DNA of 62,913 nt, counting the filler, from Olpidium bornovanus S191 (Eukaryota > Fungi > Olpidiomycota): NCBI GenBank assembly GCA_017911155.1. It is 30 parts of 30 records of this genome, joined end to end, with 100 filler letters (N's around TTAATTAATTAA, not from the genome) between each part and the next. Parts side by side here need not be neighbours in the genome. Positions count along the whole stretch, not along the records: positions 12,160 to 16,495 come from JAEFCI010008816.1; 29 more parts are not named here. One strand, 5' to 3'. The position numbers and the translations under genes are program-made. Shown here in pieces: positions 1-62,913 of this stretch (positions are counted from its first letter, which is position 1; each line of letters opens with the position of its first letter). The notes beneath the pieces were generated by a model, which saw nothing but the letters and a program-made list of their open reading frames with translations, had not been told where the DNA came from and searched no databases.

Positions 1-64
1 ATCTCGGAGGTCCACATCAGCCATCTGCACCTCACGGTCCTCGTACAGATCCATGGGCGAGTCG

Positions 65-137
65 GCCAATGATGTTGATGTGCCAATGATGTTGATGCGG
101 GCATCACTATGCCCAAGTTCTCACTATGCCCAAGTTC
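65..137. repeat. Two adjacent 17-bp-period tandem duplications
   Basis: gccaatgatgttgatg at 65 and 82; tcactatgcccaagttc at 104 and 121. Confidence 0.85.
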
Positions 138-149
138 GCCTCAGTTCTG

Positions 150-1005
150 GCCGACTTCTGGCAAAGCTGCAGGAGTTCCTTGCACGTCTGTCGTGTGTGG
201 GAAGAGCTGTTGCAGTTAGTTGCGAGGTGTCTTTTCATCCGGCATTCGTCACATACCTTGTCACGGGAGCTGGTGCCCCCGCGCTTGTGTATGCCCGCCT
301 TTGTCTGAGGCGCAAGGGCATTCCTCTTGACGCCCTTGGGTTTCTTGCCGTCTGGTTTCTACCCTTTGACAGACTTCTTCTTGTTGCGGGCGTCCGCCGC
401 GTGGGCCTCGACAGGGCGACTCTCGTTGTTGCGGAGAAGGATCTCCTGGTACCGCTCCGCAGTTAGCAAGGCCGTCATGAGGTCGCATGACTCTCATAGT
501 GGCGTTGCGGTACTGCTGGACGAGCACAGATACTGTGGAGGGGAACGCTGTTCGTCAACAGCGTCTTCTCCAGGAGCTCCTTTTCCGTCTTCTCCTCTCC
601 ACAGAAAGCGAGTTGTGACGCAATTGCGTGGAGCTCGTCATTGTATTCCGCGACTGTGGGGAAGTCCAGTAGGCGCAGCTGCGCCCAGTCCTCTCTTACA
701 CGCGGGAGGTACATTGTTTTCTGGTGGTCGCTTCCGCTTCCTGAGCTTTGCCCAGAGTTCGGAAGGGCCCTCCGTTTCGAGGTATTGCCTCTGGAGGGCG
801 GTGTCAAGGTGCTAGCGGAGGATCATGAGCGCCTTGTATTTCGTTTAAAGGGGGGTTTACTCAGCAGTTCACCTGTCAATCGTGGTCAGAGCAACTGCGC
901 CTACGCAGTTCTCAGAATGCAGCAAGTCTTTAGCGTTAAAGCACTAGGCAATGTAGTCCTCCCTGTCGGGCGTCAGAGGCAGGAACGGGAGGCTATGGAG
1001 GCACG
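150..1005 (-). mobile_element. Degenerate Ty1/copia gag (Bianca-like), pseudogenised
   Basis: Stitching frames gives FLPLTPDREDYIA*CFNAKDLL...YKALMILR*HLDTALQRQYLETEGPSELWAKLRKR/DHQKTMYLPRVREDWAQLRLLDFPTVAEYNDELHAIASQLAFCGEEKTEKELLEKTL...QQYR...LLRNNESRP, then a decayed zinc knuckle (CDECRMK..HLATNC). Two TAG stops and frameshifts. Confidence 0.8.
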
Positions 1006-1110
1006 GCGTCAGAAATTGAGCCTTCTGGCCGGCGGCAGCGCCGGTGGCGGGTAAAAACATTTTTCTTTTTTTCGTGAAAAAGGACGAGAGGTAAGGTGGT
1101 CTGTTCTGGT

Positions 1111-1150
<40 letters not shown>
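1111..1150. repeat. (GGC)n microsatellite
   Basis: About 13 GGC units. Confidence 0.95.
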
Positions 1151-1152
<2 letters not shown>

Positions 1153-1264
1153 GCGTCTTGCTGGTAACGTGTTGGAAAACGGAGCCTGTCCGTTGTTGTG
1201 TTTGGTGCGTATTGTGCTCTGTGAGTAAACCGGAGGGGAAACGTAAAGACACTCCTTATATATC

Positions 1265-1416
1265 CCTCCATGGCTCCATGGCTATTTCCATGGCTCCTTC
1301 CATGGCACCACGGCGGTGCGCCATGGTTGAGAGGGTCCCCGTGGCGCCCCGGCGGAGGGGGTCCCCGTGGCGATCCCCGTGGCGGTCCTCGTGGAGGTCC
1401 TCGTGGAGGTCTCGTG
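1265..1416. repeat. Degenerate short tandem repeats (ccatgg-rich, then ~12-bp cc(c/t)cgtgg units)
   Basis: ctccatgg/ttccatgg repeats grading into gtccccgtggcg, atccccgtggcg, gtcctcgtggag x2. Confidence 0.7.
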
Positions 1417-1509
1417 TTTTACAACAAAAACCGTGCAGAACAATAACGTCCGGAAAGCGTCCGCCCAAAGGGGAAAACAAAAACAGGTCCCGCTTCGCGC
1501 AGCATTCAC

Positions 1510-1609
1510 NNNNNNNNNNNNNNNNNNNNNNNNNNNNNNNNNNNNNNNNNNNNTTAATTAATTAANNNNNNNNNNNNNNNNNNNNNNNNNNNNNNNNNNN
1601 NNNNNNNNN
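1510..1609. other. Artificial contig-joining linker (first of 29 copies)
   Basis: 44 N + TTAATTAATTAA (stops in all six frames) + 44 N. Repeated identically at 3702, 6578, 7779, 10119, 12060, 16496, 20948, 23172, 25637, 26889, 28427, 29791, 30992, 33780, 34961, 36536, 38834, 40204, 42112, 44434, 45539, 47640, 48851, 50713, 53856, 56828, 58405, 60984. Confidence 0.99.
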
Positions 1610-2867
1610 CATGATTTTGCCTCATTCGAAAACAACAGTCACAGTTTTCGCAATTGTGGGAATGCGAGAACTTCTGGGTGCATTTACGCTTGACGGTATG
1701 TCGAACAAGAGTATCCGAAAATCTCATTCAGCCTTTTACTTCTCGTGCAACCTCCTCCTTTCATCGCTTGGCAATATGGCTGTGCATTTTGTGTGCCGGT
1801 CAGCAGCGGTATCGGCCTGTCCTGGACCAGCCTGTTTTGTCCGGTGGACATTCCTGATTGCGCCTTTCGAAGTAGACCTAATGTTTAGCGCATCAAAAAC
1901 AAGCGCTCCCGAGAACAGCAGCAGGACTAGGTAAAGCATAGGCTCACAAGGAAAGCCTTCCCGTGGCATCTGGGATGCGCCGTCAAATTGCTGGAGGACC
2001 AGGGGCGTGGGATTGATCGACACCGGTTAGTCTTCCAGTCATACCCCGAAAAGCCGACCTGACTAAGCTTGCCGTCGCCCTTTGCGACATACATCACACC
2101 GCACTACTCGGGAGAATGCGTACAGGCTGCGAAAGGCGCTCGTGCCCTGCCACCGTGGTCCACCAGCCTACCTGCGTGTAACACGTTAAAAGGCAAATAA
2201 ACGCGAAGATTCAAAGACCCTTAGCGACCTTGCCAGTTTGCATGGCCACGTTCGGGTGATCACGCGACCACCAAGAGTTTCTCTCGTCACAGCGCTTCTC
2301 GCCAACCGAGAGGCTCTCGGCGGGAGGGCCATCACGCGCGGCATTGCTGGAAGGCGTCAGAGTGCCTGATTTTAGACCCAAACCCGGGAGCCTGCGGACG
2401 AAAGAGCGCGGCGAAGTCGTCTTATTCCCTCTCTCCGTCGCAGCGTCGTTGGAAGGCTTGCGGTCACTAGGCCTCCTTCGGGCGCCAGTAGACGCCGCTG
2501 TTGGTGTGGCGTTTTGCCACCGGGCAAAACCCCCGCCACGCTCGTGGTCGTTACGCTGGCGTTTGGGCCGTCGGCTGGGCCGACCGCAACCAAAAAGCCT
2601 GGAGAACAACGCGGATTGTTCGGCAGTCTCGTTTGCGCAACGTCGCAATCTCGCAGACTCAGGCGCTTCAGGGGCGCCTGGAACCGACGATGCCGTTCAC
2701 GGCTACCCCTCCCTCGTCCGCGCGACCGCCGCCCTCGCCGCGCCCAAAGCCGCGTTTCCTCCGCGCAGGTACGACGGAAAGACGAATCGGGATAGGAGAA
2801 ACGCGTTCCTGGTCACGCTTGCTTTCCTGTCGCACGTCCACGAGCCGATCACTAGAGGAGACGACGG

Positions 2868-3701
2868 TTGAACCTTTTCTTAACGGGCGGCACCTCCGTC
2901 TCGACAGCTGCCGGCGCAGGTTGCGCTTCCGGCTGCATCGGGCCCCCGAATGTTCCAGGACAGACCAAGCTCGTGGCGGCGACAACCACTAACGTGGGGA
3001 TCTCCGCGTCGTATTCGTCGTCTGTCGACGGGTCAAGTGGGTCCCGGAGGGTCGGCGCGACCCGAGCATTGCTAGAACGCGCTGCTGGTCAAGAGGAAGT
3101 TCGCACGGTACGCGGAGATCCCTCGGAAAGTTTTGTTCCGATCCACGACCGGCATCGAGGCCTTGTCGTTTTGACTCGACTTACGAATAAGGGCTTGGTT
3201 TCCCGCCAGCACCAGCGCAGAACCCGGACGCCCTCCCCTCCCAAGCGGCTTTCGCCCCGGAACGACTCCGAAGCATCGTTCACAGCGACTTCCACGAGCT
3301 CTAGCGCGCTGTCGGCGTCCACGGATGGACAAGAAGGCCAGCGAGGTTCACAAAGCTCAGGCTTCGGCGTGCCGTTTGCGCGAAGCTCGCCGGTGGCGCT
3401 TCAAGAGAGCCACCAAAACCGGCAACCGGCGCGACACAGCACGTCCGAGCCCGTGGAGAACCCGTTTCTGGCCTCCGACGAGAAAGAGGAGAATTACCCT
3501 GATAGCCTGCACGTCATGCAGACAGCCTTGAGCGCGGAAGCTATCTCCACAAGCCGAAGGACGTCAAAGGCGGGGCCACTAAGCCAGTACTCCGAACCCT
3601 CCCTGTCGCCGACAAAGATCAGCTACGTTCACAGCTCCACAGCGACGGCAGCTGTAACAGAGGAAGACCGGACGCAACTCACGGACGCGCTGAACAACAT
3701 G
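2868..3701 (+). CDS. Hypothetical Ser/Thr-rich protein, 3' partial
   Basis: Open frame of more than 270 codons running to the contig end; low complexity, no recognisable domain. Confidence 0.3.
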
Positions 3702-3801
3702 NNNNNNNNNNNNNNNNNNNNNNNNNNNNNNNNNNNNNNNNNNNNTTAATTAATTAANNNNNNNNNNNNNNNNNNNNNNNNNNNNNNNNNNNNNNNNNNN
3801 N

Positions 3802-4010
3802 CATGATGGTCACAGAAGTCCTCATAATCTTTATCGCTCCCCATCCGCTGTCCACCTAATGGAGTTCGCACAAGAGTTCGAAAAGTGCAGCAAGATTTCT
3901 AAATGCTGTGGAGCAATTGACACCTCCCGTATTTCCATAGGCAGGCCAACTTCCCACAGCGAGGTCTACTTCAATCGGAGTATAGGCTCCAAGCATCAAT
4001 GGAGCCTCAC
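3802..4010 (+). mobile_element. PIF/Harbinger DDE transposase fragment
   Basis: AQEFEKCSKISKCCGAIDTSRISIGRPTSHSEVYFNRS matches the Harbinger motif F...GF..C.GAIDG.HI.I..P......Y.NRK. Truncated, and followed by a CA microsatellite. Confidence 0.7.
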
Positions 4011-4105
4011 GTGGCGCCTCCGGCAGTCGTCCTGGGGTGGTTGGCACGGTGCCGTGTCTTTGCTGCTCCGCAATGACAGACAGCGCAGCGGACAAACGCA
4101 CCAAG

Positions 4106-4109
<4 letters not shown>

Positions 4110-4166
<57 letters not shown>
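4110..4166. repeat. (CA)n microsatellite
   Basis: About 28 CA units. Confidence 0.98.
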
Positions 4167-4167
<1 letters not shown>

Positions 4168-4200
4168 CACGCGCAGCGCGGAGAACCTCCAAAGCGAAGG

Positions 4201-6577
4201 ATGAGCGGTGAGTTATCGGCGCACTCTTTCTCCCCCGTAGCAGAGAAGGAAGCGGCATACAGCGTTCCGGACATCTTTATTGACTAAGAGGACTGGGATG
4301 CGAGAGACCCGGAACGCGCACTCCGCCCCCGCTCACCTCAGAACTGCCTGCTGTCGAAATTCGCCTTCTCCCTACTCGCCCCTCTTTCGCTTCCCTTTCT
4401 CGCGGCCGCAGGGTTCAGCTTCCAACCTCCCGCAACTGGTGAGTGGACCCCGCTATCGCAGTGCTGGCACGCGGAAAAATCGGCAACTGTTCTAGTGTTC
4501 GCTCGGGAGTCGCGTCGGAACAATTTTGCACCGCCTTAGGTCGACCCGAACTCACGACTTTATCCCACCCCCCGCCGCAGCGGGATCCACGGCAGCGCCC
4601 GTGTTTGGCGCGCAGGCGAGCGGCCAGGCGGCACCCCCTCCCAGTTTCTCTTTTGGGGCGCCCTCAACGGGTGCGACGACAAACATGTTCGGTTCGGGAA
4701 ACACGGGCTTTGGAAGTACCGGCGCAGGTTTCGGTTCGAGAACAGCTAGCGGGACGTCGTCGTTCGCTGGGCAGCCGGCTACAACGGCAGGGGCCACCGG
4801 TAGTACCGGATTCACCTTCGGTGCGAAGCAAGCGACACCGGGCTTCGGCGCCCCGGTCTCCGGTGCTACACCATTCGTCGCCACGGCGCCGTCGGGGACG
4901 AGCACACCGGCATTTGGTGGTTTTGGTTCAACGTCTATGACGCCTGCACCAACGTTCGGACAGCAGCCCGCTGCGCCGGCGGGGTTTGGATCTAACGTTC
5001 TGTCAGGCGGCGCAGGTGGCCAGACCTTGAATTTTGGCGCGAGCAAAGCCACACCGGCCTTTGGCACACAGATTGCAACACCAGCTTTCCCCGCTGCAGG
5101 AAGCGCGCCGGCATTGGGCTCTGCTTCGACTCCAGCTTTCGGCGCACCGATCTCGGCAGCCCCAAGCTTTGGGGCGGTAACCCCTGCACCTGGGGCGTTT
5201 GGTTTGTCGAACGGCACACCGCTGGGTTTCGGAACGTCGAATCCGTCTACGGCTCCTGCGCTCAGTGGCGTCGCCACTGGGTTTGGTTCCACGACGCCAG
5301 CGGCAACCCCGGCGTTCGGCACTGGCGCACCAACAGCCTCGTTTGGAAGTACGTCGACAGCACCCGCTTTTGGTGCAGCGGCATCGACGGCCACTCCGGC
5401 GTTTGGCTCTGCAACGCCTGCATTTGGCTCAGCGACGCCCGCCGCCGCTCCTGCTTCCGGTGTGGCCCCCGCCTTTGGATCAGCATCAACAACCACTCCC
5501 GCATTTTCGTTTTCAACTTCTGGAACTGCACCTGGGTTTGGGGCCAATCCGGCGGCGTTACCGGCTTTCGGCGCAGCTACATCAGTTCCCTCCCAGCCCT
5601 TCGGCACTGCGACGTCCACAGGGGCCCCGGCGTTTGGAACCGCCTCGACGACTGCACCAACTTTTGGGACAGCTACCCCTGCACCGACTCCACTTTTCGG
5701 GTCGACCGCACCGGCTGCCGCTCCAGCTTTGGGCGCGTCTTCGTCGACGACGACTCCCGCATTCGGTACAGCGGGATCCACGGGAATCCTACCGTTCGGT
5801 GCAGCCACGTCTGCTGCCTCACTTGGGGCGCCGTCGGTTACTTCGACGGCGTCGTTCGGAACTTCCAACACGGTCGCTGCTCCGCTGTTCGGCGCTCCCG
5901 CTGGCGCGACGAACACTTCGCAACCTACTTCAACTTCTCTGTTTGGTGGTCCTGCATCCGGTCCCGTTGTTTCGAGCGCGCCTCCTGCGACAGCCGGGTT
6001 CAACTTTGCCACGACGTCAATTGCAAGTTCAACACCAGCCGTGACGACCGGATTTACGTTTGGTAGTGGGGGCGCAGCGCCCGCCACGCCCGCCTCGGGT
6101 ACTTTTGCACCGAAAGCACCTGTCTCTGGTTCGACCACTCCTGCTGGTACTCCAACTCCATTCACCGGTTTTGGCGGCTTAGCGGCTGCACAGCGCTCGT
6201 CAACTGCCGGGCCTGTGCCTGCTACCACCACGGCGACACCTGTAGGAAGTGCCACGCCGTTGGCCGGAACGACGACGCTAAGCCTTCCCGGGGCGTCCAC
6301 AACCCCGTTGGCGACCCCGCCGTCAATCCTGTTCAAGCCTCCGGTGGTTTCGACGCCCGCTTCATCTACGGCGACAACGTCTTCTTCCGCTACAGTGCCT
6401 GGCAGTGCGGCGCCGGGAACAACAGTCGCCAGCACGCCTCTGTTCGCTGGTGTTGGCAGCTCGAAGCCCGCCGCAGGGTTTGCCTTCCCTGCTCCCACCA
6501 CGACAGCGACGCCCTCCGCTATCTCAGCTCCTATCTCGACGGCGGCAACGACGGTGCCAGCCACCACAACTTCCATG
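4201..6577 (+). CDS. NSP1: FG-nucleoporin Nsp1/Nup62, N-terminal FG region, 3' partial
   Basis: Exons 4201-4207 (ATGAGCG|gtgagt), 4412-4438 (ccgcag|GGTTCAGCTTC...ACTG|gtgagt) and 4581 onward splice in phase to MSGFSFQPPATAGSTAAPVFG. Many PAFG/FG repeats follow, then a Thr/Ala/Pro linker, as in Nup62. The coiled-coil C-terminus lies beyond the contig end. Confidence 0.8.
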
Positions 6578-6677
6578 NNNNNNNNNNNNNNNNNNNNNNN
6601 NNNNNNNNNNNNNNNNNNNNNTTAATTAATTAANNNNNNNNNNNNNNNNNNNNNNNNNNNNNNNNNNNNNNNNNNNN

Positions 6678-7453
6678 CGACAAGGGCTGCAAGTGGAACC
6701 TCCGCAGCCTCAAGCTGTTCCTGGTCAGCAAGCACGGCGCGGCGCCGGTCAACAACGTGTTCACCGAAATCGAGGCGCTCGTCGTCCGGAGCCTCATGTC
6801 CGTCCAGCGCGTCATGATAAACGACAAGCACTGTTTCGAGCTCTACGGCTACGACGTGCTCATCGACCGGACTTTGAAGCCGTGAGACCCTTTTTTGATT
6901 TTTATGCGGGGTTTTTACGAAACCCCGCAGCCCCTGAATTTAATCCTTTTTCTTTTGGCGGGGGGAAACAGGTGGTTGCTGGAAGTGAACGCGTCGCCCT
7001 CGTTCAGCTGCGAGAACCAGGCCGACTACGACCTCAAGTACGGCGTGCTCAAAGATTGTTTTGAATGCGTGGACGTCGAGAGGCGGTAAGGACGGAAGGA
7101 CGGAGAGCGGCCGTCGTCCCTCCCCCTCCGCGCGCGCCACGCCTTGCGAAACGCGCTTTGCTCGCGGCTGGCGGCGGGCGGTTGGGGGAAGGGGGGGGGG
7201 GAGGAGTAAGGGGGGGCCTCGCTTTGCGGGACGACTTTTAATTTTTTTTTTCTTTATTTCCCCTTCGCACTAAAAAACCCGGACGAAACCCCAACCCCGT
7301 CCCTCCCCCGCCCCCCACCCCCCCCCACTCCGTCCTTTCCTCCGCAGACTGCTGCCGGACAAGAAAGTGCGGTCCCGCGTAGGGGGCTTCGACCTGGTTT
7401 ACAACGACGGGCCTGTCGTCCACGAACGCGCCAGCGACTACAGCTCGTACCTA
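6678..7453 (+). CDS. TTLL9: Tubulin polyglutamylase TTLL9, internal/C-terminal exons
   Basis: Exons ~6678-6881, 6973-7086, 7348-7453 give DKGCKWNLRSLKLFLVSKHG...[84 protein letters not shown]. The GCKW, SKHG and RVGGFDL..NDGPV motifs are TTLL9-type. Confidence 0.85.
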
Positions 7454-7890
7454 GGTCAGAACCGGGAAAAAAAAACAAAAAAAAAACGAAAACGGGGGTT
7501 CACCGGTCCCCTCTCCCCCCCCCTTTTTTTCCCCCGTCCTCTCCCCCGCCCGTCCGTTTTGCCCGAGCTCTCCCGAAATTTACTTACTTCCGCTGCCGGG
7601 GGGGGGGGGGGGGGGGGGGGGGGGGTGGGGGGGTTTGGGGGGGGGGGGTTGGTTGTGGCGTCTCGAGGGTTAAGGGGAAAAGCCCCAAGCACCGGGGGAA
7701 TTAATCCCCGACGAGCGGGGGTTTGCTCCGCATGGTCCCCGGCGGGTTACCGGATGCCCGCACCGGCTGGCCGCCGAGNNNNNNNNNNNNNNNNNNNNNN
7801 NNNNNNNNNNNNNNNNNNNNNNTTAATTAATTAANNNNNNNNNNNNNNNNNNNNNNNNNNNNNNNNNNNNNNNNNNNNAATAGAGCAATT

Positions 7891-7933
7891 TCCGAGTTAT
7901 GTCCGAGTTTTGTCCGAGTTTTGTCCGAGTTAT
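7891..7933. repeat. 11-bp tandem repeat x4
   Basis: tccgagttat-g / tccgagtttt-g / tccgagtttt-g / tccgagttat. Confidence 0.9.
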
Positions 7934-9198
7934 AGTCCCAGCAGTTTACTGCTGAGACGGCACACTGACGGCTTCCGCTCTTCATTATGGGGTGTCATGT
8001 TCACCTCTGTCCCAAAATCTCACTTCACTTCGTCTCCAGCTGCGGTCGCCGTTGCTTCGCAATGTGCTCTAGATGATATAACCGCCCAATCGGTGTGATT
8101 GGAGGACTGTTCTCAAGTTGGAAGCTGTCAATTGAGGGTGTTGGCACGGGGCAAACCAATCCTGGCTGCACTGTGATTCGACGACATCCGGCAAAGAAAG
8201 CCGCTGCAGGCTATCAGATTGGTCATTTGTATTAGCCGCCCAATCGCTTCGCATGCTGGCCCCGCGCTGTCCGTCGTGCGGCCGCTGTGGTCGGTTCCCG
8301 ACGACACCAGGTGATATGTACCATCGGAGCTTCCTGATCTCGATGACCCGATACCAACGTTCGTGCTGTTCCCGTTCGGATTTTCCCACTTGGGCGGCGT
8401 TCGATCAGTATACAGCCCGTAACAATTAGCTTTCCGGCCGACGGACGGGCCATGGACACGGTTGTTCGTGTCGAAATGGTAGACTCCCGTCGAACAAAAA
8501 CTCGTCCTGTCGCATTCAACTGCGATCATTTTGGCCTTGTCGAGCTGGCAGGTTCTGCGCCGCTGCACGCTGCAAAAACCTCCTGTCTTCACTTTCCCGT
8601 CTTTTCGTGTACCGTTGCACGACTATTTGAGCAGTTTTCGCGTGGGGGAATGTTTTCGTCGCGGCAAGGGGCTGCGGACTGTCGCTCTCGGCTACTTTCC
8701 GCACCGTCGCCGCTATCAGCTGAGCGGTGAAAGAAACTGGAGAGAAGTCTGCCGTTCCTTCGCTTGGCGTTCCTGGCCTGGTCCCTCGGGTGTCGTCGAT
8801 GTGCGGAGCCCGGCGCACAACGCTTTGCGCTGCCGCGGACGACAAAACCAGCCGAGCCTGGACTGGTGCCGGCGGGAGGACTTGCGTCCAGCCGTCGCCT
8901 CCTCTGATCGGGCGCCTCCTGCGGCGAGAAGAATACGGCATAAAGAGGAAGACGGCGCAGTCCGGGAAGCGGGGCGCGGCCGGCCAAAGGTGGACGGCGC
9001 GCGTCCAGTGCGACGATTATGCACCTGCGCTGGCGGGGAGGGAGCCAGAACAAGGGCCAGCCGGGTATTCAGAGGAAATAAAAAATTCGGAAGGGGTTCG
9101 CTCCCATCACGGCCCCACTTTTTCCCCGAGCCGATCTCGCACGGACGAGCGACCGACGACCAACGAGACGAGAACCGCGCGTCGACGTCGATCCGCGC

Positions 9199-9896
9199 AT
9201 GGCAGCGCAGAAGCAGGGCGGAACGAAGCAGCGCGACGGAGTGCTGAAGGAGAGGGAGGGCAAATCCGAAGACACGAAGATCGCCACGGTGGACGTCGCG
9301 GCGGAGGGCATCCCTCCGCCGGCTGCGCCCCGAAACGCCCCTCCGCCTCCGTCCCAACAGGCCCCGGCAACTCGTTGTACACAGCAAGCCGATAATAGCG
9401 GATCGCCAGTCACCGCAAACACGAGCTGCCCTGCCGGCCAGGATGGACAGCGACCAGCTGTGGATTGGACCACGTCATCCGAAACCCCTCAGGCTTCCGT
9501 CCCCGGCGCAGTCTCGGCGATGGGCAAAACTGTTGGCGACGCGTCTTCGCGAAACTGCGCCGCCGATGATATCGGGCCATACGTGCCTTTTGATAGCGAC
9601 TCCGTTCTTCGGGAGCTGGAAGAAACGAAAGCGCAGATTTGGGAGGAGTATACGGGTGGGGGTTGCCGAGTTGATTTGAGCGCTGTATCCGGCTCCCTTA
9701 TCACTTGTCGGCCCCTCCTGACGGAAATCTGGTTGCATCTTTGGACGCACCTTTAGACCTCGTCGACAAGCTTGGCCAAGCTATGAACCAGGTGTGCGCT
9801 AACGTAGCCGGGTATCTCCAGCGCGAGCTCGGCCAGGCTGAGATCGAGTTGACTGCGGCAGTGGAAAGAATCCGCCACCAGGAGGCGAAGCAAGGT
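9199..9896 (+). CDS. Hypothetical spliced protein with a coiled-coil exon
   Basis: ORF 9199-~9655, then ctttag| exon DLVDKLGQAMNQVCANVAGYLQRELGQAEIELTAAVERIRHQEAKQ ending at caag|gtgagg. Confidence 0.4.
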
Positions 9897-10218
9897 GAGG
9901 CATTATGCGATGCAGCCCTCGAGTACCCCGCTGAACGGAACGTTGGCATCGGCGTGCTAGGTATGCGTGCACTGCCAAAGGCCGAGGCCAGAAAGCGCCA
10001 TGCGCATAATGATGGGGGACCTTGAACAGCGCCGGGATGCGCATTTCCCGGTTTAGTTCGCCAGTGGTTCTTCGGTCAGAGCGAAAGGACTCAATTTTGA
10101 TGCACATTAGGTGCCGCTNNNNNNNNNNNNNNNNNNNNNNNNNNNNNNNNNNNNNNNNNNNNTTAATTAATTAANNNNNNNNNNNNNNNNNNNNNNNNNN
10201 NNNNNNNNNNNNNNNNNN

Positions 10219-10630
10219 AGCGAGAAGCTGAAGCTGCACATGGTGTTTGCAGCGAGGGGGGGTATTGTGGATGAGCTTTATAGCAGACGCTGCTGCTCAC
10301 CATGGCTTATATGAAGCCTTATATGCCTTATATGAAGGCCTTATATGTACCTTTACCGCCTCTTTTATTCCTTCCCTGCGCCTCCCTGCTCTTTTCTGCT
10401 TTTCCCCAGCCTTCCCTGCACTTCTCTCCTGCTTTCCTGCGCTTTCTCCGTCTTTCTGCGCGTTCTTACGTTGATTTTGAGCCGTTTTGCGACTTTGGGC
10501 GAAGTACCCTAGTCCCCATTGGTTACCGTTGCGTCGGTAATCTGGGGGGGGGAGATTCTGAGCACCCCCCGCATTTTTTACGAACTTCTTTACGCGTTTT
10601 CTCGGCCCCTACCACACCGATTCCCGTCAA
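10219..10630 (+). mobile_element. Possible copia 3' end: pol tail, PPT and LTR start
   Basis: EKLKLHMVFAARGG ends in a purine tract (gcgagggggggg, ~10251-10262) followed closely by TGT. Repeated cttatatg (TATA-like) units follow. The LTR end is uncertain. Confidence 0.35.
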
Positions 10631-11349
10631 ACTTTGAGGAAATTACCGCCCCATGAACGCGCAACTTTCCCCAAAGTTAGAACCCGATCGGCGCCCGGAC
10701 GGCGGAGAACGAAGACAATATATCCCAAAACGAGGCGAATTTGTGCTTCTTTTGACGACTGCAAAGTGGAGACCGGCTCAATCGGCGAGCCGTGACCACA
10801 GGCATACTCTTCTCGCCAGCGCGGATCTGCTACAGCAAACAGATTGGAAATCGGACGCTTCTCCGCTGAGAACGAGACCTCCGAAGTTTAGGAAAATAGC
10901 ACCCCCTTATCCTTTTCAAGAGAAACACATTTGGCCTTCTCTACCATCTCCCCTGTCCATTTACAAAATTTAAGACCCGGGAGAACCCTGGAAGTCTGTG
11001 GCGACATCAACTTCCATATAGAGCGGTGTGGGAGAAGCAGCAGAAGCCATGGACTGGAACAAAAGGCGCTTGGGGGTAATGATTGTTTGGGATTTGAGAA
11101 ACAGGCGGGGAATGACACCCTGTCGCAAAGTGAAGGATGGCTTTTATATCAAAAAAATGTAAACCGGCCTGTCGCCTGGAGGAAGTTGAATTTTCCTGTT
11201 CAAGGGCAGGGGGCAGAATCTCCTTGGCTCTTCCTGGACAAGAATTATTGTGTGGTTCAGTAGAAGAAGCCTCATCAACTGGGGGAAAAAAAGGGTGGTG
11301 TATCCGTTGCCGTTGCTGGGATTTGCATTAGCCATTAATTGCCCGGCAA

Positions 11350-11810
11350 CTTTGTTTCTTGTCCTTGCCCCGTTTTCCCTGTTGCCCCCTTTTTCCTTTG
11401 CACCTTTTTCCCCTTTGCCCCTTTTTCTTCTTTGGCCCCTTCCCTTTATTGACCCTGCCCTATTCAGTCAAAGGACTCGCACTCTCCCACAGTGCGAGTG
11501 AACAATCACTCACAGTCAAAGCACTGTACATTTGCTTTTTCCTGTACTCACATTTTTGCCCCTTTCCCCCCTTGCTCCGAGACATGGCTTCTTAAGCCAC
11601 TGGCAGACGAGCATGAGTTTCGCCTTACGCCTTACCCCTTTACGAGTTTGCCCCTTTACTCTTTCCCCTTCCCTATTTACCCCTTTGCCCCTTTACACCT
11701 CCCCCTTTCCATTACACCCCTGCAATCCGCTTTTCTACCCTCATGATTTCTTTTCCCCTTCCACGTTTACGCCTTTTGCCTTTTTACATATCCCCCTTTC
11801 TATTACGTTG
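11350..11810. repeat. Pyrimidine-rich low-complexity tract (ccccttt units)
   Basis: Recurrent gccccttt/acccttt/tccccttt units. Confidence 0.7.
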
Positions 11811-12235
11811 CTGAGATATACTTTCCATTTGGGGCAACCTTCTTCTGAGGCACATAAAAGGCGGGTGTTGGTCTGCTGTTTTTGTTGTGCTCCCCACTTC
11901 GCACACAGAGATTCCATTCTTTTTTTTCTTCCACATGCTTGTCCTTAGTGGATTCTGTCAGGTGGTGGACCAAGTCGAAACCGGAGGACGATTCCGCTGT
12001 TTTTCTTTCCGGACTCCTGAGAGCTACCACTTCGATGGCAGCTTCTGGGTCACAGAAGGNNNNNNNNNNNNNNNNNNNNNNNNNNNNNNNNNNNNNNNNN
12101 NNNTTAATTAATTAANNNNNNNNNNNNNNNNNNNNNNNNNNNNNNNNNNNNNNNNNNNNCATGCCAGCGGCTGACAATACTTTGATGGATCCGGACGTGA
12201 CCGACGGTTCCCATTGTTCTTGCGGGTGTCCGCAG

Positions 12236-15023
12236 CTCTGGAGGCGCACCTAATTATACCCGTTTTGAAGCGCCTGCGGAACAACGTGACGATTGCCATT
12301 TTTGCGGACCACTGGTGAATAATGCGGCCAATCTTCGCGTTTTCGCTTTGCCCTGTGGTGGTTTAGTGTTGCGAAGAGGCGTCGAAATCATAGTTTGACG
12401 CCGAGATCTGCCGTTGCAGGGGTTACAAGCACGAGGCGTTTGATGCGTCCGTGTATTCTCCAAAGATCCTCCATGACGCCGGCGTGCCGGTTGCTGTGAA
12501 AAGTGATCATGTAAGCGGCCGTCCTGAATTTTTTTTCATGCAAGTTCATTGATATCTCCTGTCGCCGGTCGATATTTCTCATGCGAACCTAAAAGATTTT
12601 TTTTTTCTCTCGCACCCTATTGGGGAACAGCCTGTTTTGAATGCCGTAAGGGTCGCGATTATCTGTAGCTCTTCCGTTCGAACAATGGACCATGTTAATG
12701 ACGTTATATTATTGGTTTTACGCTCAATTGTTTAGCAACACCTGGTCTACGAAGTGAGTGTCGGTTTTAACGACTCAAAGCCGTCCCGCTGAGAGCAGCT
12801 CCACGTGGCGCTTTATCCGCGCGCGTTCGCATCCAACGCCGGTTTTGTGCTGTTGCGTTACAGGCGCAAAAAGCGCACCATTACGGTATGACCGCGCAAG
12901 CTGCTTTGTCGTCGGTAACCACTGTTCCCGCCAAAGCGATGGGCGTCGGTCACCGGATAGGCAAACTTGCCGCCGGATATGACGCTGACGTAGTGGTAAG
13001 TGAAAGCCGCTTGGCTCGTTGTGATTCAAGGACCCCGTCTGCGCATCGCTTTCTGCGGTTAAGAACTCGCCAACGCTTTTTTGCGCCCATTCGCCTTTCA
13101 GATATGGGACAGACATCCTCTCCGCTTGGGCGCCTACCCAGTGCAGGTGTTTGTCGACGGCATCAGTTTGATTAAGGGGTCGAGTATGAAAGACCGAGAC
13201 CAGCTTCCGCGGGACGCTGCTCTTAGCAAGCCTCCTCCGTCGGCTGCCATATTCGACCACAAAATGAAAGCCTCTGGACCGGCGAGCTGCACCGAACGGT
13301 CCCGCAGCTTCGTGGTCAAAAATATTGGCACTCTCGTAACCGGTGAGCACGACACCCCTCTGAGCATGGCAACTATTGTCGTGGAGGACGGCAGGATCAC
13401 CTGCGCCGGCCGCGACTGCGACGTTGAGCGCCGCGATAGTGTGCTCGATGTGTACAACATCGACGGCGGTTGGGTTGTGCCGGTAGGTCGGAATTGCAAC
13501 GGTTGGACGTGTGGTGGCGGACAGCTTTTTCTGATGTACCTGCTTTCCGTTTCAGGGAACAATTGCGTTCAGCCAGTCGATGGGTCTGGTCGAAATCCCG
13601 TCTGAAAAGGCTACTTCGGACGGTGACCGACCGTCGTCGACGGATCCAAACAAGTTCACGTACGCGGTCGACGGCCTGCGGCTGGACAATGGCAAGCATC
13701 TGTACGTGGCGGAAACGTTCGGGAGTCCTTGGTGAAGTCCAGCATATCTACCTCTTTTAAGAAGATTGACAGGGAGCGAACGTTCTATGATCAGCCAGGC
13801 GGCCTTCCTCGGGGGAGTTACTGCCGGTGTAGTGGCTCCTCAAAACGCTCGCGGCTTCGTTTCCGGATGGTTGACAGCCTACCGTACCGGGTCGATGACG
13901 AGTATGCTGAAGTATATGGCGGTGGTATTGTGCGTCGAACCAAAGGTGTACGGACGCTTATCAGCCGAGTGAACCGTTCACTAGTCCTGGACAATCCTCC
14001 GGGGGTCATCAAGGACGTCGTGGGTCTTCTCGTGAAGCTCGGCGATGACGCGAAGGATGGTAGGTTTCCAGCCCACAGGCCTGGGGCCACGATAAAAAAA
14101 GGCCGGCACTCGTCCGCTCGCATATGTTGCGCCTCACTGTCCTTTCCGTTGCCGTTTTCGAAGACCTTTCATCGGTATCAAGCCAAATCGCCGCGCTGCG
14201 CGACCTTTTGGAGCAGTCGAAGAACTCGTCCAGCAACTCTCGCCACATGGCCGCGCTGGGGCGGGGCGAGATGCCGCTGGTCGTGCACACGCACTCGGCC
14301 GACATCATTTCGCAGCTGATCGTGCTCAAGCGCATTCACCCTCGCGTCCGCATCGTCGTCCTTGGCGGCGCAGAGGCGCACATCGTTGCGCGCCAACTCC
14401 GCGAGGTCGACATCCCCGTTGTGCTCAGCCCGCCCCGGTGCACCCCCGGCACGTGGGAGTCCCGTCGCTGCCTGCACGGCCCTCCTCTTGCCGAAAGGTC
14501 CGGAATTGATGTTCTTTTTGAGGAGGGCGTGGATGTCGGGCTAGCGGTCGAGGACGACGCGCTTGCTCGGAATCTTTTATGGGAAGCCGGTGAGGTGTTT
14601 GCTTTTCGTTTTTGTTTTGTCCGGATGATTTGCTTCTCGTCCCGGCCAACAGGTTCGGACGGCCGGCCGATTGAACGTCGATCCCGCGTTACGGTCTCAA
14701 AAATCCCAGGCTGGGCTCAGACGGACGTGCGCCACCGACGGCTGTCTGACGCAGAAGCCATTGCGCTCGTGACGTCCAAGCTTTCCGCTATTCTCGGTCT
14801 GGACAGGCCCTCCGCAAGCGAACACCGACACGGCCGCGATCCTCCTCCCCGCCGGCATGACCTCCTCCACCATGCCCCCGGCACGATCCGGGTCGGCGCC
14901 TTGGCCGACTTCGTCGCGTTCGACTCGCGCCCGCTCGAGTTCGGCGCCGCCGCGCAGCTGATTGTCGGAGGCGGCAAGCGCGGGGTCGTCTGCTGGCCCG
15001 CCCAGGGCGGTCTTACTGTCTAG
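12236..15023 (+). CDS. Tandem amidohydrolase (fungal CE9-like composite metal-dependent hydrolase), 5' partial, multi-exon
   Basis: Spliced: ALEAHLIIPVLKRL...ADHW|GYKHEAFDASVYSPKILHDAGVPVAVKSDH|PVLNA|QHLVYE|AQKAHHYGMTAQAALSSVTTVPAKAMGVGHRIGKLAAGYDADVVV|IWDRHPLRLGAYPVQVFVDG. A second repeat follows (PLVVHTHSADII, LGGAEAH, GALADFVAFDSRPLEFGA). Stop at 15023. Confidence 0.85.
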
Positions 15024-15682
15024 GGGGGGATCTGTGCTCCAATAATTTCATTGTCCGTCTGGATGCGGATGAGGCGGGGCCGCGGTCCGTGCCACCACCC
15101 GCTCCTGACCGCGTTTTGCGCCCCAACTCCCCTCTTTTCTCCTTTGTACAATCCACGGGCGAGAAACTTTCGGTAATGTGTACACACCGGGAATCTACTC
15201 AGTTAGCAGGTACATATGGTCTCTCTCTTTCTCTCTCTCCCTCTCTCTCCCTCTCTCTCCGGCTGTCTTTTACAATCTAATGACACATTCTGCAATTCGA
15301 CAAATTTTGGTTTTTTTTCTTTTCTTTCTTCCTCCGGTGCGCTCCCGCTGGCTGTCGTTGTGGGGAAAAAGGGAGAGGGTCAGAGTCAACAAAGGGGAAA
15401 AAAAAAAAAAAAAAAAAAACCGGCTCGTTTGACAAAAAGCCGAACAAACGCGTGGGGGGAAGCGGGGCGGGCGGTTCTTTATTGTTATCGAACGCAACGC
15501 TCCTTACCCCCCCCCCCCCCGCCCCCCATTGCGGTAACAGAAACACCGCCGCCCTGACATCCAACCTCCCCTCCCCTCCCCCAACCCTCCACCCTGACCC
15601 TAAAATAAAAGGACGCACCCCGCACGTCCGTCAGGTTTCGCCTCGGTTTGGAAAAAAAAAGGAGGGGGTGCCTCTTTTTTTT

Positions 15683-16410
15683 TCACAAGGGCTCCCGTTT
15701 CTCGCGGAGGCGGTCGTAGGCGTCCCAGCACCGCTGCCTGTAGCCGGCGAACTTCGCTTCTATCCGCGCCAGGGCGGCGTCCTCCTCCTGCGCGACCAGG
15801 TCCAGCTGCCGGTAGAGCCTCTCGCGCGGCTGCGCCCGGAGCTGATCCTGCGGCGACGTCGATCCGCCGCCGCCTACAAACGGGACCGGCGACAGGCCCG
15901 GCGTGCTTTTCCTGCGCGGGCCTGACAACGCGCCGTGCTGGTCCTTCGCGGCGGCGGCCGCGGGCGACGACGACGACGACGGCGACCTGCTGCTGGACGA
16001 CCTGCCGATCAGGCCCGGCGGCCTGCCGCCGCCGGCCTTGGGTCGGACCAACTTCGCCTCTGGCGGCGACGGGGAGGGGGGGGAGAGCGGCTGCCGGACG
16101 TAAAAGTGGAGGTACTTGGCGGCTCCGTCCGCCGCCCAGGAGAGCTGCACGATGTAGGGCCGCTCGTCGTTGGCCAGCGCCCTGATGAGCTTGCGGTGCA
16201 CCAGGCCCTCGGCCGACCCCCTCCTCTCTTTGGGGCCCGTCGCAGACAACGACGACGACGACGACGACAGCGGCGGCGGCGGCTGCGGCGGGAGCACCGA
16301 GGAGGCGTCCGAGGAGCCGCCGTCGAGGCCGTTGTCGTCCGACGCGTCCCACCCGCCCGCCCCGCCGCCGCCGCCGCCGCCGCCGCCGCTGTCACCTTGC
16401 GTCGCGTCGG
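15683..16410 (-). CDS. RASSF-like protein, last exon: end of RA domain plus C-terminal SARAH-like helix, 5' partial
   Basis: Acceptor ggcgcag| near 16410. HRKLIRALANDERPYIVQLSWAADGAAKYLHFYVRQ (16092-16200) resembles the RA C-terminal R.L.DDE.PL...L...L.FVL+ motif. LRAQPRERLYRQLDLVAQEEDAALARIEAKFAGYRQRCWDAY (15716-15841) aligns without gaps to the RASSF SARAH pattern. Confidence 0.6.
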
Positions 16411-16430
16411 CTGCGCCCCTCCACCGCAGT

Positions 16431-16479
<49 letters not shown>

Positions 16480-17196
16480 CGCGGGGGGGGGGGGANNNNN
16501 NNNNNNNNNNNNNNNNNNNNNNNNNNNNNNNNNNNNNNNTTAATTAATTAANNNNNNNNNNNNNNNNNNNNNNNNNNNNNNNNNNNNNNNNNNNNAGCCG
16601 AGGGGGGGGGGGGGGGGGGGGGGGGGGTGTACAGAATAAAGGGGCAAAATTAAGGGGGAAGCTCAGGCACTGCGCGCACCAGCCCGCGTTGCCCCTTTGT
16701 AGAATGCCCAGCTGCTCCCGTGGTATAAAATAGGGCTGGAGCAGACTAGTACACAAACGCCCCCAGAACACGAAATAAAGTTCTCCTTCCTTCGTCTCCG
16801 TCTTCGGCCCGGCTCCAACAGGGGCCGCCCGGAAAAGGAACGCCGCGGCAAAGGGCCGAAGCGGCGTGCGATCAATTTTTCGGGGTGGCACCGGAAGCGG
16901 GGAGCGTGGTGTTTTCTTAGTTTTCCCGCAAAACCCCTCCTCCCACCCCCGGTTTCCTTTCTCCGCGCCCCGCCCGTTCGCGGTCCGCCGCCTTTCTTTC
17001 CCCCGTGAAACTTTTTGGTGCGTGCGGGTATCTCTTTTACATGACAGGGCCCGTCGTCGTGCGAAGAGCCGATCTAGACAAAAACAAAAACAAAAACAAA
17101 AAAAAAAATGGCCAACGTCCCGCAAAGGAACGGATACCTTCGAACCGGCGAAACCCGGCGGTGTCCCGCACCCCACCCCCTTCCCCTCCCCTCGTC

Positions 17197-19769
17197 TCAG
17201 CGGTTCGCCGGTTCCTCGCCAGGTAGGCCGCCCATAAACTCCGCGAAGTCGAACGCGTCTTCCTCCCCCCCGGGCGGCGGCGGCGGCGGCGAGGGCGACG
17301 CCCCCTCCTCCTCCACCGTCGCAAACGCGCGGAGGATGTCCGCGGCCGTCGTCGGCGGCGCCTCCGCGTGCGGAGCGGCGGCGGCGGCGGCCCGGCGCTT
17401 CTTGCTCCGCCGTTTCGACTCTTTCCGCCTGGCGCGGTTGAGGCGCGGATTCAACTCTTCCTCGAACCGGGTGACCAGCGGCTTCTTCGCCGTCGCGCCG
17501 TCCGGGATTGTGACAAGCCGGCCGTTGTCGCGGTCGTCGTCGGCGCATCCGCTCCCCCGCGGCGCCGTGGGGTCGTCCTGAGGGTTATTGTAAATCGTGT
17601 GCGTGTGCGTGTGTGTTGTGTGTGAGGGGCGCGGTTTGACGCGGGGTTCCCAGTTCAAGTGCGGAAAACCGTTAAGAATCAGAAGGAAAAAAAAAAAAAC
17701 AAAATAAATGGCCAAGGGACGAGCGCAAAACGTACGTGTGTCCTGTACTCCACCTGCAGCTTGACGAGCAGATCTCTGCCCCCGTTCCACACCGGCTTCA
17801 CCTCTCCCGTCGGCCGGAACACGTACGGCGCGCTTGAAAGTGAAACAACGAAAAAAAAGGCGCGTCACAGGGACTTTCGACCCAACCGGACGCCGCGCGT
17901 ATTAAAGAAACAACAATAAAAGTAAAAATAAGAAAACGGTAAAGCGTACTCGTCGACGGCCGTGTCCATGGCGTCCGCGGCGTCCTCGCCCTCCTCGCGG
18001 ACGTCATCGTCTCGGAACAAGCTGAACTCCTTGCCCCACTCCTGCACGACGGACAAGCCCTCCTCTCCCGCTCCGGCCGGGGCCGAGGTCGGCCGGACCG
18101 GGGGGACGGTGAAGTACTTAATTTTGCCCGCGTTCCAGTCGTTGAGCACCGCCCGCGCGGCGGACTCCAGGTCCGCGGCGCCGCCCCGCTTCAGGTGGCC
18201 GCGCTGCACGGCGATGTGCGTGAGGAATTCGCGCGCCGACGGCGCGGCAGGCGTGCCGTACAGGCGGGACAGGTGCGCCGGAGTGCACCTCTCGACGATC
18301 AATTCGACTTCACGCGCGCGAGACAAGGGAGCCGGATGCGGGCGGCGGGGAAGAAGAGAAATCGGTTCAGGGAAAGAACGCGGGTGTCGAGTTTGTGTTT
18401 TTCTTTTTTTATTTTTTCCCGCGACTGCTGCGTAATGATTCCGTACCTGCGGCTATCGGGTCTTCCAGGAGCTCGACCTTGAGGCAGTTCCTGAGGAGCA
18501 CCTCTGCGCTCTGGTCCTTGCCGCCTCTGTCGAACACGATGCCCGGGCAGTCCAGGAGCTTGATGTGCTTATCGAGGATGATCTCCTGAGCGACCTTTGT
18601 CAGGCCGGGGGTAGAACCGACCCCGCAGACCTTTGATCGTCTGAGGGAATTGATGACGGACGACTTGCCGACGTTCGGGAACCCGATGACGCCGACCGTG
18701 ATGGAGGTTTTTATGTTTGCGTTCCTGCAGTAGTTCTTCAGCAGCTTGACGAGGGCGCCCGCGCCGACGCACTCGCTGCCGGCGAGAAGGTCGCCGGAGG
18801 CGAGCCCCACGGAAGGGCCGGCGTGGCCAAGGTTCCGGCGCTGGGACTGGGTGGAGGCCTTGAACGCCACCGTCGGGAATTCGTCCCGCAGATACTTGAG
18901 CCAGGCCTGCACGTTGTCCTTGGGCACCAGGTCGACCTTGTTCAGAACGAGGATGACGCGCTTCCGGAGGCCGCTGTCGAGGACGGCGCGCTCCGCGTCC
19001 AGCGCGCGGCAGCCCAGCGGGTCGCGGGCGTCCAGGACCTCCAGGACGACGTCCGCCGCGTCGACGACTTTCTTGAACTCGTGGTAGTACGCCTTCCGCG
19101 AGTTGTCGACCCGGCCCGCCGCGACGGCGTCTTCCGCCGCAGCCGCCGCCCCCGGGAGCGCCCGCCCGTCGCCGCCGGGCTCCGCGACGTCTCCGGCGGC
19201 CCCCGCGAACTCCTCCTCCCGCCGCGCGGCGCTCCGCGCAAGGGACTCGAGGTCCGCGAAGGCCTCGCGCAGGCCGTGCCGCCGAGCGTCCGCCGCCCGC
19301 TGCCTCTCGGCCTTCTGCCTCTGCCGCTCGCCGGCCGCCTTCCGCTTCGCGGCCTCCTTGTCATCGAGCTTTTTCCCAAACCTCCGGAGGTCCGGAATTC
19401 CCGGGTCCTTCTTGAGCTCTGGGGAAAGTCGAGCGACGCGGACAGCCAGGGGTCGTTTGGGGAAAAGGGGGTTGATGCCGAGTGAGCACAGAAGTGGCCG
19501 CGTCTGCGCCAACCAAAGCCCCGCGGCGGCAGAGGGCACCGGCCCGGGCCGACGAAGCGGGGGAGGGGGGGTGGGGGGAAGGGTGCGGCAAGCCAAGGAG
19601 AGGAAACGTACTCGCTCGAGGAACGCCGCAGTTGGTTCCGCGGCGTCGGGCCGGAGCAGCTGCGCTGCCACCTGAGAGGAACGACGACGTTCAAGGCGCG
19701 GGAAACCGTTAGCGCCTGTTCGACGGCAGGGGTGGAGGGGTGCGGCGGCGACTCACTTGCGGGCGGCAT
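17197..19769 (-). CDS. NUG1: Nucleolar circularly permuted GTPase Nug1/GNL3 (nucleostemin-like)
   Basis: KKDPGIP N-terminal motif; KVVDAADVVLEVLDARDPLG; G4 LNKVD; G1 GFPNVGKSS; G2 GSTPGLTK; G3 LLDCPG; QRGHLKRGGAADLESAARAVLNDWNAGKIKYFTVPP; C-terminal FDFAEF. N-terminal exon structure uncertain. Confidence 0.93.
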
Positions 19770-20846
19770 AGGCGATTCGGCGGGGGATTTTCTTTTCTTT
19801 TTGGAACGGCGGGCGCCCCGGGGGGCGGCCCCTTTTTTTTTTTTTTTTTTTTTTTTTGTTCCCTGGTGTGCGTCGCGCGCGGAGCAGGGTCGGGCGAGGC
19901 GGGGGGCGGTGGGAAAAGGAGGGGGGGGGGTTGGAATTTTTTTTTTTTTTTTTCTTTTTTTTTTTATGAGGCCCCAATAATTTAGTTTCAGACCCAGTTT
20001 TCGATTTTTTTTTTTTTTTTTTTTTTTATAAACTCGGACTGGGATTTCAGTTCTTTTTTTTTTTTTTCACGCCCGGCCTGTCGCGCAGCAGGCGGACGGC
20101 CGGCCCCGTGTTACCCTCGCGACTTCCCCGGGTCCCGCGGGTTCGTCGAACGCCGAACGCCGAACGCCGGGAGCGCGTTTCTCTGCGCGGGCGCCCTGGG
20201 GCGAACGAACGCGCGAACGGCGGCGACGTGCGGGTCGCCCCAGTTCCCTGGCCATTCGGCACGCGTTACCGGCGCGACGAGCATAAACGCGCTCGGCTCT
20301 GTCGGGGCCGAAAACCGTGCCCGGCCCGCGGACACTGCTCCCGGTTTCTCGACCGGGAAATACCGTTCCCAGCCTTGTTGTTTTCCACCGCCGGACGCGG
20401 TTGCGTGATGACGACGACGATGACGACAGTGACGCGCTTGGACCGTTTCCGCCGGAAAAATTGGGCCGCATTCTCATGCCCCTTCGGCATTATCAAGCTG
20501 CGCGTGTGACTTTTCGAGAAGCCGAGTGAGGGGAGGGAAAAAGAATGACGCCGCGTGACTCGCGTGCCCTTGCCGCAAACGGGCGAGGCTGTCGAGGAGA
20601 AAAGGAACGCGCTCCCGTTCCCGCGTGCCACCCCCCCCCCCCCCCCCCCCCCGCCCCCCCCCCCCCCCCCCCACTCGTAGATACTCTCTGCAACTGAGGA
20701 GGGGAAAAAAGTCGAAACACGCGCCGCGCCCGCCCCCCTGCTTTCCTCTCTATCTCTCTCCCCGCCGGGTGGTCGTCCGCTTGTAATCCGTTCATATCCC
20801 CGCGCAGTGTCAAAGTTTCGGGTTTTTCTTTTCCCCCCGTTTTTTT

Positions 20847-20885
<39 letters not shown>

Positions 20886-21067
20886 CGCGGCGCGTTTTGA
20901 CTGCAGGCCCGCCGGGTGACACTTTTTTGCGCGCGGTGGGCGGCAGGNNNNNNNNNNNNNNNNNNNNNNNNNNNNNNNNNNNNNNNNNNNNTTAATTAAT
21001 TAANNNNNNNNNNNNNNNNNNNNNNNNNNNNNNNNNNNNNNNNNNNNAAAAAAAAAAAAACACAAAA

Positions 21068-21147
<80 letters not shown>

Positions 21148-22349
21148 AGAGGGGTCTCCACGTAGGGTTAAACGGCACGTATGATGATGAGGAGTGCTGA
21201 AAGTACAGGCGGCCCCTGGGCGCTCAGGCGCGTCCAAGTACATTGCACGGCAGGAGCTACGCTCCCCCTATACACCCCTGGAGCTTCCGCTATGGGAACC
21301 TGGCTCAGAACGGGCTGCACATAAATAGTTTAGTTACGGTTCCTCCACGGAGCCCCGCAGGATTTTTTTTTCCTTCAACTCTGCTTCCCGTCTCGTCGCG
21401 TTCGCCGCGTCTGCATCTTCGCGTTTAAATCTGCTTTCGGGTTCCAAAGGAGTTTCGACAGGGAAGAAAGCCGGGGGGGGGGGGGGGGGGGGGGGGGGAG
21501 GGGGGGAAGCGAGACGTCCTTCCTGTGTGTGAACAACTGGCCGCATATCCAGCACGGGCTACGGACGGTAGGGGCATGCCCTTCCCCCCGTCTCTTCACT
21601 CCCTAGGATTTTCCGCGTTCTCGTCGACGAGAACGGAGACGGCCCCCGCGCGTTCAGTTTTTCCGATTGGCGACCGAGTCAAACAAACAAACCCGATTTC
21701 CAGCTCTTTTTCATCACCTTTCTTTTTTTCGAGGCCTTAGGTTTTCTTCCGGTGACCCACCCCCAGGTTTTCTTCCGGTGACCCACCCCCCCCCCCCAAA
21801 AAAAAAAAACTTTCGGAGGAAAGTTTTAAAAAACGCGACCTTCAACAGTCTGACGAGCGGAGCACGGCTTTTTGACCTCCGTCCCGCGATTTTCGAAAGC
21901 ATAAAAAACGACGGTGGAAGCCAACATTTTGGAGGGGAGGAGGGCGGTGTGTTCTCTATCAGTCGAGTTCGAAAAAAAAAGGTAAAGTACATGATATGCA
22001 AGTAAACGTTTGGATTCCAAACTGAACAAAAGAAAAAAGGTGGGAGTAACGGTGAGGTGGGGGAGAACCAAAACAAAACCAAAAAAACGAGTATTATCTA
22101 GAAAACGCCCGGTTACAAAACGTGGAACCAAAAAAGAGGAAGCGTGCGCCAGAGACGAAAAACGGCTGCTTTTTTGCACGAAACGACAAAAAAAACGGCG
22201 CGTCAATAAAAATTGTTTATATGAGGTAGATGATTGCGGACGGGGGAAATGGACCTGATATTTCTGCTTCCCTACCACCCCTGCCACCTGCCCTCCGCCC
22301 CCTCCTGCTAGCCAATACTTCCTTTTTTTTACCTTTCTCGCCGTCGCTC

Positions 22350-23171
22350 CTAACCCGCGCCCATGCTCCGCGCCATCGCGTTGTCTTTCGCCGCGTCGTA
22401 CGTGAAGCCGGCGAATTGGTTCTGGGCGGTCTCGGAAAGGTGCGAGTCGGGAACCACGGAGTCCTGGGGCACCTCGCTCGTGAACTCGTCGTCGAAGTTC
22501 GAGGTGTCGACGGCAGATTGCTTTTTTGACGTCGTGGCAATAAAAAAGAAAAGGGGAAAAAAAAAAAGATGGAGCGGGGGCCGCGGAGAGAAATATTCTG
22601 AAATCAGCACACGAAAAAACGACGCTGGAAATGCCGTTCGGAGTTTATCCGCCGAGCCCAGATATACCAATCTTACCACAGAGGGCCTAAACGAAGGCTG
22701 CACTTTCTTTGCCATCAGTTTTTGCCAGTCGATTTCTTGGAAGAACGGATGGGCTTTGATCTCTTCCGCCCCTCTCGCGCCAAGCCTTCTGTTTGGGTCT
22801 CGCGCTAGAAGCTGTTCGCGGAATTGCCAAAAAAAAAAACACCAGGATTGTCGTAATTATATGGAAAAATTTCCGCTTCTTGGGCCGCGAAAAATATCTT
22901 CGGTTGGACTCCCGGGCTCACCCCTGACAAAAGGGACCTCGCCGACGGCGACACCTCGTCGGGAAATCGGAGCTCCTGCTGGAGGATTTTGACGTACATC
23001 TGGTTCACAACCTCGTCGTAGAACGGGGGAAGTCCCGTCAGCATCTCGTACAGCAGGATGCCTAGTGTCCACCAGTCGACCGTCTTCGTGTACCCCTGCT
23101 GCAGCAGGAGCTCGGGCGCCAGGTACTCTGGGGTGCCGCAGAACGTGTGGGCGCGTTCCGTTTCCGTCATG
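22350..23171 (-). CDS. YPK1: AGC Ser/Thr kinase Ypk1/Gad8, C-terminal half, 5' partial
   Basis: TFCGTPEYLAPELLLQQGYTKTVDWWTLGILLYEMLTGLPPFYDE...|LLARDPNRRLG..GAEEIKAHPFF...|SAVDTSNFDDEFTSEVPQDSVVPDSHLSETAQNQFAGFTY (turn and hydrophobic motifs). Confidence 0.92.
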
Positions 23172-23271
23172 NNNNNNNNNNNNNNNNNNNNNNNNNNNNN
23201 NNNNNNNNNNNNNNNTTAATTAATTAANNNNNNNNNNNNNNNNNNNNNNNNNNNNNNNNNNNNNNNNNNNN

Positions 23272-23450
23272 ACAAGTCAAAGCACATCGACATTAGGCAT
23301 TTCTTCGTCCGCGAGAAAGTACAAGAAGAAGCGATCGTCGTCGCACCAGTTGATACAGCAAAGAACACAGCTGACATCTTTACAAAGGGTCTTCCACGAA
23401 TTCGTTTCCAGCGATGTGTTGCTGAGTTAAACGTTTCTCCTATGCCCTCT
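23272..23450 (+). mobile_element. Ty1/copia RNase H C-terminal fragment
   Basis: KSKHIDIRHFFVREKVQEEAIVVAPVDTAKNTADIFTKGLPRIRFQRCVAEL. Confidence 0.92.
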
Positions 23451-23639
23451 TCCTTTTCTTCTTCTCCTTCTTCCACTTGATTTTATTTGCGACGCGTAAA
23501 GTTTTCCTTGTACGCTTCGAGGAAAAGTGTTAAAGTTCTGCCTTCCTACCTTTCTCGTTACCGGTCTGGTCGGAACCCCACAAAGTTTATCCCTCTTATA
23601 ACGCGTAAAGCTCTATGTACAATACAACGCCTTACGGCA

Positions 23640-25520
23640 CGCCTAAAACCTCCAACTCAAACAATCGCCAACCATACTTGATTCGAGAGTCGTGCAGTCG
23701 GCAACAGCGATTTCAGTCTTGATTTGCTGTGAGGAGCTGAAGATTGCAGACGAGTTAATCATGTGCTCGGTTGCGCCGGAGTCGAGAATAGTATCAGAGG
23801 GCGTCAGATTCTTCTTAGAAGTGCTTGGGCATGGCCGCGCAAGTCGGCATCGCGGTGATGTTGGGGGTCAACTTTGGCTTCGACGTTGGCGGTATTATTC
23901 GCTGCAGGATTGTAGTTGATCTGGTGATCTGGTTTTTGGATTTGGTTTTGATTTTGGCGAGTCACGGCTTGGAGGTCGGCAGGGATTAGCAGGCAATCAC
24001 TTGGAAAATGGTCAGCAGACAAGCAAAACTTGCATGGGCTTCGTGGCTTGCGGTTATTTTGGGGTCCGTCAGCAGCGCCTCGGCTGCGACCACCGCTTCC
24101 GCCACGTGCACATCTGCCGTTATTGCCACTTCATCCCTTCTCTCGCGGTGCTTGGTTGGTACTGCGAGAATTTTTGTCAGTGGCTGTTTTGGAGTTTAGC
24201 GCGACCAAATGAGTATCGGCGTGATTGGTGGCACAAAGGAAAGCATCGATTCGGAGAGCTGCCTCCTGGCAAGCACTTAATGAACTGATGTTTGCTGGAA
24301 CTGTAATGGTAGCCTTGCGTCAGGTCCGTGAGGTTTTCGGCATATTGTAAAAGGAGCGCTTGACTACCAACAGAATCATGGAGCAGGGCGGCCAACGTAT
24401 TGAAATGGGCAGTATACTGTTGAACAGTGCCTGTTTGGCGAAGGGCACGCAATTTTCGGTGAGTTTCAAGAGTCTCAAATTTTTTGGCAAAGTGAAGGCG
24501 AAGGAGGGACTTCATCGCATCCCATGAGGCTTCACGTCTGGCTTCAACATCGGCGAACCATAAGGTTTCAGGGGTGCCGGATATTTTGTTTTTAGCAAGA
24601 ATTAACTGGAGTGCCCGCGAAGTCGCAGGATACTGGAAATAGGAGTCCATTTTTTGGATAAAAGCTCAAAGTTGGACGGCATTTGCTTTACCGTCAAACT
24701 TGGCGATTTCAGCCAGTGTCGCCTGGATCATGGAGTCCTGTTCGCGTTGTTGCTGCTGCGGGATTTGTGAAGACCGCAATTGGCACTCATGCGTGCGGAG
24801 AAGAGACGCAACTTGAGCCTTGAGGATTTCATGTTCTTCCAGGAGGGAAGCATGTGCCGCGGCTGCTGGATCAGCTGCCTCGACTCGCCGACCGGGAGTG
24901 TCTGTGTTGAACGAAGGGTCAATTCCTAGATCTCCTCCCAAACGACCTGTTGAAAAAATGGCGCCAGGGCGGGGCGGGCGGTTAGCGCTGGCGCGGCCGT
25001 CAAGGTCGTTGTTATAAGGCATGGCGATAATGCCGAGCGTCGACAGTGCAATGGCGAGATGTCGGACGGTGCGAAGGCGAGGCGTTGGACGGTGCGAAGG
25101 CGAGGCGTCGGACGGTGCAAAGGCGAGGCGTCAAACGGTGCAAGAAGGCGAGGCGTCTGGCGGTGCGAAGGCGAGGCGTCGGACGGCGCGAAGGCGAAGC
25201 GTCGGACGGCGAGAGCGAAGCGTCGGACGGCCACAGCGAAGCGTCGGACGGCGAAAGCGAAGCGGTGATGGCGGCGCCGCAGCGGAGAGGCGGCAGTAGC
25301 AGCGGACGACGGCGGCTGCGGGGATGGCGGCAGCAGCGGAGAAGCGCAGCAACGATGGCGGCTGCGGCGCTCGGCGGAAGGCGGCGGCTGCGGCGATGGC
25401 GGCTGCAGCAGCGGACGACGGCGGCGGCGGCGAGCGGCGGGGATGGCGGCTGCGGGGACGGGCGTCAGAGTCCGCTTGGGCTCATAACCTGCTAAGTTAT
25501 GTTAAGTTATGTGTGTGATC
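23640..25520 (-). mobile_element. Degenerate LTR retrotransposon 5' half: copia-type PBS, repeat leader, gypsy-like gag, CCHC knuckle, copia-type protease
   Basis: ...AGCA|GGTTATGAGCCC (25478-25489); ATG at 25022; IAKFDGK...MDSYF...LWF...SWDAMKSLLRLHF...LRALRQTGTVQQYTAHFNTL; CKFCLSADHFPSDC; ILDSGATEHMINSSAIF. In-frame TGA at 24666 and frameshifts. Confidence 0.85.
25048..25267. repeat. 21-25-bp tandem repeat (~9 units) in the retroelement 5' leader
   Basis: gcgaaggcgaggcgtcggacggt and variants, followed by a GGC-rich tract to ~25460. Confidence 0.92.
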
Positions 25521-25636
25521 AATCCACCGAGAGCGACCAGCGAAGGTACCGTGAACTTATTGGTGCATTGCTTTTCCTTACGGTCAACACTCGTCCAGAC
25601 CTGGCAACTGCCGTGAATTTCCTGCCTTGCTTCATG
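25515..25636 (+). mobile_element. Ty1/copia reverse transcriptase C-terminal fragment
   Basis: DQRRYRELIGALLFLTVNTRPDLATAVNFLPCFM matches copia YRSLIGSL.YL...TRPDIA.AV..L.RFM. Confidence 0.88.
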
Positions 25637-26094
25637 NNNNNNNNNNNNNNNNNNNNNNNNNNNNNNNNNNNNNNNNNNNNTTAATTAATTAANNNNNNNN
25701 NNNNNNNNNNNNNNNNNNNNNNNNNNNNNNNNNNNNAAAAAAAAAAAAAGAAAAAAAAATAATGAGAGATTCCCGCGATGCCAAAAACGCGAATTGCGCA
25801 AAAAAAATGGAAAAAAAAAATGGAGAGAGAATTTTGCCAATCTAGAAAAGAAAGGAAAAAAGGGAAGGAAAAAAAAATGGTTGCGTACGTGGCGGTTGGT
25901 TAGAACTCCTGAATTCTACACGCTCTGGAAGGAAGGAAGAAAAGAAGGACGGAGGACGGAGGACGGTGGACAGGCGGCGGAATCCCGGGTTAGCCGCCAC
26001 ACAGCCCCCACTGTCCCCCATATTAGTTTGTAGGGCAGAGCCCGGCAGACCCGGCACAATGCCATCATCCACCACATTCATCACGCAATGTATC

Positions 26095-26410
26095 CAACTC
26101 CCTCCCTGCTTTCCTTCCTTCCTTCCTTCCTTTCAACATTCCTTTCTTCCTTCCTTCCTTCCTTCCTTCCTTCCTTCATTCCTTCCTTCCGTCCCTCCTT
26201 TCTTCCAGTCAATCAGGATGCCGAATGCGATGCCCTTCGTGATGCTGATTGCGATGACTTCCTTCCTTATTCCTTCCATCTTTCCTCCTCACTCCCTTCC
26301 TCTTTTCCTTCCTTCCTTTCCACTTCCATCCTGCCGGTTGTGACGCCGATTGCGACATCTTCCTCCCTTTCTTCCTTCCTTCCTTCCTTCCTTTTTTCCT
26401 CCTTCCTGGC
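26095..26410. repeat. (TTCC)n simple repeat blocks with interspersed repeated motifs
   Basis: ttcc arrays interrupted by gatgccgaatgcgatg / gatgctgattgcgatg / gacgccgattgcgac. Confidence 0.85.
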
Positions 26411-26988
26411 AGGAGCTGGCCAGCCGCCACACACCGCCCACTGTCATCCACACTAGTGCATTGGGTAGAGCCGGACAGATCTGGTAAGATGCCACCTTCC
26501 GCCCCCATGTACAACAACATATCATCGAGGTTGCAGAAGCGCGCAAAAACTGGAAATGCCAAGCAGTTAAAATTCAGTTTTCGAATTCCTGCGTTTCTTC
26601 ACGAAAAGCGTGTTCGGCAAGGCTTCCTGTCGTGTAATCGGGTCTAACGCGACGGACACGCGCCAAGCCGCGCCTGATGACTCGAGCCGGAGGCGGAGTT
26701 GTCCTGGGGATGGCGCTTTTGCAGGCGCATTTTCTGCAGAAGAACTTGTCAGTCCGGCAAACTTTTTTGGAAGTAGAAAAAACGTTTTGCGTCTGTTCCC
26801 TCGTTTCGCACGGCGGAATGCTGTTCCCCGAAACCGCCTGCCGTCGGCGGGACGGCAGGGTGATGATGGGCGGAACGCGCGGGCAGGGNNNNNNNNNNNN
26901 NNNNNNNNNNNNNNNNNNNNNNNNNNNNNNNNTTAATTAATTAANNNNNNNNNNNNNNNNNNNNNNNNNNNNNNNNNNNNNNNNNNNN

Positions 26989-27360
26989 CGACTTGCGGGC
27001 TTCGTTCGTATATTCGCTCCACATACTGGCGACGCTGCTGAGATCCGACGGGTCGAATTCGCTGAGCGTGCTCTCTGACGACTTGCGCACTCTGCCGGAC
27101 GCCTCATGACCCGCATCCTCATCATCAGCGTGTGAATCTTCCGCATTCGTTTTTGGGTTCTCCGGCGCCTTTGCGCCAGACGGCATCGGCAGCACTGCAG
27201 TGTAACCGGGAGATGGAGGGCAAATGAAATTGTCCGGGTCGCCAGGTCCAGTGAGTTCCTCAGTTTGCTCCGACAATTTCTGTGTGTCTGTCTTCTGATT
27301 TTCGTTGACTGCCGGAGAGCTGGTAGATGGGATGTCTAGGATCATCTGGTTTGCGCAAGC
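26989..27360 (-). CDS. Hypothetical protein exon, 3' partial
   Basis: Open frame to the contig edge (QMILDIPSTSSPAVNENQK...SMWSEYTNEARKS); acidic and Ser-rich, no domain recognised. Confidence 0.35.
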
Positions 27361-28366
27361 AAGGCTTGTAGGCCTAGGCTGAAATTTCGACGAACACTGG
27401 GGTTGGTTAATGAGCAAACTGAACAGACGAGGAGCCAAGGAGTAAGATCCAAATTCCATTTATCGCCCTTGGTTATGCTCTGATTTAGTCGAAAATAATT
27501 ATGCGGGGTTAGTCCGCAAGACGGACTGAACCTGGACGCGCTGGTACGCCACTCCAAACACTTTTGGCAGTACTTATGCGCACAGCCGAACGGTAGATCT
27601 AAATTCGAGTCTTCCTGGACGCACTCACACCAAGGGTAGTCGAAAGCGGCAAGATCTTTTGAAAAGCGCGGGCGCGATTATAAACTTGAAGGCCGCCTCG
27701 GGAAAGCCTTGGAGACGACGGAGTATTCCTGCTTCGCGGCTGGTACGGATTTACGTCAGCGCCCGCGCTACCGGCCGGTGGAACACGCATATCAAGCGTG
27801 CCGGCAAGACGGCACGGTGAGGCAAACGAAATGGGGCTTCTTGAACACTTGCATTTTGCAACGTCAGATCGAGCAGGCTCGGCAAACACCCGCGAACCGT
27901 TCACCATGTAAAAAGTGCGTGTTTTGGAACCTGGAGTACGGAACGAGCGTCGGCACGTGCGGTGGGGCGCCGGTCGCGTAGGCAAGGCCGAACTCGCCCT
28001 GTGCGAAAATTGTTGCAAAAAACGTGCGAGCGGGCGGGCGACGTTCGACTCAAGGATCAGCTTTACGTTCTTCCGCGACGCGGAAAAGTGGGGAGCTCCG
28101 CGATTCCCGCGGAGTCGTCGATCCACCTGCGTGCTCCTCTGAAGGACAAGGGCAACCGGCGGCCGCCTTGGACGGAACGACCGGCGAACCGACGGAACGA
28201 AGTGAACGGAGCGGCGCGCGGAGGTGGGCAAGGAGCTAGAGTCGCGACCGCCTCTTTCGCACCGCGTCCCCGATCGGTGGGTGCACGCGGAGCAGGGAGC
28301 CACCCCTCCTCCACCAACGCAAACGGAGCCGCGGAGGGGAAGGTGGGGGAAGGTGGGAGGGAAGGT

Positions 28367-28412
<46 letters not shown>

Positions 28413-28526
28413 CGGGGGGCCACAACNNNNNNNNNNNNNNNNNNNNNNNNNNNNNNNNNNNNNNNNNNNNTTAATTAATTAANNNNNNNNNNNNNNNNNN
28501 NNNNNNNNNNNNNNNNNNNNNNNNNN

Positions 28527-28830
28527 GCATGACTTCGTCGTGCGCCCAATGTCATCTGCAATGGCAGTCCAGTTGATGGTTTCGTTGGACACTTTATGCT
28601 CCTCCAGTGCAGTGCAAAGGGCTTGAGACTCTGTGGGTGACCATCCCTTTAATGTTCCCCGCTGGCGCGCAACCTTTGACTTCACTGACCAAAAAGATCT
28701 TTGAATCTGCTCTGCAAATTCCTTCCAGGTAATCACTTCCGGGTGCTCCCTCTTGAGCTTGACAGTCTTCAGCAGCAGCTGGATCTCCGCTTCGCTCCAT
28801 GCTTTTTCCGAACGGCTTGTGTCTACTTCG
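28527..28830 (-). CDS. Tandem Myb/SANT-repeat protein, 3' partial
   Basis: KAWSEAEIQLLLKTVKL...ITWKEFAEQIQRSFWSVKSK, then KGWSPTESQALCTALEEH...INWTAIADDIGRTTKSC: two Trp-spaced Myb-like repeats. Confidence 0.8.
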
Positions 28831-29890
28831 GCACAGGGCACCCCGCTTTTGCCGTTATTGGGAGGTTTTCCGCGGGCGATTGTGAGCACGCCGGAGTCTG
28901 TCGTTCTGCGCGCGCCGCCCCGTGCAGTCTCCCGAGACCGGTCGTTATCGGGCGCGGCGCAGTGTAAGAGCGCCAAAAAGCCGCGAAACACCGGCAACGC
29001 TCGTTGTTTAGACCGCGTGAAACCGAACGGATGCTCGGAAGAGATTGCCGGTTCCTGTCGCTGTTGGTTAAATCCAGGGAAAGCGTGCAGAGCGAGCGCC
29101 GGAGCCCTGACCAGAAGCGTCGGGTTGATCGCGGCCGCCGCGGTCGTCCGGCGTGCGCATGCGTGCGGTGGAAACATGGCAACCAATCCTTGCAGCAGAA
29201 AGCGCGCAGGAAATTTCCCAAACAGCCCGAGGCCGTTCGGGCTGTGGAAAGGGTCTCGGGGAGAACGATTCGTACTTCGCGCGACGACGCTCAGCAGCAC
29301 CACCGCGGCAGGTGGAACGCCGCGCGCGCGTCGTTTTGCGTCTTCGCTGTCGCCGCCGAAGCGGCCGGCGAAGCCCGGCGCGACCGCGTCCACGGAAGGT
29401 CAACGGGGCAAAGGACGGCCGCCTTGTCAGTGCGACCCGAAGCGGAACGTCTTCTCTCTTGTCGCAAAGGGTCGCTGCCAATAAGCTTTCCCGCCTTCAA
29501 ACGCAGAAGGCCGTTCCGGTCACGTTATTTTTGCTCAAAGACGTGACCGCCACGTGACACGGAAATTCTTGCACGTAAGATTTCTTATCATCGCTCGGCG
29601 GATTCCGTCGAACCCATTCGACCACAACCAGGTAGACGGATCTACCCTCAGGTTATAATCAAAGCAGGCCATGAACTGAGCAGCCTTCGGCCTTGATTTG
29701 TGATTTCGCCGGGAGAATATGCGCCGGCCGCTCGCCCACTCGCACTTTCGAAGAACTGTGGCTCAAATTCGCAGTTTCGAAGTTAATGCANNNNNNNNNN
29801 NNNNNNNNNNNNNNNNNNNNNNNNNNNNNNNNNNTTAATTAATTAANNNNNNNNNNNNNNNNNNNNNNNNNNNNNNNNNNNNNNNNNNNN

Positions 29891-30880
29891 CCTAAACAAT
29901 TCTTTCGTCTCCGGGTTCAGCAAATCATCTTGCGCGATAACGTGCGTCGCTCCCAGAGACTGGAGATATGCGCTGGTCTCCTCAAAAGACGGCCGCAGAT
30001 GCTCCCCGACGTCTTCTTGAGAAGGTCTAGGAACACCGTTTTGTTTCCAGAATTGTGAATGAGTTCCTTGTCTCTTCTCCCGAACGCTGTGACGAGAAGC
30101 CGGAGCGAAACACAAAATACCTCCGAATAATGTTGACAGTACGCAACCCCCACGTCTTGGCCAGTTGGATCACGGCCTGGCCGACGCCGCTGTTTGCTCC
30201 GTTCTGGATGACACAGTCGCCTGGAAAATCGAAGCAATTTGGCGGCGCAATTCTTGCACGCCGCCTTCCCTGCGCGCGCTCTCGCCGCACCGGCCTCGTT
30301 CAAGACCGAGGCACGGCACCGACCGCTCCCAACCCCACTTACCTGGTCGGAGCGCAACAAAGTCTTTGAGTAGGCGGTAAGCCGTGCACGGATTGACCGC
30401 GAGAGTGGCGGCTTGTGGCACGCTAAGTCGTCCACTTTCGGGGAGCTTCTGCAGCGACTTGGCGGGGACGCACGCATACGTCCGCCACGTCCCTGATAAA
30501 TACCCCGAGTGGATTTTGAAACAAAAAGTACAAGTTTCAGCGGCCAAACTGCTGGAGACATTTACGACGCCTCAGAGCGAACGGGCAAGTCACAAAATGC
30601 TTCTTAAGCATGGAGGGGCGACGCACCGAAACACGGTACACGCGGGATAACCCAGTCGCCGGGCTTAAGGAAGTCGCAAGCCTCGGTGGCTCCGACCGTG
30701 ACGACTTGAGCCACACCCTCGCCGCCCGCAACGGTGCCCTGTCCCGTCACGGCCTCGGGCGGCGCCTGCATTGGGTATATCCCCTCAACCATATTAAGGT
30801 CGGCAGGATTGACCGGGCACGCAAGGAACTGTATGATCACCCAGTCCGCGCGCAGCGGTGGTAACGGCTCCAATACGGGG
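29891..30880 (-). CDS. ETR1: Mitochondrial trans-2-enoyl-ACP/CoA reductase (Etr1/MECR), partial
   Basis: [37 protein letters not shown]...G|[28 protein letters not shown]|[32 protein letters not shown]|[20 protein letters not shown]. Confidence 0.92.
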
Positions 30881-30954
30881 CTTGGGGGCCAAAACGGGAA
30901 CGCGTTGTGGTAGGGTGTCAAAGCCGCTGCATTGTTCTCGGCGGGACTCGATAG

Positions 30955-30991
<37 letters not shown>

Positions 30992-31091
30992 NNNNNNNNN
31001 NNNNNNNNNNNNNNNNNNNNNNNNNNNNNNNNNNNTTAATTAATTAANNNNNNNNNNNNNNNNNNNNNNNNNNNNNNNNNNNNNNNNNNNN

Positions 31092-31545
31092 CATGTTCAG
31101 AGCAACCGTCGTCGAGTTAAATTCCATCCGCGCCGCTGGGGTCACGTAAATGATATAGAGACCATTTCCCAGTAATGTGCAACTTCAGGAATGTTTTATT
31201 TTTCGCTTCAATAATCTGCAGTGTCTCTTTTCCGTTGGCCGAAGCCGAGGAAAGGTGGTAGCCATTGGCTTGGAGATCTCGGAGGGAGAGCAGATTGCGG
31301 ATGCCATAAGGTGCCTGAATTGCAGTCGGGATCCGGACGGTAGTCGCATTGGGTAAAACCATCACAGCTGCTCCCAGCCTCGAGCGGAAAGCAGATATAC
31401 CAGACAAAGTGGTCAGCTCCCGGGATACCCAAGGAAGCATGGTATGCGAAATGAAGAACGCTCCATCCTTAAGGGTGGTATGTGTTGTTGCACAATCGAT
31501 CAGGACAGAAATTTTTCCTGCCTTGGTAGTCATAAACTTACCAGA
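31092..31545 (-). mobile_element. Ty1/copia protease-region fragment (Bianca-like)
   Basis: VLIDCATTHTTLKDGAFF...LTTLSG...RLGAAVMVLPNATTVRIPTAIQAPYGIRNLLSLRDLQANGYHL...KETLQI. Confidence 0.8.
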
Positions 31546-32327
31546 GGTCTCGGCAGAGCTCGGTGACATGGGGGAGGCGGTGTAGCGACGAGCTCGGCGA
31601 AAGGCGATGGATCGCACGGCGGGCGAAGACGGCATGCGGGCGAACGGCGAGCTCGGAGGGCTCGGCGGGCTCAAAGGATCGCGGCACGGTCGACGCCAAC
31701 AGCAATGGCGAGCGGGCGCGACGGCAAGGCCGGCGGAAAAACGCGACGGCAAGTCGTGCTCACGGGGAGGCGCTGCGACGCGACGGGGCAATCTCGCGGG
31801 GATGCGTGATGGCGGGGCCTCGACGGCAGACGGCGCGACGGCGTGGGCTCGACGAAAGGCGCGCGGGCGCGGCGGTGGAATGCACGCCGCAACAATTTTT
31901 CTTTATTTTACTTTCTTTCCGCGCGGCGGAGGGTGCTCGGCGGAAGGCGGACGCGCAGCTGCGACGGCGGCGCGCGAGCGCTACGGTGAAGATGCTCCAT
32001 TCCTTTTCCGCGAAGCAAAGGAAAGGCGCTCGGCGGAAGGTGGCGAGAGCTTCTCGGCTGAGAGGGCAAAGCTATGGGCGCCGGCAATGGGAGCTTTTGG
32101 TCGAGGGCAAGGGGAAGCCCAGCAATTTGGTTTTGGTGCTGATGACGTGTTGCGAACGAAGTTACGTCCGTTGGGTGTGTTTTTATTTTCGGTCCGGGTC
32201 TACGTTCTCTTCTACGTATCGGAACAAAAAAAAAAAAAAAAAAAAAAACCTCCACGTCCCCTTTTTCACGCCCGCGCCAGCAACAAACCGCGCAAACGGG
32301 TTTTCGCCGTGGACGCGGGGCGAAATC

Positions 32328-33779
32328 ATGCCGAACGCCGAGAAGAATCGGAAGACGGCGCTGCCCAAGCACGCGCCCGCGTTGGGCGCGTCGCGGCCGG
32401 CCGCACTCACGCTTGGGGAAATACAGGCCGAGCCCCTGACGAAGCTCGTTGCGTCGATAACCGCAAAGAACGCGGTCTTTTCGGGCAAAACCGTCCGGAA
32501 AATCTACGACCAGGAACTGAAAGGGTCCGACTTTTCGCCCCGAAAAATCTTGCTTTTGGAGATTCATCAATACCTCGAAAAGGTTTGTGTGATGCGCCAT
32601 TGGTCCAGAAGGGCCGTCCTGGGACACACACGTTCCACGTGGTGGAAGAACGCCCTGCAGTGCAAGGTGCTGCAGCGGCCTGTGTGCAGCAGGCTCGTCA
32701 TTTCTCGTCCTGACAGCGCCTCACACAATGATATTCATATGTCAGTACCTCTGGCCGAATTACAGCGAGAACTCGTTGATGCGACACACTCTCTCCATCG
32801 TCCTTATGGTCAACGAGAAGTTCAGAGAGCGGGTTGCTCCGTGGAGTACGTGTTGCGGACGAAGCCTGCCTACCCAGACGTGCTGACCACGCGGATGCCG
32901 AAGACTACTTGAGCTGACTACGTTTCTACATGCTTTGTTTGTTACAGATGCGTTTCTTGGGACATCAGAGCGTTTCCCCCTGCTCTTTTCCAACGTCATG
33001 AAGGGTTGCTTATATGCGGATAGTGAGGCGCTGTCCTTCCGCGAAAGACGTTACCTCCTGCAATTTATGATCCACTGCTTCGAAAGCTTGGAAAATGCTA
33101 TGGTCCGCAATGAATGCATGAAGTGCGTGGAATCTCCTACGGCTTCGGCCGACGTTCCGTGCGAAGCGACCGTGTAATCTGAGCCTCCACCCTGGTCTGA
33201 ATTGCAGGATATGTTCCCTGTCGACCTGGCACAACCTTGCGTACCCTAAGCGCCGAGAACAAGTTTTCGGAGAGTACCCGCAGCTGCTCAAGTTCTGGAA
33301 GCACTTGGAAAAAAAGTATGCCGCCGCAGGTACGTATATTTTTAAGATGACGGACCGTTGTTTTTGAACATCGCCTGACGTCGGCCACTTGCCGCCATTT
33401 CGCAGATGAGAATGGCCAGCAAGACATTCTGTTTCGGCGGAAATGGATGTCCGAAATGATCAAGGACTTTTTATCAACTATCGAGGCCTTCCCCGAAGAA
33501 GGACCAGGGGAGATATTGATTGAGTAGCGAAACGTCTCGTTATCCGTCAGAAAGCTAACCACATTTTGTAGTACGCGAGGACAAACTGCATTATTGCGAG
33601 CGTTTCCTGGAATTCCTTATTGACCTCGAATCCCAGCTTCCAACGCGACGATACTTCAACATGCTTATGGACGACCACCAGGTGGTCACTACGTGTTCAC
33701 TTAGCAATGTTAGCCGCAGAAAGGATGATGCCACGTACGTATTTCTGGCAATCGTTCGCAGCTTTAGTATAGGTTTACG
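32328..33779 (+). CDS. cwf11: Spliceosomal intron-binding helicase Aquarius/Cwf11, N-terminal exons, 3' partial
   Basis: KILLLEIHQYLEK|YLWPNYS...HTLSIVLMVNEKFRERVAPW; RERRYLLQFMIHCFESLENAMVRNECM; YCERFLEFLIDLESQLPTRRYFNMLMDDHQVV. Confidence 0.92.
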
Positions 33780-33879
33780 NNNNNNNNNNNNNNNNNNNNN
33801 NNNNNNNNNNNNNNNNNNNNNNNTTAATTAATTAANNNNNNNNNNNNNNNNNNNNNNNNNNNNNNNNNNNNNNNNNNNN

Positions 33880-33930
<51 letters not shown>

Positions 33931-34463
33931 GTATAAGATGCACCCACAGGTGCTATAATGCGCCCATCGTAAAGTTTTCCAGAAACGAAGTACGGGGCAT
34001 TCATCCGTGCGCCACACACCCCCCATCCTCCACACGCGCGCGCGCGCAACCAACATCCCACCCCCTCCACTTGTCGTAACTTTGAGACCCGAAAAAGGAC
34101 GCGGCGAGGCGAGGCGAGAAAGCAGAGGAGGTTCTCTGAATCCGCGGCAGCGGAAGCACGGGCGCCGCTACACGCTACGTGGTCCACTTTATTCGGGGCT
34201 CGCCTAGCTCTTTTTATTCGGGAGTACCCGTGGGCAAAACCTGCGGGGTGGACGTAAAAAGCTGATGGATACCCCATCTCTCTCCCCGCACACAACCCCC
34301 CTCCCCCCCCCTCCCCAATCAAAAAAATAAAAATAAATAAAATAAAATACCGCAGCAGCCGGTTTCCTCCCTCCCCCCCACCAACCCCCGCCCGACGGAA
34401 GAACACACGTCCCCGGAGAGGAGGAGGAGGAGGAGAGGGGAAGAACGGGAAAAAATAGAAGCA

Positions 34464-34584
34464 ATGTCCGCCGCCGTCGCGCCCGCCACCGCGGTAACCG
34501 AGACCGGGGTCTACTCCAAGTCGGTGGGCAGAATTTTCGGGACCCCGATGGTCGTCACGGGTAAAGACGAGAGCGAGCGAGAGC

Positions 34585-34629
<45 letters not shown>

Positions 34630-34874
34630 TAAAATAGCGTTCTCTGACGGATCTCCGTCCCCCGACAAATTCCAAACAAAAAAAAAAAAATCCAACAGGG
34701 GGGGTCCTCGCCGTCGCCTCTCTGGTCGGCTCGGCCCTGACCGCCCGCAAGCAGGACCCCTTGCTCACGCAGTACTGGCTGCGGCTGCGGCTGGCCACGC
34801 ACGCGTTCGCCGCCTCTGCCATTTCGTCCCGCGTCCGCCGGTCCAAGCTGCGGATTTCGGAGAACCCGATATGA
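34464..34874 (+). CDS. HIG1-domain (Rcf1/HIGD-like) small membrane protein, two exons, absent from the ORF track
   Basis: Exons 34464-34560 (|gtaaag) and 34699-34874 (caacag|) give MSAAVAPATAVTETGVYSKSVGRIFGTPMVVTGGVLAVASLVGSALTARKQDPLLTQYWLRLRLATHAFAASAISSRVRRSKLRISENPI*. This fits the HIG1 pattern P.V..G.....L......G....Q..MR.RV.AQ.F. Confidence 0.65.
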
Positions 34875-35325
34875 AAAAAAAAGAAAGGAAAGAAGGGAAC
34901 GCCTACCCGCGCGCGGAGGGCGAGAGGAGCCAGGGGGGGGAGGGGGGGGGGGGGGGGGGGNNNNNNNNNNNNNNNNNNNNNNNNNNNNNNNNNNNNNNNN
35001 NNNNTTAATTAATTAANNNNNNNNNNNNNNNNNNNNNNNNNNNNNNNNNNNNNNNNNNNNCATGATGACGTGCCGGAACAGTGAAAACGGAAGTAGAATC
35101 GGTTTTCCTTGAAGCGGGAGCAGCCTTTTTATTACAGAAAAAGTGCGCGTGCCTAGCCGGGAGTGGCAAAAGCGGGCACTCTGGCCGTGCAAATCGAGCC
35201 GACGACGTGGCGGCGGAAGGGCGCCTGTCGTCCGGCCGGATGTGCCCCGGTTTCTTTTTGCCCTGCAGCGGCCGGGGACCACGTGGGGAAGCGCACGCCG
35301 TCGTCCCCGCTTGGATCTCACCCTC

Positions 35326-35358
<33 letters not shown>

Positions 35359-35384
35359 CCCCCCCCCCCCCCCCCCTCCCCCCC

Positions 35385-35415
<31 letters not shown>

Positions 35416-35934
35416 AAAAAAAAAAAAAAAGACAAAGCCACCCAAAAACAACCCCAAACGCCCTCCTTCCCGCGAGGCAGCGCAGCGCGGGATGTTCCCG
35501 TTCCCGTTCAGCGCAGCGAGTAACGGCGTCAAGGGCGCGCAGAGGGCCAGCCCAATTTTTTTTTTTTTTTTTTTTTTTGGTGTTCGTTCGCGTCGGTTTT
35601 CGGAGACGGGGGGGCGGGGGCGCTCCGGAGAAACCTCTCCGTCCGGGTTCTCGTTGCTAAACTGGGGCGCTCTGGGCCCCTTCTGCGCCGCAGTTGCTGC
35701 CGCCGCCGAACCCGCCTCCGCGCGGCGCCCGGGCGCCGGGCAGGAGTGGACCTTGTTGGCAGTTGCACTCGGCCGCGACAGGGCGCCTCCTCGCTTCGCC
35801 CAGCGCGACCACAACACGCCGCCGGCGCCGGCAACGGGACGCTTCGTTCATCGCCGTTCGACACCCGCCGCGGCCGAACGCTCCGCGGACTGCAACTCGG
35901 AACGCCAAAAAGGCAGGAAAAAAAAGTTTGCGCC

Positions 35935-36535
35935 TTAGGTTGTCTTAACGATGTTGACGTGCGGCACCAACTCTTTGGCCAACAATTCTTGGATCTCCTC
36001 CTTGCTTCTCAGGCGGCACTCCGCGACCGCGAACGACGGTACGATCCCGTCGAAACCTCCTCCGATCCAGCTGGCCATAACCTGCTCGTGAGCCTGCTCG
36101 CAGCGGACGAAGCGCTCCCGGTCGTCCGGCGTGACGACCAGAGGCGTCACGTGGGCGCGGGGAAAGGGCGCGCGCCCGGCGGAGGCGGAATGCGGGCCGA
36201 TGGTGAACTTGAGCGACCGCCGGGTGTCGGCCCCGGAGCAGGCGCCTGCGCCGGCCCTTCCCTCCTCGTCGTCCATCTCGTCGAGGTCGTCGCACTGGAC
36301 GGCCGCCGGGGAGCCTTCGTAGCGGGTCTTCTTCTTCGCCAGTGCCGGTTCTCGGCCGCCGACGACGTCTCCTTCGCCCGCGTCCCGCTTCTTGGGAGTG
36401 GCCGGCGACGCGAGGTTGCCAGGCGGATTTGGTGCCGGGGATGCCCCCGCGCCGTCCTCGGAGTCCGACAGGTCAAAGTCCGTGACGTCCTCCTCGTTGC
36501 CGATCCACTGGCAAGTTTCGGCGTCCCAGACCATG
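35935..36535 (-). CDS. byr4: Byr4/Bfa1-like SIN/MEN GAP subunit, C-terminal part, 5' partial
   Basis: MVWDAETCQWIGNEEDVTDFD matches the Byr4 M..D/N....W.GNE...F motif; VVTPDDRERFVRCEQAHEQVMASW matches the C-terminal F..EE..H...M..W motif. Confidence 0.6.
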
Positions 36536-36635
36536 NNNNNNNNNNNNNNNNNNNNNNNNNNNNNNNNNNNNNNNNNNNNTTAATTAATTAANNNNNNNNN
36601 NNNNNNNNNNNNNNNNNNNNNNNNNNNNNNNNNNN

Positions 36636-37420
36636 CATGGTTGACGGCTTAGTGTTCTGAAGTCAGGGAAGATCAATTTTGATGGTTTTCGTTTTCTTCA
36701 GCACTTGCCCGCTGCCCCGTTCTCTTCGTAAAGAAGAACGGGGTGAGATGGAGACAACTTCTCAGAGTTTATGGTGGCGCCTGGAGGTGTGTTGTGTGTC
36801 GCCGAAACGGGGGGAAGCAGTGGCGGTGGAGTGGCGGTCGGCGTACTGCGTGTCGGCGAGATGGCGGGAAGCAGCGGCGGTGGTGGCGGTTGCGGCGGGC
36901 GCGCAGCGGTGGTGAGCGCAGCTCTCTTTCTGAACGCGCGGCGGTGGCGTCGAGAGGCGCGGCGGAGACGCGCGGCGATGGCGGCAACTGCGCGCGGCGG
37001 TTGGGCGGCGGTGGTTGCGCGGCGGTTGCGCCGAGAGGCGCGGCGGAGGCGCGCGGCGATGGCGGCAACGGCGCGCGGCGTTTGCGCGGCGATGGCGGCA
37101 ACGGCGCGCGGCGGTTGCGCGGCGGTTGCGCGGCGGCGGTTGCGCGGCGGTGCGGCGTGGCGGGTGCGCGACGGTGCTGCGTGTCACCGAGATGGCGGAA
37201 AGCAGCGGTGGAACCAGGGTCTCTTCGCGGCGGCGCGTAGGAGCACAGGCGAAAAGTACAGCTCGCGGCGGCGCGTGGAAGCGCAGGCGGTTGCGCGACG
37301 GCGATGCTGCGTGTCACCGGGATGGCGGGAAGCAGCGGTGCGGCGAAGTCCTTGCGCGACGACGGCGACAACGGCGCGCGGCGGTTGCGCGGTCACTTTG
37401 GGCTCATAACCTGTGAGAGA
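36636..37420 (-). mobile_element. Copia-type 5' region: LTR end, PBS, GC-rich repeat leader
   Basis: ...CTCACA|GGTTATGAGCCC (37400-37411), then ~600 bp of ccgcgcaaccgccgcgc repeats and four dispersed ~37-bp copies (tgcgtgtc..cgagatggcgggaagcagcgg on +). Confidence 0.7.
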
Positions 37421-37504
37421 AGCCTTTGTGGTTTATTCGGGAGTGTGGGGATAAGGGGGAAGTACTGCGACTACACGGTTAACAGCCGAAGGGTGGTCAC
37501 GTGA

Positions 37505-38833
37505 TTGGCTAGTCTGAATTCTGACAGGATGTGCATCGACTACAGACGCCTAAACGTGGTCACCGTCAAAGATGCCACCCCCCTGGTGCTTCCAGACGAG
37601 ATGCGCCATAGATTGGCCGGCGCCACGGTTTTTTCGGCCCTGGACCTCACCCAGGGATATTACCAAATCCTTGTGTTCGAAAAAGACATTGAGAAGACAG
37701 CCTTCAAGACGCGTTATGGTCACTTCGAATGGACAGTCATGCCGTTCAGACTCTGTAACGCGCCGGCAACGTTCATCCGGTGGATCAACTCCGTCCTTGG
37801 AGATCTCACGGATTTGTGCGTCGTTGCATACATGGACGACGTGCTCATCTACTCCAAGGATGAAGATGACTACAGAAAACACCTACGACGGGTCTTCCAA
37901 AAGTTCCGCGAGCATCAAGTCTACGTGAACCTTGCGAAGTCCTCCTTCGGAAGATCGTCCGTCGAGTTTCTTGGACACATTTTTGACGCGACAGGAATTT
38001 GCGTCAAAGTTGATTATTGCCAGGCCGTAGCAGATTGGCCGCCCCTGCAAGACAAGGGCGACGTTAACCAATTCAGTTCCGCTTCACCCTACAAATCGAC
38101 GCTTCGGACGCCAGCATCGGCGCTGTTCTTACGCAGATCGGCGCCGATGGCCAATCACATGCCATCGCTTACGCTTCTCGCTCCTTAACGCCCGCCGAGC
38201 TGAAGTATATGACGCGGGAGAAGAAAGAGCTCGCCATCGTTTGGGCCTGCGACTACTTCCGCCCGTACTTGATCGGCGACCCGTTCACCGTCGAAACCGA
38301 CTACGAATCGTTGCAGTGGCTTCTTCAAGCGAAGAAAGGTCGTCTGTCTCGTTGGGCGTTTCACATCGCTGAGTTTGAATTTTCGATTAAATACCGCAAG
38401 GGCTCCGCGAATGCGAATGCTGATGCTCTCTCTCGTCAACCGCATGCGGCTCCTGACCCTAATTGGGACGCCGATGATACGCTTTTTGCCATTGCCATCG
38501 ATCCGGCTGACCCGACCGCTGATGCTTGCATCATCCCCTCCGCTCTCTTCGATGACCGCGACGTGCCTCCGCCTTCGAGAGTCGAAACCGCTGCACAGAG
38601 TTGCCTTCGGGATTGCCTGCGAGCCGAACAGGCCCAGGATGTTTTTATTGCTCGCCTCCGTTCGTACCTTGCTGGCACACCACTGCCGCAGCGTTACGCT
38701 TCCCTTGTCGCCGCGTTGCGCGACATCGACGGATTGCTTGTTCACGAACACACCGCCAATCGGCCGTCACGCGCTCTCACCGTCCACCAAACCGTCGTTC
38801 CGACGTCAATGCGTCAGGAGCTCATTGCCCTGC
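37505..38833 (+). mobile_element. Ty3/gypsy pol remnant (RT, RNase H, start of integrase region)
   Basis: MCIDYRRLN, FSALDLTQGYYQI, KTAFKTRYGHFEWTVMPF.LCNAPATF, AYMDDVLIYS, EFLGH. After a frameshift/deletion: IDASDASIGAVLTQ...IAYASRSLTPAELKY..REKKELAIVWA...TDYESLQWL...ADALSR. Confidence 0.97.
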
Positions 38834-39239
38834 NNNNNNNNNNNNNNNNNNNNNNNNNNNNNNNNNNNNNNNNNNNNTTAATTAATTAANNNNNNNNNNN
38901 NNNNNNNNNNNNNNNNNNNNNNNNNNNNNNNNNCATGGGGCAGACCGCTGTGGGAGAATTTCTGCTACGACAAGCGGAACGAGGGACATAAGACGAGCGA
39001 ATGGAGGTTGTCGACAAGGAAGCAACTTAAGTCGACGAGTTAGCAAGAAGGGGAGATGAAATACCAGGAGGAAGGGTGCTGGCGACAGGGGTGGGGGAAA
39101 TGACGCGCCGAGTCTGTGACGCAATTAAACACGTCCGGGAGGCGGGAAAGACGCGTTGGGGAGCTGAGCCCCTGTAGAATAGACCCGTAGACGCACTAAA
39201 CAGAGCAGAACCGGCGGATTGCTCGGGCGCTCGAGCAAG

Positions 39240-39281
39240 GAGAGAGAGAGAGAGAGCGAGGGGAGAGAAAGAAAGGGAGAG

Positions 39282-39329
<48 letters not shown>

Positions 39330-39370
39330 GGAGAGAGAGAGGAGAGAGAGAGAGGGAGAGAGAGAGATAG
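39240..39370. repeat. (GA)n microsatellite
   Basis: Imperfect GA run of about 130 bp. Confidence 0.95.
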
Positions 39371-39498
39371 AAGAACCGGAAAAAGAGGACCGAGATCGCG
39401 TTTGTCTCCATCGAGTCGTCTGACTTCCGCCTCGGAGAAGCCCTGGGGCTTAACGGCTGACTCTGCCTTCTGATTTAAGTAAAAAATTAGTACAACAC

Positions 39499-39720
39499 CG
39501 CCCGCATGGGGCAGACCGCCCGCATGGGCCAGACTACCCGCATAGGATGCCCCGCACTTAGGGGATCCCACACGAATGGGGCTGACTGCCCGCATGGGAC
39601 GCCCCTGGCTTAGGGGATCCCACACGCATGGGGCAGACCGCCCGCATGGGATGCCCCTGGCTTAGGGGATCCCACACGCGTGGGGCAGACCGCCCGCATG
39701 AGACGCCCCACACTTAGGGG
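39499..39720. repeat. 52-bp higher-order tandem repeat (~3.6 units) plus 18-bp precursor units
   Basis: cccgcatgggacgcccctggcttaggggatcccacacgcatggggcagaccg and variants; a further copy of catggggcagaccgc sits at the contig start (38934). Confidence 0.93.
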
Positions 39721-39721
39721 G

Positions 39722-40005
39722 TGTGCCAATACAACAGCACACCACACACGCGGACACACCACACACGCGGACACGCCGCACTCGCGCAAGGGACTCTAAC
39801 TACAAGCCGTCAAAAGGGTGCAGGTTACATGCCGATCCCGTCCTCGAACCTCGAGCTAGATTTAGTCTTTTCCTGACAATTTGTCCTCCCGATCGCGCCG
39901 AAAGCGCACGACAATAAAAGACTGTTACACCACTGTTGGATCAATCGGTTTCCTATCCCCCCTATCCCCTATCCCCTATAGTCCGCTTTCAGTGTCAACC
40001 GTTCA
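39722..40005 (+). mobile_element. Putative 3' LTR
   Basis: Purine tract ttaggggg directly followed by TGTG; AATAAA near 39913; possible end ...ccgtTCA at ~40005. No second LTR is available to confirm. Confidence 0.4.
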
Positions 40006-41134
40006 GGGGCTTTCCGTCCTTTTAACGGAGATGGGTACGGAGCTGGTGCTGCTCTTCTGAGAGGGTTACCCACTTCTTCCCTCATGCGGAAACTTCGCGA
40101 GAGGTGGAGGGGGACATCTACCATTTGCAGGTGGACGCGTCAAGTGGATCACCGCATCTTTACTGTTCTAACACCTAGACGACCTTATTCGTTAAGAGAC
40201 GCANNNNNNNNNNNNNNNNNNNNNNNNNNNNNNNNNNNNNNNNNNNNTTAATTAATTAANNNNNNNNNNNNNNNNNNNNNNNNNNNNNNNNNNNNNNNNN
40301 NNNCTTTTTGCGCCTTTTTTTATTTTTTTTTTATTTTTTGCTTCTGCGCCCGAATGGCCACCAATGGTTTGAAATTTTTTTGTCTTCCCACACATCACCA
40401 CTCTGGGTACTTTATTGCGGCATGAGTACGACAGGTAGAAAATAGAGCGTGTCAGAATTCTAAATCCTTTGAATATGTAGTTTAAAATGTGTCAAATGTC
40501 TTTCAAAGCGAAATCCACCGCCTCGGGATGATTCCGGATACGTAGGGAACTGGAGGGTGCATTGGTTGGGGGGGAAGGGAAGGTGGGGCGGGGGTGTCCC
40601 TGCGACGGAAGTCAGTCGGACAGAGACCCCTGTACGTTGTACCCGCACCAGCAGGCTGCGGACAGTACGAAAAAAAAAGCCCCCGGAACAGACATAGCGC
40701 AGAAGGGGGAGTGGGTGGAATTGGTCACGTCCCGCAAAGCGGCGTCATCGTTAAGAAATCCGTCCGCCCGCGGGAGCCTCCGCCGTCGACGGCGGGGCTC
40801 TCGCTGTGACTGCGCGAGGGCGGAAACAGCCGGAAACCCGCAGGCGGGCGGTCACCGCGTCAGCTTCCACTGGTACACGGGAGTGCAGGAGCCCGCCCTT
40901 TACGAACGAGCGAAAAAAATGTTCGACGGCTTTCCCCTTCCGCAAAAATCCGCCGGCGGTCGAGGCTGAGAACGCTCTGCGGTGCGCGATCTCCCACCCG
41001 CCGAAGCGTCGAAGAAATCTGCGATGTTCAGTGACATCTGGAAGACACATCATGGAAGACACAGTGACATCCAAAGGAGAAAAAAAAAAAAAAAAAAAAA
41101 AAAGAGGCGGCGAACGCGTGTGTCCGGGCGTACC

Positions 41135-41913
41135 CCAAGGGCGGCGGTCCAACGGGCAGGTTCGTTCGTTGTCGCTGATACTGTCGCGGCTGCCGCGCTT
41201 GAGCCACTTCTCTATGCAGTGCAGATGGAAGACGTGCGAGCACTCTCCCCACGCTGTTTTTGCGCGGAGCGGCCGAAGGGAGACGCCCCCCCCACGGGGC
41301 CGCCACGAAATCCCAGGAAACTTGAGACCGATACATCGACGTTTAAAATCGCGGCGCTTTCGACCGCCCCCCCGTCACTCACTGAGCGGGCACTCGTCTC
41401 CGGGGAACTTGCAGTCACCGTTGCAGCAGGCCCCGTACGCGTTTCGGCAAATGCCGCAAACATCCTCCTCCTCGACGTCCCAGCGCCACACCGCGACGGC
41501 GCTCCAGCTTGTTTTTTTTTTTTTAAAGTTCGTTTTGGTGTCCGCCCGAGGGCGAGAACCGCGAGGAGCGGCCGAAGTGAGACTACGCTCGCGTAGCCGC
41601 GTGGCGGAGTATCCAAGCGCAGCCCCCGTCTTCAGGGAAACGCGACCGGCTTTCGCTTCTGAAGCGCAGGAGCTGCGGCTTTCCCGCCCCCGGACGCCCG
41701 CGCTCGTACCCTGGAATAAGCGGTGCAAGCAAGCGCGGGGGCGTCAGAGGCGGCGTCGGCGGCGGCGGCGGCGGGGCAGTCGCGGTCGAGCGGGGGGACG
41801 GCCCGCCCCCCCCCAAGCGGGGCAAGCGGCGGCAGGCGTTCGCAGTACCCGCGGGCGGCCGGCAGACGGGAAAAGCGGCGGGCTGCCACGTCACTTTTGA
41901 TGTTGAGCTTCAT
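41135..41913 (-). CDS. APC11: Anaphase-promoting complex RING-H2 subunit Apc11
   Basis: MKLNIK|[42 protein letters not shown]|.[17 protein letters not shown]...TCPLDRRPW; the short last exon was not resolved. Confidence 0.93.
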
Positions 41914-42077
41914 ATTGAACGTCTTTTAAACCGGAGCTTCCTCGGGCGTTGAAGGTCTCCTCCTCCTTTTTAGGCAAAAGTCTCTTTTTTTCTTTCTCGC
42001 TCGCCTCTCTCTCGCTCGCCTCCCTCCCTCCCTCAGACAGAGAGAGAACAGAGAGAGAACAGAGAGAGAACAGAGAG

Positions 42078-42111
<34 letters not shown>

Positions 42112-43283
42112 NNNNNNNNNNNNNNNNNNNNNNNNNNNNNNNNNNNNNNNNNNNNTTAATTAATTAANNNNNNNNNNNNNNNNNNNNNNNNNNNNNNNNN
42201 NNNNNNNNNNNCCCACGCAAGTGAGTCAGGTCATCACTCGCACGGCCTCGAAGACCCCGAGGACCTTCGAATGAGACCAAAAAATGTATTAGTCAGGGAG
42301 GGACAATGGAACGACAATGAAATGACGACATGTCATTGCGTAGTGCGAACACGGCGGTGGAAAACCACACTTACCGCGCGGGGCGACCGGGGGCGCTTTG
42401 CACCGGGTATTATTTCCGCGGTCCTCCCCCCCTCCCCCCGCAACGGAAAACCCGCGCGCGCACCTCAACCGCCCGCCCGGGAGAGAGAGGCGACGGACAG
42501 CGTGTGTGCCGTGCACCCCCGGAGGCCGAACGACAAGGAGGCCGGGAACCCGCTTCCGTTCCCGCCTCCGTTCCCGCGCGCTCAGGCGACGGCGTTGTTC
42601 CCGCCCGCGCAGGCGACGCCAAACGCCGTCGCCTGAGCGCCCGCGCGCTCCCCCCCCCCCACCCCACCCCCCCACCAACCTGGGCGGCGGGCGTGTGGTA
42701 ACGTCCTGCCTCCCCGGCCAGACAAATCGGAACTCCCACCCCCTCCCGCTCGCGGAGCCCCCCTGGCCGCCGCGCCGCGCCGCGCCGGCTCCACTGGTAC
42801 CGACGTTTCTTCTCTCCCACGCGTCCCTCCGCGTTCGACGCCGGCCGCAACCGTAACCGGCCAGAAAAGCGGGACGCCCGCCGCCGGGCCAGGAGCGGCA
42901 GGGACGCTTTTCCAAACTAACAACGGGGGGGGGGGTGGGGGATTGCATCGACGCCTGCCAAAAAAACGCCACCGCCCGCCCCTTTCCGTACGGCGCGCGG
43001 CAGCGTTTTCAAACAAAAAAAGTCTCACCAAAGTCGTGTCGCCAAGGTGGGGATCGTGTGTGTGTGTGTGGCTTCCGTTTGCTCGAGCAACTGTCGTTCC
43101 GGGTCGCGCGTTTGGTCATTTTCTGCTACCGGACGTCTTGGGGGGGGAAGGGGGAAAGGGGAGGCCTTTCTCTGCTGTTCGGCAAGAACGGGATGAGTGG
43201 GGCGGACGCAAACTGCTAGTCCGGGCCCGCGGGGCACCTCTCCGCTCAAGAACTCCCGTGAGGCCGCGCAAAATACAGCGACG

Positions 43284-43314
<31 letters not shown>

Positions 43315-43490
43315 CCGGCGCCCCCCCCCCCCCCCCCCCCCCCGCCCCCCCCCGGCGGTAACGGCCCAGCCCCCCCCTGTTCGCCGCTGCGCCGGATGAT
43401 CCGACCGGCGCAACCCGACTGGGGCGCGCGTGCGCAGGCCTTCCCTTTTTTTTTTTGTTTGGCGCGCTCAGCGGAGCGCGGGTCCCCGGA

Positions 43491-44433
43491 TCATCTCGCC
43501 TCCGCGTCGCCGGATCCGGATGTTCGCGGTAACCCGGGTCTGGCCGCCGGGGCGGCACCGCGCGACGTAGACGGCTCCGAATTTTGGGAATCCCGGGGCG
43601 CGTCGTGCTCCCCCGACGAGCACGCGCGAGTGTGCACGCGGACGAGATAGTTGCGCTTCTCGTTGTTGTCCCAGTAGTCCTCCCCGGCAACCTGGTAACG
43701 GAGCGCGAAGGCCATCTCCCGCACCAGGTCCGCGGGTGGGTCTGGATCGTGACCGAAATTCCCGGCCTCTTCGGCCGCTCCCGCCGAGCCCCGGGCCATC
43801 CGCACCTGGCCCTTCCCGGGCGCCCTCTCCGGAACCGGTATCGTGAAAGCGAACCGGTCCAGCCCGGGAAAGTTGTGCGATCGAGGGACGACGGTCTCTC
43901 GGAACTGGGCCGGGATATCGACGTGGTGCGCCCACTGGTCGAAAGTGTAACGCACGGCCACCTCCTTCGTGTACGCGTAGTTAGCGACTTGCGCCAGGCC
44001 CGAGACGGATCTGCCGTCGAGCCCGAGGCTCACGGATTCGAGGAGCACGGCCCTTCCGTGGAACAGAGTGCTGCAGGGAGGGATGTTGACCGGGACGATC
44101 TCGCAGCATCTCGCCGCTTTCGGCGCTCGTGACCCAGGACCGTCTCGCCCCTCTACGATTTTTTCGCCGTTCGCCGATTGCTGATCCTTCACAGACGGGT
44201 CGTCCAGGTCCGTAGGCAATTCGGCGATCGCGGCGGAGCTGGTCCACTGCCGGAACGTGCGGGTTTGGACAAACTTTCCCGCGAAGTGCACGGACTTCCG
44301 GGGGTTGGCATCCATGTCAGAGTCCAGTGATCGTGTCTTCTTTATCGCCGGCCGCAGGCCGGATCTCACTTTCGACTTGGCCCTGTTCGGGGGCGTCGGC
44401 GAAAGAGACCGCTGTTCGTTGTTGTGCGACCGC
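43491..44433 (-). CDS. PP1 glycogen-targeting regulatory subunit (Gac1/PPP1R3-like, CBM21), 5' partial
   Basis: RVxF motif RKSVHF; CBM21 VLLESV...SGLAQVANYAYTKEVAVRYTFDQW...DRFAFTI...AFALRYQVAGEDYWDNNEKRNY. Confidence 0.9.
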
Positions 44434-45289
44434 NNNNNNNNNNNNNNNNNNNNNNNNNNNNNNNNNNNNNNNNNNNNTTAATTAATTAANNNNNNNNNNN
44501 NNNNNNNNNNNNNNNNNNNNNNNNNNNNNNNNNGAAAGGGGGAAACCAAAAAAAAAAAAAAAAAAAAAAAAAAAAACGGGAAAAAATGCCGCCCCGGAAC
44601 CCTCCCGCACCCCCAGGAGGGAGGAAAAAAAAAACCCCCCTTCCCTCCCCCCCCCCCCCCCCCCCCCTGCTCCTCCTTTGCTTTTCCTGGCGCGAGAGGA
44701 AAGAAAAGAAAAAAAATCGCCCGGGACCGGGGGGAGGTCGTCAGGGGGCAAAGAGTTGGGACTTTCCGGACGCACGCACGCCCTCTTCCCCCCCCCCCCT
44801 TTCCCCCCCGTGCGAGCGACGACCGCGGTGGGGTGTGTGCGTGTTGCGTGTTGTGTTTGTTTTTTATATATTTGGGGAGGCGGGGGGGGGCTTGCTAAAT
44901 CACTCTTTTTTTTCTTCCTCCAGGGAGGGAAACTCGCGAAACCCCCGCAGGGCGCCTTTTTTATTTTTGTTTCCCCGACGGACCCTGGCCGCCCGGTGTG
45001 GTTTGTCTTTGGTCGTGACACCGAGTTTCGCAACGGGGAAGCAGCAGCGGGCGGGCGGGCGGGCGGGGCTTGTGGGGAAGAGGAACGGAACCGGGGCCGG
45101 CCGAAACGACGGTTGGGTGTGCGCGAAAGAACGAACACGAGGCCGAAAAATTCTTCGGTGGTCAGAAGGACTCGAACGCCGCTGCACCGCTTTCCCGTGC
45201 ACCCACCCCCCCCCAAGACAAGCCCGCGTCTTGTACAAACATTAGTGCATTAATGTTCGTTGATGGACGTCATGATACCGGGGGTGTTC

Positions 45290-45538
45290 ATGTTACCTTG
45301 GCCCCAAAACTCCTTATAACTGCGCGCGACAGGATCTGTGCGTCTGTCAGGAATTGGGCCACATCCTTGGAAATCACACGCGAGGCGACATCCGTTAGTT
45401 TCTTGGAGCGTCCAGTGCATGAACTCGTGCTTGACGCGTTCGGCCGGACTTTCTGCAATAGATCTTGATGGAAGGAAGCTGTAGTTGTGCGACCACTTGA
45501 TGAAAAGCTCAAGGAAGGGGAAACGCTCCTCAAACCAA
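45290..45538 (-). CDS. Hypothetical protein exon
   Basis: Open frame ...KKLTDVASRVISKDVAQFLTDAQILSRAVIRSFGAK ending at aag|gtaaca. Confidence 0.3.
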
Positions 45539-45638
45539 NNNNNNNNNNNNNNNNNNNNNNNNNNNNNNNNNNNNNNNNNNNNTTAATTAATTAANNNNNN
45601 NNNNNNNNNNNNNNNNNNNNNNNNNNNNNNNNNNNNNN

Positions 45639-47639
45639 CATGGAGGGCAAGGAGGTTGCGTGCCTTCGGTACGAGACATACAAACTTGATGCGGGCAACT
45701 ACCCCGGCTACGATGCCTCCATTCATCTCCGCGCCGGCACCGTACGCCTGACGTTCCTGGAGAAGGCGGTTCAGGAGTTGCTGGAGTTCTCGAGCCGGTT
45801 TACGGCAATGCATTCGCTGTTTGAAAAGGCGCGCAAGGCTGCCGCGGAGTCCGCGGCCCAGCTGTCCGAGAGGGCCACCAGGCTCCACTTTGACGTCGCC
45901 ATCGACTCGCCCGTGGTCGTGGTGCCGCGCAACGCCTACTCCACGGACGTCCTAACGGCAAATCTTGGTTGCTTGAAGGTTTCGAACGTATTCAAGCCGC
46001 TTGCCACGGAACTGAGCGGCGTGGGCGGCGTGAACCCGGAGAACCAGGCCGTCCGCGACGCTTTTGTCGACGAGATATTCGTCCAGGTCAATGCAATCCG
46101 GCTCGAGTCGACGTTTCACGCACAGAAGGAGCGACAGTCTCAGATCATTCCCGATGTCGACATCGCCGTTAACATCGCATACTGCGAGCATATCCCAGGA
46201 GCCAAGCTACCGCAGTTGAAGGTGCGATTTCGACGTTTCGCACATTGGAACGTATTTCACTAGGTACTTGATCTCTGAATATTAGAATCCCCCCAGGTAT
46301 CTGGGAATGTCAAAGACATCAGCGTGAAGTTGACCGACAAGCAATATGCCATGTTGCTGGAAATCAGCCAGGTTGTCGGACGCGTTTTTGCCGAAAACGA
46401 GGAAGACGTGGATGGGAGGAGAAGTTCGAAAAAAGAACAAAACCAGATCTTACTGCTTCCCAGTGGAAATCAAGGAAAGGCCGTGCGCGTTAAAAGGCCA
46501 CCTAATCCAGCGGAAACTTGGTCTAAATTCGACCTGTCGTTTGCGCTGCCCTCCGTTAATCTCGAGCTATATCGCGGCGACGGCAGAGCGAAGAGCGTGT
46601 GCCTCGCCGAGACGTCGTTGGCTCGCTTCTGCCTGAATGGTGTGGCCCTTAGGCTTAATGTGAATTCTGAGAGCGCAGTGGAGCTTGAGTTCCAGATTCG
46701 GTCGGCCACTGTGACAGACACGCGGCCGGACCTCGAGAACAAGTTCAGGGAAATTATACCAGCGAGCTCGTCCGACGACGACCAGTTTATGGTGCGCTAC
46801 AGCAGCACGCCAAGGCAGGGCGCAGTAGCGGTTGTCACCGTGGACAGCCCGAAGGTCATTTTCGTTTTTGACCACCTTGTGGCGCTTCAACAGTTCGTGC
46901 TTGATCCGCTGGTCGCTTCCGATCAGGCGATAGCACGGCCTGCGGCGGAAGACTCCGCGGATCCGCGATCGGGCGCCCGCGCGACCGGCTCCGCGGCCAA
47001 ACCCAAAGAAGTGGCGACGTTGGAAGAGGACAGAGAGAAACAAGAGCTTAATTTCCGCGTCAACATCATTGACGCCGAACTCATTGTCCTGGATGACTCT
47101 CACAGCGCATCGTCAGAGGCCATCTACCTCGCCGCCAAGCAGGTCGTTCTCGCGCAGCAGGGCGTGTTATCCCTCACGGTGGACCAGATCGGACTGTTTT
47201 TGTGCCGCATGGACCGCAGGGCAGACACGACCCTCCGGCTTATCGACAATTTTGACATTGTCCTCAGCTTGGATAACAAGGGTCGCGCGGGTCTGAGCCT
47301 CACGAGCATTGCCGTTGACATGAAGCCCATTGTAATCAGGGTGTCGTTTCGAGATGCGTTGCTGGCCATGGGCATTTTGGCGAAGGCCAACGAGCTCCGA
47401 GCGAAAGGCGCCGCCGGCGCGGGTGCAAATCAGAAAACCACGGACGCGACTTCTGGGAATATCCTCTCTTCGCTGGAAAATATCCAAGCGCCGGCTAACC
47501 CGACCATCGTGACAATGCGAGAATCGGTATGCGCACGTGAATCGCACTGTCCTCATAGCGCAACGGCTTTTGACTTATTTGGATACTTGTTTTGTAAACC
47601 AGCTGAAGTTGGGGGTTCAAGGCCTCCAGTTAATCATGA
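45639..47639 (+). CDS. VPS13: Vps13 lipid-transfer protein, internal exons
   Basis: LRYETY...YPGYDASIHLRAG...ARKAAAESAAQL...LHFDVAIDSPVVVVPR...LTANLG; VTVDSPKVIFVFDHL; LNFRVNIIDAELIVLDD...SEAIYL; RLIDNFDIVLSLD; PIVIRVSFRD. Confidence 0.9.
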
Positions 47640-47739
47640 NNNNNNNNNNNNNNNNNNNNNNNNNNNNNNNNNNNNNNNNNNNNTTAATTAATTAANNNNN
47701 NNNNNNNNNNNNNNNNNNNNNNNNNNNNNNNNNNNNNNN

Positions 47740-48850
47740 CATGAAGCGGCGCAATTTCCATTACTTCGGCGAGACGGCCCTCTGCATGGTCATCGGTGCG
47801 TGCCCGTCTGCAGCGGCGTGCGCACCCCCGGACGCCGACCTCGGGGGAAAAAAAAGTTCCGAGCCTGACAAAAGCCCCCACTCCCCGCTCCCCGCTCGTC
47901 GGGCGCAGGCCTGACTTTGGGCCTCTTGTTCAGGTGGTTCACGCATTCCGACCTTAATGAGAACATCCTGGACAAGGACATCCAGCTGTCCGCCAACTTT
48001 TTCTACATGGTCCTCCTTCCGCCGATTATCTTCGAGGTTCGTCGCGTTCCGCCATCCCCGCCCTCCCGGATGCCGCAGAAAAAAAAAAAAAATAAAAAAT
48101 AAAAAGCGTCCCCTCCCGCGGATTTACCAAAAACGAAAGGCGCCTCTCGTCTTTTTCCCCTCCCCCCCTCCCGACGTCCGATCCCTTTCGCCCCTCCCGC
48201 TCCGCTCCAAAAAAAAAAAACCAACCAACGTAGGCGGCGTTCACGCTCCAGCGGATGACATTCTTCAAGAACATCCTGGTCATCCTCTCGTTGGCGTTCA
48301 TCGGCGGGGTCTACTCCGCCATCTTCGTGTCGGGGCTGATGTGGCTGTTCACGAGGTTCCTGCCCTACAAGCTGACCATGGTGGAGTCGCTGGTGTACGG
48401 GTCGCTGATATCGTCCACCGACCCGGTCACGATCCTGGCGATGCTCCCCTCCTCGGTGGACAAGAAGCTCTACATGCTCATCTTCGGCGAGTCGGCACTT
48501 AACGACGCCGTCGCCATCATCCTGTACCGGTTCTTCACCGAGCTGGCCGACCCCACCGTCCCGCTGGGGTTCTCGGCGCTGCTGACCTCCGCGCTGAGCT
48601 CGATCGCGGTTTTCGTCGGCTCCTTCGCCGTCGGCGTCGTCGTCGCGCTGGCCTTCGCCCTCCTGACCAAATACGTGAAGATGCCCGACGGGTCGGTGTA
48701 CGAGCTCGCGATGCTGATGATCTTCGCGTACATGAGCTACCTGATGGCGGAGCTCTTCCACTTGACCGGCATCGTGTCCATCTTCTTCTGCGGGTCCGCA
48801 ATGTCGCATTACGCATACAACAACCTCTCGGAAGTCACCATCCTTTCGGC
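47740..48850 (+). CDS. CPA1-family Na+(K+)/H+ exchanger (Nhx1/NHE8-like), partial
   Basis: FHYFGETALCMVIG; FFYMVLLPPIIFE; GSLISSTDPVTILA; LIFGESALNDAVAIIL; YMSYLMAELFHLTGIVSIFFCG..MSHYAYNNLS. Confidence 0.92.
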
Positions 48851-49808
48851 NNNNNNNNNNNNNNNNNNNNNNNNNNNNNNNNNNNNNNNNNNNNTTAATT
48901 AATTAANNNNNNNNNNNNNNNNNNNNNNNNNNNNNNNNNNNNNNNNNNNNGGGGGGGGTTGTCGTTCCGGGCGGCGGGGGTGGGATTCGAACAAGAGCGT
49001 CTCTCGCACGGCGAGCGGGAGGCGTGGAGTGAGAAATGGGGGGGGGGAAGACAAATCCCGCGGACGGGTGCGCCCATCAGAACAACTCTAACTCGGGGTC
49101 TCCCTCCCTCCAAAAGAATTGCGGAACCTCTCGCCTCGTTTGGTCTCGTTCGCTGGAGCGGCCGTCCCCCGAACGGGGAAAAAAAAAAAAAAAGGGTGCG
49201 TGCGCGGGTGCGGTGCACGGGTGCGGTGCGCGCGCGCGGGTGGGCGCGTGGCGGCGGGAGGAAGGGGGTGTTGAGACGTAGCTCCATACAAACCGGAAAT
49301 CTTAATAGGATACTTTTTACTTTAAAATTATATTATTAGGGTGTCAAAAAGGGCTCACGAGGTATCAGGGGGTGGGGGGGTGACGACGTGTGCGTGACGT
49401 CATTTCGCCGTGCGGAAAACGCACCAACGGGAGCAGAGCGCCGGCGGGGAAAAATCCCCGAGAGGCCCGACCCGGTTGCGCCGCGCGCGTCCCCGCAGCA
49501 ATGCGCACCGGGAAGGCGAGAACGAGAGAGAGAGAAGAGAAGGAGAGAGGAGCCAGAACCAGAGCTGAGAGAGAGAGAGAGAGAGAGCGAGAGAAAGAGC
49601 GAGAGTGAGAACCCCCCGGCGCCCTTCCCTTTTCCTCGCTCGCTTCCTCGCCCATCAAATCCCGCCGCGCGCCGCTCACGCCCCACCGCGTCCGATCCTT
49701 CCGCGACGGCTCTCTTTAGTGGAAAAAAAAAAAGAGAGACAGCGCCGTCCCCCGAACTCCGGGAGGGAAAAAAAGAGCCGGGCGCGCGAAGACGGTCGAA
49801 AACGAAAG

Positions 49809-50606
49809 ATGGCTGGCGCCGCCCCGGGCGGGGGCGGGGAGCGCGCCGGGGCCCGCGAGGAGCGGGCGGCGGGCGGCGGCGGCGGCGGCGCGGCCGGCCT
49901 CGGAGCGCCCGCGGGCGACGCGTCCGCCGGCGGCGGAGGCGGCGGCGGGCGGGCGGGATTTGCGGCGGCCGCGGGGCGGTTCGCCGCGTTGGCCGGGGAC
50001 GCCGCCGCAGCCGTCAGGCGCGCGGCTGCCGGCAGCCTTGCGCCGGCGCCGGCGCCGGCCGGAAGGCGCGGCGCGGGCCCGCCGCCGGCCGCGGTTCTCG
50101 CCGGCAGGGCGCGCGCGGCGGCGCTGGCGGCGAAGGAGTACGTGGCGGAGACCGTCCGCGGCGCGCGGAACAAGCTCGGCGGGATCGCGCAGGGCGCCGC
50201 GGGACGCGCCCCGCGCCGCGGGGAGGCCGGCGCCGCCGCTGGTGCCGCGGGTGGGGAGGCCGTCCCGGCGGCCTCGGGAGCCGCTGCGGCGGAGGAAAAT
50301 GGGGAGAAGGAGAAGGAGGAGTTGGAGGAGGAGCGGACCGCGGATCGCGCGCGCGCGGCGGAGGGCGGCGTCGCCAGGGGCGAAGCGGCCGGCGCCGCGG
50401 CCGCCGGGTCCGCCGGATTGACCGTCGCCGGCGTCGCCGGCAGGATCGGAAAGGCGGCGCACCGGGTGTACGACAATCTGTCCGGGCGGACGCTGACCGA
50501 GAAGCGCGGAGGCGAGCCTCTGCTGCCTAAAGAGGACGCGGCCGTCTCCGTCGACCCGGACCAGAGCCTCGCCGTCGCCACTCGGCAGCTCCAACCCACC
50601 CCGTGA
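49809..50606 (+). CDS. Ala/Gly-rich hypothetical protein
   Basis: Intronless ORF starting at aaagATGG after an A-rich leader; contains the amphipathic-looking stretch AAKEYVAETVRGARNKLGGIAQ and an acidic EEEE patch. Confidence 0.5.
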   Translation: MAGAAPGGGGERAGAREERAAGGGGGGAAGLGAPAGDASAGGGGGGGRAGFAAAAGRFAALAGDAAAAVRRAAAGSLAPAPAPAGRRGAGPPPAAVLAGRARAAALAAKEYVAETVRGARNKLGGIAQGAAGRAPRRGEAGAAAGAAGGEAVPAASGAAAAEENGEKEKEELEEERTADRARAAEGGVARGEAAGAAAAGSAGLTVAGVAGRIGKAAHRVYDNLSGRTLTEKRGGEPLLPKEDAAVSVDPDQSLAVATRQLQPTP

Positions 50607-50661
50607 AGCGCTCCGTTCGACCGGGGGCGTTGTTACGCCCCGTTTACCGTGCCTCCCTCAC

Positions 50662-50694
<33 letters not shown>

Positions 50695-50949
50695 TCTTTT
50701 CCCCCCCCCCCANNNNNNNNNNNNNNNNNNNNNNNNNNNNNNNNNNNNNNNNNNNNTTAATTAATTAANNNNNNNNNNNNNNNNNNNNNNNNNNNNNNNN
50801 NNNNNNNNNNNNCATGGCGGACGCGTCGTCCATTTCAGGAGCCTCTGTCGTGTCAGCGCCAAATGTTGGAGACGTCGCTACTGCCACCAAAGGACCCAAA
50901 AGACGGTCGGCGATCTGGTGTTTTTTCGAAGAGCTCCCTGGAAAAAAAG

Positions 50950-51931
50950 TCCGTTTCCGCCGGGCGTCGCTTGCGCCATGACCGCCGGGCGCCCCGGCGA
51001 GGAGCCGCGGAGGAGCCGCGAGAAAAAGCCGTTGGCGGGAGGCGCCACGCCCAGCGCGAGAAGCTTGCGCAGGTCTTCCGGGTCGAGCCCGGCTGCCTCT
51101 TTGCCTCCGCCACGTGCTCGACCTTTCTCGCCTGTATCCGGTGCAGGATGCTGCCGTTCGCCAGATCCGGCGCCGCGGCCGGCGTCAAGCTTTCCGGTCT
51201 CCCCCGGTCCCCGGCGGCTGCCGTGTCCCGGAGCTTCCGTCGACGGGGACGTCCTTCGGCAAGGGGAAAAGCGGCGGCGGCGGCACCGGCGCGCCGTCTT
51301 CCTCCTCCTCCGCCGCCGAGCCGCCAAGGCCGAAGCCGGGGTTCTCGTCCCAGCGGCCCCCGCGGAGCCTCAAGAAGTTCGCGAAGATGGGGAGCCCGCA
51401 CCCAATGATGATGCTCTCCGGGTGGACCTGCACGCCGGCGACGGTCAGATGGCGGTGGCGGACGCCCTGGATCACGCCGGACTTCGTCCAGCTCGTGACC
51501 TCGAGGGCCGGCGGCACGGTGGCGGGCGCGGCGGCCAGGGAGTGGTAGCGGGTGGCGAGGAAGCCCTGCGGCACGCCGCGGTAGATGCCCCTCCCGTCGT
51601 GGCACACGCGGGAGGTCTTGCCGTGCATGATTTCTCCCGCGCCGGCGACCTTCCCGCCGTAGAGCTCGAAGATGCACTGCTCGCCGAGGCACACGCCGAG
51701 CACGGGCACCTTCCCGGCGAAGTGGCGGACGGCGTCGGCCGACACGCCGGTCGTCCGGGCCGGGTGGCCGGGGCCGGGCGACACGGCGAGGTTCACGGGC
51801 GCGAGGGCCTGCAAGTCGGCGAGCAAGGCCTCGTCGTTCCTGCGCACCACGACGCGGGCGCCCAGGCTCTCGAGAGACTGGTACACGTTCCAGGTGAACG
51901 AGTCGTAGTTGTCGATGAGCACGGTCGTCAT
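50950..51931 (-). pseudogene. TRP1: Frameshifted trifunctional Trp1 copy (TrpG glutamine amidotransferase plus start of IGPS)
   Basis: MTTVLIDNYDSFTWNVYQ, SPGPGHP, GVCLGEQC, RYHSL, GVQVHPES (normally FHPES). Frameshift near 51195 to SILHRIQARK..VAEAKRQPG; second frameshift near 51090 to PEDLRKLLALGVAPP..FFSRL; then the AEVKRASPSKG motif is broken. Confidence 0.8.
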
Positions 51932-52124
51932 GATTTTTTTTTTTTTGTTTCGTTTTTCCGGCGCGCGGCGGGCACAAGTGTTTTTTATTTTTGTTTGGTT
52001 TTCTTTTTTTCTCCTTGTGGTTAAGGGAGAAAGAAAGAAAGGGGCCAGGCAAAGCTCGAGGGAGCGCGCGGAGGGCGAGAGAAGGAAGGGAGAAAGGGCG
52101 AGAGACGGCGGGAGTACGGAAGCT

Positions 52125-52760
52125 GACGACGGTGTAATTCGAAGATTCATCAGTGAATGTGAGGAAATATTTTGATCCGTCTCTTGCAGTTGTTAGAGGC
52201 CCACAGAGATCTGATGATACAATCGACAAAGCCTTCAGGGTCTTACAGTTTCTCTTTTCCTTCAAGAATGGTTGCCTGGTCTGTTTGGCTCTCTGACACC
52301 ATTCGCATTGTTCCTCTTTAGGAGATAGCGACGATGTCTTTTCTATGCCCAAAACAGCTCCAGTCCTCTGCATTCCAGCCAGAGTAGACGCTTCAGTATG
52401 TCCAAGACGATAATGCCATTGCAAAGAGGATCCCTTAATAATTTTGATGGCATTGGCCTGTTCTTGATCATCTTCAAGACTTGTAATAATGTACAGGTTC
52501 TTCTGCCGGCGAGCATGTATCTTTTCCATCTGTGAGGAATGCTCCAAAGTGATGCCACTCTTAGAGTTTGTAAATGAGAAACCATCTTGCTCTGCTTGCC
52601 CATATGAATTCAAATTTCGTTTCAAACCCAGGACATACAGGACCTTCTCAAGATGAAGAATTTCATCCACAGTCTTGATTTTCACAGGTCCTTCTCCTTC
52701 AGCTTCCAGCTGATTGTCATTGTTGCGATTAGCATCTATATGCGCTGCGCAACCATGGTC
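52125..52760 (-). mobile_element. Ty1/copia protease tail, GAG-pre-integrase and truncated integrase
   Basis: LEAEGEGPVKI...KVLYVLGLKRNL; WHYRLGH...CEWCQRAKQTRQPF (HHCC); IVSSDLCGP...GSKYFLTFTDESSNYT. The sequence then switches abruptly to the TRP1 leader. Confidence 0.93.
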
Positions 52761-53687
52761 ATGCTGGAGGCGTTTTATGTATTAAGTGTTATGTTTTTTG
52801 CTTCCCTGATCCCCTCGGTCTGTTTTTCCCACCATTCTGATTGGCGGTTATTGGGCGAATTATCATAGCTACCATTGGTTACCACTGCATTGGCAAACAG
52901 GGGGGACGGGGGCGCATCCGAACGCGTAAATCTGAGAAGCCTCGGTTTTTTTTCTGAACTTCTCCCCGCTGTATCTCGGCCCCCACCACTCCGATTTCCA
53001 CGAAACGTATATCAAACAAAAACCCCTGACGAGCTCTATTGGCCCGTCATCTTCGTTTGGCGCTCCATCACCGTTAGAAGGAGAAATCATAGGAACAGTC
53101 AATTTGGAGACTGTTTTGGGGGCGGCACTGGGCATTTTTCAAGGCCTTGGTCGCACGCGAATTCTCAACCGATCGGTGTGAAATTTGGCAAGCGGAGAGG
53201 CAACGTCTCGGCGTAACCGCTGCAAGTGACAGAACAGGAATCAGCGGTCTGACGACCGAGAACGAACGGATTTTGCACCAGAACCGGCTTCACAAGCTCA
53301 ACGCTAATATTGAACGTTTCCGCATGTTGACGGACACATACTGAGCCATTCACCGTCATACTTTGGAACAACGTAACCTAGGACTCGGCGCATACGCTTG
53401 CCAAACCGGTTGGCAATAGCTTTCGTGTTCATCGAGAACGAAGCACTTCTGTTCAGGCAATCGGTAATTTTTAGGAATCACGAAAATGACGTTTTACGTG
53501 ATTACTCAACCGGGACTACTTCGATTGCTCGGCGTGCTTCATCATACCAAACGGCATTGAAATACGTTGCGAACTCATCGAGAACCAAGCTGTTGATGTT
53601 TAAGGAAATTGCATACCTTCCTCTTGCAAGAGAAACGCTCACGACATTTTCAGACATCTCCACTGTTTTAATAACCGCTTTGCAAAA

Positions 53688-53855
53688 GGTTATGAGCCCA
53701 AGTGAGTCCAAGATGACATCCAAGAAACTTCCCATCTTTGAAGGCAAAGATTGGCGCGTCTGGAGCATCCAGGCGAAGGCTGTCCTTATGACCAAGAAGC
53801 TTTGGAGCAACACAAACAGGCGTCCATCGACTGAACAGGCGTCTTCTGAGACATG
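53688..53855 (+). mobile_element. Ty1/copia PBS and gag start
   Basis: GGTTATGAGCCC at 53688-53699, then MTSKKLPIFEGKDWRVWSIQAKAVLMTKKLW (copia F.G.NY..W...M...L....LW motif). Confidence 0.88.
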
Positions 53856-55971
53856 NNNNNNNNNNNNNNNNNNNNNNNNNNNNNNNNNNNNNNNNNNNNT
53901 TAATTAATTAANNNNNNNNNNNNNNNNNNNNNNNNNNNNNNNNNNNNNNNNNNNNCCCAGCCGAGATCGTATAATATTTCGGGGCGAACATTTTGCCAGC
54001 CAGTGGGGATACCAAACAAAACGCGGCCGGGAAGGCAGTGTGCAAAGCGACAGAACGGGAACGCGGAAGCAAATCACAAAAAAAAAAAATAAAATAAAAA
54101 AAATCGGCTTCGCCGCCATCCGGCAAAACGGGCCCGGCCCCGGGTCCCGTCTTTTTTATCGGTGAGTTCGCGTTCTCGCCCGTCCGTCTCTCTCTTTCCC
54201 TCTCTTCGCAGGAGCTCCTTTTCATCCGGCCTTTCTTTTACTTCGCCCGAAAACTCGTTCCGGCGGTCCGCCCTCTCTCTCTCCAGCAAACGACGCCCGA
54301 TAACATCCCCTTGACGACGACCGGGAATTTTTTTTTTTGCCTCCCCCCCTTTTCCCCCCCGTGCTTTCCCCGCCATACTCGACCGAGATCCATTTCATCT
54401 GCGGCTTTCCCCGGAGATCGCTTGCGCCCCATTTCGCAAGGCAGGCAGCGCCGCCGGCGAGTGAAAACTCCACTTTATCGCTTTTTCCGGACAACGTTGC
54501 TCCCCACACCCCCTCGACCACGCCAAAAGCGCGACGGGGCCCAGCTTTTCCTTGCGCCCGGCTCGCCGGGTTAGGTCAGCGATTTTCTGGGTCAAAAGAA
54601 CAAAAAAAAAAAACGTAAAACAAAAGTTGAATAAAATATGAACAAATAAACGAAAAAAAAAAAGAAAAAAAAGAAAAAAAGGCAGGCCTAAAATAGTCGG
54701 AAAAAAAAACGTGGGCGGCCGCTTGTCCGGAATCCGAATCGGGCGCATACGGACGCACTCCACTGCTGCCCGTCGCCAACAGACCAAAGGGCCGGCAGAA
54801 TGCTCGTGCGGGAACTTTGTCTAGACGGCCTACATACGACACTGGGGTCGCGGCCGGCCAAACCGCTATTTTTTTTTATTTTATTTTATTTTTTTTTTTT
54901 TTTTTTGGTACCGCCGCAGGTGTGCCTTTTTTTGTTACTTTTTTGTTTTGTTTTTTTTTTTTCTTTTTTAGTTTTTTTCAGAAGAAAAGTAAAGCGGGCG
55001 ACGTGTGGGGGAAGAGGGCGCGGGGTGTGTCGTGTCGGTGTTGCCGAGTGGGGTGCCTGACGCGTCTCGGATTTCCAAATCCATTAATTATACACTCCGG
55101 TAATTGTATTATTTCCCGCGGGTGGGAGGGGAGGAGGACGGGGGAAGGGACGTGCTCGCCAAATACGCCGGAAAAAAAAAAGAAAAAAAAAACAAACGCG
55201 TGCCGGACTTCCAACACGCGCCTGCGCTCGCACAACACCTGGTAAAAACCAAAACCAAAAAAAAATAAAAAAAATAAATATTATAAAACTTTTAAAAATA
55301 TAAAAAAAGAAGACAAAAGTTTGATCACACCCCCGTCGGTTCTTTTTTTTTGTTTGGGCGGCCCGAGCGACCTGACGCGCGTGCGGGAGGAGGCGTGGCC
55401 AATCGGAACACCGGCCGAGGCACCTCCAAAAAATGGAAAAAAAAAGAGCGCAGCGCACACCGCACCACGCAGCCCTTTCCCCGATTTTGTCACCACGCAG
55501 CCCTTTCCCCGATTTTGTCGGGAAAAGGAGGCGGCGGCGGCGCTGCGGGAAGGGTCACCGAGGGCGTTTTTCTCCTTGCAACGCAGTATCTCGCGAAAAT
55601 TCTCCGTCTTGATGACCCTTCCCCTCCCGCCGGTTTCCCCCCTTTTCCCGTCGATAAAGGCAAATCCGACAGGCCTGTGGGGGGAGGCGGGGGGTCGGGA
55701 AGCAGCTAAAAAAAAAAATCTTATGCGGATCCCCGCCGAACCACACGGGCCCCAAAAAATCAAAAAGCTAAACAGCGCTCTCGCCTGTGCACGAAGCCTC
55801 CCAATGCGCAGGGTGGAGGGTGGGGGGTGGGGGGACGGGGTAAGGACTAGCTCGTGAAGCAGGAAGAGAAGATCGCGGGCGAGGTCGGGTCGGGGGGGAA
55901 GAAGGGGGGAAGGGTGAGTGGAAATTGACGCGACAACGGGCACGGGCGGGCGTTGGGGGGCCCCGCTCCCT

Positions 55972-56279
55972 TCAGTACCCGGCGTTCGTCCTCGAGCTCC
56001 TGGTCACGGGGGCGATCCGCGTCATGCTCTTAGCGGCGGAACGCGCGGCGGCCGCGCGGGCTCCCCCGTAGGCGCCGTCGGCCCTGGCGGGCTGGGAGGA
56101 GGCGGGGGCGGCGGCGGCCAGCCTGCCCGCCGACCTGCGGCCGAGGTACCCGTTCGGCTTGCCGCCGCCGTCGCCGCCCGCCGCCCCCGGCGGCCCCGGG
56201 CGGAGGATCTCGCCGGTGATTGAAATGGCCCGCACGGGGCGCCTGCCGCCGCCGCCGCCGCCGCCTTTCGCCGGGTCCT

Positions 56280-56311
<32 letters not shown>

Positions 56312-56628
56312 TCGTCGTCGTCGGCGCCGCCGCCGCCGTCGTCCGAACCCCGCTGCCGCTGCCACCGCAGGCCGTACACCTTCCCTCCGACGGCGCTCCC
56401 CGAAACGGCGCGTCCGCCGTCGCCGCGCTCGCCAACGCGGCGAGAGTCCATGTCCAGGCCGCAGGGCATCGACGCGGCGGTGTACAGCGGCGATTCCCCC
56501 GACCGCGTGGTCTGCAACCGCTGCAGAGCCGCGTCGACGCCTTTGATGAACTGCTGCCGGAAAGCCCGCTGCTCCTCCTGCCGTTTGATGTCTTCCTCGG
56601 TCATGATGGGCGAGTAGGTGGAATGCGA
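55972..56628 (-). CDS. Hypothetical protein, probable last exon
   Basis: aaaag|LSHSTYSPIMTEEDIKRQEEQRAFRQQFIKGVDAALQRLQ..., then Gly/Glu-rich low complexity to a stop. Confidence 0.45.
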
Positions 56629-57008
56629 CAGCTTTTTCATATTTTTTTTTTATTTTTTTTTTTGGGGGGGGAAGGTATTTGCCGCGTCATTGGGGAAGGG
56701 GAAGGGGTGTTTGTGTGTGCGGGGGGAAATTTACCATTTTATTTTTCCGGAGGTGCCGGCATCAAACCAAAAAAAAAAAGAAAAAAAAATTAAAATTACG
56801 GAATTCGACTCCGGTTTCTCGGGGGCCNNNNNNNNNNNNNNNNNNNNNNNNNNNNNNNNNNNNNNNNNNNNTTAATTAATTAANNNNNNNNNNNNNNNNN
56901 NNNNNNNNNNNNNNNNNNNNNNNNNNNAATCCAAACCACCCTGTGGACAAGCCAGGAGCAAACCGCGGGAGAAAGAGCTTGGCACCCGCAGGAGGGGGCG
57001 GGATGACA

Positions 57009-58065
57009 CTAGGCTTTTGGTATGTTCCAAAGAGCGTCTGACCATGACGCGGTTCGGCACATTTTCACGAGCGCACCCGGGTCAATGGATGGTTGCAGTT
57101 CAAACAAACACCAACTGACCGCAGGCACAACGGTGGCATCAATTGAAGTACCATATCGCACCTTTCCGGCGGCCGGCAAGGCCCATGACACATAGAGCAA
57201 TTCCACCGCGTCCTGCAAACCATTGTCCACTATTGTCCGTGTGATGCAACCATTGGTGGTGATGTGGACGTATAACGGCCCGGGAGCCGACGTGTTGAAC
57301 GGCACGTACCACTCCCTGACGCCCAATGGAACATCTGGTGGCGTGCGGAGAGTAAGCTAGACTTGAGAGAGGGGCCCTCGCACCGTGTAACCATGTTCAT
57401 GTTGGCATGGGACATGCACAAAGCACGCAACCGGGCCAAAATTCCGCACAAGCAGATTCGAGTGCTGAGATCCTCACGTATACGTGTTTCATTTCCCACC
57501 TGTCTTCCATGTCTGGTAAACGGCAGAAACGTCCAATCTGCTGTCTTGACTAATTCTTACGTCCGGGTAGCCGCCAACATACGAGTACTCCGCCGCAGCC
57601 CTGTAGAGCGGCGTGCCACTCGCGACGTCTTGCATGCGCACCCGAAGAGTATACAGCGTGTTCGGTGCCAGCGAGGCGGCCTCGGGAGGGAAACCGGCCG
57701 CAGGGACCTCGGAAACGTGGTTCACCGTGTACGGCAAGTACGTCGAGGGCTCTCGGTACTCTACGGGCGCGACCACCCTGGAGGGGAGGGGGATGAAAGA
57801 GGCCGCTTGGATCAGCACCGGAACGTGTATACTCCCGCGATCCTGCGGAAGTTGGGGAGGAGAGGGGAAGATTTTTTCCTCCAAGTAGTGCCCAAATTTA
57901 TCTGTACCACTCCATGCGAGGACCGCCGAACGTTGTGTATCGCCCTTGACAAAATCCGAGGAGCGAGAGCGACACGGAAGCGGCCAACGCGAGCCGCCGA
58001 CCTGCGAACGGGCGTCGCAGCCTTTTCGGCTGCCGCCGGTCCCACATCGCCGGGTCACGGTCCAT
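57009..58065 (-). CDS. Hypothetical beta-rich, possibly secreted protein with an FN3-like strand motif, 3' partial
   Basis: N-terminal hydrophobic stretch RLALAASVSLSLLGFCQG; SLAPNTLYTLRVRM; further beta-rich exons (REWYVPFNTSAPGPLYVHITT, LLYVSWALP). Exon phases unresolved. Confidence 0.35.
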
Positions 58066-58353
58066 GTCGGCTCGTCGGCGGCCCGCGCATTCTCGGCGCG
58101 TCCCGCCCCCGCGCGGCGGCGGCGTCGGCGTCGGGAGGGCTGCACACCGCAGCACGAGCGGCGCTGGTTCTGGGCGTCGTGCTCCGGGCGGCCCTCTGGT
58201 GGCGTGCAACGGTGCGGTGGTCCGCGGAGGCGGTGGCATTGGGCGCCGTTCCGAACCGACGGGATGCGGGGAAGTCCGACGGGGCCGGCGGAGATCGCGG
58301 GTGCACGCGTGCGGATCGGGCGGTTCGACGGAGTTGCGCGCGCGCGTCAACGC

Positions 58354-58389
<36 letters not shown>

Positions 58390-59457
58390 GTTTCCACGTT
58401 TCGCNNNNNNNNNNNNNNNNNNNNNNNNNNNNNNNNNNNNNNNNNNNNTTAATTAATTAANNNNNNNNNNNNNNNNNNNNNNNNNNNNNNNNNNNNNNNN
58501 NNNNCATGAACGTATAATTATTCGAAGGCGAATTGCCTGTTACAGACTTCTTTTTACTTTTTTTGGAGAGAGAAAACCGGGGGCCCTGCGCACCGCTAGA
58601 TCTGGACGGCCTGCTGCTGCTCGCCTCTGTCCTGTGCTCTGCCGCTTTTCCTCCCCCAACCGCCTATTGTTGGATTTCCAGGAACAAGCATGTCTTGTTG
58701 TTGAAAAATCAATGTCGTGACCTACGCTACTTCCAAATGGATTCGGGTCTGGAAATTAACCAGATATTCCGATTTGAGGTTCCATTATTGCTGGAGCACG
58801 TGCACCCGCTCCAACGTGACCAGCTAAGTCGTTTGATATACCAGTGGGCGTGCCTGGCAAGGCTTCATTTGGAACTTGGCGTTCAATTGGATCTTCCTCG
58901 GGCGCATCACTTTTGTGCCTTAAAACCGTTTGCGTAAAGCAGACGGCTTGAGAATTCAAATCCCCTGTACCACACAATGCGTGCAGCGCCCTGCATATGG
59001 CACTTATGCAAGGTTTATCTACATCTTCTTCGTGGGTTGCGGAATATCCTCGTCGGGCATCTCCACCCGCGAGCGCAGCAACCGGTCGGCATCCACTGGG
59101 CGGTGGCGCGCGCGTGAACTTCATCCTCGCGCAAGGCAGTCGAAACAAGCGTCTTCCTCCAGCGTCAGAAGTGCAGTTTGACGGCACGTGGGAAAAATGT
59201 AGAATTCCTGGCCGCTGATCATTTCTAAGACCTTTCAAGCGCCCCAAGCCTCTGGCATCCTCTAACGCCGGGCATTTTTATTAAATTTTCTACGCATGTT
59301 GTATGTGACGATGCCTGCGCGCAACCGTTGTCGGGAACGCAATCGGAGAAAGGATTTTATTGCAGTTCAGTCACGTGACCTAAGATTGCACCGAGCGGGA
59401 TGCTCCTCGGGAAAGCCGCCCGCCACAGCCTCCAAAGATCGCCGCCGCCGCCGCCAG

Positions 59458-60828
59458 ATGCTTCCGCGGAGAGACGAACCACACGGTGACGGGGGTCGAT
59501 CGGCCCTCCAGTATAACACGATGACTCCCGTGCGTACGCCCGGTGCGCAAGCCCCGAGCGGGACGCCGGGCTCCGAGCAGCTCCATGTGCTTATGTCCGC
59601 CGGCGAGGCCCTTGAGAGACAAAGGAAGGCGGCGAAGCAAGCTGCGTGGACAGTGGGGCCGTCTGGAACTGGCGGCGCGTCCCGGCCGCTGGCGCCGCCG
59701 TGGGCGTTCCCACTGCTGCAGCGGACGGCCGAAGGGAATGCTCTGGAGCCGCGACCCCGGGTGCCTGCGACATCCCCCTGCACCCGGCGATGCGGGAGTC
59801 CGGTTCCTGACGGTCGACGTCCCAACGACGCGCAGTGCTCGTCGGCGACGCACGGTTTCGTGCTGGTTCCTGAAGCGTGCGCCGAGCGCGGCACTTGTCG
59901 CCATCGGGATGCGCGTGCAGTGGAGGTCAGCAACGTGACAGTCAAATGCACCGCAGAGGCACAAAATCCCAAAGCGGGAGACGCCGATCTGGAAGCTGAG
60001 CGAAATGGCGACCGCGCTGGCCACGTGGACGACGTTGTGAAGGGGCCTGCTGTTGGCAGACGTAATATCCCACACTGTTTATCGGGGTACGCAACGTTCA
60101 TGGAACGGATTTGGAGGCTAGGCGCGGGCTTTACGCGCAGCTGTTTACGGTCGTGGCCTTCTCACAGCCTGCTTCTACCATTTTAATCTTTTTTTTTTCA
60201 TTTTTTTTCTATATTTTAGCGAGACTATCAACCACAGTCTCGAATACGCCCCACCGCACGGGGTACGAAAAAAAAAAATTTTCGGAGCAAAGCCTTCCGA
60301 CGGTTTTACTACCTTGTGACTTACGCCAGCACGCGTTCCTCAAAGGTGGATATGACCGTGGCTACATGCTCCGACCATAATGAGGACGCAAAACTAGCTA
60401 CCAGACACGACATCGAACCGGCTGATACAACAAGTGCTTTCCTGCTATTATCGGGTATCCGACCTGCAGTACGATTGCCGCGTACGGTGCGTCCTGTGCG
60501 CAGACCAGCCCGTCGCAGCGCGTCCTTTCAAGCTGACAGCCCGCCTGCTACCACGGTGCCGTTATGTAAGGCAAGCGCGAGCAGTGTGATCAAGAAGAGT
60601 GACGCAGCTTGTCAAACGTCCTCTCCATGGGTTTACGGGGACGTGACGCGCCAGCGCGCAGATCGCGTTGACGACGATGAATGCCATCACCTCCTGTCGT
60701 GCGTAAGGCTGCTTGAGCAAAAGCTCGCTGCGCTACAAGAGGTGATTAGAATCCAGGAGCATTGGCTCGGGAACTCGCAATCGTCGGAAGCCTGCGGCAA
60801 CGGACCGGCCGACGGATTACTCGCGCGG
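59458..60828 (+). CDS. Hypothetical multi-exon protein with a short coiled coil
   Basis: Long ORFs bounded by ag/gt sites; LLSCVRLLEQKLAALQEVIRIQEHWL; donor cgcg|gtgagt at ~60828. Confidence 0.35.
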
Positions 60829-61544
60829 TGAGTCGATATCTTTTCCCTCGTGGGAGGGCTGCGATAAGGTGTGCAACGTCCCTAAACGAGAGCCTTATTC
60901 AATTGCGGAGTCCCTCAGATGGCGAAAGGAGGTTTTTGACCAGTTGCTGCAACGCCGGATCGAGGCGGAAACGTTTGAGCATGNNNNNNNNNNNNNNNNN
61001 NNNNNNNNNNNNNNNNNNNNNNNNNNNTTAATTAATTAANNNNNNNNNNNNNNNNNNNNNNNNNNNNNNNNNNNNNNNNNNNNATGGAGGTCTTGCGAAT
61101 TTTTCGGCGACAATGGGCCAACCCGGCCCCTGTTTTTGGAGCGTTCAGAGGCGGGAGGGGGGGGGGGGGGGGGGGGGGCTATGGGGAGCCGGAGCGCGGC
61201 CGGGCAAGCGTCGGTTAATTGCTTAAATCGCTAAGAATCTGGAAGAATCAGGGTAAAATCAGTGCTGATCTAATTGGTTGCTAACCATCCGGATTTTGCA
61301 CGAATTCACCGCGGACGTGTTCATTCTCATAAAAAAGATTTGAAATAACTCCGGTTTTCAGGGAGGAGATGCGATTTGCGTGGAGGGCAAAAAATGGTGA
61401 GTTAAGAGTTGCCGCACCATAAGTGTTCCCTCACTACTGGCCTTTCCCGAGCTAGCTAGCTCGGTCATAGATGCGCTTTAGTTTACAGCGCTCTGATTGC
61501 ATTTGCACAGGTCGATCCCTCTCTCGGTCTCGGCTACTATTTAA

Positions 61545-61560
61545 TACCTATATAGATTTT
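61545..61560 (+). promoter_or_regulatory. TATA-like element upstream of the 61953 ORF
   Basis: tatttaatacctatatagat about 400 bp upstream of the ATG, before a C-rich leader. Confidence 0.3.
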
Positions 61561-61952
61561 CCCGGCAGATCCCCCTTCTCCCCCCCCCCAGCCCCCCAGC
61601 CCCCCCACCCACGAAACCCCCCCCCAAAACACACTCCAGCCCCCCAGTCCCTCCCCAGGTCCCTCCCCCCCCCCAACCCCGAAACCAAAAAAAAAAAAGG
61701 CTGAGCTTTGCTGCTGCCCAGTCGTCGAGGCAGCAAGTCGCGCACACCACCGCTCACGCATTCCTCGTCGACCCCGTCGCACATTGTTTGTCCGCCCCTC
61801 TCGTCACCCGGGTCGTTTGGCTGATGCTTCACCCTCGGCACGTCATTGCCCCGTGCCCGTCTCAGCCTCTCAGGTCCTCCCCCCCCGCCGCACCCCCGTT
61901 CTTCCAGCAGTCGTCCACTTCCCCCGGCTTCGTCCGTAATAGTTGACCGAAC

Positions 61953-62828
61953 ATGCAGGCTGACCCTTTACTCCGTCTCCGGTCTCTGCAGCAAAACATG
62001 CTCGACCGCTCGGTGTTCGCGTACCAACCCGAAGGTGACCTCGAAGTAGGCCGCTTCTACGACTGGCCAGGAAGTGCCGAAGAAGAAGGGTCTGGCCACA
62101 TGGTCGTTGTGATATCCGCTCCACCAGCGATGTTCAAGGATACCGCTGTGCTAAGGGTCACTAGCTTCACACGAAACGGGCAAAGCCGGTGGATAACACA
62201 AGCGTTGGCGGGCCGTCTGCAACGTCGTCTGTATCACCTGCCTCTGGGCAACACGCCCCAGACGGAGTTCACGAACCCCCTCCTGGATCCCATTACAACG
62301 GCAAACCCGTCGGCGTTTGGTACACCATCCTACCTGTACGTGGGGAGAAGCTACAACGTCCGCCCAAACGAGCTCCGTCGGTTGCGCGCAGACAGGACCA
62401 TGCCGACTCGGCTCTCTTTCCCAGAACTTTGCCGGGTGCGGCGCCTTCTCTTTGCTATTATGTCCGGGTATTCGCCGTTTCCTGCCGTTCGCGCGGCGTC
62501 GCTTCCTCCTCCGTCGCCTCCGGAGACTGCGCCGGGTCACCAGCTGCTCGCAGCGCCTGCCCCGGATGCGGCCCGTCCGAACCAGGATGGCCGCCAGCAG
62601 GGTCCCCGCTTGTCGTATGCGGCCGCTGTGCAGCAGCCGACGGAGGGCCTGTCGGATGAGAGCGACGAATGGGAGGAAACGCAACTCTACCGTCGCTGCA
62701 GGGAGGCCGATTTAAGAAGCATCCGGGAGGAGATGGAGTTTAACGCCCGTAATTTGCAAGCCTACGATGAGGCTATGGATGAAGAGATCGCCCATGGGGA
62801 GGGTGAATTACACTACTCCTCTTTGTGA
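61953..62828 (+). CDS. Intronless protein with a PemK/MazF-like N-terminal domain, Pro-rich linker and acidic tail
   Basis: Complete 291-aa ORF: LEVGRFYDW...GSGHMVVVIS...DTAVLRVTSF...RLYHLPLG.TP...PSYLYVGRSYNVRPNELRRL follows the PemK strand order (G+..W / RP.VV.S / V.V.PITS / S.V...Q..T....L). Confidence 0.6.
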   Translation: MQADPLLRLRSLQQNMLDRSVFAYQPEGDLEVGRFYDWPGSAEEEGSGHMVVVISAPPAMFKDTAVLRVTSFTRNGQSRWITQALAGRLQRRLYHLPLGNTPQTEFTNPLLDPITTANPSAFGTPSYLYVGRSYNVRPNELRRLRADRTMPTRLSFPELCRVRRLLFAIMSGYSPFPAVRAASLPPPSPPETAPGHQLLAAPAPDAARPNQDGRQQGPRLSYAAAVQQPTEGLSDESDEWEETQLYRRCREADLRSIREEMEFNARNLQAYDEAMDEEIAHGEGELHYSSL

Positions 62829-62913
62829 GATGCATATGAGATTCGGTGTGACTGACTGCCTAAGTTACCGGTTAGCGTTGACCTTTTTCGGCGAAGAGGA
62901 CGGCGCGGAACTG

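Follow-up and report, generated by a model that had tools for sequence, protein, structure and literature searches.

A transcribed, apparently lineage-specific gene end in Olpidium bornovanus encodes a predicted terminal amphipathic helix with faint residue-level resemblance to SARAH domains

The window analysed here is a 62,913-nucleotide stretch of DNA from the zoosporic fungus Olpidium bornovanus S191 (GenBank assembly GCA_017911155.1), joined from 30 parts. Our analysis concerns a single 4.3 kb piece of it at window positions 12160-16495 (JAEFCI010008816.1), which carries part of an amidohydrolase-family gene on the plus strand and the 3' coding end of a second gene on the minus strand. 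The plus-strand neighbour (12160-15023) is spliced, is apparently composed of two amidohydrolase-like halves and runs past the left edge of the piece. Its relatives, which carry PF07969/PF01979 and are 33-45% identical, include an MMETSP transcript and a protein of the fungus Acaulospora colombiana (37% identity), the only named one. Eight GT..AG introns of 73-120 nt are supported by RNA contigs, and the gene contains a 15-nt micro-exon at 12631-12645 (CCTGTTTTGAATGCC). Contigs of run X7 over 12994-14709 skip three introns of the RNA run (12994/13101, 14058/14163 and 14588/14709), so this run, which had been guessed to be DNA, most likely derives from a cDNA library and not a genomic one. At position 12458 an X1 RNA contig carries T where the window carries C, 40 nt from the contig end, a mismatch that could reflect strain or allele variation or else an artefact of the contig end.

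On the minus strand, an open frame runs from the poly-G edge at 16495 (a G run of ~60) to a TGA stop codon at 15683-15685, and because the piece ends in this poly-G run only the C-terminal 185-270 residues of the product are visible. In protein order, ~95 residues of poly-Pro, poly-Gly, Asp-rich and poly-Ser sequence are followed by GLVHRKLIRALANDERPYIVQLSWAADGAAKYLHFYVRQ, a linker of ~80 residues, LRAQPRERLYRQLDLVAQEEDAALARIEAKFAGYRQRCWDAY, and ten last residues (DRLREKREPL) before the stop. The peptides quoted in the preliminary description are thus present in the sequence, translated from the minus strand of 15683-16495. The low-complexity continuation of the frame (16205-16495, minus strand, GC3 0.92) is either coding, as an expanded loop, or partly intron.

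The gene is real and is transcribed from the minus strand. The locus is present in two RNA runs, X1 and X2 (shares 0.91 and 0.90), X1 being from the same organism. An RNA contig (run X1, record 2) spans 15266-16268 with zero mismatches, its 771 nt comprising 650 + 86 + 35. The joint at 15351/15619 (depth 42, run X1 contigs) reads CT..AC on the plus strand, that is, a GT..AG intron of a minus-strand transcript, located at 15352-15618 in the 3'UTR, and the same contig continues into a downstream 3'UTR exon at 15266-15351. The open frame had been taken for the last exon, which holds for the coding part of the gene but not for the transcript as a whole, since this further exon lies downstream. In many eukaryotes an exon junction that far past the stop can target an mRNA for nonsense-mediated decay, and, as the 3'UTR intron begins 64 nt 3' of the stop, the gene may be regulated in this way. 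The other end of the X1 contig, at 16268, falls within a (GAC)n(GCG)n run, and as an AG acceptor is absent there, this end represents a break in the assembly graph and not an exon boundary. RNA depth drops from 96 to 2 beyond ~16306, reads are cut at the repeats at 16349-16445, and no upstream exons were recovered from RNA beyond the low-complexity block, the contigs breaking at GAC/GCG repeats; two raw-read RNA runs contained almost no reads. Homopolymer and microsatellite tracts, namely (CT)n, A21, C/G runs and (GCC)n, are dense at 15214-15532 and 16349-16495. As reads and contigs break at such tracts, they are probably also the reason why the assembly ends at 16495.

Stop codons are scarce in DNA this GC-rich, several overlapping ORFs of 125-250 aa occur on both strands, and an exhaustive protein search found no homologue of the gene, all of which would suit an accidental ORF, or a UTR, whose peptides would then be meaningless. 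Such an origin is nevertheless very improbable. Codon-position periodicity is strong in exactly this frame, with GC1/GC2/GC3 values of 0.76/0.45/0.93 in the part encoding the terminal helix and 0.67/0.46/0.94 in the upstream part discussed below, the remaining frames read Arg/Ala/Gly/Pro-rich, with the character of off-frame translation, the region is covered by a spliced minus-strand transcript, and the encoded helix is well formed and amphipathic (pLDDT 81-87). By its codon-position periodicity, the frame of the quoted peptides is the real coding frame.

Searches for relatives place the product in no known family. Pfam (E<=10) returned no family for the 270-aa fragment, the tail or the upstream stretch, phmmer searches of the PDB with a 204-aa fragment and a 55-aa tail gave zero matches, and an exhaustive phmmer search of 1.84 billion protein representatives found no relative, its sole match, a 725-aa tandem-repeat protein (P0001), being false and repeat-driven. 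In the ESM Atlas, the best scores for the whole fragment and the tail (0.57-0.64) belonged to helices of CCDC23, PKK and Sds3 and were noise. A first scan of metagenome contigs found no relative, and the single locus returned by a second scan (L001) was rejected as the receiver domain of a bacterial response regulator, which contains RELANDERPYV by chance. At positions 10001-10063 of this locus (contig Ga0265320_10000434), RELANDERPYVILV faces the window's RALANDERPYIVQL with a chance identity of 57% over 21 residues, and the receiver domain adjoins a hybrid histidine kinase. On present searches, the gene appears to be lineage-specific.

The preliminary description had read the fragment as the end of an RA domain followed by a C-terminal SARAH helix, the architecture of an animal-type RASSF adaptor, and had named the lack of an RA or SARAH profile match as a ground for abandoning the idea. 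The RA, Nore1-SARAH and Mst1_SARAH profiles (PF00788, PF16517 and PF11629) were all without a match in the Pfam scan, so that the idea falls at this first test of its own. The test is weaker than it looks, because only half of an RA domain would lie in the piece and because human SAV1 and Drosophila Salvador, whose SARAH domains are bona fide, are not matched by the two SARAH models of Pfam either; a missing SARAH match therefore says little. SARAH domains form antiparallel homo- or heterodimers with other SARAH domains. In a true RASSF-type adaptor, the RA domain would bind GTP-loaded Ras/Rap and a diverged SARAH domain, set on an expanded linker, would pair antiparallel with the SARAH domain of a Hippo/MST-like kinase, and a SARAH reading therefore requires that a SARAH-bearing MST/Hippo kinase or Salvador exists in the same genome. 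We regard an adaptor of this kind as unlikely, and the evidence from the helix, the upstream stretch and the linker bears on it in turn.

AlphaFold2, run on the single sequence as a monomer, predicts a continuous amphipathic helix of 52 residues (15698-15853, minus strand; residues 130-181 of a 185-aa fragment) with a pLDDT of 81-87 in a model of pTM 0.23. Within it, a 42-residue stretch, LRAQPRERLY...RCWDAY (15716-15841, minus strand), aligns without gaps to the SARAH domains of RASSF5 and MST1. The register proposed earlier is the one chosen by each of MAFFT, BLASTP and HMMER, and this agreement of three aligners favours a RASSF-type adaptor. The earlier count of 11/42 ungapped identities to the RASSF1 string quoted there is correct; the string itself is close to real RASSF5 (48.8 bits), to whose SARAH domain (PDB 4lgd_E) the window has 9/42 ungapped identities. 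Also favouring the adaptor, MST1 and RASSF5 have ten invariant columns, of which the tail matches six exactly (L, L, K, R, Q, A) and another three conservatively; at least six identical matches, in any register, were found in 0.2% of plain and 0.6% of pattern-preserving shuffles (P 0.002-0.006). The confidently predicted helix lies at the extreme C-terminus, the position expected of a Nore1-type SARAH domain, ending 10 residues before the stop compared with 10 in MST1 and 8 in RASSF5. It likewise has the length and amphipathic character of the SARAH helix h2 and its core I..K[YF]...RQ, in which ARIEAKFAGYRQ aligns to KIQQVQKKYDKFRQ and EIEEIRQKYQSKRQ. The Smith-Waterman score against RASSF5 was 42 (shuffle mean 24.7, sd 4.6), reached by 11 of 5000 plain shuffles, BLASTP gave 18-22 bits (E 0.002-0.008 for a single comparison), and phmmer --max scored the tail at 9.2 bits to RASSF5 and 5.7-7.2 bits to MST.

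These values are modest beside those of established SARAH domains. With phmmer --max, the comparison of RASSF5 with MST gives 14-20 bits, above the tail's values. A leave-one-subfamily-out calibration, with profiles of verified RASSF5, MST, Hippo, SAV1 and Drosophila Sav sequences, gave the window tail 2.1-6.8 bits, far under RASSF5 (22.1), MST (~12) and SAV1 (22.9). The SARAH and RA comparison sets were small, consisting of vertebrate RASSF5 and MST together with four PDB-verified sequences. A profile search with SARAH seeds had only vertebrate RASSF5 and STK3/4 among the matches listed, and these served as calibration sequences only. The MST1, SAV1 and afadin sequences compared were those of the PDB. 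The Smith-Waterman score against MST1 was not significant (32 against a shuffle mean of 26, reached by 696 of 5000), and the reversed tail still scored 3.8 bits against 5.7 forward. Shuffles that preserve the hydrophobic pattern reached the observed score in 7% of cases for RASSF5 and 31% for MST1, and under the same null the profile scores were reached in 8% (ten-sequence RASSF5/MST1 profile) and 13% (six-sequence, three-subfamily profile), and a pattern-preserving P of 0.07-0.13 counts against the adaptor. The similarity thus beats plain shuffles, yet does not rise above database-wide or pattern-preserving nulls.

A more specific point against a SARAH domain concerns its first helix. The h1 motif [FW][STQ][ILV]x[ED]L reads FSIPEL in RASSF5, WTVEDL in MST1, FQLADL in SAV1 and FSLPEL in Drosophila Sav, and is absent from the tail, where the aligned residues are QPRERL and both the aromatic and the aliphatic residues are gone (WDAFSIPEL in RASSF5 compared with LRAQPRERL here). 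The window shares with the SARAH domains of MST1/2, Hippo and Salvador (PDB 2jo8, 4lgd, 6ao5 and 6bn1) the long C-terminal helix and the core I..K[YF]...RQ...DA, but the single-sequence monomer model shows one unbroken helix compared with the h1-kink-h2 of SARAH domains. MST, RASSF5 and SAV1 score 12-23 bits on each other's profiles, higher than the window tail, which falls in the range of the most diverged SARAH domain tested, that of Drosophila Sav. As this bona fide domain itself scored only 5.1 bits in the same calibration, and as Pfam misses both Sav proteins, a very diverged SARAH domain would look like the window tail. On balance, a generic pairing helix is more likely here than a SARAH domain.

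The upstream structured element, LVHRKLIRALANDERPYIVQLSWAADGAAKYLHFYVRQ (16091-16204, minus strand), is modelled by AlphaFold2 as a helix and a beta-hairpin (pLDDT 72-79). A complete RA domain has a beta-beta-alpha-beta-beta-alpha-beta, ubiquitin-like fold, and the first half of such a fold is absent from the piece, with only poly-Ser/Pro/Gly sequence upstream of 16205, which counts against a RASSF-type adaptor. The segment VHRK...WAAD (16127-16201) matches the end of the first RA domain of afadin at 12/25 identities (26.6 bits, E 7e-7 for a single comparison), a score that none of 20000 shuffles reached, plain or pattern-preserving; the afadin segment agrees with PDB 6amb_B. In an unbiased PDB search with the 51-residue stretch, the only match was again afadin RA1, at the homologous position but with a PDB-wide E of 1.1. 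That an RA domain should be the sole PDB match favours the adaptor, as does the circumstance that two independent weak matches together give one two-domain architecture in the right order.

Controls place the afadin match at the level of noise database-wide, because a 43-mer from the afadin RA end matches the unrelated beta subunit of PheRS (E 0.36) and a profile of window plus afadin likewise recruits PheRS from the PDB (E 0.011); this intermediate-sequence test recruited no other RA domain from the PDB. The matching segment lies at residues 662-688 of the PheRS beta subunit (PDB 3pco_B and 7n8y_B) and is unrelated to afadin. True C-terminal halves of RA domains still score in Pfam RA (15.7 bits for RASSF5, 35.7 bits for afadin RA1), in contrast to the window's stretch, which gave no score, and the missing RA match therefore weighs against the adaptor in spite of the truncation. 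The resemblance is moreover afadin-like and not RASSF5-like: against the RASSF5 RA domain, with which the stretch has no detectable similarity, BLASTP found nothing and the Smith-Waterman score (19) was below the shuffle mean (20.2). With afadin/AF-6 RA1 (residues 54-96 of 6amb_B) the window shares VH....R.L..DE.P..VQL.W..D, its hydrophobic strand YLHFYVRQ lying where afadin has RFVLKNE, but the remaining architecture of afadin is absent from the window. With ~38 residues between disordered flanks, the stretch is too short to fold alone. It probably closes a larger domain that begins upstream, for which an RA/ubiquitin-like fold is the best candidate, with roughly even odds. A protein in which an RA-like domain is followed by a generic pairing helix is also unlikely, at about the odds of the RASSF-type adaptor or slightly above.

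Between the two elements lies a Ser/Pro/Gly/Ala-rich linker of ~80 residues (15860-16090, minus strand), predicted to be disordered (pLDDT 44-54). In classical RASSF proteins the SARAH domain follows directly after the RA domain, across a linker of fewer than ~10 residues; that adjacency is not seen here, where the distance from the RA-like stretch to the helix is ~83 residues as against 7 in RASSF5, another point against the adaptor. Classical RASSF1-6, represented by RASSF5/Nore1 (P0130; Pfam RA 125-210, Nore1-SARAH 218-257), are among the nearest known systems. The order of an RA-like end and a terminal helix ending 8-10 residues before the stop is alike, and ~42 helix columns align without gaps with L..L, EE, K[FY], RQ and A conserved, but RASSF5 scores 52 and 64 bits for its two Pfam domains whilst the window has no score for either.

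Taken singly, each of the two matches is at noise level; taken together they suggest a single known architecture, with its elements correctly ordered and at the proper end of the protein, and so make a RASSF-type adaptor far more likely than it would be for an arbitrary gene. The absent h1 motif, the long linker, the silent Pfam RA profile and the afadin-like character of the first match lower the odds again. The lack of relatives in protein and metagenome searches counts further against it. That the element upstream is no RA domain and the helix no SARAH domain is a reading to which we give a little less than an even chance. The best explanation overall, which we consider probable, is that the locus holds the 3' coding end of a lineage-specific gene, whose product is mostly disordered with two structured elements, and no demonstrable RASSF orthologue.

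The best-supported description is thus anatomical: a folded domain ends here, a flexible Ser/Pro tether follows, and the protein closes with an amphipathic helix that most likely pairs as a coiled coil. The gene, its frame and transcription, the helix prediction and the residue-level resemblances are direct results of this analysis, whereas the upstream fold, dimerisation and binding to Ras or a kinase are inferences. The visible product would be mostly disordered low-complexity sequence, interrupted by two structured elements. The first, of ~38 residues, would form the last strands of a larger domain that begins upstream of the piece, and the second, tethered by 80 Ser/Pro-rich residues, would be a C-terminal amphipathic helix ~50 residues long, whose most likely role would be coiled-coil pairing, with itself or with a partner. 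The reading as RA plus SARAH, an animal-type Ras-to-Hippo adaptor, is a possibility rather than a finding.

At present the locus is a lead, built on a truncated gene with two motif matches at noise level, and a candidate to check on the full locus. It also carries a lesson, in that a match of 25 residues at 48% identity can arise by chance: PheRS of bacteria has the same motif, and 'LANDERPY' turns up in a response regulator, likewise bacterial. One paper, which defines Hippo as a kinase with a C-terminal SARAH domain, reports it from the chytrid Spizellomyces punctatus as well as from Amoebozoa and Apusozoa (PMC7035326). The literature thus already places SARAH-based signalling before fungi and animals diverged, and the S. 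punctatus Hippo, a report that does not extend to the present species, makes a SARAH partner plausible in zoosporic fungi, in favour of the adaptor. Counting against it, no report of a fungal RASSF was found in the literature searched. That a zoosporic fungus should possess a highly diverged RA-SARAH adaptor, with an expanded disordered linker, which pairs with the SARAH domain of its own Hippo/MST-like kinase, is doubtful on this evidence. If confirmed, it would add a strongly diverged protein to a known family, in a lineage new for that family, which is interesting but incremental, and would offer a tractable non-animal system for SARAH pairing. With a fungal RASSF, Ras-to-Hippo coupling would date back to the ancestor of opisthokonts, and a Ras-to-Hippo-kinase adaptor module, beyond the SARAH kinase alone, would be older than the divergence of fungi from animals, Dikarya having lost it later.
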